From Octopus sinensis (Eukaryota), in the NCBI RefSeq assembly GCF_006345805.1, contig NC_042999.1, forward strand, positions 34,162,001 through 34,226,000: 64,000 nt of DNA, read 5' to 3'. Within the stretch, counting starts at the first letter, position 1. Every line of letters starts with the position of its first letter. A program made the translations under genes and the position numbers. Positions 1-64,000 of the stretch are shown piece after piece. The notes under the pieces were generated by a model, which made no database searches, had not been told where the DNA came from, and saw only the letters and a program-made list of their open reading frames with translations.

Positions 1-837
1 TGTCCAAGTATTTCAATTCCATTATAAGTTGACTGCATTAATGAAAGATAACATCGGTTATTATATATAAACAAACGTAGGAGTATGCTACGAGCGTTTT
101 GTCTTAGACAGTGGCTGATGTTTCATATTATTGTTAATACGATTTTATTGGTTTTTCATGTTTCAATTTTGACGGAGATATCGTAGTGACGCGAGCTGGG
201 GCGCTAAGGACTTTAGTTTACGATGATTTTGTCTCTAATATCGACATTGTGAACGTTAATAAGTTGATATTTTTAATAGAAGCGTAAGTGACGAAGCATT
301 CTCTCTCGTTTCCTTTTCATCCCATGTCCCAACTGTTGTAGCTGAAACTCCATCATGGTCGATTCTATGCTTGAAAACTTTTTATGGCACCATTATTGCA
401 TATATAGTTCTCACCTATTGTGATTACGTTGAATGAAATGCTCCACTCTTTTGATTCCCCTTTGATTAAGTGTCCATGATTGAAAACCACATGATAATAT
501 TGAGATGAAAGTCGCTTGCCCGGTTATAAGTTGCGTTTTTGGTTTTGATGGCTTTGATGGTTATTCTTAAAAGCATGTTTCCTCGGTTTTCTTGAAGTTT
601 CATGAATTAATACAATTTTGTATGCGACATTGTTTTCCGCAATATAGTGATCGGAGAGAATATGTAGAATGTTCGTCAGCAGTCGCATAGAATAATTTTA
701 TCACGAGTCAAGTGTGTACCAACATCATGTTAAATGAATTTATCTTTTCTATTTCTCTGGGTGAGACTTGGAACCAACTTCTACAAATTCAAACAGACGT
801 TTGCATTTGTGCAAACATATATTAATAAAATAATAAC

Positions 838-893
<56 letters not shown>

Positions 894-894
<1 letters not shown>

Positions 895-1330
895 GTAAAA
901 ATATCACTATAATCTGGGATTTTCCAGTCAACACAGACATAACGATCCAGACTAATCGACCAGATATAGTCTTTAAAGACAGGGAAGAAAATGCTTGGGG
1001 ATTAATAGATGTAACTGTTCCCAGTGATAAAAATATATCTGTAAAGGAATATGACAAATTAAGTAAATATAAGGACCTGAAAATTGAAATACAAAAGATC
1101 TGGCATCTTAAAGCGAAAACAGTTATTATTGTGGGCGCCCAAGTTATTATAAAGAAAGGATGTCAGAAACATACAGATAATATCCCAGCAGACCCATGTA
1201 TCAGAGAGATCCAAAAGATTATGCGGACAATTACTGCCCACGTCCTTAGAAAAACCCTATCACTTTAAACTCGACTGCTCTAAGAAAAGAGAATACTAAA
1301 AATAAACACGACCGCTCCCAAAATTTAGTT
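894..1330 (+). mobile_element. 5'-truncated R4/Dong-type non-LTR retrotransposon, RLE domain and 3' UTR
   Basis: Begins right after (TAA)n at about 828-893. The + frame reads ITIIWDFPVNTDITIQTNRPDIVFKD...LIDVTVPSD...KEYDKLSKYKDLKIEIQKIW...TAHVLRKTLSL*, stop at 1268. This is the PD-(D/E)xK RLE signature and is paralogous to ORF 49803..50618. Confidence 0.85.
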
Positions 1331-2185
1331 TAAAAAAAAACGAAAATTTTCCAGGATCCTTGTCTGGTACGTGATTAATACCAATGGTAAGCATGGAATG
1401 TAAAGATGGGTGTGCGGGCCGTGTTTGTAATGTTGTGTGTGTGTCGTCGCAGTGGCAACAGGGACAATTTTCTCTACGAAGGCCTTTTTTGGCCTATCCA
1501 CTGATAAAGTGTCTTTCCGACCATTAAGTCTATAAAAAAAATTATTCGTGCGTGAAAGAAAACGGAAAGTACTTGCATAAGGTGTTGTTAACGGAGGTTT
1601 AACATCATCGTTGCGCACAAAAACGTGAGCACAACAAGTAAAGCTTCCCTGAAGGCAGAGCTAGATTGCAATTGTCAAGTAGGTAAGAGGTTTTGATCAG
1701 GCCCGAAATATTCTAAATTCGTAGAACTAAAAATCTTAGATGATAAATTAAATTTATTATTGTTACTGAATATGTTAGTGTTATTTAATTTCTGAACGGT
1801 TTTGCTGCCGTTTGTTTATATAGTTTGATTTCATTATCCATCAGATTCTGCTAAGGCAGAGATGCGTGTAACATTGGTAATAAAGAAACGAAAATAAAAC
1901 TTTGGAAACAGCAACACAATCATAACTTACATGGAAACCATGAGCATATTTGAAGGGAGATAATCAGAGAAATACGTAAGATCGTATTATTCTTGTAAAG
2001 TAAATATAACAAATAATCCAGAATCCTTGTGCTGTACCGTATTCCAAAACCTAAACAGCTCGTGCCAGAAACGAGACCAAACAGCTCTGAAAGTTTCATT
2101 CGAAACGAGCCAGAGGTTCTTGAGATATCATGTCCAGCGACAAACAAACATGACTGAACTAATACCTCCACTTTCGCTAAGGTTA

Positions 2186-2192
2186 TAATAAT

Positions 2193-2290
<98 letters not shown>
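2186..2290. repeat. (TAA)n microsatellite
   Basis: Directly visible. Confidence 0.95.
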
Positions 2291-2291
<1 letters not shown>

Positions 2292-2845
2292 GCCCTGATG
2301 CAGTACCAGGCAGTGGCTCTCATGGCTTCTGATCTTAACTGATTGGAAGTGTTATCATGTACGTTGTTGTGCCTTGGTATAAAAGATGGGCTACAGCAAA
2401 TATTCTGCTCAATACCACAGATTTGCTTGTCAGCTGCTTGACCTTAACCAGTTGAGCATGTCCCTTAATGGCTGACGATATGTGCATCTCTGATCACGAG
2501 AAGAAGTAGTGGGGGAGCATCATAGCCATGTGTTGAGAAGGATTCTTTGGGGTTTGAATAATTCACCTCTGGAAACATGGGTGGTTCGTTCAACGTCCTT
2601 AAACAACCCTTATTCAGGGACCTTTTGAGCGGGATGGGCTACTCGATCTGAAGAAAATTCTAACTGGGTTCCACCTGCAAGGTCATGTGCTGTTTATCTT
2701 GATATGAGATCACCATGTCGCGCACATATGGTTGTGATGCATGTGCCTGGTGTACCTTTATCAGACGGGTAGTCATGATGGGTATATTGGGCTTCGTATA
2801 TTTTACCCCAGTGTCACTTTGATTGCATGCTCTGCTCGCTCACTC
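2291..2845 (+). mobile_element. About 555-bp non-coding interspersed element embedded in (TAA)n, copy 1
   Basis: Colinear end to end with 26529-27088. Both start TGC(C/T)CTG(A/G)TGCA and end CACTC followed by AATAATAAT. TAA repeats flank both sides, and there is no long ORF. Strand assigned by the TAA tail. Confidence 0.8.
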
Positions 2846-2876
<31 letters not shown>

Positions 2877-4353
2877 CGCAGCCCATGTTAAGTGCCTAGC
2901 AATGCTGCAAGTCGTCACACTGGTACTCAAATCTTGGTGCAGAATTACTTTCACCCGAAACAGCTGTAAGGTAATTAATGCTATTACGTAATGCATTTTC
3001 TTTTTTCTCATTCTTTATCGTTGGCTGTTGCAGTTAGTACTTATCTTCTGGTTCATTTAGCATTCAAGTACTGATGACGTCACTAAATTCACATGACTTC
3101 ACCATGGATTCTCGTTATACTGTACATTATGAGTAATTATAAGCATATTGTTATCTAACAACGTTCATTATTCCGGCTATGACATAGCGGAATTGTAATG
3201 TATAGAATGGGAGTATGTGTGTGCATATGTGTATGTGCGTAAGTGTGTGTGCAGGTGCGTGTGTATGTGTGCGTATTTTTATGCGCACGTGTGTATGCGT
3301 GTGCGCGTGTGTTTGTGTTACACAACCGTATATTGTATGCACGTGTAGATACAAGTATCAATGAAACTTTTAAATATATAAAACAAATACATCACACAGA
3401 AAATCCTCAAATTTTCGGTAAAATATTTCTTATAGAGGTTGCTAAATATGCGTGAATTATATATTTTAAGATACTGGGTAATATCACAAATTGTAGTGGT
3501 GATTTTAAAATTAATATCGAATTGAATTAATATCCAAATTAAATATGTAATTTCATATTACCGTTCTGCATGCAATCAAACAATATACATCACAAAACCG
3601 ATTTAATCTAGAGATATAACTATTGAAAGAGATATACATACCAAATAATGTTATGCTTTATACCAAGAGGGAAGAAATCCTGCTGAAATTGTCATGTACA
3701 TCCACAAAGATTCTATGCCTTTAATCATGCTGTCGCGTTCAAACTCTGTCTCAGACGCACTAATATTACTTATAAAGCAACTTGATATAATAATATATAC
3801 ATCATATTCTCCACTTGATACCTAACATAAAGATGATAAATTTAAAGTATTACTAACGAAGTAGTTCAGCATATAATGCACTTCGAATTAACAGAAGGCT
3901 ATATAATCTCGGGAATGGAAAATGACACGAATAAAAATAAAAAAAAAACAAGGAAATTGTTTCTTTGATCTCGTACAAATTTTCCTCAAGGAACAGTGTA
4001 TCTGACCAGAAGCAGCATCTTGGACGTCTGCTTACCTAATAAAATAGAACTCATCAGCAATGAGAAAGTAATGCCAGCAACTTACTCAAACCATTTTATA
4101 ATAATGTATGGTACAACGTAAATCGAAGATGTATACTACACCACACATGTTTCATCCGACACAGATTTTGCCAGAGCTTCCACAAATTGAGAAAATGAAT
4201 GCTGAAACACAAATTGGCCCGAAAGTCGCTTTATGCAAGCCAATGACACGAAACGTATGGGGTTTATATCAATGATGCGATCAGAATGCATTGGTTTTGT
4301 TTTGTTTTTCGTAGAGAGAATATACAATATAAATGAAAGCAATACTCTTTGAA

Positions 4354-4658
4354 AAAGGCGGCGAGCTGGCAAAGGCGGCGAGCTGGCAAAGGCGGCGAGC
4401 TGGCAAAGGCGGCGAGCTGGCAAAGGCGGCGAGCTGGCAAAGGCGGCGAGCTGGCAGAAACGTTAGCACACCGGGCGAAACACTTAGCGGTATTTCGTCT
4501 GCCGTTACGTTCTGAGTTCAATTCCGCCGAGGTCGACTTTGCCTTTCATCCTTTCGGGGTCGATAAATTAAGTACCAGCAACGCACTAGGGGTCGATGTA
4601 ATCGACTTAATCCGTTTGTCTGTCCTTGTTTGTCCCCTCTGTGGGTAATAAAGAAACA
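4354..4658 (+). mobile_element. tRNA-derived SINE (family A) with sixfold tandem 17-bp 5' head and target-site duplication (TSD)
   Basis: (AAAGGCGGCGAGCTGGC)x6 at 4354-4455, followed by a body with B-box-like GAGTTCAATTCC. Flanking direct repeat AATA(C/T)TCTTTGAAAAAGG at 4341 and 4659. Homologous copies occur at 25.3-25.75 kb, 44.5 kb and 48.9 kb. Confidence 0.85.
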
Positions 4659-5572
4659 AATATTCTTTGAAAAAGGAACATCCGTCTGACATTCAGAATA
4701 ATAATCTCAAATAGCTTAGAGTCAATGGAGACACAATTGTTTAAAAATGCATTAACTTGAATCACAGAAATAAAAACAAATCCTCAGAATCCTTCAGAAA
4801 ATGAAAGTGGGGAAAAAGGAATATCAGGACAATGTAAAGATAAACTTTAAGGCCTTCTATAAATTCTTCAAATAGTATTCCTGTCTTGCAACTCTTTAAA
4901 AGATTTAAAGACAAATGCTTTTCGAAGAAAATAGATCACTGAGTGCAAATCTGAGAAGGATAAGTGAAATACTAAATAAATAAATCCAGAAACGTTTTCA
5001 ATATCCCACAATGATATATGAGCAGTGAGATAATGAATCCTGCTGAATTCATCAACACTGCAACTCTACACAGAAAAAGAGGCAATATTCGATATAATTG
5101 ACATAGATTGATATCCCATGAGATTGATATTACTTGCATATAGTTTTCTTTCAAACACCACGCAAATAATTTTTATACTTTCCTAACTTAATGTCCTCTC
5201 TTTAGATTATCTTGCAAAACTAAACCACTAGATATTTTTATTTCGTATTCTCTTTCAAAACTCTAATAGAATCCATATTGTGGTATCATTAAACCAATAG
5301 CTTTCATATTTCTTTATCGTTCTTCTTTTTTATTTGCAGGTTAATTAGAATCATTGTGAGATTACGCAACAAATCACTATCCTCTTGACATATATCTGCT
5401 TCCCATTTGCTCCCCTGATAATATTTTTTCCCGTGTTCAGTAAGCAATACATTTCAACTGCTATAAGACCGGATAGATATTTCCAGGAAAATAGTATACA
5501 TGCATTGCCGATAAGTGATGACTTACCCTCCATTTAATTTTTCATCCTTGTATAATAACACTCCCTTTACTT

Positions 5573-5629
5573 TTATCACAGAGGTTGGTGCTTATCACAG
5601 AGGTTGGTGCTTATCACAGAGGTTGGTGC
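5573..5629. repeat. 19-bp tandem repeat x3 (TTATCACAGAGGTTGGTGC)
   Basis: Three perfect copies are visible. Confidence 0.9.
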
Positions 5630-6335
5630 TTTTTTTTTATAACTGCGCATGTTTGTGAGATCGGAAACAAAAGTCCTGCAATATAGGATCCACTAACATT
5701 TTTTTCTGCATTCATTTGAAGCAATGTTTTCTCTTTCATTTCTCAAAGATTTATATTAACATCTATTACCCAATTCTTGATTTCATATTGAAAAGCATGT
5801 ACCCACTACATGTCAATATTTTTTTAAAAACCGCCTTGCTCTAACTATTAAAAAATGATTCTTACTGCCTTACCATTTGGTATCTCATTTTCCTGATGTC
5901 TGTTCTCTTTGTTCAAATGTTGGCAGAATTTTCATCTTTTCTGAAGAATCTCTTTTGTTAATGCTGATATCTTTTATCTCGATATCTTGTATTTTTACCT
6001 CACGTTAAATACATTTTTTTATTATCTCTTCTTCAGCAGCGGCTGTAACGTTCTGTATCTGGGGTTATATTCTCATTGGTTCGGATCTTGCTCCAATTTC
6101 TTTCTCATATAATCAACAGCTGACAGCGTACTTCGTGTCTCACCCTTGACTATCTAATACGATATGTAGAGTTGCATGTCAACTTTTGACTTATATTAGA
6201 TTGAAGCCTGTGTAAGGAATTTGATGTTATCGCTTACAAATCAGATGATGTGCAACACAACATACATACACAAACAAACACACACACATGCACACATACA
6301 AAAACACACACATATCTATCTATATATATATATAT

Positions 6336-6460
6336 ATTCTCTTATTCTTTTACTTGTTTCTATCATTTCACTGCGGCCATGGTGGAGCACCACCTTTAGT
6401 CGAACGAATCGACCCCAACATCGGCTGTCAAGCGATGGTGAGGTAACAAATATAGACACC
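6336..6460 (-). mobile_element. SINE family B, 3' fragment with internal deletion
   Basis: Matches the reverse complement of the 3' part of 54817-55222 (CTTTTACTTGTTTC..CATT..ACTGCGGCCATG.TGGAGCACC). Confidence 0.75.
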
Positions 6461-6539
6461 CAACCCCCCCACACACGCATGTATATATATATATATATAT
6501 ATATAAATAACCTCATCATACATATATCATCAATCATCA

Positions 6540-6745
6540 TGTTGAATCGTTAATCCGTGCACGTTTTTTTCTCCCCCTCATTCTTTTCGTTCTGTCCCCA
6601 CTTTTTATCTCTCAATTTTTTCGGTCGAAGAGAGTAGGCTTGAAACGACAAGGACATTTCCACTCTTCCCGAGCGTCAAACAAATACGCCTGATTGGTGT
6701 CCCTTCACCTGTCTTCGTCTTTTGTCATCTGTAAATTTGAACTTT
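6540..6745 (+). mobile_element. Short non-coding element (hammerhead family 2) with degenerate hammerhead-like motif
   Basis: ttt-CGGTCGA-a-gaga-gtag-gctt-GAAA-cgac at 6619-6650, followed by TTCCCGAGCGTC as in family 1. Homologous to 55538-55705 (-). Confidence 0.55.
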
Positions 6746-8044
6746 ACACACACATGTACATGAAAAGGTCTCCATTGCTCATCTTTGTCACATTTGAATA
6801 TTCATCTGCAAATATACGCGCAGGTCTGAGCAAGGTTTGTGGAGGAAGACATGCAGCTATACAAGCATGCAACCCACTCGCTTCCATGACAACGCTCCAA
6901 TCATAGGAACGATCGTCAGATTGGACTGATATGTTTGGGCATTAGCACCATTGAAGACGTTGGTTTCGAAACGAATTAAGGCACAATATACATCACAAGT
7001 TATCTTGCTCAGCTCTACTTCTCCGTGTTGTATTCCTTCTTTATTTTGTCAGGCCTGAAAGTATGAAATACGAAGTCGTCATCGATGAGATTTGAACTCA
7101 CACCTGAAAAATTCAGAACAAATAACGACCGGCATCGTATGAGCCCTGTACCCAACCAAGTCAATTCCTGGTCTTCGTTAAGTGGTCGCTTTTTTTACTA
7201 CTGCTCTGATCGTGCCCCGCTTTCCCCCAATTACCTAGTTATATTAGTGTCTGCTTTGTGAATATTAGGTTTCTTCACGAAAACCTGCTTTACATTTTCT
7301 GTTTTATACATTTTGTGTATTACGTCTCTATTCTTCATAATCAGATAAACGTTCAATCTCACAATGGATAGATATCTTTTCAGATAAATGTATATTCTTT
7401 CAATGGATATATGCTATATACCACCTTGTATTTACTTCTGAATATAAAATTTCAATGCTCGTTACTTGAAAATGGTATCTAAATCCGTTTGTATTTTTAG
7501 TTTTATGCTAATTCAGTTAATGTCCATCAGAATAGAATTTAACTGAAAGTAATTGCATGAGAAGAATAACCAACAGAATCAGCAACACTTCTGAGTAATT
7601 ACTAGTACTAAAAGTATTTGTTTTTTTGTTTTCTATCTGTGTTTATATTATCTGAATCGATCTGCTGAAAATTATCGGACATATATTAAATTTATGATAA
7701 AATATTATATAATATAGAGCTTACTTAGAGTTTCTGGGTGGGTAATTAATATATTTACTTAGTATGCAATGAATAGTAATAACAAAAGGCAACGGCAGAT
7801 GTTCCTTCAGAGTTTATAACAAAAGCCACATCGCCCAATGTTCAATCGAGATTGGAAACATGAGTAAGAAAGGAAAACGAATCGACCCATTACTTATCTT
7901 ATTTTATCGTTCTCTTTTCTGATCTACTAGGTCACGAAGCTGTTAATCAACATCAGTTGTTAAGATGTACTTGTAAACACAACGCAAACGCAAACACCCA
8001 CACACACACTCACACTCACAACTCATACACCCCACCACAAACAT

Positions 8045-8117
<73 letters not shown>

Positions 8118-8120
<3 letters not shown>

Positions 8121-10610
8121 GACGGATAATAAAATTAAAGAAGGAAAGGAAGAAGAAAGGAGGAAAAGGCAAAACAACCAAGACCGAACCGCCACCCACC
8201 TACCAAACAATCAATAAAAAACCCCAATGCCATCCAAAACCCGACAGGAAAGAAGAAATCTGGAAGGCACCCAAAACCTGCAGATTTTACCTGCAAGGCT
8301 AATGTTGGCATGGGGAGGACGGCAAAAGCTGCCGGTTTGCCGACACGACAACCCGCCAGAACTACAGGGGCCTTAAAGAGAAAAACGTCACTGAGGAAAG
8401 ACAACAAATGTCTCCCAGGAAAAGATTCAGAAAGGAAGAGTTCTCCTCAGATGTTCTGCGTAACGCAGCAGCTGAGCAAAAATCTTTATTGTGCATGCAA
8501 TCAAGCCCTATGCATAGCGCTCGTGGAAAGCCACCGCAGCCCTGCTATACAGGATACAGAAGTACACGTACCAAACTATGCAATACTGCGAACAGACAGA
8601 AGGGAAAGGAGCCATGGTGGAGTTACTGTATACATCCGTGATAACCTCATACCCCAGGTCTTACTGTCATACTCAAATTCGGTATGTGACACTCTAATTG
8701 TTTGCATAAGACAATATAATATACTAATATGCAATACATATTGCCCACCGGATGCTCCAAACCACATAGGCATGTTTGAAGATTGCATCACAAACATTAA
8801 AGAAATCCTCATGAATCTGGAGCACCATGTGCTCATATTTCTTATGGGTGATTTCAACTTTTCCAACGTCAAATGGCCTGAAGGTCTCAACTCTCAGGAA
8901 TGACTCATTGCAAGCAAGCACAGGTAGAGTCCCTGCTCAACCTCACCAATGCCTTATTCACGGAGCAAGCTATACTCAGACCAACTAGTGCGAATAACAT
9001 TCTGGATCTCTGCTTCACCAACAATATAGACATCATTCATGATATGAAAGTGACACCGACATTAGTCTCGGATCACAACATAATAGAGCTGTCCATGTTT
9101 GGGCCGAAAGTAACAAGACATACAGTGTAAAGGAAGCATCTGAAATCTCTCCAATCTGAACTTCCACAAAGCAAATTCGAAATCGATCCAAAAACAGATC
9201 CTCAAAAAGAGAAGGCTGGCCGAAATGTCTCTCCACGCCAGACATTGACATGAAACTAGAATGTTTCATTTCTTCTGTGTAAGCCATATGCCAGAAATAT
9301 GTCCCAGAGCACAAGACCAAAACAAATAGGAGCAAGATTCCAAGGGAGCGGAAGATCCTCATGAGACGATGGACGAAGGTTGCAAATCGACTCAACCAAC
9401 AAGTGGCGAAACGTCCCGACTAAAAACAACACTGATGGAGATTGAAAACCGGCTGCAACAATCCTATGTGGGGGAGAAAGCAGACAAAGAAGCCTGAGTT
9501 ATAAAAAACATTAAGGCAATCCCAGAGGCCTACTTTCATTACGCGAAAGAAACAGCCTCAGTAAACTACAAGATAGGACCCCTCCTCCAAAAAGATGGCT
9601 CCCTCACAGACAGTCCAACTAAGATCAGTGAGACACTGAATGACCTTTTCAAAAGTGTCTTTACCACCCCACTGGAACACAGACAAGTGAACGAACAAGT
9701 GGACTTCTTTGCCGTCTTACCTATAACCAGCGAGGCAGTTACTATGGAATGCATTGACATTAGCGATGAAGATATACTACTAGCCATAGATGAACTGAAC
9801 TCAAACTCAACTGCTGGTCCTGGTGGTTTCCCAGCAATCTTCCTCAAATCGTGTAAGCATGCCCTAGCAAAATCCCTCCAGATTCTCTTCCAAAACTTTC
9901 TTACAAATGGCAAACTGCCAAGCAAGCTGAAGGAGGGTATAATATGCCCAATACATAAAGGGGAGAAGTAGAGCAGATGCCAAAAACTATAGGCCTATCT
10001 CTCTGACTTCACACATCAGCAAAGTCATGGAACAGATAGTCAGAGGGAAACTAATCGCATTCCTTGAAGAAAACAACCTGCTGAGTGATACCCAGCATGG
10101 TTTTCGACCAGGTAGGAGCTGCCTGAGCCAGCACATTAAACATTATGACTGGGTGTTGAGGCATTTACTCAACAAATCAAATGTGGACGTAATATAACTT
10201 GATTTTGCAAAAGGTTTTGACAAGGTGGATCATGGTATGATGTGCCACAAACTGCGTGACCTTGGCATAGATGAAATACTTGGAGAGTTGTTACACGACT
10301 TCCTGAAAGATAGGAGTCATGCAGTATCGGCTAATGGAGCCAACTCTATGAACACACAAATAGTGAGCGGTGTTCCACAGGGCAATGTCATGGGACAACT
10401 GCTTTTCATAGTGGCCCTCTCAGATATGCCCTCAAATGACCAGATAGCCACCCTTGCAAGCTATGCAGATGATATGAAATTCTCGCAGAAAATACAGAAC
10501 CCGAGCGATGTTGCACACTTGCAGCAGGAGTTAGACTCAATTTACAGATGGACTGAGGATAATAATATGCAGTTTAATGCAGAAACAGTCCAAGCATGCA
10601 CTACAAAACA
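8118..10610 (+). mobile_element. CR1-group LINE, decayed ORF2 (APE endonuclease and reverse transcriptase)
   Basis: APE motifs YAILRTDR..GGVTVYIRD, YCPPD, MGDFNF, ILDLCFTN, SDHNII. RT motifs NYRPISLTS, QHGFRPGRSC, DFAKGFDKVDH, SGVPQG, YADD. Multiple stops and frameshifts. Starts next to (TA)n. Confidence 0.9.
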
Positions 10611-11416
10611 TGCTCCGTTGTTTTGCTAAAAAACACACAAGCCCAGTGTGTCACATAGTGAGACTGAATCTACGACCACGTTGTTGGGGAGCAAGCTTCT
10701 TTACCACACGGACAAGCCTGCACACAATCAGTCAAATGTATTCGAAAGGGAAGGGAGAATTTCAAAGTTTTAAAGAATAAAAAATATGTTGAAAAAGCGA
10801 TAGTTTTTTAATTAATACATAAACGAGTGGATACGAAAAGATTTTGTGAATTAGTGTATGGAGAATATATCGCCACACATCCAATAACATCCAGCTAGAT
10901 TCTAGACTGAGAGTATAATTATACCTCGTATTGTGGTTTCGTAAGATCAAAGTCACGTTTTGGATTACTTCCTGCTACTTAGCATAAATATGATACTTTT
11001 CAAAGACACTATGATTTTCGGTAAGAGTGCTGGCTGACTACATGATTTACGTCACGGAAATTGAGATCAAATGAGTAAGATTATTTCGAATAATTTTAAA
11101 ATTCTTAGTATAGTATACCTGATTTTTTATTTCGAACTTTTTCTAGTCAAACAATTACTTTGCTGAAGGTAGTATTGTACTTTTTTCATTGCAGTGTCTA
11201 GAGGCACAGGCGAAAAGTTATCGGTCTTTGGTGTTCTCGTGGTATATTATACGTCATTTTATAGGACAATATGATTTTGAAGAGACGTATAATGTTAAAT
11301 TCAACGAGTAATACCACAATTGATTTGAGGAAAACGCATATATACATGCATACACACACACACACACACTCAGACACACATGTACATACCTCTCGCCCTC
11401 ATTCTTTCTCACTCTT

Positions 11417-11470
<54 letters not shown>

Positions 11471-11475
<5 letters not shown>

Positions 11476-11614
11476 ATCCAAACATGAAAACTCAAAGAGG
11501 AAACACAACACGAGGAAGTGGAACTACTATAGTGTTATTGGACGCTCGGGAAAGGAAAGAAAGAAGGAGGATTTAAAAGGAAAGATCCAAGGAAGGGAAG
11601 ACGGAGGAAAAAAA
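11471..11614 (-). mobile_element. Hammerhead family 1 element with the ribozyme core deleted
   Basis: Aligns with 41175-41374 and 60669-60814 but lacks about 36 nt spanning the hammerhead core at about 11576. Lies between (TA)n tracts. Confidence 0.75.
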
Positions 11615-11638
11615 GAAAAAGTGTGTGTGAATAAATAT

Positions 11639-11687
<49 letters not shown>

Positions 11688-11937
11688 ATATATATAATAT
11701 ATATATATATTTCTATATAAATATACATATCTATGTGTGTATGTATGTGTGTGCGTGTGTGTATGTGTAAACAAAAACTAGACACTCCAGACTCTTCAGT
11801 ACCACCATCCTACCTGCACTCTTCTACACAAGTGAAATGTAGACCATTATAAAGAGGACACAACATCGATGTACCACAACTCTAATGGCCATGGACAAAT
11901 CCATGCAAGGAATATCACTACTAGAGCATATTCGAGC

Positions 11938-12019
<82 letters not shown>

Positions 12020-12199
12020 ATATATAAAGGATAAAAGAATACATATATATACACACATACACACATTTATATTAATGTATGTCTTACAAATATTAAAATC
12101 TTGTTATAGAGTAATATTTTTAACTGATAAAAAGTGACAAAAAATTACTTTTCTCTTTATTATGATAACCCCCTATAATGATCTAAATTTTTATAAATC

Positions 12200-13570
12200 A
12201 CATCTGTGCTTGTAGTGATGAAAAATTGAGAAGAGAAAACCTGATCTCCACACGACATACTTTCTTATCAAAGCGTTCTTCAAACAGGTTTTGCATAATA
12301 TAGTGACCCTTGAACGTAGGCTTCGCATTTGCCTTGAGAGCGAAAACAGTTTTGCATACTGGGGTTGGGTTGACATTGGAAAGCAAATTTTATTTAGATT
12401 TTAATTTTTCTACAATCCTAACGATTGCGACAGCCATTAATGGCAGATACAAGATCGAAATTTGTTGCTGAATCTCTAAAATCTGAAAGGCTATTGAAAG
12501 AGATTTCTCAATATCTATCAATCATGATAAGTAAGTACGACATTCTTACAAACGTCTTCCATGAAATGGAACAACAAACACGCATTTGTATAGACAAGAC
12601 TGATTCTCCGATTGTAGACAGCCAACAACACGAAAACCGAAACTTAATTTCCGAAATATTTATATCCAAACAAAATCTAGTATTAAAAGAATGGAATAAA
12701 CTCAACTTAGAAGGCATTCAAAAATATAAAAGAAACCAGATTAAAAACTCCCCGAACAAGAGATTAAGCAACGAAAGAAAGGAAGTATATTGGAATGCTT
12801 TGCTAACACGTACGAACAAAGGATGAGTAAGGACAAAGAAGGTTTCCCCGGAACATCTTGCGTTTACGATAAATTCAGTAGCAAACGAGGAAATAAAAAT
12901 ATTTATAAATTTAACACTCCAAAGATTTCAAGATAACATTACACTACTTCAGCTTAGAATATTCAATTTTCTGAAAAAAAAGTCCAAAACTGTGGCTCCT
13001 TCGTACGTGATGAAAACACCCAATGTAGCAGTGGTAATGTTAGCAAAAGGCTTTTTTTTATTTATTTGGGGCGCGGAAATTTGCTACCATGGGGAAAGTT
13101 ATAGCTACAAATATTTGGAAATCGAAAATGGTATGGCTACAACAATTTAAAACAACTATGGAAACTAACAAATAAATCTTGAACAACAAGCTTCTAAGAA
13201 AACTTCAGGAACTACAAGAAACATCACAGATGTAATAAGTAATTAAGGATTTTCATGCAACAAATTCGTTCAATTTACTAAAATACTCATAAACCTTTCA
13301 CGTTTCTATGGAGAGGATATGCATGTGAACCATAGTAGTGTCGTTGAGTGTAAGAACTATTTGTGGGAAATGTGTACAGAGAACATACTTCGTTGCGAAA
13401 TACAGATAGGTGCTACTGTATCGATTGTCAAAATAAACAAACGATATAAACTACATGTCAATACAAACGAGAAAGTGTGCAAACCAATCGTTAGGATTGC
13501 GGCTGTACCTATTGCCGAAGAGCCATGATGCAACCATGATATATTTGAGGAATCTACCATTGAGCCGATT
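12200..13570 (+). pseudogene. Decayed ORF remnant ending in a Cys-rich CXC-like motif, probably derived from a DNA transposon
   Basis: 133-aa ORF at 12425..12826, then broken frames. At about 13400-13435 it reads TDRCYCIDCQNK, a C-x-C-x2-C-x-N pattern like tesmin/TSO1-type CXC. Confidence 0.3.
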
Positions 13571-13585
13571 CCTCTATATATATAA

Positions 13586-13883
13586 CTAGCAGTATCGCCT
13601 AGCGTTGCTCGGGTTTGTAAGGGAAATAACTATATAAGCATTTTTAGAGAGTTACTTCCCTTATATAATAGCGAAAAAATGCGTTAAAAATGGGAAAAAT
13701 GATGGTAATATTTTTTTTAAATCGTAGACTCATCGTAGACCCGCGCTAATACCCAGAAGGGCTCGATATGAATCACAACTATAAGATACCCGGTTTTGGT
13801 TACACTGCACCGCAAAATGTGGGAGTAGTTAGGAATCTAAATCGTAGGAGACAGATACACAACTTCACTTTTATATATAAAGA
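13586..13883 (-). mobile_element. Non-autonomous Helitron (family H1)
   Basis: On the - strand: 5' TC start (TCTTTATATATAAAAG), 3' imperfect hairpin CCCGAGCAACGCTAGG, then CTAG. Inserted between A and T with no TSD. Homologous to 60899-61292. Confidence 0.85.
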
Positions 13884-14539
13884 TAACTATTGAAAAGATT
13901 ATTTCCATGGCCCAAAATTGCAAAGTCTAGAACGTTTGTCATAGGACGTTGAACCACAGTATAAAATTTGTCAATGTAGAAGACAGAACTTAAAATTTTT
14001 AAAAGTATATTGAATGCATTTGGAACTGAATATAAATGCCAAATAAACGGGTTCGTGGTACTATGATTGGCTCGTACATCGGAGAGTTTATGGTGAGGTA
14101 GACGAGAAACCTGTGCTCTGTTTGAGAAATGCTGCCGAGAACAGCGGAAGTTCAGTTTTCATTCACTTCCTTTCCTGATTCATTTTCATAAGTTGTAGGT
14201 CTACATCAAGTTCTTTCATTAATATTTTACATTTATCAAAACAAAATTGCGTACCACTTTTATGATTGATTTGTCACAAAATATGGCAATTTAAAAATAC
14301 AAAAAAACAAAATTACGCAAAACATTTGTCTCTCAGTAGAGGCACAAATGCAAAATGAATGTGACAAAACTAGCTGGCGGCATGTCGAGAATAGTAGCAT
14401 TTGATAAGGTAAAGTGTAACAAAAATATAATGTTTATTGTTGCAGTAGTACATTGCTTTTAATCTTTCCCTCAGATATATTTTAATTTTCATAATTAGCA
14501 TGAAATCTTCATCTCGGTAGAAATGGTTCATACAATATA

Positions 14540-14593
14540 TCTTATTATTATTATTGTTGTTGTTATCATTCTTCTTCTTCTTCTCTTCTTCTT

Positions 14594-14624
<31 letters not shown>

Positions 14625-14684
14625 TTATTATTATTATTATTATTATTATATTATTATTATTATATTATTATTATTATATTATTA

Positions 14685-14754
<70 letters not shown>

Positions 14755-14784
14755 TATATTATTATCGTTATTATTATTATTATA

Positions 14785-14816
<32 letters not shown>

Positions 14817-14886
14817 TATTATTATTATTATTATTATTATGATCATCATTATTATTATTATCGTTATTATTATTATTATTATTATC

Positions 14887-14939
<53 letters not shown>

Positions 14940-14970
14940 CATTATTATTATTATTATCATCATCATCATA
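14540..14970. repeat. Compound microsatellite (CTT)n/(TTA)n/(CAT)n
   Basis: Directly visible; explains ORFs in 14523-15039. Confidence 0.95.
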
Positions 14971-16212
14971 GGCTTAGAGCTGTTATCGCTAAGCATTTGG
15001 ATGCGTTCAGAGATGCAAGTTTTTGAATTCAAGTCTTGATCGACTGAAAAAATGGAACCACCTTTATATCTTCTTCAGAGTGTGTGTGTGTGTGTGTGTG
15101 TATGTGTGTGAGTGTGTGTGTGTGTGTGTGGGCGCATTCATATGTGTGTGTTTATCAAGTCGCCTTCCGTTCAACATATTTTATATGAACATTAACAAGC
15201 TAAATAGAAAGGCTTCAGTTTTCCTTTTTCTAATCAAACTTGAACCAGAGCCTTATGTTTCTGTGTATCGCGCTAATATTATTTGTGTACTGCATTAATC
15301 ATATATTAAACGCAAATATTACACAAGTTTTTGACGTTGGTAATAGACCTGAAATATCTTGTAGCAGACTTTATCAGGTTTCTGCGAATCTAACAGTGAA
15401 TATATACTCCTCACGTCAGTGTGGGCTGTTTAGCATCCATAGTAATGAAGATAAATTATTAACAATTAATTATAGTGATGCATGAGATTACTGCTATTAG
15501 ATAACACATAACCAAATAACTATGCAAGCAAGCCGATAGAGCAATAAATTGTTGCTACTCCCCTATCTAGACATAGCAGAAACGTTTCCCACACAACACT
15601 CTCTGTGATCTTGGAGCAAGAATTGGTTTTAATATTGTGGTTTTCTATATAGTGTATTTGAAAGAAATATATTTTCGTAACCACGATTAAATTCTGTAAT
15701 AGTGAAGTAAGGAATTACTACTGCATGCATAATGCACGAATAACTTTTCTCCATTTATACCATATTCGGTTTTATGTGCATTCTGTACTATACACGAAAA
15801 CTATGAGAAGTAGGGCAACAGAAGATGTGAATACGTGAACGATGTTACCTTATATTTTTCACTGAATAGTTTGCTAATATTTCCGGTGTAATTTCCTAAT
15901 GCTTTGAAAGAAACAATATCTGTTGTATGAATTAAAATAAAAGATAATCGCACAATTTTTTTCATGAATATTTACAATTTATAAAGCATTAACATGACAA
16001 ATGCCACATATTCCCGAACGGAAAGTATAGCTTTTAGAACGAATAGATTTAGATTTAAATGATGTACATATATAATTATAGGTTTTTGAGTCACAAAATG
16101 TCAATTTCTATTGTCACACTTATACTTGCTAGATATACTTCTCTGGTGTTGAATGTATATATTGTATAGAGCTGGAAAAAATTTAACAAAGATTCTGAGT
16201 TTAATGGAAATA

Positions 16213-17242
16213 TCTTTATATATATATAAAACTGAGAATGTGTGACTGTCTGTCTGTTTCCCTAAAACTTGAGAACTACACAACCAATTTCATTCAAATT
16301 TTACACATGCCTTACTTAGGGTCCGGGGAGTGTCATCGGCAAAAACATGTTCAACTTCTTGCCTAGAGCGAGCCCATAGCAATATCATATCTGCTCCACT
16401 ATTTCAGTATTACGTGTTAAAAGTCAAACAAAAACGTTTTCTATTTTATGTCAGATACTTTCACTTTAACAATAAAAATAATAATAACAATTGAATTATA
16501 TACAGTATGTACTAATTAAAATCAAACTAACGTATAATATAATCGTAACATAACAAAAGTAAAAATAGCAATTGGTATAAAATTGCATCAATGACTTGAA
16601 CTTGAATAAGTGGTTTCACATGAATGGGAATAAATTAAAAATAAAATTAGCGTGCAGAAATGGAATAGTCCAGATGGATAATAAAAAATTAAATTAAAGT
16701 AAAGACTAGTGTCTATAAAGTATACAGTATAGAGAAAAAAGAAGATTTGAACACATGGAGGAAAGCACCTTCGAAACGTGTCTTGGTGCGACTATGAAAG
16801 GTATCTAATCAGAGGCGCTAAATTCGCCACAATAGAAGCAAGGTTCGAATCAACGGAGCGTGCAAGGGAGTACTCGACTCGAACTTGCAAAGTGGAAATA
16901 TTTTATTTTCACCTTGATATCTGGGACGTAGGACGTCCCGGCAAAAATTTTAAATGCCTTCCGCCCCCCCCCCGAGTAGAGGTAGGCTGGATTGTAGCCA
17001 CACTTCTATACAAGAGGGTGGACAAGATACAATTGATCGAAATTACAAGAGACGGCCTAAAAATTCCAGTCTGTTATATATTTTGGGTATTGTTATCACT
17101 AGCGATATCAAGATATAACTTTGTATTTTGTATTTTATGTGTAGATGTATATATATAGAGGTACATGTAATATTTACACATATATACACATATATACATG
17201 CACTAGCACTATGACCCGGCAACGACGGGTCTTTAATGCTAG
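16213..17242 (+). mobile_element. Non-autonomous Helitron (family H2), about 1 kb
   Basis: 5' A|TCTTTATATATATATAAAA. 3' hairpin GACCCG-gcaacga-CGGGTC at 17213-17231, then CTAG|T at 17239-17242. Confidence 0.8.
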
Positions 17243-17344
17243 TATATATATAAGGCTAGCCAAAGCCTTGTGAATGGATATGTAGACGGAACTGAAAGTA
17301 GCCTGTCGTGTAGGTGTGGGTGTAAATATATATATATATAATAT

Positions 17345-17400
<56 letters not shown>

Positions 17401-17459
17401 TGTTTTTGTTTTTCCAGTTTCAGCTCTTGAGCTGTGGCCATGCTGGGGCACCGCCATTG

Positions 17460-17610
17460 TGGTGAAAGAGTACAGCAGGGATCACCACCCCTTGCCGGAG
17501 CCTCGTAGAGCTTTTAGGTGTTTTCGCTTAATAAACACACACAACGCCCGGTCTGAGAATCGAAACCGCGATCCTGCGACCGCGAGTCCGCTGCCCTAAC
17601 CACTAGGCCA
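17460..17610 (-). mobile_element. SINE family C, 5' fragment with tRNA-like head
   Basis: Reverse complement reads TGGCCTAGTGGTTAGGGCAGCGGACTCGCGGTC..GGTTTCGATTC and matches 55849-56232. Surrounded by family B fragments at about 17255-17455 and 17740-17915. Confidence 0.8.
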
Positions 17611-17672
17611 TATATATATATATATATATATAATAACTTTAATAATTTTGATAGATTTCGGCCAGTATACGC

Positions 17673-17722
<50 letters not shown>

Positions 17723-17934
17723 GTATGTATGTATGTATGCATGAGTCTGTGCTTTTGTATCTGTGTTTGTCTCCCGCCACCACTTAACAACCGCTGCTGA
17801 TGTGTTTACGTACCCGGAACTTAGTGGTTCTGAAAAGAGACAGATAGAATAAGTACCAGGCTTAAAATATATAGTAAGTACTGGAGAAGATTTATTCGAC
17901 TAATAATTCTCCAAGCCATATATACATATATATA

Positions 17935-19730
17935 ATTATATTGCATTTCCTTTCGAAAAATTATGGAACTACTTCGACGTGTTCAGTTTGAACCCTAGAC
18001 GCTAGTAAATGATATGATTTAAAGAAGAAAAAAAATTAAATAATTATGTTGTATTAGATAATTCTTTTATGATATACATTAATACCACAAATAAATTAAG
18101 GCACTCAGAACAAATGAAAAGTGTTATTTAAGAATATAATAGAAATGAGAAATATATGAAATAAGAATATACATGAAAATATAAGCGAAAATTCAATATA
18201 TGGAGTAATATATCGAATATAAGAAAGATTAACTGAAAATTAAAAATTTAGAATTAAGAGTTAAAAATTAAAAGTTAGAACTCTTAATGAGGAATTTAAT
18301 AGCCAGAGAAATACCTTTGTTTTAAGATTTCGAAAAATATAACGAATTATAATAGCAGGTTAGATGTATGACTATGGCGGTTTCAGGAGTCCATTTTCCT
18401 GGCAAGATTTTATTAATCACGTATAGAAAATGTCCCCTTCTTCAGAAAAAACAGAGAGCAGGCTTCGAAAGAAAATACAGAGTAAGGAAATTTCATTTAA
18501 GGTTACATTATAGTGGTAATAAGTTATGGGGTTAGATACTGACTATTTTTATAACAACTTGGTTAGGCATGATGGAAAAACAGAAACTTAATGAAATTAT
18601 GAATTATTCTAGATTATAATGAATGATAAATGATAAATTAGAATACAAATGTCGTTATTTATCATTTCGTGCTTTATGGAGCTTCATGAAAGCTGAATGA
18701 AATTTGTGAGTAAATGAACGAAGCGGATCGGAAAATTTATTTAATATACCTCAATCATACAATCTAAGAATTTATCCATAAAAGCGTTATGAGGGAGGAC
18801 ATTCGCTATTATAGACCACAGTATTTTAAAATTAATATTACTACCTTTTGGATTATATATATGGGTGGCAGGAGTTGTTGAATGTTTTATATTTAACACT
18901 AGTAAAAGAATTTAAATGGGTTCTCTATGTTTTTTTGAAGTCTATAGTACTACCTGTATAAGCTCTATCATGGTATTTATCTGATATAGGGATGACGCAC
19001 TCCTTGCTACTATCGGATTATCTAAACAGGGGATAGAGAGAATTAAGAAATCATTAAGAATATCCCTCTTATAATTCTTTAATCTTAATATAGTATATGA
19101 TAGGAATACTAAAGTCGTAAACTTCTTGGACGATACATTAAATCTTAATACAACACTTCATTACCCTACCGTAAGCACAATGAAATGATACAATATATTG
19201 ATATTTCCTCAAATCTTTCTAAATTTACCATTAACAGTTTAGTCACAGCTGTATTGATAAGGATTTCCAATCTTTCGTGTAGTAACGAAATATTCAATGA
19301 GCACGCACCTATCTATAATTAAGCCTTAAAATTAAGCGGCTTTAGCAAACAAGTTTCTTATATACCAGATCCTAAAATCAAAGCAAAATCATCTAACAAC
19401 TCTGATTCTAATTTCGAATCAACTAAAATGGTTGCCTAACTGGAAAATATAAGGAAAATTAAGCCTTTGGATAATCATATTAAACCTAATAAAATAGGAC
19501 TCAACAATAAATACAAATCCTTTACGCATGCACAACATAATACGTTTAAATAATCTAAATCTACCAAGTAATTAGGTTTGCTCCATCCTTCTATTTTGAT
19601 GTTAAAAACTTACCTAAGCTATTCATCAAAATCCTAAGATATACTTTTCGAAAAAAATGACAAATATTATACAATATGTAACAAATCGTCTCTAAAATTG
19701 TCGTACTGCACGCTAAATTATGGTGAAATC
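17935..19730 (+). mobile_element. Decayed Penelope-like element (PLE), RT and thumb region, Naiad-like
   Basis: YRDDAL at 18985, in-frame KVVNFLDDTLNLN at 19111, then YRK.NEMIQYIDISSN, RISNLSCSNEIFNEHAPIYN*ALKLSGF, I.FAPSF and ICNKSSLKLSYCT. This is the motif order of PLE RTs. Many stops; the 5' boundary is approximate and follows (TA)n. Confidence 0.75.
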
Positions 19731-20419
19731 TAAACTTTGATGAAACAATGATACAGATCATATACAATTTGCAAGAAAACTTGAATGAATTCGCTGTAAC
19801 TACATTGTCAATAGTTCTATGATCTTTTACAAAGATTATGAAAAGATGGCGTAATTGACCCCTAAACAGGCACTATACAAAGCTCAGTAGCTCAGTCTAT
19901 TAAAGGTTTTCTGTCCTTTTTACTTGTTTTGTATTGCATGCTTTACTTATCAGGTTCCACAAAAGGAAATCAACTTTTCATATAATTACTTGCTTTGTAT
20001 TATTTACAATAACAACAGGCAATTATCAAATAATTATTAATTAAATCAAGCATACATTTCTATCTACAACACAATGTAAACTCAAAAATACCACATGCAT
20101 GCAATTAATCCATTTCAATACATATTTAGAAATACAAATCTTTAATTGGGAGGCAATTGTTAAATCTACCTAAAAATTTTAATTAGCATGACAAATCCAA
20201 GAATATACATTATACATGCATATATATATATACACATATATACACACATATATATATACGCGTATGTCCATGCGTGTGTGTGAGTCTTTGTGTATGTGTG
20301 TGCGTAGGTGTGTGTATGTGCGCGTTTATGCATGTGTACATATATACATACATACATACACATCCATACAATCGACCTACGTATACATACAGATATATAT
20401 TCATGTATATATATATATG

Positions 20420-20480
<61 letters not shown>

Positions 20481-20509
20481 GCATATATACATGCATATAT
20501 ACATATATA

Positions 20510-21778
20510 CCATCGAATTTTAAGACAGAATTCAAAGACGGTATTGTATTTTGCTTTGAGGCGTAAATCTGTAATTTTTCGAAATACTGATTGGCTTAAA
20601 TGAAACAGACAGGCCACGTCATATGAATTAGGGGACGATGAATTAAATGCCTTATGAACTACACCTTCAAAATCTGCCATGAGATCAAACAGATATGAAT
20701 TAGTTTGCTTATTTTCCAATTGCTCGAAAAATAATTCCTATGTCTGCTTTGCTTTATTCACCAGCAATTCAAAGACCCATGGAAGACTGCTACGTTTAAC
20801 TTGAACACGAACAATAAACATTTGAAACCACTGTTCCGGCACAATTTTGAACGTTGCAACACATGCCTAATGTCAGTATGATGCTATATCCAAAAAAGCT
20901 CTTAATGATGCAAATACTAGTACGCGCTGTTGTTCTCGATACCCGATTCGTATCTCAGAATCTAATCACCATTATAAAGTTTACAATATTCTTCAGGTAT
21001 TTCAAAATCATTTCTAGACCCCGGATTGGCGAGAAATGTAGAAAAGTTTTGTCAGCACCTTTGAATAGTCCTTAAAAGTACAGAAAAACGAGAACATTGA
21101 GAGCAAGTATTTTCTGTTAGCTGCGTAAACTTAGCCGCTATTATACTACGCGAACTTGCTATATTTTCCACCACTTCATGCTTTATTTCTGAAACTGCCT
21201 TCCTTACACTTAACGAATGCACATCAGCTGGATGAAGGTGCTCACTATAAACATAAATAATTTTCGGCTCGCTGGTTTCTGTTACCATGTGATTCTCACA
21301 GCCTTTTTTCTCACATCTCCAGTATTCATTGCCTAGATTTGTATTGCACGAATGAAAATCGTAGATGTAATTACTCTCAACTACATTTCTTTTGATTTTG
21401 TCGATACTATGAACTTTGCCATTACGGGATGGGTATATCTAAAATGTGCCCACCAGATGTGCATCACTCTCTATACACAGCACCATACTTAAGATAGAGA
21501 AGGAAAAATATAAAGTAAAACTGTTAACAGAGAAGGAAAAAGAACGATAATAACAATCCTATAACGAGGCTCGTTATAACGAAGCTCGTTATAGTTCTGT
21601 AAATATATCGCGAGATATATTTGACCTTGTTTTCGAAAGAGTTTATTTAAGATTGGATAAAAAATCAATGGACAAAAAATCACGGGATAAAAATACGTCA
21701 GACCAAAAGACGTAGCCGAAAAGACGTAGCCGAAAAGACGTTTGATGAAGTGACGTCGGACGAAAAGAGAGAACACCC
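20510..21778 (-). mobile_element. Mutator/MULE DNA transposon relic (FLYWCH-like finger, DDE domain, one terminal repeat)
   Basis: ATG at 21422; YWRCEKKGC...HLHPAD; ATFKIVPEQWFQMF; MADFE...CLFHLSQSVFRKI. Subterminal short repeats such as AAAAGACGTAGCCG at about 21650-21775. Truncated at (TA)n. Confidence 0.8.
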
Positions 21779-21899
21779 TTCTTGACTAAAGCTGCCTCTA
21801 CTCTATTTCTTTCTACTGCTAGTCCTCTGCTAAAACTTATAGATTCTATTTTTATTATCTGCTTAACTAACTCACTTATTTGATCTCTGATACTTAGTC

Positions 21900-22561
21900 A
21901 AAGAGATGATTTGGCACAATAATAGAAGAGTTGAAACAGCGTATCATAGCAAGCTCTCGAGATATCAGAAAAAAGTAGATAAGTATAAAAAAAATAGATT
22001 ATTTCAGACAGACCAGAGGAGATTTTATAACCAAACAAATAGTGGAGAACTAAGTTCTGAAGATGAGAAACCTAATGCAGAGGAAGCTAGAAAGTTCTGG
22101 AGTAATATTTGGGATAAACTGGTCTGTCGTAATGGAGATGCAGCATGGTTAAATAAAGTGAGGAAAGAAGTAATGAATGAGGAGGAGCCAGATCTAAAAT
22201 TAACTAGTGCATTAATGAGTAAAGTGTTAGGGAAAATGTCGAATGGGAAGGGCCCATCACCAGATTTATTTCAAGGGCACTGGCTAAAAAATTCTGTAGT
22301 TTACATGGGAGGCGCAGGGAACACCTTCAGGATTGCCTTAATGGTGGCATATTATCAGATTGGATGACCAGAAGCAGGGCAATAATCATTATGAATGATA
22401 AGAACAAAGGTAATACCGCTAGAAACTATAGACCAATTCCTAGCTTGCCATTAGTGTAGGAGCTGTTAACAGGAATGCTTTCAGAAAGCATCTTGACAAC
22501 CAGAATTTGCTACCAGAAAAACAGAAAGGTTGCAGGAAGATGGGTAGATGAACGCATGGTC

Positions 22562-22604
<43 letters not shown>

Positions 22605-24384
22605 AAGCAGTTCCAAATGAAATAAAAGCTAGAAAGAAAAATTTAACGATAGAATGGATAGGTTATGGGAAAGTCTGTGACATGATCCTACACTCATGGA
22701 TAAGTGAATATCTATCTACGTATATTCAGTATAACATGCAACATAAGATAATAGAGTAGCTTTAGCATGAAGTAATGGGAAGTAGAACTCTAACCAGGTG
22801 TCACAATCTTACGAAAAGTTAATATCAAAGAGGAATTTTCCAGGGGAATGCGTTGCACCTTTCAATATTTGTCCTATGTTTCATCGCCCTCAGTTTAGTA
22901 TTAAGGCAAAGGCAGGGTATCAGTTCAGAAATATTGAGCGTAAATTTAACCATTTGCTATATATGGATGATATGTAGCTTTTTAGGAAGAGTGAAAAAGA
23001 GAGGTTCTTTGATACAGAGAGATTTCCCTGATACAGACTGTAAGACACTTAAACAAAGATATAGGCATAGGATTTGCCATAGATAAGTGTGCAATATTAG
23101 TCATGAGAAGAGGATAGGTAATCAACTGCAAATGCAACCAAGTACTAGATGGCCAGACATTAAAATCATTGAAAGAATAGTTTTAAGTGCCTAGGAGTAT
23201 TAGAAACTGACAGATTATTCCATACAGAAATGAAGGCGGAAATTGAGAATGAGTACATCAGAAGGGTAAGGAAGCTTATGAAGACAAAGCTTGATGGTTC
23301 GAATCTGGTGAGGATTGTAAATACGTGGGTACTATCATTACTTAGATACACAGAAGCTTTTGTAAATCGAACAAAACATGAACTAGCAAAGCTAAACAGA
23401 AAGAGTGGGTAGAAATTCTATATCAATGGACGATTCCATCCAAGGGCAGGTGTAGGAAAATTATGCCTACTTAGAAGTTAGTGTGTGGAGTTAGCTAGAG
23501 TAGATATAGCCTCATATGTAGGTAGGAGTGAAGAAAATTTATTATAAGCTGCTAGAGTCACAGGAAGATATGGGAAAACCAAAACACCAAACGAATTTAA
23601 AAACCAGAAAAAGAGCAAAAAATTATCTGACTGAGAGAAGGCATTGAATGTTAGATTCCTAAACATAGTTTCAGCAAATAATGGGGTGACATGGTTAGGG
23701 CTGGAGAAACGAAAGCTGAAGAGGGAGAGAGAAAGTCCTTTAGTAGCTGCACAAGATGAAACATTAAAGACTGATTGGATAAAGCCGAAGATAACCAAAA
23801 CTAAGTAGGTTCCCAATATAAATTATGCAAATCAAAAGTGGAAATGTAACTTATTTAGTAAGTGAATGTAACATGGTGGCAGAGAAAGAATACAAAAGAA
23901 AAATCTAGGGAGAGCAATGCGCTGGGCGCTCTGTAGAAAGCTAGGATTTGAACATACTGATAAATGGCATGAACACGAACCTAGTAAAGTACATTCAAAC
24001 TGAGGCCCAATTTGGTGGTAGTAGATAAAGAGAATAAAAAGTACCATAGAATTGACTTTGCCGTCCCAAATTATGAGAAAATTAATATGAAAATATAGCA
24101 AAGTTGCAGGAACTACCGATTGAATTGCAGAGACTATGGAAAGTGCGGGTAAAATGTATCCCAGTAGTTATAGAGGCTTTGGGAACTATCTCTGAATATC
24201 TGAACTGTTGAACAGGCATAAAACCCAGTTAATAGGGATAGCTAGGATACTTAGAAGGGTCCTTGAGATCTAAGGTTAATTGTTTGAACCCAATAGGAGG
24301 GTTCTTGGCATCTGAGGTTATTTGTTGTAGCCCGATTTTAAGATTTCCCTTTTCCAGCAGTCTAATCTGTTGAGTATATATGAA

Positions 24385-24385
<1 letters not shown>
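21900..24385 (+). mobile_element. Decayed R4/Dong-type non-LTR retrotransposon (RT and RLE) ending in (TAA)n
   Basis: NRLFQTDQRRFY, KFWSNIW, NYRPI, RGIFQG, HLLYMDD, FAIDKCAIL, VNTWVLSLLRY, AAQDETLKT, IPVVIEALGTI, ARILRRVLEI*. A (TA)n tract interrupts it at about 22565. Confidence 0.85.
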
Positions 24386-24455
<70 letters not shown>

Positions 24456-24478
24456 TAATAATAATAATATTGATGATA

Positions 24479-24515
<37 letters not shown>

Positions 24516-24524
24516 TAATAATAT

Positions 24525-24566
<42 letters not shown>

Positions 24567-24574
24567 AGATAATG

Positions 24575-24628
<54 letters not shown>

Positions 24629-24648
24629 TAATAATGATAATAATAATA

Positions 24649-24683
<35 letters not shown>

Positions 24684-24706
24684 TAATAATAATAATAATA
24701 ATAATG

Positions 24707-24771
<65 letters not shown>

Positions 24772-24884
24772 CATGGTGATGATGATGATGATGACGACGA
24801 CGACGACGACGATGATGATGATGATGATGATGCTATTGGTGGTGATGGTGGTGGTGGTTGTGTTTGTGGTGGTGGTGGTGCTGG

Positions 24885-24927
<43 letters not shown>

Positions 24928-24930
24928 AAA
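24386..24930. repeat. (TAA)n/(TGA)n/(GGT)n compound microsatellite
   Basis: Directly visible. Confidence 0.95.
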
Positions 24931-25320
24931 AGGTATTTGAGGAGAGATCAGGCTCTAAGAAGCTCAATAGCTGTACAAGAATTTGTACAGATAGAAGGAA
25001 AAATCCTAGTAGAATATTTACCGAACAGCAAAGAGAAACCCTATTAAAGACTGTGAATAAAAACGGTGAGTAATACGAGAAAAGGGCAAGAATGAAATAC
25101 AAAGAGAGCACGTAACTTCTGCATGGCCAAATTTGGTGTACCATTGAAGATGTATATGGAACAAAATCCTAAGCTTGGTTAAAAAACGCCAATTGAAAAA
25201 AAAAACAGATACTAACGGCAACAGTTCAAGATCAAATGATGAAACACAACTTGAGAAATCATATATATTGAGTGATATATGTAGTGAATGTGTCAGAAAA
25301 TGTATAGCTTATTGAGAAGT
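24930..25320 (+). mobile_element. Old R4/Dong-type fragment, post-RT region
   Basis: Weak motifs (EYLPNSKEKP, LHGQ, QDQ) in the same order as in ORF 49704-50618. Confidence 0.4.
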
Positions 25321-25334
25321 AAAATACAATAATA

Positions 25335-25752
25335 ATCCTTTTTACCAAAAGTATACGGCCTGAAATTTGTGGAGAGGAGACAAGTCGATTACATTGAACC
25401 CGGTGTTCCACTGGCATTTAATTTATCGACTCCGAAAAAATGAAAGACAGAGTCTACCTCTGTGGAATTTGAAATCAGACTTTAGCGACAGACGAAATAC
25501 TTCGAAGCATTTCGCCAGGCTTGCTAACGATTCAGTAAAATCGCCGCCTAAAAGATAATAATAATAATACTGGTTTGAAATTTTGCCACAAGGGCAAAAG
25601 TTTTGGCTGGGAGTATAAATCACTGGTACTTAATATATCGACCCCAAAAGGTCATCGACCCCGACGGAATTTGAACTCAGAATGTAGCTGCGAGCAAATA
25701 CCGCTAAACATTTCGTCCAACGTGCTAAGGATTCTGCAAATTCACCGCCTTC
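25335..25752 (-). mobile_element. Two tandem SINE family A copies separated by (TAA)n
   Basis: 25335-25550 and 25570-25752 match the reverse complement of 4440-4610 (GGAATTTGAA.TCAGA...AAGCATTTCG...CGCCGCCT). Confidence 0.8.
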
Positions 25753-25786
25753 TAATAATAATAGTAATAATAATAATAATAATAGA

Positions 25787-25917
<131 letters not shown>

Positions 25918-26017
25918 CATCATCATTATTATTATTATTATTATATTATTATTATTATTATTATTATTATTATCATCATCATCATCATCATTGTTATTAT
26001 TATTATCATAGTTGTAG

Positions 26018-26385
26018 TGAATAAAAAAAGAAAGAACTTGCGTGATAATCGATATAGCATGTCCCGTCGACGATAGAGTCAAAAATAAATAGGAAGAAAA
26101 CCTGGACATGTAGGACGATTTGAAGTGCGAAGGTTGTGGTCAATGAGGAGAGTAGACGTGATACCAATTATAATTGGTGCACTTGGGAGTATCAACACTC
26201 AACTACCAATATGGACCAAAAAGATTGGTACAAATGTAAAGATAGAACAACTACAAAAAACAGCATTCCTTAGAAGTACAAGAATTCTCCGCAGGGTCCT
26301 TGATACATGAACAGTAAATAAGTGTCACCTTAGTCTGTTGGCTGTGGACACTTTCCATCATACCCATCAAAATATGCTGACGGCC
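26018..26385 (+). mobile_element. R4/Dong-type RLE 3' fragment
   Basis: CVIIDIACPVDDRV...RLWSMRRVDVIPIIIGALG...LQKTAFLRSTRILRRVLDT*, followed by (TAA)3 and then (TAG)n. Confidence 0.8.
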
Positions 26386-26392
26386 ATAATAA

Positions 26393-26449
<57 letters not shown>

Positions 26450-26477
26450 CGGCAGCAGCAGCAGCAGCAGCAGTAGC

Positions 26478-26526
<49 letters not shown>

Positions 26527-26528
26527 AT

Positions 26529-27088
26529 TGCTCTGGTGCACTACCAGACAGTGGCTTCTGATCTTAACGTGGCTTCTGATCTTAACTGATTGGAAGTTTT
26601 ATCACATACCTTGTTTTGTCTTCGTATAAAATATGGGCTACAGCAAATATTCTGCTGAATACCACAGAAATGCTTGTCAGTTGTTTGACCTTAACCAGTT
26701 GACCAAAATCCTTAGTGGCTGATGATATGTACATCTCTGATCATGAGCAGTAGTGGGGGAGCATCAAGCCGTGGGTTGAACGGAATTCTTGGAGGTTTGG
26801 ATAATTCACCTTTGGAAACATGGGTTGTTTGTTCAACATCCTTAAACAATCCTTATTCAGGGACCTTTTGAGCGGGATGGGCTACTCGACCAGAAGAAAA
26901 TTCTAACTGGGCCCCACATGCAAGGTCATGCGTTGTTTATCTTGATGAGAGATCACCATGTCGCGCACATATGGTTGTGATGCATGTACCTGGTACACCC
27001 TTATCAGACGGGTAGTCATAATGGGTATACTGGGCTGCGTATATTTTACCCCAATGTCACTATGATGGTATGCACTGCTCTCTCACTC
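26529..27088 (+). mobile_element. About 555-bp non-coding interspersed element, copy 2
   Basis: Colinear with 2291-2845 and has an 18-bp duplication (GTGGCTTCTGATCTTAAC) near the 5' end. Preceded by (TAG)n-TAA and followed by AATAATAATGATAAT. Confidence 0.8.
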
Positions 27089-28929
27089 AATAATAATGAT
27101 AATAATGAGGAGGAGGAACAGAAGGAGAGGAGGAGAAAGAATGTTGTTGTTGTTGGTGGTGGTGTTGGTGATGTTCTTTATAAATCGCAAATGCTCGAAA
27201 TATAAGGAGAGTAGCATGACGGTACAGACAGGTTAGTCTTGGTTTGCTTGTAAAAATATGTGATAAGACCGAAAACAAAAACAAAAATCTAACAATATAT
27301 TAAAATGAATGAATATTCCTTAACAGCGGGGACGCAGATGAGAGACACTCGATTAAAACCCCATGAAACCTCATTCGCACTGCGCACTAGCACAGAATTG
27401 ATAAGGTAAAGTAGTCAGTTTTTTGAAAGCAATTTAATCTTTCACAAATTGTAACAAATTCAATATTCCAGCTATCGAGAAAATACATTAATTAAAAAGT
27501 ATTCATTGGGAAAATTACCCACAATGAATTATTGCAATGTATGCAGACTTAAATATTTTCGATTTGAAATTTACGATATTTATAACTCCCTCACTATATT
27601 AACATTATGTATTTTCATTCTCATTTCTGCTACATTCTCCCACTTATCCGTTCCTTTTCACCTTTTACTAGCTCCTTTTCCCTGGATATCTGTTTAAAAT
27701 CTTATAAGCATTCACGTATATCACATTTTTCTTCCTTTCACATTTCTCCGTATAAATATATTTTCTGGTTAAGTATAATCAATATATTTTTGCATTGCCG
27801 TGGTTTGTGTTGTTCTTATGTTCCATTCATTTGGAGAAATATCAGAAAATTGCTGTCACTTTGGCAAGCATAAACATGCTGTTTCTTTTTATTTTTATTT
27901 CCTATCTACTTAATCATTAATCTATTTCCTACAGTACTGATCTCTATTACTGATTTCAATAAAAAATTAATTCGTTTTCTTTTCATATTTCATAATTTTT
28001 CTTCTTGCTTTTTCTACATTCATTTGAGTTTTACAATGTTTCATCACGTTTGTTTCCACCTTGCTTTCTCTTATAACAATGTCGTAGTTTCCAGCAGTTA
28101 TGTGTATATTTTCTTAACAGAATTCCACGTCTCAGTTGCATATTTATCATTGTAAATGTTTCAAAAGTAACCATCTTTTTTTCTTGTATTTATAATCTTA
28201 TTAATTGCACTAAGTAACATATGTTTTGGTTGTCTGAATATTTTGCTGTTTCTATACAATGTTTTTGGTGCTGAACTGCAAAATTCACCTAGTTTACACC
28301 CGTCACCGACATTTTCGGAACTAATTTTGGTTTTTTATTGAGTCTAACCTAAAGTTAACAGTCATCACAATTACTATTTCCAACGTAGAGAGAAAACGAA
28401 ATTCAATTCCATAAGTAATTGTTCAAAATGTTGCAAATAAATGTATTTAATGAATAAAATGAATAACAAACTCAGAAAAATATGGAACATCTTTAAAACA
28501 GAATTAACAAGACAAATGTTTCACGATAAAAATTCAAGTTAACACTACAAGAAATGTAGTTTAAAAACATGCAACAATCTGATGTTTTTTTTTTTTTTGT
28601 ATTTGTTAAAGAAGCATTACATCCTTCAGTCAAGATTCTGATAAATCCTAAAGACTCATGAACTACGGCATGCTATGCAAACGAACATTTCCCGATTCAC
28701 CTCAGGTTTCAAGTTTGTTGTATTATTTTCTGACTTCAGTATCACATATACTTGAAGTCCAAGAAATGCAAATTCCTTCACGTTAGAAAACAATAAAAAA
28801 ACGTTGCTTTTTTAATCCCATTTCATCTGATAACACGTTTATATATCCTTGAAAATGGTCTCAGTAATATTTCAATTTCCTGGCTGGAACTCCGGGCGTG
28901 GAAGTATGTGAATATACCATTAATGATCA

Positions 28930-29289
28930 GTATTCTTAAAAGAACATGAGCTAATAAAATTGCTGCAGCTCGACTTGGATGTTTTACCCTACCCTCCATA
29001 TTCCCCAGATATTAATCCTTCGGATTTCCACTTATTCAGGTTTCTGCAGAATAGTCTTAATTGCGAAAATTTCAATTCCTTGGATGACGTAAGAAGATAT
29101 CTTGATACATTTTTTGCCATGAAACAACCTCAGTTCTGGGAAGAGTCTATTTCCAAGTTAAAGGACAGATGGAGACGCATTGTGGAGCAAAATGTTTCAT
29201 ATTTGGTTGATTAAAAATGTAATGGCAAGTATTTATTGACCTTTTTCTTCCCTTTAAAAATCGGCGCGAACTTTCCAGACAACACAATA
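28930..29289 (+). mobile_element. mariner transposon 3' end (transposase C-terminus and terminal inverted repeat)
   Basis: PYPPYSPDINPSDFHLF matches the mariner YSPDLAPSD motif; the ORF ends KLKDRWRRIVEQN. A terminal-repeat-like end GAACTTTCCAGACAACACAA|TA follows. Confidence 0.85.
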
Positions 29290-32200
29290 GTTACGTTGTT
29301 TACGAAAAATTGCAATACTCTAAGATCGTACTTCAGTCCAGCAATACTCTGCAAGAAATACCGTCTGTACAATAACGCTGGTCTCCAATAGCGTCAGATT
29401 TATTTACAATTTGTGTAATTTTCACATATACAACAGATCGACACTCATGGTCAATTAAAATCTTTTTGCAACCTGGATACCGTGGATCTTAACTTCTTTT
29501 AACTTTAATGTCCCTTATAACAATACAGACGCAGCTGCTCTCTTCATATTCTGAGAAATATGCAACAAATATAAAGCATAGATCCCTCACCTCTCAACTA
29601 TCTTTTAGAAAAGATCAACATTTTTCACATGTTACTTGAGTGAGCCCAACTTAGTTTGGGTAACCAGTAATCATTTCAAAGTACATATTCCATGATAGCA
29701 GAAATTGACGCTTTCATAATCTTCTGTAATATCTCATAAGTTCCAACTTAATATTTAAAAACATAACAGAATATATCTAGATAGCGACGCTCTACTTCCT
29801 TAGTTTGTAATATTTTAAAGCTTAAGAATGCAGAAGTCTAGATGATATGAACATAAAAAATATGATTTAAGATATAAATATGTTAAAAGGTACAGATATA
29901 CAGGTGGAAGCGTCATTTGCCAGTGTTAATAATACTCCATAAAAGTAAACATCATAATTTTACGTTTGATGAAAAAAAAAGCCAATAATATCTTTTGGAG
30001 TCAGTCCCATAAATTTAATTATATGGAATGACAAATTTAAAGAGAAAATCCTGTTTAGGTTTGTAATGTAGTGGTATATTAGTCTAAGAAATACAGTTAC
30101 TTCAGCCGCGTAAGAAACGAATCATGGCCCTGCTCTACATATTAATGTTAAAAAAAACTCTAATTTTGTTGTCCTTGATTTATATTTAATCCGCATCATA
30201 TTTCGGAGGACGCTAAATATTACGTAATAATTTCGGAAAGTTTCCTTTCTATCCCTCGCAATTATACTCGGGTGGAATTATTTTACCCGAATTATTGTCA
30301 CGTCCCCAGAGCAGTACATACTTAAGTAAATACTACTAAGGTTTTTTTATCGTGATATCTGTTTACTTCTCACTAAATATATTTGTAAATACTGTCGTAT
30401 CTTAAAATACAGGTCTCAAATTGTATCAATTCAATATTATTTTACTGATTCTACAGCCTACCCTAGGTATTAATTTCTTGTTTCATGATTGTGTTGCTTG
30501 CCGGACTTCTGATTCTTGATAAGACTATTGTACAAGTAAGGTGATAAGTCTCATTCTGCTTTGAATCACATGTTTTCAACGGGTACCGTGGATATCTTAA
30601 TGCGTGGCATATTGCCTCGATTAAACAATCCGATGGTACTGTTAGGCAATCCGATGGTACTGTCTGGCGAATTTAGTTGAGGAGTATCGTATAGGGGGAA
30701 TATCAAAAGTTCACGTTAAAGTTCAAATGCGTTCGTGCTTCACACACACATACTATTTTACCGCTCAGTTAATTATAGTCTTATATCATGCGAGCTATAG
30801 TCTGTCTCTTCCAAGTAATCGACATACTTCCAATGTATCCCTCTCATCTATTTGTCTGTGATTACTCGTATTCTTATGGTCTATATAGGAGCTACCGTTA
30901 TAATGCCTCGCAAGATAATCTTCATACACTCTTCCAGAAAATTAAATTGTTCAACTTACTTCGTTATATCTGCCTCTCCACGTATTATATGCTAACTAAT
31001 CGGTTTCTAATCTGTGGCTTCAAAACCTATTTCTACCAAAAAAATATGAGCCTTTTCTGTATTTTGAATGATAACATTTGAATTGGTTGTATTCGGTAAC
31101 TTTTATAATTAGAATAATTTTTATTTCCCGATTTCATTTATCATGTCAAGTTCCTCAACAACCCGCTTCTATTTTGTATTGTGATATCAATGCAATGTAT
31201 ATAAACCAGTTATATATGCGGGGGTACATAACAGGATGACATGCATAATAATGCTTGGGCATGAGCATTATTTAGATCGTAATTTAGATTGGTGCAATTT
31301 AACTCGAATTGCATAATACTGGAATAATTTCTGTTTGATGTTTATCTGTGTTAATTTCTATTGTTTTGGTTTGTATAGATTTACACCTACTTATTTTTAT
31401 CGAAACTACAATTCTTGTGGTTTCAGGCCACAGGTAATGCAAAAAGAACCATCAACACGAGTAGGAGTAGAAGCATTCGAACTATGATAATCACCGGCAC
31501 CATTATTATCGTCATCGTCACCATCATCATCATCACAACCACCACCACCATCATCGTTATCATCACACCACCACCAAGAGCAACAACACCTTTATCATCA
31601 TCAGCATCACTATTACCGTCCACGTTATCGTTCTTATTGTCATTGGAATCACCTTCCACATCACCAACATTATCATCATCACCGATGTCTTTATCATCAT
31701 CAATTTCATCATTATCGACATCGTAATCAATATCACCCCCTCACCATCTACTTCTTTATTTCATATGTTGCCATAAGAAAGTTTACACTGCTTAGTCATA
31801 TTTTATTTGTCAGTTTAAACCACGATTTGTAGTTTTTCGGGGGATTTATAGCGGTTCGACTTGACGGAAGCTTTAGAGCACGTTTGAAAGGAGATTAGGA
31901 GGAGATAGAATTAATGGGAGTAGCGGAAAAGAAAAAAAATATGAGTGTATGCTTGAATAGATATTCTTAACTAATATTTTAACTCATAATCTCCATTCAA
32001 ACTCGTATTATTTTAATTGTAGAACTGTCCATTCGATGAACACTATAAATTATACTTATGCTACATTAATCACAGTATCTTAGTAAGTTCTTGAATGTAA
32101 CATAGCTTTTTATAAGGAAATTTCAGAATCGCAAGCGAACCATGTGTTCCACATTATGTATAAATATTGACTTGCAACATATTGTCTTGCTTGACTTCGT

Positions 32201-32440
32201 ATAAATCTTTCCTTACAAAGAATCTATCAAAAGTACAAATTCAGACATATACGATGTTGAATGCCGAAGATCTATTCCAAGGGAGCCATAGTTACACCTA
32301 CATATGTGTGTGTGTCTGTGTATGTGTGCGTGTGAGTGTGAGTATGTGATGTGTGTTTGTATGTGTTGTAGGTACACTTTGTGTATGTATCTATGCATGT
32401 TAATATACGACAAATCACATGCTCACACACTCACATCACG

Positions 32441-32793
32441 GCACTTCTTCGATTGCAACAACGAGGGTTCCAGTTGATCCGATCAACGGAACAGCCTGCT
32501 CTTGAAATTAAGGTGCAAGTGGCTGAGCACCCCACAGACACGTGCCCCCTTAATATAACTCTCGTGGAGATTTAACGTGACACAGGTACAACAGCGTGAC
32601 ACAGGTACAATAGGAACAAGAAGAAAGAGTGAGAGAAAGTTGTGGTGAAAGTACAAGGTTCGCCGTGGCCCCAAACCAGTGGCACGTGGAGTTTTCGCTC
32701 AATAAATACACACAACGCCCGGTCTGGGATTCGAAACCGTAATCATACGACCGTGAGTCCACTGCCCTATCCACTGGGCCATTGCGTTTCCAC
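32441..32793 (-). mobile_element. SINE family C, near full length
   Basis: Reverse complement is colinear with 55849-56232 and has a tRNA-like head with A and B boxes. Confidence 0.85.
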
Positions 32794-33309
32794 ATACACA
32801 CACACACACGTAATATATGTACGTCATATATGTATGTATAAATGAGTGTGCGCGTTTAAATTATTTGTGATGTAAAGCAGAATGTCACCGAGTTTCTAAA
32901 TTATATGAGGCTCAAACAACACCGTAGAATGTCATTAAGGAACAATAACTCTTTTTTTTTCTATTGATGGCAAATTATGAAGAATAACGGAATTTGGAAA
33001 GGAGAGTCGTAAAGAAAACCCAAGCGTGAATTTATTTTGACAGCAATAATTAATCAGAGTTAAACGAATTTTTATAAACTTACTAATGATCCAGTTGTGT
33101 GTGTCTGCATTTCAAATTAAGAACGTAACATTCATTTTTATCTTGTTTAAAAACTACTCGTTATAATTTAGCAAAATGATGACAAGCTATAAGCGTGTGG
33201 TGTGTATAACACGGAGATGTTTCGCAGGCGTAAACAAACCGCGGCCATTTACAAGATTTCCACGCACTTTCAGTGTTCTAAATCATTAATTTGTGATCTG
33301 ATAATCGTG

Positions 33310-34460
33310 TAATTATGGGTTGTAAATGTAACGTAACTGCTTCGGAGAAATCTCATTACTTCTGAACTTGCAAAAGGTAAATCAACGTTATAAATATCTA
33401 AAATAATTGGAAGATATCACCAAACTGAGAAGGAAATTCTTACAGCTCATACGAAGATATGTAAGAGAGCCGAATCGAGCCAGCCGAGGGTTGTATTTCA
33501 ATACTCTCTATCATGAATTAAGCGTGAAGCTGTAAAGTAGTCATGTCATACAAGTGGGGAACGTTCCAAGCGCATTGGCGAAACAACTATGTCCAGAACT
33601 ACTAGATGTCGTCTTCTGAAATAGGTGAGTTAAAAGACCTCCTTGAAGCAAAATACATGTACGAAATCAGGGAATCAGTTGCAAAACCTCCTTTAAACAA
33701 AATACACGTGCGAAATCGTCTGAAATGAGCAGAAAATAACATGAAGTTCGACTTTTCAAAGTTCCGTTTGCGGATGAAACTCGTGCTACTTTTGATGGAC
33801 CTGATGACTGGAGTAAGGGATAGGTTGTAAATGGACGAGATCGCCATCAACGTTGGAGACGCCAACAAGGGTGTGGAGACGTCATGATTTGGACAGGTAT
33901 TATTGGAGGTATTATAGATGGTCGTTGGAAAGTGCCGGACGGTGTTAAAATGACTGCAGATACTCGCATAGCCTTTCTGAGAGAGCACCTTGAACCTTGG
34001 TTAAAAAAGCAAAGGATCATCTTCAAGACAATTATAATATTCATGCGAAATAATGCGAGAGCGCATTATTTCGCATGAATATTATAATATTCAGCGAAGA
34101 AAACCATAGAGTATCTGCAACAATTAAAATGCTATGGCCCAATGGAAAACTTGTGGATTATTCTAAAGCGACAAGATTTACGTGAATGGACGCCAGTTTA
34201 AGAGCAAGTATGATGTACCTCGTGGTAAATTAGCATGTTCCATGGACCAGTGCCTTTTCCAACTTATTTCAAACAAAGTCTCATACATCGCTTACTAACC
34301 TGCTCAATTGTCACTTCTGAACACTCTTGATTCGTTTATTTTTTTTTTCTTCCATGTTTACGACTATGTGTTCATTTCAGTATGTACATCAAACAATTAA
34401 ATAGGTATTTTCCTGTTTAAATGAGTTTCAATGGCATCTACCTAATAATTTGAAACGGAA
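33310..34460 (+). mobile_element. Decayed Tc1-like transposon
   Basis: DETRAT.DGPD, RRQQGCGDVMIWTGII, IFMRNNA and PMENLWIILKR correspond to Tc1 DDE motifs. Frameshifted. Confidence 0.8.
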
Positions 34461-34720
34461 AGTTTATGTAAATTTGGTAAATGGCAGTAGATCCTCTATT
34501 GTTTTACAGAACCTCACGTTTTTTAACTACCACGCACATGTGATTGTTGCCATTATTCTGTGAAAATTTCGTTGAAGTCTAGCGAGTAATGTTTAAATAA
34601 AGTTTGAAAAATATTAGGTCGTTAATAATTTGAAACGCGGTGTATACTCAATTCCATATGATTTGTTGATTTTGGTACTGTCTCTCTTCTGTATTGTTAT
34701 GAAAACCACAATACGTATGT

Positions 34721-34781
<61 letters not shown>

Positions 34782-36149
34782 TGTTAAGATCAGTTACCTC
34801 ACATATAAACCGCCAAATTAGAAAGAATATAAATTCGAACGAAATACCTGAACGAAATGGTTATAGGATAGATATATTAACATAGCGCTACACATTTGCC
34901 AGCTGAGATGTAATAATATATGTACTAATACAGCAAGGTATGGAATAAATTATTTAATATACTGGATATATTTAGCCACGTGCGTTTCCTATAAAATTCA
35001 TTTACTGTGCTACTTTGTGTTTTTAACATGTCAACGCAGTTCAGCAAGGAGCCGAGTTTCGTACGAATGGCATTTCACGTACCATCGAATTAGTGGATTT
35101 AGATATTATTGTTGTTCAGTTGCAAGATCTGTGGAAAGAGTGGAGTAGGTAAAGTTGCACAGCTGGATATTTAACTAGGAAATGTAATTTAGCTATTTTT
35201 TTTAGTGACAGTAAAAAAGGTTTCTGCACTACATCTGAGAATAGATTTATATTTTTGTATTTGTTGTTTTGCGTGTGATTTAAAACATAGCAACAGTTCT
35301 CGGTTTATCGGCGTTGCATTTTTTGTGAGCAGGTTTTTCTTACAGGTTAGCAAGTTAGCAACCTAGTAGTGCTCAGGGGGTCTGAGTCTTTGAAAGGTTT
35401 AGATTTTGGGGTGTTTCAGTGTTGTTGTCATTGATTCAGTGTACAATTGAAAGCTCAATACGGATGTTATGAATTGGTATAAATATAAAGGCTTCAATAG
35501 ACGTCGTTTAAAAGGTGTGTGTGAAGAATTGAGTTTGAAGGCGTCTCTATTTGCTTAAGGCATTGATTGCTTTTGAGTGAAGAAGAGACACGTTTATATA
35601 AACTGTAAATTGTTTCTACTTACAGATTATATTAGACGAATAGAAGTTTGAATCATCTGTGTAGGATTATGTGTATTTATATAAGAGAATAAGAGAATAT
35701 ATTCGTATTGCAAAATAATTCTTAGAATAAAAACAGATGTTGCAATTTGAAAGCGACAAATTTAACCAACACTTGCCTTAGAATATATAGTATGTGGGTG
35801 GCTAAGAGTCCGAATTACAATTGCTAGCATACAATTGCCCATACAGAATTATTCTGAAATGCAACACATGAAAGCCGAAGGAATATCTTAGGCATGATTT
35901 TAATCAGTTTGTTCTCATCCCACATACACTGTTCCCACTCTCATTCCATTATGAATATGAAAGGTTTTATCAATTATATGAATCAAATTTTGCCTGGTAT
36001 CGGACAAAAATAATTTACTATATCCCGCAATGATTTCGTTTGCTTTCATATTTAATACGTTTGACGCTTCAGCGTGATAAAATCGAAGCATGATATTACC
36101 GTGTTTTGAGTTTAAACCGTGTGAACCAAGATTAATATAATTCAAAGAA

Positions 36150-36720
36150 ATTCATGTTAATATGCTTCTACTAACTGTCGCCACACAGAATCTAACAGTG
36201 ACTAATACAAGACACTGACAAAAATAAAACATCTGTGTTACTGTTCAGTATATGAACAGGTTTTCTCTACCGGTCATCTGAGTATCTGTCACCAGTCTCA
36301 AGTGTTTCACTGTGTCAATCGATTTCATTTAGACAAGGATAGAAAAAAAGTGTTCTCTTCGATAGATTTCTCTTTGATCTGGCGGGGATGCACCACACTA
36401 TACACACTTTTCCTTTTCTCTCTCAATTTGTATTGAATTACAGGTACAACTACTGAGATTAACGCATGTGATTTATCGTGTAACACCCTTGCGAGTATCT
36501 TCCGGGGAGTACAACGTAAAGGACGATTTCTCTCGATATATTTTGCATTCTTCCTTACCCATCTTCTTGAATACGGTGTTAGTCTTACACCACCAAACCT
36601 TTCGGACATCGTCTCCTACAAGCCGTCAAACCTCTAAGAATGTCATCCTAATTTTTAGCACTTCTGTTGGAATCCTACGTATTCTTTCCACATTTTTGTT
36701 ACCTTCCAGCTACTAATTCA
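36150..36720 (-). mobile_element. Old RTE-clade LINE RT fragment
   Basis: IPTEVLK, KILARVL and RQIKEKSIEEN resemble the RTE KILARIL / RQLQEKCREQN motifs. Heavily decayed. Confidence 0.55.
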
Positions 36721-36834
36721 TCCTTTACACTTTTTCTGAGGGTACATGTAAGAGGATAAATTTGGCTCCAGGCCGCACCTAAGATATATCACTAATATTC
36801 CCAGTAGAAAAATATATTGCCTTCCAGAATACAC

Positions 36835-36907
<73 letters not shown>

Positions 36908-36919
36908 ATATATATATAT

Positions 36920-37605
36920 GTACGACTCTATTTGTCTTTGTATTATTTCGTTCTTTCCTTCTTTCTATCAGCCCTTTCACACTTCGTCCATTCTCCTCTT
37001 CGTTCTCCCTCTCTCACATTTCCTGGCCGTCTCTTCATGCTCACTTTCCCTGCTCTTTCACTTCACTGTGTCTTTCATTTTCTTTCTCGCCCCTCCTTAG
37101 TTCTTCCGTCCCTCTACCTCTACCTCTCTCTCTTTTCTCCCCACTTGACAGGTGTTCGGCCAGGCCTGACATTTCATTCTTGGTTCGACTACCATCCGTG
37201 CAACATCTATATTCCTCCCTGTGTCAGTTAAACCTCATGGACCTGCCGTAAGGCTTTACTTCTACACACGCCGGCTTAATTTAATTCGTCCTTAGTCGAA
37301 AAACAGCTGTTGTTAATTGCATTTGTATTTGTGTAACATTTCTCTCTAATTTTCCCTCCTTGGTTTCCTATACATTCGTTGCTTTCTTTCAAGGAATCTA
37401 ATGTTCTTAGCTTATTTTTCCCTTGCGGTTGGCCATATTGGAGTAATCTCGAGTATAACCAACCGAAATTACAAAAGTAATCTGGAAACTGAAGATAGAA
37501 AACTCCGAATGACCTGCCCTTGTTTTCCTTGTATCGTCTGTCTGGATGTTTTGTTATCCTTTTTTTGTATCACATAAATATCTGGATGTTTTTTGTTCTT
37601 GATAT
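36920..37605. mobile_element. Unclassified pyrimidine-rich element bounded by (TA)n
   Basis: (TA)n on both sides. Shares short blocks (TAGTCGAAA; TACATTCGTT..TCAAGG..TAATG) with 55230-55525. Confidence 0.4.
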
Positions 37606-37624
37606 GTATATATATATATATATC

Positions 37625-39350
37625 ATAGGTCTGCGGTCGATGGAAGGAAGGGAAGCAATGCTTACCTTAAAACTTATAGAAACAAAATTGAAACTATATA
37701 TTTTCCTTAAGATCATTCTTCTAATGATCTGTGAAATTAATATAAACTATATGGTATCATAGTCTTCAAACTTTATTTATCAGAATAAGCACGAGACGAC
37801 AAGCAGTGGCAGACCTCACAAAAAAATCTATGCAAGGGAAGCAACACGAGCTGTTGCATCCTTTGCGTTATAATATATTAACATTTTTTCCGGTAAAGAT
37901 GCCACAAAGTCAGTTTTTTCTTAATAGCTGAAAACAAATAGCTTTAGATGACAAAAAATACTATACGCTTAGATTAAGTTTCTGTTAATACGCAATGCCT
38001 ATGCTGTCTATGATCATACGTTGTTTTGTAACACATAGTAGAAGGGAAGCAAGGTTGCATTCTGCTTCCATCAGAAAAACGGTGAAAAGTTAACGCGCCT
38101 GGTTTTCTGCGTTTATTCAACTAATATTTTATACTTTTTGAAATTATAGAACTCCCCTTTTCGTTCATTGTATGGGTCATAGATTAAATCTAGTTCTGCC
38201 TCAAATATTCAAGAATGCGATAAGTTTGTTTATTTTTTTTTTTAAGATGAAGTCTTCTTCGTTATTTTTGTGTAGTTTGACTAAACTCGTGCATCTATTA
38301 GATACTGAAGTTAAGAAAGCATTTTCCAAAAGTAGCGCCAAATCGCTGGAGCTTGATTCATTCGTTGGTAGAAATTGTTCGTGAATATCATTAGCATCTA
38401 GATGATTTATTCCCAAACATCACTGATAATTCAAGTAAGTGGGACACGGAAAGTTATACCTATGCACGGGCGTTGTATTCAAATTTACAAAATTGTGAAT
38501 TCAGTTTTTTGTTAAATTTGTTTGGAGATATTTTTATTTACACAAATGCGGCATTTCACATCCCCAGAAAACAAAAAAAACATTTGACATATCCTTCTGT
38601 CTTTGTAAAGTAAATGAAAGTGTGAATGTTTTCAAAGAAAAAAAAAACACGTATTTTCTAAAGTTTGGGCTAACTTTGATGGCATTTATCCTCAAATAAA
38701 GAAAAGAGAGAAGGCGTTTGAAACAGAAGAAGAAAGATACAGACAGATGTTCTCCAAAATTATACATTTAATTTACGAGCAAATTGAGATACGATTTCAA
38801 AGTTTAAATGAATTCCATATTTTAGCGCTTCTCGATCCAATGAGACACAATAACGACGTCCAAGAAACATCTCCAGCTTGCCTTAAATATTCTTATTGGA
38901 GACAATTTTGACAGCAAAAAGTTTAGTAAACTTCCTGCCTTGTACATAGATGCTGAACGAAAACGAAAATCCGTTCAAGATTTACTTTACATTCTGCATA
39001 ATAGTGGATTAGATTACGCTTTGCCTCAGTTAATACTATCAGCGACAAGTGCTACCGTGGAACGCACCTTTTGATACCTAAGGTATACAAGAAATTCCGA
39101 GAGACAAGAAAGTTTGAGCAGTTTAGCTCTCACTGGCAAAGAAAAAGCCGTTTTAAAAAGCATTAAGAACGATACCTTCTATAATTATATCATCAACAAT
39201 TTCGACAAGAAAGAGAGAAGGATTAAATTAACATTTAAATAGAATAGGTAAGTTTTAATTGTGATTTTCTAATTCAAAAAATAGCTGTATAGTGACAGAA
39301 AATTTTGGTCATTGCTTCTTCAGCCAGAAAGATCACCACACGCCCTTCTA
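37625..39350 (+). mobile_element. hAT transposon relic
   Basis: C-terminal dimerisation motif ATSATVERTF...RNSERQESLSSLAL at about 39030-39150. GAAGCAATG occurs in inverted orientation near both ends. Confidence 0.6.
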
Positions 39351-41174
39351 TATACGACGGGCTTCTTTCAGTTTCACAAGGCTACGGTATTGCTAGAAAT
39401 AAGAGTTAAAACAACTGAAATCTACAAAGCACTATCTTAATGAGATAACAATGGAGACAACCCCCCCCCCCTCCAGGGTCGCAGATAGAGCTTGATCACA
39501 TTCTAGATGATTTCGCATTCTGATGCTTAACACATATGAATTCCCACCAGTAGCTCTAATCGCACCTAGGATTAAACTCATCTCGCCTAGTCAGCATATA
39601 AGATCTCCATTGAAATCATATACTGATTTCATGACCGGTAAAGTGAGAATTATAAATAATATTGGTCGATAATTCGCAATTTTACATTTTAAGGGCAGTA
39701 ATATATACGTCTCTAAAGTGAACAAGGGCTCTAATCAGCACCAGTATTGTTAGAAATAAGCGTCAAAATTACTCATTAGTCAAAAAATGCACTTAAGGAG
39801 CTGAGAATTGACACAAACAGCCAACATATAAATATGACGAATTGTGTGCATTTTGACATGTATTACGTGTATGTGTTAGAATTTTAGCATATGAAATTAT
39901 ATTGATAATATTGATTCAGTTTGTTTTCTTTTTCTGCCGATCACAGCAGAGTCATTTTGTGAGGACGTATCGTGGATCAGTTACCAAATGTGTAATGCAT
40001 CTTATATTTGTGTCCATACAGAAATATTCCATATTGTTGCAAATTTATTTGTTATATCTTTATTCAATTTCTTTTATATACAAGAGGAAATATTTTTCCT
40101 TCATTAAGAATCCACTCGTAGCAATATATTTCCGGTAAGTCTTGGACAAAAAGAAGTATAGATTATAAGAAAATTTATGTTATAGGGTTAAAATTGTTTG
40201 AGAAATTCAGAACAATAAAGAATAAATGGATTCCTTGTTTTCTCTCTTCATACACTTCTGCTTATATTCTTTTATTCCAGCTTGTATTTTAATGTTTTTC
40301 AAAATCAAATTTATTTCTTGTATATTGTTTGTTTTGTTTTGCGTCATTCGCACCTATCTTGATATTCACACTTTCGTTACCAGTCACACATCTATGCAGA
40401 ACTCCATTTGGTTCTATAGGAAACAAACAGAACAAACGCCTAGAAACCGTTTCACACAACCATATGTAGATTAAATATGTTTTCATACTCATCAAAACAA
40501 CACACACTCACGCCAACACGAATGCACATGGACGCATCCACACACACACACACACATACACACACACACACACGCACATACATACACAAATACACTCAAA
40601 CAAACACACACATATATCTAGAAAAGTTTTTGTCTCCTTCAAAAATACTGACGTGTTGTATTGTGATCATTCCTTCTAGTTCATTTACGTGAGAAATTTA
40701 TAGACACGAGCGTATTGCTAGCTCTATAAAATTTACAATATCAAACATAAACCCACGTATTCACACTTCCACCATGCACACACTTACACAGACACGCACA
40801 CGCACACACATAACACAACCATGTATGATGTATGTGTATGTGCATACCTGAACGTATTTGTGTAGATACGTATGTATATGGTTACGCACGAAGACATCCT
40901 ATCCTGTCTGTATGTGATGCAGGCAGAATGTAAAGAATTAGACATACAAAGCGCTAACATATGCTTCAATGACGTATTTATTAATTTCCTAATTTCATTA
41001 ACTATAATATCTATATAGAAAAGTTTACTTCCTGTATGTATACTACATCAAAGATTATTTATAAATATATTCCATTTTTTAATCAATTTTTATGTAAATA
41101 TGTGGTAGGGAACCGTTATATTTTAGATTTTGTTACGTCTCTAATGGCCTTGTGCCTAGTACGCGCATGACCGC

Positions 41175-41374
41175 GTGTGTACCGTTAGCGATTTTTTTTC
41201 CTCCGTCTTCCCTTCTCTGGATCTTTCCTTTTCCTATGTTTCTGACGAAGAGCTCCGCTCAAAACGTAAAACCCTCCTTCTTCCCTTCCTTCCTGAGCGT
41301 CCAATAATACTATATTTGGTCCACGTCCTCGCGTTGTTGTGTTTTCTCTTGGTGTTTTCATGTTTGGATTAACT
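41175..41374 (+). mobile_element. Hammerhead family 1 short non-coding element ending in (TA)n
   Basis: Homologous to 60669-60814 (-) and 11471-11614 (-). Contains the hammerhead motif. Confidence 0.8.
41238..41272 (+). ncRNA. Minimal type I hammerhead ribozyme motif (G12 mutated to A in this copy)
   Basis: GTTT-CTGACGA-A-GAGC-tcc-GCTC-aAAA-CGTA-AAAC. Stem I is GTTT/AAAC, stem II is GAGC/GCTC, stem III is the palindrome ACGT, and the cleavage triplet is GUA. Confidence 0.65.
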
Positions 41375-41617
41375 ATATATATATATGTTTTTATAACCTA
41401 CTGTATGATGAGTATCCAACGGACGGTATGTGGGTGTTGATAACTTTCTAATGCGCATTGCTAGCAATTCTGTCATGCATTGCAACTGATGTATAGAATA
41501 TGATACTCTATGATTAACAACGTGAAAGACTCCGTATGGAAATATTTCTCAAAATTGTCTGAAAAAAATACAAATGCCAGACAATTTCAGGTAAAAATTA
41601 AAACAATATATCCTTAC

Positions 41618-41710
41618 ACGAACTGTTTCCATCTGTTCGTCGATCACTTCGTCAATTTGTGTAGTAGGTGATGATGAGAAACCGGATGCCCAATTAAATC
41701 TGCCACCCAT
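41618..41710 (-). CDS. Speculative first coding exon of an unidentified host gene (MGGRFNWASGFSSSPTTQIDEVIDEQMETVR)
   Basis: 31 codons from ATG to a phase-0 GTAAGG donor in non-repetitive, relatively CpG-rich sequence. No downstream exon found. Confidence 0.2.
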
Positions 41711-43047
41711 GTATACCGAAGGGGAGGTTTAAATTAGTAGAAGGCCAATCGAGGACACGAGGTATTTCGTCCGTCCTTATCGAAGTTCCGATAATTTTCC
41801 GCCTTCTATTGTTAATTTGTAGAAAATCCCTGCCGTCCGAAGAATGAAACACAGAATTTACCTTTGCTTCATTTGAATTCACCGCATTGCTAGTCCCAAC
41901 ACTGAAAGAAATTCTCATGGCGATATTTAACAAAATGATGACGGACAAGCGAAATATATTTTTAAAAAATCATTTTATTCATTTAATCCATATATACAAC
42001 GTAAAAAACCATATAGTCTGCGACTATTTTTGGTCAGTCTTTTTCTCACACACTGACGAAAATAATGCTCATAAATATATTACTTCCAAACATTCTTATA
42101 AAATCTATAATGAAAGCAAAAAGAGAAAAATGGAAAAAAAAACCAGCAAGAAGAAGGAGAAGAGTAATAAAAATAGCGGCAAATTTCCTAAAACATTCAG
42201 TCCATAAACGGTTAACTCTGCTGTAAAAGAATTTCGATTTGCTAAATTTTCTTGCTTCTACTACTTGAAGCTTCTTAGTTTTTGAAGTGTGTAAACTATT
42301 TTCCAAAAAACTTCTTCTACCAAAACAATCAATTCTGTTGTGTGTAAGGTGAATATATTATTTTCCTCATAAATATTGATGCATATGCAACCATTATAGC
42401 CTGGGGCGGTTAATCGGAAATATGAACTGGAATGATGTAACTTGTAGTATTTTATAAAGGGAGGTAACACAGGACGTTTTAGTTCTCTTGTATTGTAGGT
42501 AGCGGGAGGAGGTCAATTGTACTTTGGAACTTGAAATACTGGGAGGCAAGTGAATAAGTACAAATCACATGTCATGGAATCGGTAAATATATTCGGAGAT
42601 AGACATGTGCTCCTATTTGTGGGTGCCATCGACGCTAAGTCGACAGCGCATTCTCATTCCCGTCCTATGCGCTTCCTACTCCCCCTCACCTACCATCATT
42701 TCTCCCTTCCTTTCTAACCTTGGTGGTGGTGGTGATGGTGGTGGTGGTGAGTGGTGGTAGTGGTGGTGGCTTATGGCGATGGGGGGGTGTATTCATAATG
42801 AACTATATTTATAATGTTATTCTTCTACCTGTTCATTCCCACTTTACGCACTAGTTTACTAGAGGAAGGGGAGGGGATGGGATAGAGAGGAAGAGGGAGT
42901 GTGAGAATGTGTGGGGGGGGAAGATAGCCAGCCGGTACACTATACTGTCACTCATGTGGTTAGTGGAAATGAGAGATTAAGAAAAACAGAGAAAATTTAA
43001 AGATATGAAGAAGGGAATTACATGGTTAAAAAGTTTGTGGAAGTAGT

Positions 43048-43172
<125 letters not shown>

Positions 43173-43362
43173 ATATCAAGTGCTTAGCAGAGTGAAATTT
43201 CAAGAAAATATATTATTGTGACTGGAAGTGAAATAACTTAGCAAAATATAAATAAAAATCGAACTTATCCTTTCTTTTTGACATAGCTTCTCTTAACCTT
43301 TTCCGTTTTTCGGAATTCCTACGGGTCCCAGTAGTTGACTGTATGGTAAAGTCTTTCTTCTC

Positions 43363-43768
43363 AGCTACATGGTTCCAGATTCAATCCCACTACGTCGAAC
43401 CTTGAGCAAGTATCTTCTCGTATAGCCTCAGTACGACCAAAGACTTGTGAGTGGATTTCGTAGACGGAGACTGAAAAAAGCCTATCGTATAGTTGTGCGT
43501 GTGCTTTTTTTTTTCTGTGCATGTGTGAGTGTGTATATCTGTGTCTGTGTCTTTACCTGCATGTTTATCCCCGCTATCCCCGCTTGACAACCGGAGCTGG
43601 TCTGTTACATCCCCATAAATTAGCGGTTCGGCGAAGCAGACCGATACAATAAGTACTAGGCTTAAGAAATAAGTCCTGAGGACGATTCGTTCTACTAAAA
43701 CCCTTCAAGGCGGTGCTCCTGCATGGCCTCAGTCAAATGACTGAAACAAGTGAAAGAATAAAAGAATA
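43363..43768 (+). mobile_element. SINE family B, diverged copy
   Basis: Colinear with 54817-55222. Confidence 0.8.
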
Positions 43769-44444
43769 TCATGTGTGTGTGTTTATATCTGTGTATGTGT
43801 GTGTCATAGCGAGTGGAACCTCAGAAGGGATAAAATCCAAGTGAGGTGTATACCACCGCCTACTCTTCAGGCCGAGGATATCTTGATTAGATTAAAGCCT
43901 ACATTGCCACAAGGCGGTACATGTTGACGCAAGAGTGATGCATGATAAGGCGCAATTAGGAACAATCATCTGCGCATTCTGTTTGATATATTTTACAAGC
44001 TCACTGCTAACTGTCGATTTTATATGTATTATGCTACGCTACTCTGGAAACAAACACGGACTGTATGAACCATGTGAAACACGCAGGCAGCACAACAGTC
44101 AATTAGATAGCATAATGTTAGAATATTTTTAAACAAGTGCACCTGTATATTTGGAATGTTATTCAACTCAACAAATCTTTGTAATACAGGGACATCTTTA
44201 AACATATACCAGGGGAGAGCATTCGATTAAATTGAAATCAATATATGACTACCAATTTAACAGATCGAAGATGAAAGATAAAGGTGATTTCGATACGATT
44301 AGGACTCAAAGTTTAAAGTGTTGTATCCGTGTTTTGTTTGCGTATCTGCCATTCTACTACAACAGACATTTTACTGTACCATTCATATGAAACTATCTTT
44401 TACCTGGTGTAATAGAGAAGCAGTTTAATGGTCAATACTAATAA

Positions 44445-44662
44445 TATTCCTTTCTACTCTAGGCACAAGACCTGAGTTTTAGGGGGAGAAGATAGTCGAT
44501 TCCATAGACTCTAGTACTGAACTGGTATTTATTTTATCAGCCCCGAAAGAATAAAATGGAAAATCGACCTCGGCAGAATTTGAACTCAGAACGTAAAGAC
44601 AGACGAAATTATGCTAAGCATGTTGTCAGTCGTGTTACCGATTCTGTCAGCACATCACCTTC
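44445..44662 (-). mobile_element. SINE family A copy
   Basis: TCGACCTCGGCAGAATTTGAACTCAGAACGTAA matches the reverse complement of 4505-4540. Confidence 0.8.
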
Positions 44663-45609
44663 TCAATTATGATAATAATGTAACTGCAAGCGAAATAGGC
44701 CCTGTATACGATTTCGAAAAAGAAATCGATAAATAAAATATAAAAAGTAATGGAAGAATACAAATAAATCTCATTACAAAATAACCTAAACGAAGAAAGG
44801 CATGTAATGGAGCTGAATAATTAAAATTGTCGTGTTTGTACGGGTAACATTGAAATCTATCGTTTAATATACCATGGAGAAAATATGTAAATGCGTTAAC
44901 GATAGATACTGCTGGCACAAAAACATCCGAGGCGATGATGCTAAGCATAAAATTATCTATAAACTTATTGAAACAGTTTTAGCGTATATTCTTTTGATAT
45001 GATTGCAAAAAGCTGAGTTAGAGATTTCTTTTGAGTTAAATAACCGATAGAGCTGCTATTCAAATACGATAATGTGCACTAGAGCAATGTGAAAATATAC
45101 TGATATACGATGCGTTGAATATATTGTCGATAAAGCATATTAGACAAGGGAAAATGGACTACATATCGAAAGTAAACACTTCTCTGGTGTTACAACAAAA
45201 AGACATTAACAATATGAAGAACGAAACTACATTTTAGGAAGAAAACTGGAAAATATATGAAATGAATACTACAAACATCAAAACGTAACGTATATAACAT
45301 GAACTATTTAAGCATCCATAGAGAATTAAGTTGTATCGTAGTTATTATCTCGAACACAGTTTACCTTCACAAGCGATTAGATTAATGTGTTTCGGTAGAT
45401 TAATGTAAGATGTACTATTATTACTAAAACAAATAATCTTAGCTAAATTTTGTTCACTAAAACATCTACTAACCAACACATCGGATGCCGTAAGAACACA
45501 TGAGAGTTCACTCATACACGTCCTCAGCATTCACGCAAACACACACTCTCTTTCACACATATACACGCACGCACACGTATATACATAGATACATATGTGT
45601 GTGTGTGTG

Positions 45610-45641
<32 letters not shown>

Positions 45642-45782
45642 AGTGTATTTTCCCGTGTTAACAACTAACACGGAGAAATCGATAAATATTTACCAGGGTT
45701 GGAATAATATCAGTGAAATCTTCGAAGAATGTGTCGGAAGTAAAAGCATTTGAATTATACCTGCGTTAAATATATATATATA

Positions 45783-46706
45783 TAACTTAGAATAACTTAG
45801 AATAACTTAGAAAGGTTTTTGGCCAGTATTGGCCCAGGCCATGTCTAACTTAATAGCACCACCTGGCGAAGTCTTTCAGTTCAGGATTTGGGCACCAAGG
45901 CCCATTCGAGCAGAGAGTTATTGTTTGCGGAGACATATCCGGGTGTGGGTGGTTTGTCCGGTACTGTTTGAAGGAATTTGTCCAAAGACTTCTTGAATTT
46001 TGTGTGGTCAGTTTCTTTTTTGACGTGTCCTGGTGTAATGTTGAAGAGAGCGGGTCCAATTGAGGTGAAATAGTTGTGCCGTATTGTCGTTATGTGATGC
46101 GATTTAGATTTTTGTTGTGGACGGATGGCACGTGGTCCAAGCCTTGGATGCATTTTGAAGGTGATGCCAACATCATTCGGACAGTGCTGATGGAATATTT
46201 TCCACATCATACAGATAATGTAGCGTTCACCGCGTCGTTGGAGTGAATACAATTTCAGCTTCTCTAGTCTACCCCAGTAGTCAAGGTCTGACATGCCATC
46301 TATCTTTTTTGTGATTGACCTTTGGGGAGCTTCAATTCTCATAATATTTTGTTTTGTGTAGGGAAACCACAGTGGACAGCAGTATTCAAGGTGGGGTCGG
46401 GCAAAAGTGGAGAAGAGAAGGATAATAGCGTGGGAATCTCTCGATTGGAAGGTTCTGAGAATCCAGGAACACATTCTGCGGGACATGTCAACTTTGCTGC
46501 TTATATGTGTAGCCCAGCTTATGTTGTTGTCCACTGTTACTCCCAGGTCTCTGGTGTTGTTGGATGCCATGAGAATTTCTCCAGAAGGAAGAGAGTATGG
46601 GAGTTTCAGAGCGTCCTCCCTTCCAAAGTGGATCAGTTCGAATTTGTCTTCATTTAGCAACATGTTATTCTTTTCCGCCCATTGGACAACAGCCAGTAGA
46701 TCTGAC
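45783..46706 (-). mobile_element. 5'-truncated CR1-group LINE 3' end with uninterrupted ORF2 C-terminus, inserted in (TA)n
   Basis: Open frame 45881..46708 (WAEKNNMLLNEDKF, RDLGVTVD, RPHLEYCCPLW, YWGRLEKLKLYSLQRR, FKKSLDKFL). 3' tail (TTCTAAGTTA)x3. (TA)n on both sides. Confidence 0.9.
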
Positions 46707-46836
<130 letters not shown>

Positions 46837-46857
46837 TATATATATATAATATATATA

Positions 46858-46938
<81 letters not shown>

Positions 46939-47365
46939 TATGCATATACAGATATAGGTTTTGCAGTATAGTTAAGACACTATGTATTACATCCATATAT
47001 GTTTCTGGTTCAGTCACACAGCTTTGCAACTTGTATAAGTATCTTCTACTATATCACTGGGCTAACTACAATCTGCTTTGAGAAGGGTGTCTCATTTTCC
47101 TGAAAAGTGTTCGTGTCATAAACAATGTTGTGTTTAGATAACAGAATAACCTAAACGTTTAGATAAAACAGAGTCGCAGGCAAATGAATGTGAATTTAAA
47201 TACCATCTCCATGCAGGACAAGGACCATGGCGTCGAATGTGGCAATAAATACAATCCAGATCTAACTCGTATGAAGTTAGAACGATTACATAAACACACT
47301 TATACTTGAAACATATAGTTGCAGGACGCACAAAATGCAGATTATTAAATTATGAAATATATACA

Positions 47366-47537
47366 CTCTTTTACTCTTTTAGTTGTTTCAGTCATTTGAA
47401 TGCGGCCATGCTGGAGCACCGCCTTTTAGTCGAGCAAATCAACCCCAGGACTTATTTTTGTAAGCCTAGTACTTATTCTGTCGGTCTTTTTTTCCCACCG
47501 CTAAGTAACGGGGACGTGAACACACACACACATATAT

Positions 47538-47586
<49 letters not shown>

Positions 47587-47745
47587 CGACAGGCTTCTTT
47601 CAGTTTTCGTCTACCAAATCCACTCAGAAGGCTTATAGTAGAAGACACTTTCCCAAGGTGCCACGCAGTGGGACTGAACCCGGAACCGTGTGGTTGGTAA
47701 GCAAGCTACTTACCACACAGCCACTCCTGCACCTATATATATATA

Positions 47746-47790
<45 letters not shown>

Positions 47791-48225
47791 TATACTCTTT
47801 ACTCTTTACTCTTTTACTTGTTTCAGTCATTTGACTGCGGCCATGCAGGAGCACCTACTTTTAGTCGAGTAACTCGACACAGGACTTATTCTTTGTAAAC
47901 CTAGTACTTATTCTATAAGACTCTGTTGCTGAACCGCTAAGTTACGGGGACGTAAACACACCACCGTCGGTTGCCAAGCAATGGTGGGGGGACAAACACA
48001 GAGACACAAACACACACACACATACGTATATATATATATACATATAAATATATATATATATATACATATATACGACGGGCTTCTTCCAGTTTCCGTCTAC
48101 CAAATCCACTCACAAGGCTTTGGTCGGCCCGAGGCTATAGTAGAAGACACTTGCCCAAGGTGGGAATGAACCCGGAACCATGTGGTTGCTAAGCAAGCTA
48201 CTTACCACACAGCCACTCCTGCGCC
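47366..48225 (-). mobile_element. Two head-to-tail SINE family B copies separated by (TA)n
   Basis: 47366-47733 and 47795-48225 each match the reverse complement of 54817-55222. Confidence 0.9.
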
Positions 48226-48256
<31 letters not shown>

Positions 48257-48829
48257 TATATAATGTCTTACTTCGTCAGCTGCTCCATAAGGCCATAATT
48301 TACGTATTCATAGGTAATACGCGCACGATGTCATACGAGTGAGATAAGCAACAAGTCCATATGAAATTGTCAAATTAAATTAAGTTTCCTTTTTCAAGAG
48401 CACAGTGGTAAATTCGACTTGTTGTAGTTCTAAGTATAAACTTATCAAAAGAAAAGACGAATAAGCGTTGGATGAAGCGAATAGAAATAGTAGCACATAT
48501 TGGATAGTTAAGGTGCAAGACAAAGAGCAGGTGTGAAAACATAGATTAAAGTTAATAGCTGGTCGAAAGAAAATATAGACAGTGGTCAGTGATTCAAGCA
48601 CGCATTAAAATAATTGTTCTCAGACAATAAAACACATGATCTATTTCCGACACTACGAAAACAATACTTGAATAGGCAGTGATATTTAATATAAATGTGA
48701 CGGAGAAAATGTCAGGTATGTCACCGCTGGACATTTATCATTGACAGGCCCAAGCTAAGCCAAAATCACATGATCTGGCAGTTCATGAATTTTATCATTT
48801 CCAAATCAAACAAAAAAACAAAAATAATC

Positions 48830-49024
48830 CATTCTTTCATTGCAATTTTGTGGGGAGGGAGATATTTATACTGAAACAAGGGCTGAATTCGTACGTATTT
48901 TACCGGGACCTAAAAAATGGAAAAAAATAAGTCGACCACGGCGACGTTTGACTTCCCATGGTACGGAAGAAATACCGTTAAGCATTTTCTCTGACATGCT
49001 ACATACGTTGTGCTACCTCTCCGC
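48830..49024 (-). mobile_element. SINE family A, old copy
   Basis: AGTCGACCACGGCGACGTTTGAC..GAAATACCGTTAAGCATTT matches family A. Abuts (TAA)n. Confidence 0.6.
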
Positions 49025-49064
49025 AATAATAATAATAATAATGGTAATAATAATAATAATAATG

Positions 49065-49137
<73 letters not shown>

Positions 49138-49140
<3 letters not shown>

Positions 49141-49559
49141 ATACAGACCGAACCATCAAGGCCAATTACATACAGACCAAACCACCAAGGCCAATAAACC
49201 AGATATTGTTGTGAAAGACCAAAACAATAAAGTTTGCATATTGATCGACATGAGCATCCCTGTGATTATAATATCTCAGCGAAAGAGTTTGACAAGCTCA
49301 GAAAATATAAAGACCTACTCATTGAAATTGTGCAAAAGATAGTCTTCACTGGTACATCACACGTATTGAGAAGAGCATTGTCGATGTGAGAACTGTTGCT
49401 GCTCATGTATTTTAAATTTAACTTAAAAAAAAAAAAAATCAACGAACTATTGAGTTTGGTTTAATGGCCTACCAATGTATACTATGAGTTTCTTTGCCCT
49501 AGGAGTCGGGAAGACACTCGGCAAGAAATGGAAGCAAATTTGAAAGAAGAAAAAAAAAA

Positions 49560-49560
<1 letters not shown>
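49138..49560 (+). mobile_element. R4/Dong-type RLE 3' fragment (same subfamily as 54080-54577) in (TAA)n
   Basis: ANKPDIVVKDQNNKVCILIDMSIP..KEFDKLRKYKDLLIEI/VQKIVFTGTSHVLRRALSM*. Has a 29-bp duplication at the 5' junction and an internal deletion of about 120 bp. The 3' UTR is shared with the other copy. Confidence 0.85.
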
Positions 49561-49604
<44 letters not shown>

Positions 49605-49628
49605 ATAATAATAATAATAATGATAATA

Positions 49629-49703
<75 letters not shown>

Positions 49704-50718
49704 GTATTTAAGGAAGCTGACAAATACAAACAAGAAATCATACCACCTAATAAACACAAAGAAGAAGAAGATGATAAAGAAACAACAAAAGCTATAAAAC
49801 AAATGAAATCCAAACTAAAAATAGAACAGCAACGAGCCATGATAAAACGATGGCAAGAAAAACCCCTTCATGGTAAATACTGCACTAAACTAAACGCAAA
49901 AGAAATAGACAAAGAAAAATCCCAGCAATGGTTGAGAAGCTCAGGACTCAAAGCAGAAACAGAGGGATTTTTAATTGCAGCACAAGACCAAAGCCTCCCC
50001 ACCAGAAATTACCAAAAACATGTAATGAAAAGAAATATTACAAGTAACTGCAGAATATGTGGAGATGGACAAGAAACAATAAATCATATTATCTCTAGCT
50101 GCCCAGTCCTGGCTAAGAAGGAATATATTCACAGACATGACAGAGTTGGAACCTACATACATTGGAAGCTATGCCAACATTATGGAATAACAACAGAAAA
50201 AAGATGGTATAGGCACGCACCAGAAAAGGTCACAGAAAACGAGAAAGCAACCATACTCTGGGATATGCCGATACACACAGATAGAGAAATTAAGGCCAAC
50301 AGACCAGATATAGTTGTCAGAGATCATGAAGAAAAAAAATGCTTTCTAATTGATGTATCAATACCGGCAGATGACAACGTTTATCTAAAAGAAATGGAGA
50401 AACTCTCAAAATACAAAGACCTGGAAATAGAGGTAACTAGAATGTGGAACCTGAACACAGAAACAATTCCTATCATAGTAGGTGCATTAGGCATGATAAA
50501 AAAATATTCAGACAAATACATAACAAAAACACCAGGACTTACAAACACATATAACATACAGAAAATTGCACTACTAGGCACTGCACACATCCTACGCAGA
50601 ACACTTTCCATACAATAACCATCAGAGCATCACAACAATTCACAGCACATACCCAAGGCACACAGAGCTGCGCTCGGTAGTGAAGTGAAAGCACGCTATA
50701 AAAATAAAAATAAAACTA

Positions 50719-50721
<3 letters not shown>
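49704..50721 (+). mobile_element. Apparently young 5'-truncated R4/Dong-type element with intact CCHC knuckle and RLE, inside (TAA)n
   Basis: Frame is open from 49704 to 50618: PLHGKY, AAQDQSL, CRICGDGQETINHIISSC, RHD, NRPDIVV..LIDVSIP..EKLSKYKDL, GALG, ILRRTLS. Long (TAA)n on both sides. Confidence 0.92.
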
Positions 50722-50817
<96 letters not shown>

Positions 50818-50954
50818 TCAATAATAACAACAACAATTATAAACACACACCTATATATATATACCTACACATACACATATATATACACTATGTATATCAT
50901 ATTGTATTATATAATACTATATATATATCTTATACTGTATATTATATTATGTTA

Positions 50955-51500
50955 TGATTTTGGGACACTTTCCAACGAATAATGAACTTGACAGAACAAA
51001 AAGGTGGTACGAACATAAACTCGAAGGCAACATCGAAAATGATAATGCAATGATCGAATGGGATTTTATGACCCAGTGCGACCATGAGATAGGGGATAGG
51101 AAACCAGACACAGTGTTAATTAAGACTGCAAACTATGCTGGACCATAGACATAGAATGTCCGGCTGATAACAAGTTATGCGCTAATGAAGGAAGAAAATT
51201 CGCTACATATAACACGTTAGCTTTGGCGGTTAAGCAGTTGTGCGAATTATCGGAGCCCTGGGAACAGGGAGAAAAATTATAGGAGCCCTAGGAACAGGGA
51301 GTAAAATCTTGAGAATTACATAGAACAAAGTGGGGTTGCAATAAGGGTAGAGCACTTGCAGAAAATAGTACAACTTGGAACCGCTCGAATATCCCGGATG
51401 GAGCTCGAAAATTAAGAGGTATTACCTTAGTTCACTGGTAGTGAACAGCTTACACTGTATTACATCTCCAGAGTTAGAATCTCTGTAAAGACAATAAAAT
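50955..51500 (+). mobile_element. Old R4/Dong-type RLE fragment followed by (TAA)n
   Basis: KRWYEHKLEGNIENDNAMIEWDF..RKPDTV, IGALGT (present twice as a 30-bp duplication), LQKIVQLGTARI. Confidence 0.75.
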
Positions 51501-54079
51501 AATAATAATAATAATTTGATCAGTTAAGGAATCAGAATGTTAAAGAAAAAAGGGGGAGTACATTTCGTACAGATATGTCAATTTCCCTTTCATCTCTGCC
51601 CCTCCCCGTTGTTAAGTCATCATTGCTTTTCTGTCTCTTTCTTCTCTATCTGCTTTCTCTCATGAACGCGGCATATAATGCTTATGAAGACTTATTGCCT
51701 TTCATCTATTCAATCATCAATCTTATTTTCACCACCTGTACAATGATAATGTTAATAGATTTTTATTATTATCTATATAATCAGAATATTTTTGCACACA
51801 CTAATTTACGGATTTAGTTCATTCATTTTATATTCTTTTCAACTCTTAGACAATGGTATATTAATAGATTTTTATTATTATTTATATACCGAGGATATTT
51901 TTGCATACATAAATTTACGGATTTTATTTATTCGTTTTACCTTATTGTCGTTATTAGTAGATATACTTCCTTAAACGTTAATACTGCCCGGATCTCTTTT
52001 AATGACAAACCTAGTCAAGCAATCCTCTCGTTCCTAAGTTATATAAATGAATTACAAAAGCAATGTGCAATTCTAATTTAACATCCGTAAGATTGCAGAA
52101 ATGAAATTGAAATACTTCAAAGTGATCGTTCCCGATACGATCAACCTGAATTTCTCGCCCTCCATTCTCTCAATTTTTGCAAGTCTCGTCTGAAGTGGCA
52201 TATATTTGTTTCAGGAATAATAGCGCCTTTCTGTGTGCGTCACAAATAATTGTCAACCTTATATTCTCTTAAAATGATAGAACTTATTACTTGAACAAGA
52301 AGTAGCGAAATTTTAATTGGCTGAAATAATTGTGTGCCGAGTTATCGAGATGAAAGGTGTTCAAGAGCAGGAGATAGATTGAAATTAAATAATACCTATT
52401 TCTCATGAATATCCATATGGATTAATCGACTGACATTAGCGAATTAGTTTTGTAGCGAATTAGTTTCGTATGCACTATTCGTCATGATGATGATGATGAT
52501 GATGATGATGAAGTATCAAAGAATGAGCTTTCTTTGTGAATCATTGCTGATTCGTGGAAAATTTGTTGATGCTTCCCGTGGATTCTTTGGAAGGTAATTA
52601 TCTATATTTGAACAAACTGGATTACTGATGATCTAAGCAATAGATAGGCACAATGATAGTCGTACAGCTCTGGTGAAAGAAGGGTAAAAACTTAGCACTG
52701 CACACTTCATTGACATGTATTTGTTGTGATGACTTTACAACTGTCAAGTTGTTATTGATACGGTAATTAAAACTGTATATTTCATTCGTGGCAATATTCT
52801 CCATCATAGAATGCTCAATACTTTCTGATAAGAATTAGGAAGTGATTATTAAGTTCTGATTTGCTATAGTCTCTGCATTGGTATCACGCGACCGGGATTT
52901 TGTTATACAGTTATCATTATATCTAAAGAAATTGCATTTTCGTCCCAAAGCAAGACAAGAATTTCGTAAGAATATTTGAAAAGTGTGAATTTGGTTCATT
53001 CCCACGAATCTCCCATATTGGACTATTTAAATGATATAGTAGTGTTTGACTTACTTAGACCTGTTGAAAAGGCTTTCCTTTAAGAGTTTCTGAATTGAAA
53101 AACAATATAGAAAGAAAATATTTCCACAGTTCCACTGCTTGTGAAAGGGATAAGAGAATAATTGATTGGATATGATCCGTTGCTCACGGAACGAATTTGT
53201 AAACGTCTTCGGAGCTTCAAAAACCATGAGTGTTGCATATGTCAAAGAAAGGAGCTGACAACTGGATCTGCAAACAATATGTACCAGACTTCGATAAAAT
53301 CATAATTATTATTGTTAAGTGGTTGCCCATTAAGCCTGCAAAATCTTTTCCCTGACACTTTTCATGTAATCCTCATTACTAAACAGCTAACGACATTCCA
53401 GGAACGTGCTTCGTTAGCACTCGAATCAATAACTTTCTAATATGTCGCATATATGAAATAAGACCAGCACTCCAGGAGAATACAGTGGCATTTATAACAT
53501 GTTGCTCGCATTTGCAAATACAGAAGCAAACAGTAAAATAAGCAAGGGTAAATTATGTTTTTCGTTAATTTAGTGAAGCATATTTGTTAACGCTGCAAAG
53601 TTACAGACTTTCGTGAAGTTGGCTGTTGTTTATTTACAATTTCTACTGTAATAAAAAAATATATAAGATGAGACCTCAAATGAAACTGTGACTGCCTTTC
53701 AATGACATACCGGCGCACTATACTAATAAAAAGATGGGAAACACTGCTTAATTTGGTAAGGCAAATCGCAGTATATACCTGATATCTCTAGCTGCGAGAG
53801 CTCGAAGAAATCTCGAAGAAAGGTATGAACAATAATTACCTCCCACAAAACACTTTAATCATTCAGATTCTTGACCCCTTCAGTTTAATTCGAAACAGCA
53901 GAGGATATGGGTCCTGATAAAACAGCACCGACCATGATGTTAGGTTGTATATCCAACAGTTTGCAGTCGCTGCAGTTGAAACACGTGTAAGTTAGGTAAC
54001 AATCGTGCAACTGACTGTTGAATAAAATTATGGATGTAAAAAATCTCCGGTCTAATTATTATTATTATTATTATTATTA

Positions 54080-54577
54080 CATTTTTGCTTCCATTTCTTG
54101 CCGAGTGTCTTCCCGACTCCTAAGGCAAAGAAGCTCATAGTATACATTGGTAGGCTATTAAACCAAACTCAATAGTTCGTTCATTTTTTTTTTTTTTTTT
54201 TTAAAGCTATATTAAAATACATGAACAGCAACAGTTCTCACATCGACAATGCTCTTCTCAATACCTGTGATGTACCAGTTAAGACAATCTTTTGCACTTC
54301 TTGCAGGGATGGTAAGCCAGGGATCATTCTCATATAATTTTCGGTTCCCTTCTTGATCATTCCTAGTGCTCCTACGATCACTGGTATTGTAACCGCCTTG
54401 ACATGCCACATTTTCTCAATTTCAATGAGTAGGTCTTTATATTTTCTGAGCTTGTCAAACTCTTTCGCTGAGATATTATGATCACAGGGGATGCTCATGT
54501 TGATCAATAAGCAAACTTTATTGTTTTGGTCTTTCACAACAATATCTGGTTTATTGGCCTTGATGGTTCGGTCTGTA
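54080..54577 (-). mobile_element. R4/Dong-type RLE 3' fragment in (TAA)n on the element strand
   Basis: ORF 54238..54537 is RLE. (TTA)n lies on both sides on the + strand, so TAA is on the element strand. Confidence 0.88.
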
Positions 54578-54578
54578 A

Positions 54579-54643
<65 letters not shown>

Positions 54644-54782
54644 CCATCTACTTCAATTTCTGCTTGGCGTTTTGTTTACATTGGCGTATCGTTTGAATTG
54701 GCTTTTTTTCAAATTTTTTGTTGGATAAAATTTATAGAAATAAAACGCAATACGTATGCACCAATTATATAATATATATATA

Positions 54783-54816
<34 letters not shown>

Positions 54817-54820
<4 letters not shown>

Positions 54821-55222
54821 AGAGTGGCTGTGTGGTAAGTAGCTTGCTACCCAACCACATGGTTCCGGGTCCAGACCCACTGCGTGGCATCTTGGGCAAG
54901 TGTCTTCTACTATAGCCTCGGGCCGACCAAAGCCTTCTCAGTGAATTTGGTAGACGGAAACTGAAAGAAGCCCGTCGTATATATATCTATCTATATATAT
55001 GTCTGTGTGTGTGTTTGTGTCTCTGTGTTTGTCCCCCCAACATCGCTTGGCAACCGGTGCTGTTGTGTTTACGTCCCCGTACCTTAGCGGTTCGGCAAAA
55101 GACACCGATAGAATAAGTGCTAGGTTTACAAAGAATAAGTCCTGGGGTCGATTTGCTCGACTGAAAGCGGTGCTCCAGCACGGCCACAGTCAAATGACTG
55201 AAACAAGTAAAAGAGTAAAGAG
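54817..55222 (+). mobile_element. SINE family B, full length (tRNA head, CORE-like block, internal TA/TG tract, AAAAGAGT tail)
   Basis: A box TGGCTGTGTGG; B-box region GGTTCCGGGTCCAGACCC; CORE-like GTGGCATCTTGGGCAAGTG. About 10 partial or full copies in the window. Confidence 0.9.
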
Positions 55223-55537
55223 CTTTATGCATTGTCGTTCTTTTTGACAGCCTTTGAGATCATTCGCATCTGTTCTGTTCTGTCTCGCCACCCAGTGAGT
55301 TAAGATTTTTCTTGCGCTAGCTTACTATAATGTCTGATAGTCGAAAGACATTGTTTTGATCTATTTCTGTTTTATAGCCGAAAGGCTTTTGTCCATTGTA
55401 CATTTATAATTCTCTTTCTTATGTTATTATTGCCCGATAGTCGTTATACCCGTTCTATTTGTTATTTACTTGCGTTTGTATATGTACATTCGTTTGCGTT
55501 GCTCAAGGGCTTAATGCCTTCAGTATATATATTATTG

Positions 55538-55705
55538 AAATTTACAGTAAAACAAAAGACGAAAACAGATGCATGAACAACATATAGGTGTGTTAAGTCT
55601 GAAAGTAAGAAAGTATTTTACATTTCGAGCCTAAGCTCCTCAAAAGAAAGGAATAAGAGAAAATAAACAGAGAGAATAAAAAACTTATGGATTTAACGAT
55701 CAAAT
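55538..55705 (-). mobile_element. Hammerhead family 2 element between TA tracts, degenerate motif
   Basis: The - strand reads ttt-CTTTTGA-g-GAGC-ttag-GCTC-GAAA-tgta-aaa at about 55617-55649. Homologous to 6540-6745. Confidence 0.55.
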
Positions 55706-55733
55706 ATATATATATATATATATCTATATATAT

Positions 55734-55764
<31 letters not shown>

Positions 55765-55783
55765 CTATATATATATATATATA

Positions 55784-55848
<65 letters not shown>

Positions 55849-55851
<3 letters not shown>

Positions 55852-56232
55852 GAGGCGCAATGGCCCAGTGGTTAGGGGAGCGGACTCGCGGTCATAGGAT
55901 CGCGGTTTCGATTCCCAGACCGGACGTTGTGAGTGTTATTGAGCGAAAACACCTAAAAGCTTCACGAGGCTCCGGCAGGGGATGGTGGTGATCCCTGCTG
56001 TACTCTTTCACCACAACTTTCTCTCAGTCTTACTTCCTGTTTCTGTTGTACCTGTATTTCAAAGGGCCGGCCTTCTCACTCTCTGTGTCACGCTGAATAT
56101 CCCCGAGAAGTACGTTAAGTGTGCACGTGTCTGTGGAGTGCTCAGCCACTTACACGTTAATTTCACGAGCAGGCTGTTCCGTTGATTCGGGTCAACCGGA
56201 ACCCTCATCGTCGTAACCGACGGAGTGCTTCC
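55849..56232 (+). mobile_element. SINE family C, full length, in (TA)n
   Basis: tRNA-like head with A box TGGCCCAGTGG and B box GGTTTCGATTCC. Other copies at 17.5 and 32.6 kb. Confidence 0.88.
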
Positions 56233-56247
56233 ACATTCCACATATAT

Positions 56248-56308
<61 letters not shown>

Positions 56309-56639
56309 CAAGATGAGATAACGAAGCCAAGGCTGTGAGGAGTTTTCAGGATATTTATAGGGAAAAAGATATAGTCTTTGAATTCGAAATAAGGTATTAT
56401 TTTGGAAGAGAAGGAGATAGGAAATATAGAAGGAAATATGAGAATGAAAGTAGTAATAAAGTCTGGAGCCGTAGATTATGTGTTGCTCATTCGAACAGGT
56501 GTTGTAGCATGTATGTGTGCGTGTATATATATAAGTGTGTGTGTGTGCGTGTGTGTATGTATGTCTATATATGTATATGTATATATATATACACACGCAC
56601 ATACACACACGCACACGCACACACACACACACACACACA

Positions 56640-56715
<76 letters not shown>

Positions 56716-57025
56716 ATAAGATCGTTAATTTAAAAATAAAACAACGATTTTATGAAGTGGTCAGCATGAGAAAAATAACCTTCAAAGGTAATAATTATTA
56801 AAATTAAAAATTAGGGTATCTACAAGATACCACCTTGCTGAAAATAGCAGCCATGACCTGACTCTAAAACCACCTTAATTGTCCATATATCAACACGGAG
56901 AAAAAACGAAGAGACAAGATGAAACTAGTAAAAAACTACTGGATAATTCTGGATCCCGGATTTTTGAGTTTGCATTTAGTAATGCTTTGCTTCGTCAGTA
57001 GAATACACGCAGAAGAGAATCATAA

Positions 57026-57076
<51 letters not shown>

Positions 57077-58047
57077 CACAACATACGAATACTTACATAT
57101 ACGAATGTATACCCACATATATATGCACGTATGCATCATGGCCAGTTCAAAATGCCCGCCGTTTAATTCCATGTGAGATATGGTCAAAATATCGCCCCAG
57201 TAAATACAGTGACGAAATCAATTTAAATTTATATGAATAAGAATAAGATCGTTAATTAAAAAAAATATATACGTTAGGTTGTCCATTATGCATAATAATT
57301 GGAGCTCGCAATTAATACGAAAACAAATCAGCAATAATTGGAAGTATTTCTAAAAAGATAGACGGACTATCACATATTGGAAAGTAATCGATTTTATTTT
57401 ATTCGATAAATAATAGCCAATTTCCATTGAATACAAATGAAATTTTCTGTTTGATAAATAATTTTACTTAAAATTTGCATACAATGTGAAACAGTATATT
57501 TCAATAAATGGAAAACATTTTAAAATTGTAAAATATGAAAGAATTTTAAATATTAAGTGGCATAGTTTGGTATATGTAAAAAACAGTCGGAGAAAATGAA
57601 ATTAATTTTTGTTTCTTTCAATAATGATTCTTACAATTAGTCTAAAACTCGATATAGTAGGAGCATCATATGATCAAGATAATTACACCTCACTATATAA
57701 CATACATATTTCTAAAACTATTAAAGCGATGAGAGCAGCTGCACAAAATATTTTTACTGTTCTTCTCTACGTGTCAAAGTCAAGTTAACTAAGCATTTTT
57801 TATTTATGAATCTGGTGTGTATTAAATCTATTTCTTCAAAAATAGGTCGTAGAAATTATGCAAAACGAGAGCTAGCAATATTTCTTTTTTTCTAATTTGC
57901 TATGAAATAGAAAGTATACAAAGCCAGGGGTTTCGAATTATAAATTCCTATGTGATATGCATACATATGCACACATTTACACATATATCTGTGGGGAGTG
58001 TTTTTATAAGTGTGAGTGTATGTGTGAGCTTGAGTGTTTGTGTTCGA

Positions 58048-58119
<72 letters not shown>

Positions 58120-58254
58120 GTATGTATTTATATTTATATTTATATATATATGTATGTATATATAATATATATTTATACATATTTATTTATATATATATAT
58201 ATATATGCATGTATGTGTGTATATATGTATATACATGTGTGTTTATATGTATAT

Positions 58255-58400
58255 TTGTGAGAAACTGTATGGTAGGAATTTTGCTTCGCATACACATGCT
58301 TTCAGGTTCCCTCCCTCTGCATGGTACATTGGGGAAGTGTTTTCTACTGTAGCCTCGCGCCGACCAGATCCTTCCGGTTGGACTGAAAGAAGTCCGCCGT
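58255..58400 (+). mobile_element. SINE family B, 5' half, diverged
   Basis: GGGAAGTGTTTTCTACTGTAGCCTCG..ACTGAAAGAAGTCCG matches family B. Confidence 0.7.
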
Positions 58401-58591
58401 ACATATATATATGAGAGAATGTATGTACATATTTTTTGTGTGTGCGTGTGTTTATACATACATACATACTTATGTGTGTGTATGTGTGTCTGTGTGTTTG
58501 TATGCATATCTGTATATGCATACATATATATACCAAGGTATGTACTAGGGGTGTGATGAAACCTACAGTGACACGTGTGTGTGTGCGTAAA

Positions 58592-58760
<169 letters not shown>

Positions 58761-60012
58761 GTTTCTTTATTAGCCACACGCAGCTGAACACAGAGGGGAC
58801 AAAATACAAAGTAGGGCTTTTGTTTTGGGAGAGGAAAGAAGAAAAATGGTGCGATTAGAATTTCGATCAAATGGGATCGTGAAAAAAAAAAAGAAAAGAA
58901 AAGGAAGCCGATCAATAGGAGTCGTGTATCACAGAAATGCCATAATGTAAAAGGGGAAACAGATTAGGTTTATCCGTGGAAAGAAAAGCCTACGGAAAAG
59001 ACCACGATACCCTCGTTCAATAATGTCATGCAAAAAAACACATTAAAGTCAGTGACTCTCTTTTTTCCTTTTTTTTCTGGTTCATAGTTTTATGCACAAG
59101 GTGGCGCCGTCATTCACACGTGCCTCCCTTGCTACATTCACCCAACCTTTTTGAAACATTCACTAGACAAAAGTTCCCTCTCTACTCTCACCTTTCTCTT
59201 CAAGTGATACTTGAAGTTGATGAGAAATTCACCAGAAAGGAAAGTTCTTGGCTCTAAACCTTTCAGATGCGTCCACCATACACATTCTTTCGCCATAGCC
59301 ACAAGTACAATAAAAATGGCTCTTCCTTCTCGTTTCAAGGAAGTAGGTGCGACAATATTCACGATAGACTCGGTTCATAAACTGACTCCTCCCACGCAAG
59401 ATAGCAGTCGTTCGACATATACCCACAGGTCGGAAATGGTCGGAAATGGTTGGTACTGTACGAGTGCGTGCACAACGGTTTCGTCGCTCTGACTGCATCT
59501 CAGGCAGGCCGGTCCCACGTTTTTCGAGCCATACCTGTAGATCTTATCCTGAACGGGTAGCGCTTCTAGATAGCACTGCCATGTCAGGGATCACTGGAAG
59601 TTCTCCATAGGTCCCAGCCCAAAAGTCATCTTAATCAGGCAGGTCAGCTATTCTTCGTCGACGCCCGCGTTCGCCCCGAGATCGTCGTCGTACCTCCCCT
59701 ACACTAATCTCTTTGGTTGAGTTGTAGTGTGCAGGGTCGACTACGGACGGCATAGTTGCTTGACAGCAACGCTAAACTCGCGGTGCCCTACGCCCTTCTT
59801 CGGCCTCTTTTTGATCCACAAAGCAGTTCGGTCATGGAGATGAGGTGCGGGAAAGCGTGCCTGACAGTGACCATACCTGTTCACCCTCGTCTACGTAGAA
59901 CCGGAGATGTCGCAGTCTCAGCGCGTGGCTGCGCATCAACCACGGCATGCCCAGCCGTCCTTGTAACCGGTGATGGCAGTAGACGGATCGCCTCACTATC
60001 GGAACGCATCGG
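58761..60012 (-). mobile_element. 5'-truncated L1/Tx1-clade retrotransposon 3' end inside (GATA)n
   Basis: The - strand reads SLTWQCYLEALPVQDKIYRYG..GPACLRCSQSDETVVHALVQ (zf-RVT-type C-terminal knuckle) and AMAKECVWW..KRKVRVER. The 3' UTR ends AATAAAGAAAC. GATA repeats flank both sides. Confidence 0.75.
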
Positions 60013-60668
60013 ATAGGTAGACAGATAGATAGACAGATATATTTGGAAGAGAGAATTTTTTTCGTCAATATACATCTATGAAAAGTGTAGTTATCCAGCG
60101 AGAAAATCGGAAGCTGAATTTCTTAGTCTTTACTGACATCTGCTCTGGCCCGAACTACATACAATCTTTTGTCAGTATCATAGTGAGAATACCAGTGAAC
60201 CCATCATCGCCGTATTAGTATTTTGTAAGCAGCAATGCTATTGTTCATAGATTGTGATATAAAATACAAATAAATTATATTCTTTGAACTCTACATTATA
60301 TTTAACAAGATGCCTGAACAAAGACGTCTAAGTTATTAACAAAAGAAAAGAGACTAAATTGTTTCTACAACATAGAACATATGTTATAATAGATTAAAAA
60401 CCGTACCTGTCTCAACTTGTTTCTTAATAGGCAAATGGATTATTTTGCAAGAATATTCTGTATGAGTATTTTTACATATACAGACTGAATGTTGCTGAAT
60501 GACATCACTTACGCTATTCATAGATTTACGATGAAAATAGATTTTATTTTGCATTATCTGAGAAAGCATTATTTACGTATCACTTGAAATGACACAACAT
60601 TATAAAAGGATTTCATTTTTATAAACGGCCATATGCCTGTTCCTCTGCGCACAAACATATATATATAT

Positions 60669-60814
60669 GGAACAAATATAGTATTATTGGACGCTCAGGA
60701 AAGAAGGAAAGAAGGAGGGTTTAACGTTTCGAGCGGAGCTCTTCGTCGGAAACATAGGAGAAGGAAAGATCCAGAGAAGGGAAGACAGAGGAAAAAAATC
60801 GCCAACGGTACACA
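60669..60814 (-). mobile_element. Hammerhead family 1 element in (TA)n
   Basis: Homologous to 41175-41374, with TA tracts on both sides. Confidence 0.8.
60719..60753 (-). ncRNA. Minimal hammerhead ribozyme motif (U4 mutated to C; GUU at the cleavage site in this copy)
   Basis: The - strand reads GTTT-CcGACGA-A-GAGC-tcc-GCTC-GAAA-CGTt-AAAC. Confidence 0.6.
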
Positions 60815-60832
60815 TATACATATATATGTATG

Positions 60833-60875
<43 letters not shown>

Positions 60876-60898
60876 ATATATATATATATATATATATA

Positions 60899-61292
60899 TC
60901 TTTATATATAAAAGTGAGGTTGTGTGCTGTCTGTCTCCTACGATTTAGATTCCTAACTACTCCCACATTTTGCGGTGCAGTTTAACCAAAACCGGATATC
61001 TTATAGTAGTGATTCATATCGAGCCCTTGTGGGTATTAGTGCGTGTCTACGATGAGTCTACGATTTTAAAAAAAATTACCATCAATTTTTCCCATTTTAA
61101 TGCATTTTTGGCATATATAAGGGGAATAACTCTCTAAAAATTTATTATTAAATCTCAGAACGTAAAAAGCTACAGTAACACCCCCCCCTTTGTGGTTAGC
61201 CATATTGAGATGGCTATTATACTTTACATCTCTAAAAATGCTTATATAGTTATTTCCCTTACAAACCCGAGCAACGCCGGGTGATACTGCTA
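60899..61292 (+). mobile_element. Non-autonomous Helitron (family H1, longer variant)
   Basis: TC start, 3' hairpin CCCG-agcaacgc-CGGG, end CTA running into TA repeats. Colinear with 13586-13883 plus 98 extra bp. Confidence 0.85.
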
Positions 61293-61299
61293 TATATAT

Positions 61300-61577
61300 A
61301 TTCTTTTCTTTGATTCTTTAACTTGTTCCAGTCATTTGGCAGCGGCCATGCTGTAGCACTGCCTTTAGTCCAACAGATTGACCCCGGGACTTTTTCCTCG
61401 TAAGTCTAGTACTTATTCTATTTGTCTTTTTTGCTGAACGGCTAAATTACGGGGACGTAAACAAACCAAAATCGGTTTCAAGATTAATTCCTGTGGTCGA
61501 TTTCTTAACTAAAAGGCGATGTTCCAGCATGGACGCAGTCAGATGATTGAAACAAGTAGAAAATAAAAAAAAGAATA
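61300..61577. mobile_element. Two SINE family B 3' fragments in opposite orientation
   Basis: 61300-61480 (-) and 61481-61577 (+) both match the 3' part of 54817-55222. Confidence 0.7.
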
Positions 61578-61617
61578 CATACAAATATGTGTGTGTGTAT
61601 GTGTGTGTGCATGTATA

Positions 61618-61676
<59 letters not shown>

Positions 61677-61752
61677 ATGGTAGTGGTAGTGGTAGTGGTA
61701 GTTGTTGTTGTTGTTGTTGCAGTAATAGGCAGCAGCAGCAGTAGAAGTAGTA

Positions 61753-61814
<62 letters not shown>

Positions 61815-62078
61815 TTCAGATTTAGGATGCACGAGCATAATTAGTAGATTAGATACATGAATCTACAAGACAATCAGTACTAGATAAACAATAAAAAAAC
61901 GCCCAGTTTATGATAGTACGTATCTTTTGTCCAGCTTGCTCTACCATGTCTTTTAGCGTTTCCTGTGAAGAGGCAATTGTTGCTTCGATGTTCCTTTGTC
62001 TTGTGCAATGTAGAGTAATAAGAGTGAAGAAGTTCTCAATTACGTCCATATAACATTAGGTTGTGTATAAGTAGACAT

Positions 62079-62577
62079 GTGGAGGTGCGTCTCTTACTGG
62101 TTAGGGTGTTAGCACCATGATCGTAAGGTTGTGGTTTCGATTCCTGGACCGGGCAACACGTTGTGTTCTTGAGCAAAACACTTCATTTTACGGTGCTCCA
62201 GTCTACTCAGCTCTCAAAGATGAATAACGCTGCGATGGACTGGCATCCCGTCCAGCTGGAGAACACATACGCCATAGCAACCGGGCCCATGAGACTGGCT
62301 AGGATTTAAAAGGGCGCATTTATGTGGAGGCGCGTAGCTTAGTGGTTAGGGTGTCAGCACCATGGTCGTAAGGTTGTGGTTTCGATTCCTGGACCGGGCG
62401 ACGCGTTGTGTTCTTGAGCAAAACACTTCATTTCACGTTGCTCCAGTCCATTCAGCTGACAAAAATGAATGACGCTGCGATTGACTGGGGAACACATACG
62501 CCATAGAAACCGGGAAACCGGCCCCATGAGCCTGGCTAGGCTTTAAAAAAGGGCACATTCATTTTTTTTTTTTATTT
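62079..62577 (+). mobile_element. Head-to-tail dimer of tRNA-derived SINE family D within one 13-bp TSD
   Basis: Units at about 62079-62321 and 62324-62560, each with B box GGTTTCGATTCC. TATAAGTAGACAT occurs at 62066-62078 and 62578-62590. Confidence 0.85.
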
Positions 62578-62699
62578 TATAAGTAGACATAGAAAACTCT
62601 GAGTTTACGGAGGTTTTCATTGTCCCTTGAATATTACACACCTAGTATTGCTTAGTATTCCCTCTGTAGAACTGCCGATAAAATGGAAATAATAGATGT

Positions 62700-63790
62700 A
62701 GATCCATAACTTTGGCTATCACAAGTTTTCTGTCCTTAAATTTCGAAACACTGAGGAGTGTGTATAGTATCATTTATTTCATTCGTTAGTCCTTTGTACA
62801 TTTATTCAGATACATAATTATCATGCGTTCTACATGACACCGATGGAGTTATTTGATAAGGACCATTTTTTTGGAAAAGATTAAGTATTATATATATATA
62901 TGTAACGTGCAGGGATGCCTTACTAACATTATAAGCCCACGGAAAAATAATGAGCAGGGCCCTTGAATATGTACTCATTGACACCTAGCCACAATATATA
63001 TATTGATCAGAAATGGGCTCCTAGGTACTTGTGACCCCTACGCACGTGGCAATGCTGATATATGTTTGCCTGTTTCTGTATATTTCTTACTAATGTACAA
63101 TATTTTAACTTAGCCCAATGTAAACAATCATGTTTGGTAGACTAGTAATAGACCATAAAGTATACATATTTATCAGACATCAATAGAATACCTCTAGATT
63201 TGACCACCATTTCCCACATTACAATTCACATCAACTTCCAAAGCTCCACAATGGTATTCTAATTTTGCACATATATTTACACTTCCCTAGTCATTGCTTA
63301 CTAACATATTTATGAAATTCAACACTTCTGCATAACTGAGAGATATCTCAATGTAAATTACAAACATATCTTTTACCTATTCTATTGTATATAAATGTAA
63401 GGTATGAACTGAGAATTCCAATTATGCTTACATCGGATCGTGGAGCACCACACTCATGGTCAGAATTGGTAATCACTATTCTAGCTTTAAATGTCAAGCA
63501 AGACATTTGTCTCAGTTCATTCATAACCTAAAACAAAACTCAATTCTATGCAATTTAAAATGGTACATAGTTGCCCATGACAAACCATAAAACGTCTATA
63601 ATAACAAATACGATCTCTGCATCCAGGAAGCCTTTTCTGTTATGCAACCCAACGATTATCTTACCGAATAGAACCACCTAATTTTTAATTGTAAGTACAG
63701 ATTATGTAATACATTCTCCATGTATAGATGCGCCCCCTATTATTATTCCCTAACTATTCCTTTACCCCTACTTGCAGGTCTTTATAAACA
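62700..63790 (-). mobile_element. Highly decayed LINE RT remnant
   Basis: Ordered weak motifs on the - strand: ECGAP (GxPQG-like), SYAE (YADD-like), HKYLG. Confidence 0.35.
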
Positions 63791-64000
63791 GATAATTTTT
63801 TAACTACCTTTATATTTTCTTAACCTGCGATCACCCTGCGTATGGGTGCGTATGTGCGCGTGCACACTTATAGAATACTACCGGCGCAGAGGAAATATGC
63901 GTTCGCGACGAATATGCGTATATGTAGTTTGACTGATATGCGATAAACCACCAAGTATTCCTCATTTTCCTCTCTATCTTCCTCTCTTCTCCTAAAACAT

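What the first reader, a model, noticed from the sequence alone, without database searches (positions are those of the whole stretch)
41175..41374. Family of 150-200 bp hammerhead-ribozyme-carrying non-coding elements lodged in (TA)n
Seen: two homologous copies (41238-41272 + and 60719-60753 -) carry different core mutations. Their consensus, GTTT-CTGACGA-A-GAGC-tcc-GCTC-GAAA-CGTA-AAAC, is a complete type I hammerhead: both conserved boxes, stem I, stem II, a GUA site and a loopless palindromic stem III (ACGT). Known: Penelope-like elements carry such minimal hammerheads in their terminal repeats, and these are thought to cleave as dimers. Inference: this is either a retrozyme-like non-autonomous family or solo PLE terminal repeats that target TA microsatellites. 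Five related copies in 64 kb would imply very high genomic abundance if this window is typical.
Basis: partly seen in the sequence, partly recalled or inferred. Interest (0 to 1): 0.8.

Follow-up and report, generated by a model that had tools for sequence, protein, structure and literature searches.

The report
Penelope retroelement ends with weakened hammerheads
This ~210-base repeat, present in over 11,000 copies in an animal genome, is the ribozyme-bearing tail end of a known kind of retrotransposon (a Penelope-like element); most copies stop at one narrow point, likely the start of a short RNA, and most carry a changed catalytic core predicted to cut poorly.

Summary
The repeat and its hammerhead are real, but it is not an orphan non-coding family. 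It is the 3' end (pseudo-LTR, pLTR) of an RT + GIY-YIG Penelope-like element with a Neptune/Nematis-type Zn-finger linker. It lies directly before the element's 5'UTR in 18 of 22 loci and flanks the ORF on both sides in 5. At least 11,059 copies exist; 91 of 99 sampled end in (TA)n. It is fixed in a young sister family with intact ORFs. Unexpected: 64 of 99 copies have 5' ends within 17 nt, about 105 nt upstream of the cleavage site (genome-wide 31-fold step), and 5 of 8 chimeric junctions fall there, pointing to a defined RNA 5' end, likely the pLTR start site. Copies run uncut through the ribozyme and are not tandem, so they are not retrozymes. Cleavage and transcription start are untested. 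A known kind of element with two new, testable twists.

The parts
41168..41374 (+). Solo pLTR copy 1 of PLE family B; 5' end 101 nt upstream of the predicted cleavage site, complete 3' end (...GGATTAACT)
41238..41272 (+). Minimal type I hammerhead: stem I 41238-41241/41269-41272, core CTGACGA 41242-41248, bulged A 41249, stem II 41250-41260, G12>A at 41261 (predicted to be dead), palindrome ACGT 41264-41267, predicted cut after 41268
   Evidence: sequence; column counts; role of G12 from established hammerhead knowledge (recalled)
41375..41388 (+). (TA)7 at the 3' junction (target/tail)
60668..60814 (-). Solo pLTR copy 2, 5' end at -93, 3'-truncated after TTGTTCCA, (TA)n on both sides
60719..60753 (-). 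Hammerhead in the family's majority form: C at core position 4 (60748), GUU site (H17 = 60723), both stems intact
11471..11614 (-). Solo pLTR copy 3; a 36-nt deletion removes the hammerhead and ends at the predicted cleavage site (+/-2 nt, TT microhomology); followed by (TA)n 11417-11471
6607..6683 (+). Decayed hammerhead-like motif of a distant relative (resembles family C), not family B
   Evidence: (E 2.9e-4)
55603..55647 (-). Possible decayed hammerhead-like motif of a distant relative; not significant
   Evidence: E 0.37

Best explanation
The repeat is the hammerhead-bearing 3' end (pLTR) of a Penelope-like retroelement with an RT, a CX4CXXC linker and a GIY-YIG nuclease, and most copies were likely made by that element's enzymes copying a short RNA that likely starts at the pLTR's own transcription start into (TA)n tracts, while the ribozyme would cut only weakly and only as a dimer. 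Shown: the layout pLTR-TTATATAC-5'UTR-ORF-(CA)-rich 3' region-pLTR; a fixed 3' end at (TA)n; a sharp 5'-end peak at -113..-97; copies running intact through the cleavage site; U4C/GUU as the majority core. Inferred: target-primed reverse transcription with the element's terminal UUAUAUA pairing to the nicked (TA)n; an RNA 5' end at -112/-111 (C|ATTCAAAATG, inside an initiator-like TCATTC, motif recalled); loss of up to ~14 nt at the 5' join through AT/TA/TG microhomology; dimer-dependent, attenuated cleavage (monomers fold with the core GACG paired to CGUU/CGUC).
For: PLE link: longer copies extend through ~1.3 kb of (CA)-rich sequence into RT and GIY-YIG coding remnants. 18 of 22 5'UTR-bearing loci have this pLTR directly upstream; L061, L119, L121, L123, L132 have it on both sides of the ORF. 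The sister family A has intact 1008-aa frames between two hammerhead pLTRs (L096, L097), with RVT_1 (E 2e-4) and GIY-YIG (E 1e-3) hits below Pfam cut-offs and Atlas neighbours at 0.97 carrying RVT_1/HTH_animal/GIY-YIG. The hammerhead is selectively kept: A vs B 33 of 35 columns identical inside, 135 of 216 outside, p = 7e-5. Stem I covaries between families (G-C in B, C-G in C) and stem II differs but still pairs in two further families. H17 is A, C or U by lineage but G in only 80 hits against >=8,638. Defined 5' end: 64 of 99 ends in -113..-97, hazard 7.6%/nt vs 0.2% downstream and 1.0% upstream. Genome-wide marker 4,198 just downstream vs 136 just upstream. 5 of 8 placeable chimeric junctions at -112..-110 (L107, L117, L118, L129, L202). 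The peak persists in subfamilies where the local hairpin is only 4 bp. D. virilis Penelope has its start site and internal promoter in the pLTR (PMC2377424 passages).
Against: No RNA 5'-end data: the start site is inferred from DNA only. The peak overlaps a 7-bp hairpin and the first TG/TA-like stretch, both alternative causes. The young family A has a much weaker peak (best 17-nt window 5 of 30) and its upstream pLTRs start anywhere from -98 to -801 (8 loci), which a start site inside the pLTR does not explain. 5 family B upstream pLTRs also reach past -190, and 3 of 8 chimeric junctions lie further upstream (about -126, -151, -173). No intact family B ORF was seen (longest open stretch 109-675 aa in 21 loci). 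Cleavage was not tested; attenuation rests on one sentence in PMC3088659 (U4C lowers activity in vitro yet supports viroid infectivity) and on folding predictions.
Confidence: 0.6

Rival explanations
1. Ordinary 5'-truncated PLE copies: the RT copies the full-length RNA but stalls or joins preferentially at -113..-97 because of the hairpin CGGUCAU/GUGACCG and the first TA/TG-like microhomology after ~90 nt of pyrimidines. No short RNA is needed.
For: A 7-bp hairpin covers exactly this interval (about -9.4 kcal/mol). End positions sit on AT/TG steps (-111, -106, -104, -103). Long and short copies share subfamily haplotypes. 5' truncation leaving one terminal repeat is the usual fate of PLE insertions (10.64898/2026.07.22.740005, Discussion).
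Against: The peak persists where the hairpin is 4 bp (about -4.8). The hairpin is no stronger than in shuffles (z -0.33). A stall would be expected at the 3' foot (-97), whereas chimeric junctions are at -112..-110. The (CA/TA)-rich region upstream offers plenty of microhomology yet has a 7-fold lower hazard.
Confidence: 0.25
2. Circular-template (retrozyme-like) route: the two hammerheads of a full-length transcript cut as a dimer, the unit is ligated into a circle, and the RT primes at the internal UUAUAUAC junction. The ribozyme is fully functional and copies cross the site because it was re-ligated.
For: Proposed for PLEs in PMC4209133 (Discussion). It fits family A's random more-than-unit 5' ends and 3' junctions ending in TTATATA. 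Weak hint of some cleavage: of 34 distinct loci read by eye's first 100 rows, 20 start at -1..+2, 8 at +3..+7 and 6 at -13..-2; window copy 3's deletion ends at the site.
Against: A circle has no end at -112, so it does not explain the peak. Solo copies are not tandem (1 of 99). The excess is confounded by TA microhomology at TTAAA and by the 20-nt gap limit; in the unbiased sample only 2 of 99 start within 2 nt of the site.
Confidence: 0.1
3. The hammerhead is a decaying relic in these lineages (U4C in A and most of B, a U.U mismatch in A's stem I, A6U/A6C in family C) and the motif is kept for another role, such as RT/EN binding or promoter function.
For: All three related families carry a core deviation, including the youngest (25 of 30 family A marker loci show CCGACGA and none CTGA; family C mostly CTGTTGA). 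Naiads spread without canonical hammerheads (PMC8557442 passages). Monomers fold into a core-sequestering rod.
Against: H17 avoids G while moving among A, C and U; stems covary between families; U4C and A6C are known low-activity but functional variants (PMC3088659 passages).
Confidence: 0.2

Closest known systems
Neptune (or Nematis) clade EN+ Penelope-like elements with minimal hammerheads in pLTRs (PMC4209133; PMC8557442)
   Same: Single RT + C-terminal GIY-YIG ORF, CX2-5CXXC linker, CCHH motif, partial-tandem pLTRs, minimal type I hammerhead with a bulged nucleotide before stem II, G10.1-C11.1 and palindromic 15.2/16.2, microsatellite targeting, mostly solo motifs.
   Different: Majority core is U4C with GUU (A6U in a sister family), not reported for PLEs in the passages read. 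Solo copies have a narrowly defined length instead of random truncation. A 1.3-3 kb (CA)-rich 3' region. No 5'UTR intron detected.
Metazoan non-LTR retrozymes (PMC7229834; 10.64898/2026.07.22.740005)
   Same: Short, non-coding, type I hammerhead, related to a PLE pLTR, likely moved by PLE enzymes.
   Different: Retrozymes are head-to-tail tandem repeats, mostly with canonical hammerheads, yielding circRNAs. Here copies are dispersed monomers with one minimal hammerhead in the middle, so a monomer transcript cannot release a unit circle.
Drosophila virilis Penelope (PMC2377424)
   Same: Start site and internal promoter lie in the pLTR, upstream of the hammerhead; this is the model for the inferred start at -112/-111.
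   Different: Penelope/Poseidon clade (no linker Zn finger), has a 75-bp intron; its start site is mapped, ours is inferred.
U4C hammerhead variant of a viroid (cited in PMC3088659)
   Same: Same core change; low in vitro activity, still functional in vivo.
   Different: There a rare variant; here the majority state in thousands of genomic copies and fixed in a family with intact ORFs.

Membership tests
EN+ Penelope-like element | Single ORF with RT followed by GIY-YIG endonuclease | tested here: met
   Family B remnants cover aa 1-948 of the family A protein at mostly 60-90% identity; family A: RVT_1 E 2e-4, GIY-YIG E 1e-3, both below curated cut-offs, none for the whole frame; Atlas 0.97
EN+ Penelope-like element | Partial-tandem pLTRs flanking the ORF | tested here: met
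   pLTR upstream of the 5'UTR in 18 of 22 loci, on both sides of the ORF in 5
EN+ Penelope-like element | CCHH motif with two Cys between GIY and YIG | tested here: met
   GLIYCIKCNLCGMLYVG...EH...RH in L096; definition in PMC8557442 Introduction
Neptune/Nematis clades | CX2-5CXXC linker between RT and EN | tested here: met
   CSRSRCNTC in L096 and CSRPRCRTC in L102; read in families A and C, not separately in a family B translation
Neptune clade (vs Nematis) | RT phylogeny with reference elements | not tested
   No reference PLE proteins were fetched
PLE minimal hammerhead | Core CUGANGA...GAAA | tested here: inconclusive
   Met in U4 subfamilies (2,431 exact; 35 of 91); the majority is CCGACGA (6,207; 56 of 91)
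PLE minimal hammerhead | Stems I and II, bulge before stem II, palindromic loopless helix III, NUH site | tested here: met
   30 of 91 copies fully intact; between-family covariation; G17 in 80 hits. Family A stem I has a U.U mismatch
PLE minimal hammerhead | Self-cleavage as a dimer | not testable with these tools
   Needs in vitro cleavage
Rfam hammerhead families | Covariance-model match | tested here: not met
   No hammerhead model at E<=1 in the window or E<=10 on an intact copy
Non-LTR retrozyme | Head-to-tail tandem units each with a hammerhead | tested here: not met
   1 of 99 sampled copies has an adjacent same-strand copy; 7 of 100 loci hold any second hit, 4 of them inverted
Non-LTR retrozyme | Unit-length circular RNA | not testable with these tools
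   Only assembled contigs were available

The most novel reading that the evidence does not exclude
The solo pLTR behaves as a SINE-like parasite of its own Penelope element: a self-contained ~215-nt Pol II unit (initiator at -111, ribozyme in the middle, UA tail) that outnumbers 5'UTR-bearing copies by some 40-fold. Weakening of the hammerhead (U4C, GUU; A6U in a sister lineage) was favoured because an efficient ribozyme destroys the template. These copies would then be a genomic record of PLE RNA 5' ends and of selection tuning ribozyme activity down.
Probability: 0.25. Interest if true: 0.65.

Novelty: new variant of a known kind. Interest (0 to 1): 0.42.

Why it matters
Hammerheads in PLE pLTRs have been known since 2014, so the basic finding is ordinary. 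Their function and the way pLTRs are regenerated remain open (PMC2377424 and PMC8557442 passages). This genome offers a natural series: three related families with U4, U4C and A6U/A6C cores, thousands of copies, a young family with intact ORFs, and a sharp 5'-end landmark. That makes two questions directly testable: is PLE ribozyme activity needed or tuned down, and are solo pLTRs copied from a short transcript? It also shows that CUGANGA-based descriptors and Rfam miss most of these motifs.

Tried and rejected
Rfam: no hammerhead hit; its microRNA hits are TA/CA microsatellite artefacts. The repeat finder was swamped by microsatellites. Expression: no RNA holder on record was listed. Four runs guessed to be RNA (3 studies, 2 organism codes) were laid as contigs on L107:3290-4075. 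All cover the pLTR, one contig bridges pLTR and 5'UTR, and no GT..AG joint appears among the 15 of 22 joints shown. This says nothing on level, strand, start site or cleavage and is not used as evidence. tRNA-SINE/Pol III origin: rejected by eye, since the only B-box-like stretch is the ribozyme's GCTCGAAAC and a T7-8 run lies upstream (boxes recalled, no tool run). Independent short master family: not supported, because long and short copies share haplotypes in several subfamilies; no tree was built. Start of full-length copies at the cleavage site, as for R2: not seen, none of the upstream pLTRs starts there. The constrained hammerhead energies had an off-by-one error in stem II and were discarded; its unconstrained co-folds did not give the hammerhead dimer. 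Literature: the Lunse et al. paper on PLE hammerhead dimers is not held; only its title and the review's summary were seen, so a report of U4C there cannot be excluded. Searches that found no description of this family or of U4C in PLEs: (CC-licensed PMC and bioRxiv only; Repbase/Dfam not searchable; supplements not opened). Earlier scan findings: none.

Full report
Setting. The window is G000:C3:34162001-34226000 in a 2.72-Gb animal genome of 13,516 contigs, rich in TA/CA microsatellites.

Observation. The stretch 41175-41374 has two relatives in the window: 60814-60668 (-, 93% over 148 nt) and 11614-11471 (-), whose hammerhead is deleted up to the predicted cleavage site. A profile from 99 genomic copies adds only two decayed motifs of distant relatives (E 3e-4 and 0.37), so there are three copies, not five. 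The hammerhead layout is as described. Rfam does not detect it. A descriptor finds 191 motifs, 121 with stem I >=3 bp, in 1.12 Mb of pre-selected loci, against 8, 4 and 5 (none with stem I >=3) in shuffles.

What it is. The 30 fetched best hits all end at the same base, followed by TA repeats. Longer copies extend upstream through about 1.3 kb of (CA)-rich sequence into coding remnants of an RT and a GIY-YIG C-terminus. Of 22 loci examined for the element's 5'UTR, 18 have this repeat directly before TTATATAC-5'UTR, and five (L061, L119, L121, L123, L132) have it on both sides of the ORF. This is the partial-tandem pLTR layout of Penelope-like elements (PMC8557442, Introduction and passages; PMC4209133, parts 1-2 of 4). 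I call the window's family B. None of 21 B loci has an intact frame (109-675 aa). A sister family A (79% nucleotide identity in the ORF) has intact 1008-aa frames between two hammerhead pLTRs (L096, L097). Its protein gives no Pfam hit whole, weak RVT_1 and GIY-YIG hits in pieces and Atlas neighbours at 0.97 with RVT_1, HTH_animal and GIY-YIG. It has the CX4CXXC linker and CCHH motif that mark Neptune and Nematis. No tree was built.

Abundance and target. A 24-nt marker downstream of the ribozyme occurs 11,059 times (exact, a lower bound); the 5'UTR search had 293 candidates. The first 100 marker hits on C1 (99 after one duplicate) form a sample not chosen on ribozyme state or 5' end. In it 95 have a complete 3' end, 91 have (TA)3 on the 3' side and 59 on the 5' side, against 9% background. 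Seven of 100 loci hold a second copy within 2-3 kb, only one adjacent and on the same strand. So these are dispersed monomers, not the tandem non-LTR retrozymes of PMC7229834 (passages) or 10.64898/2026.07.22.740005 (parts 1-3 of 5).

The ribozyme. G12>A at 41261 is private (G in 83 of 91), but the C at core position 4 is the majority: C 56, T 35 of 91. Genome-wide there are 6,207 exact CCGACGA cores and 2,431 CTGACGA cores; the first figure includes family A, whose own marker has 979 hits. Position 17 is T 82, C 6, A 3, G 1 of 92, and G17 has 80 hits genome-wide. Thirty of 91 copies keep both stems and all other core positions: 16 C4/GUU, 9 U4/GUU, 4 C4/GUC, 1 U4/GUA. Family A has C4, GUC and a U.U mismatch in stem I (25 of 30 loci matched, none with U4). 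A third family, C, has mostly A6U or A6C with a perfect 5-bp stem I. The motif is nonetheless conserved between A and B (33 of 35 columns vs 135 of 216, gaps counted as mismatches, p = 7e-5), and stems covary between families. U4C is reported to cut activity considerably in vitro while still supporting a viroid, and A6C to give low activity (PMC3088659, passages). Monomers fold with core GAC(G) paired to the palindrome side, an inactive shape. PLE minimal hammerheads are reported to work weakly and only as dimers. I infer a real but attenuated, dimer-dependent ribozyme; cleavage is untested.

The unexpected part. 5' ends are not random: 64 of 99 fall in -113..-97 from the cleavage site, 23 downstream and 12 upstream (7.6%, 0.2% and 1.0% per nt; long ends are censored at -314; the window was chosen after seeing the data). 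Genome-wide, a marker at -94..-72 has 4,198 hits and one at -137..-113 has 136 (the two patterns may cover subfamilies unequally). Some insertions join a broken 5' part of the element to a pLTR, as expected from template jumping. Five of the eight junctions I could place are at -112..-110 (L107, L117, L118, L129, L202) and three further upstream (L120, L122, L133); L130 and L134 were not placed. The site reads GG-TCATTC-AAAATG, like an initiator (consensus recalled), or TCTTTC in other subfamilies. D. virilis Penelope starts within its pLTR from an internal promoter (PMC2377424, passages). Against this reading: a 7-bp hairpin covers the same interval, though the peak persists where it shrinks to 4 bp. 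Family A shows only a weak peak (5 of 30 in its best 17-nt window; Fisher p = 5e-6 against B) and random upstream starts from -98 to -801. Seven of 21 incidental family C copies start at -109..-98. Long and short B copies share haplotypes, so no separate short master is shown.

Signs of cleavage. 91 of 99 copies cover the ribozyme, so their templates were uncut or re-ligated. Only 2 of 99 start within 2 nt of the site. A targeted search, read by eye from its first 100 rows (34 distinct loci), gave 20 starts at -1..+2, 8 at +3..+7 and 6 at -13..-2. This is a weak hint of occasional cleavage, confounded by TA microhomology and the gap limit.

Verdict. Membership in EN+ PLEs is about 95% secure and Neptune-type is likely. 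The short-RNA mechanism with an attenuated ribozyme is about 60%. It is a known kind of element, with two features I did not find in the searches: a majority U4C core and a defined-length solo pLTR. The Lunse et al. paper, Repbase and supplements were not seen and may bear on this. Interest 0.42.

Noticed in passing
G000:C18:3.67-5.79 Mb: 37 of the first 100 listed hits of the rare upstream marker lie here, 33 on the minus strand, mostly 14-160 kb apart: probably one long copy carried inside a segmentally amplified unit or gene cluster.
   Followed up: no
L065:4380-6640 (G000:C6921): 608-bp tandem units, each with one forward and one inverted pLTR piece, so two hammerheads face opposite ways per unit.
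   Followed up: partly
L102, L104 and 19 other motifs: PLE family C (about 77% aa identity in the RT piece, 1009-aa open frame in L102) carries an A6U/A6C hammerhead core with a perfect 5-bp stem I.
   Followed up: partly
L020 upstream flank; L034 about 570-610 (minus orientation): Two further unrelated minimal hammerhead families with canonical CTGANGA cores and different stem II sequences.
   Followed up: no
L107:3302-9759: Chimeric locus: family B pLTR + 5'UTR + ORF start, a second B pLTR piece that breaks off just after the ribozyme, (TA)n, then a 5'-truncated family A element.
   Followed up: partly
L096 about 6660-9500: Family A has a ~3-kb (CA)-rich 3' region with two GC-rich islands, a possible source of CA-microsatellite-like DNA across the genome.
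   Followed up: no
window 43336-43762, 47365-48224, 54817-55222, 61296-61580; 13576-13885 and 60897-61301; 17457-17609, 32441-32795, 55847-56228; 49171-49538 and 54084-54577: Several other interspersed repeat families, mostly next to TA tracts; not classified.
   Followed up: no
L123:7570-8317: Three pLTRs in a row, separated by TA runs, at the 3' end of a full-length B element: successive insertions into the same TA tail.
   Followed up: no
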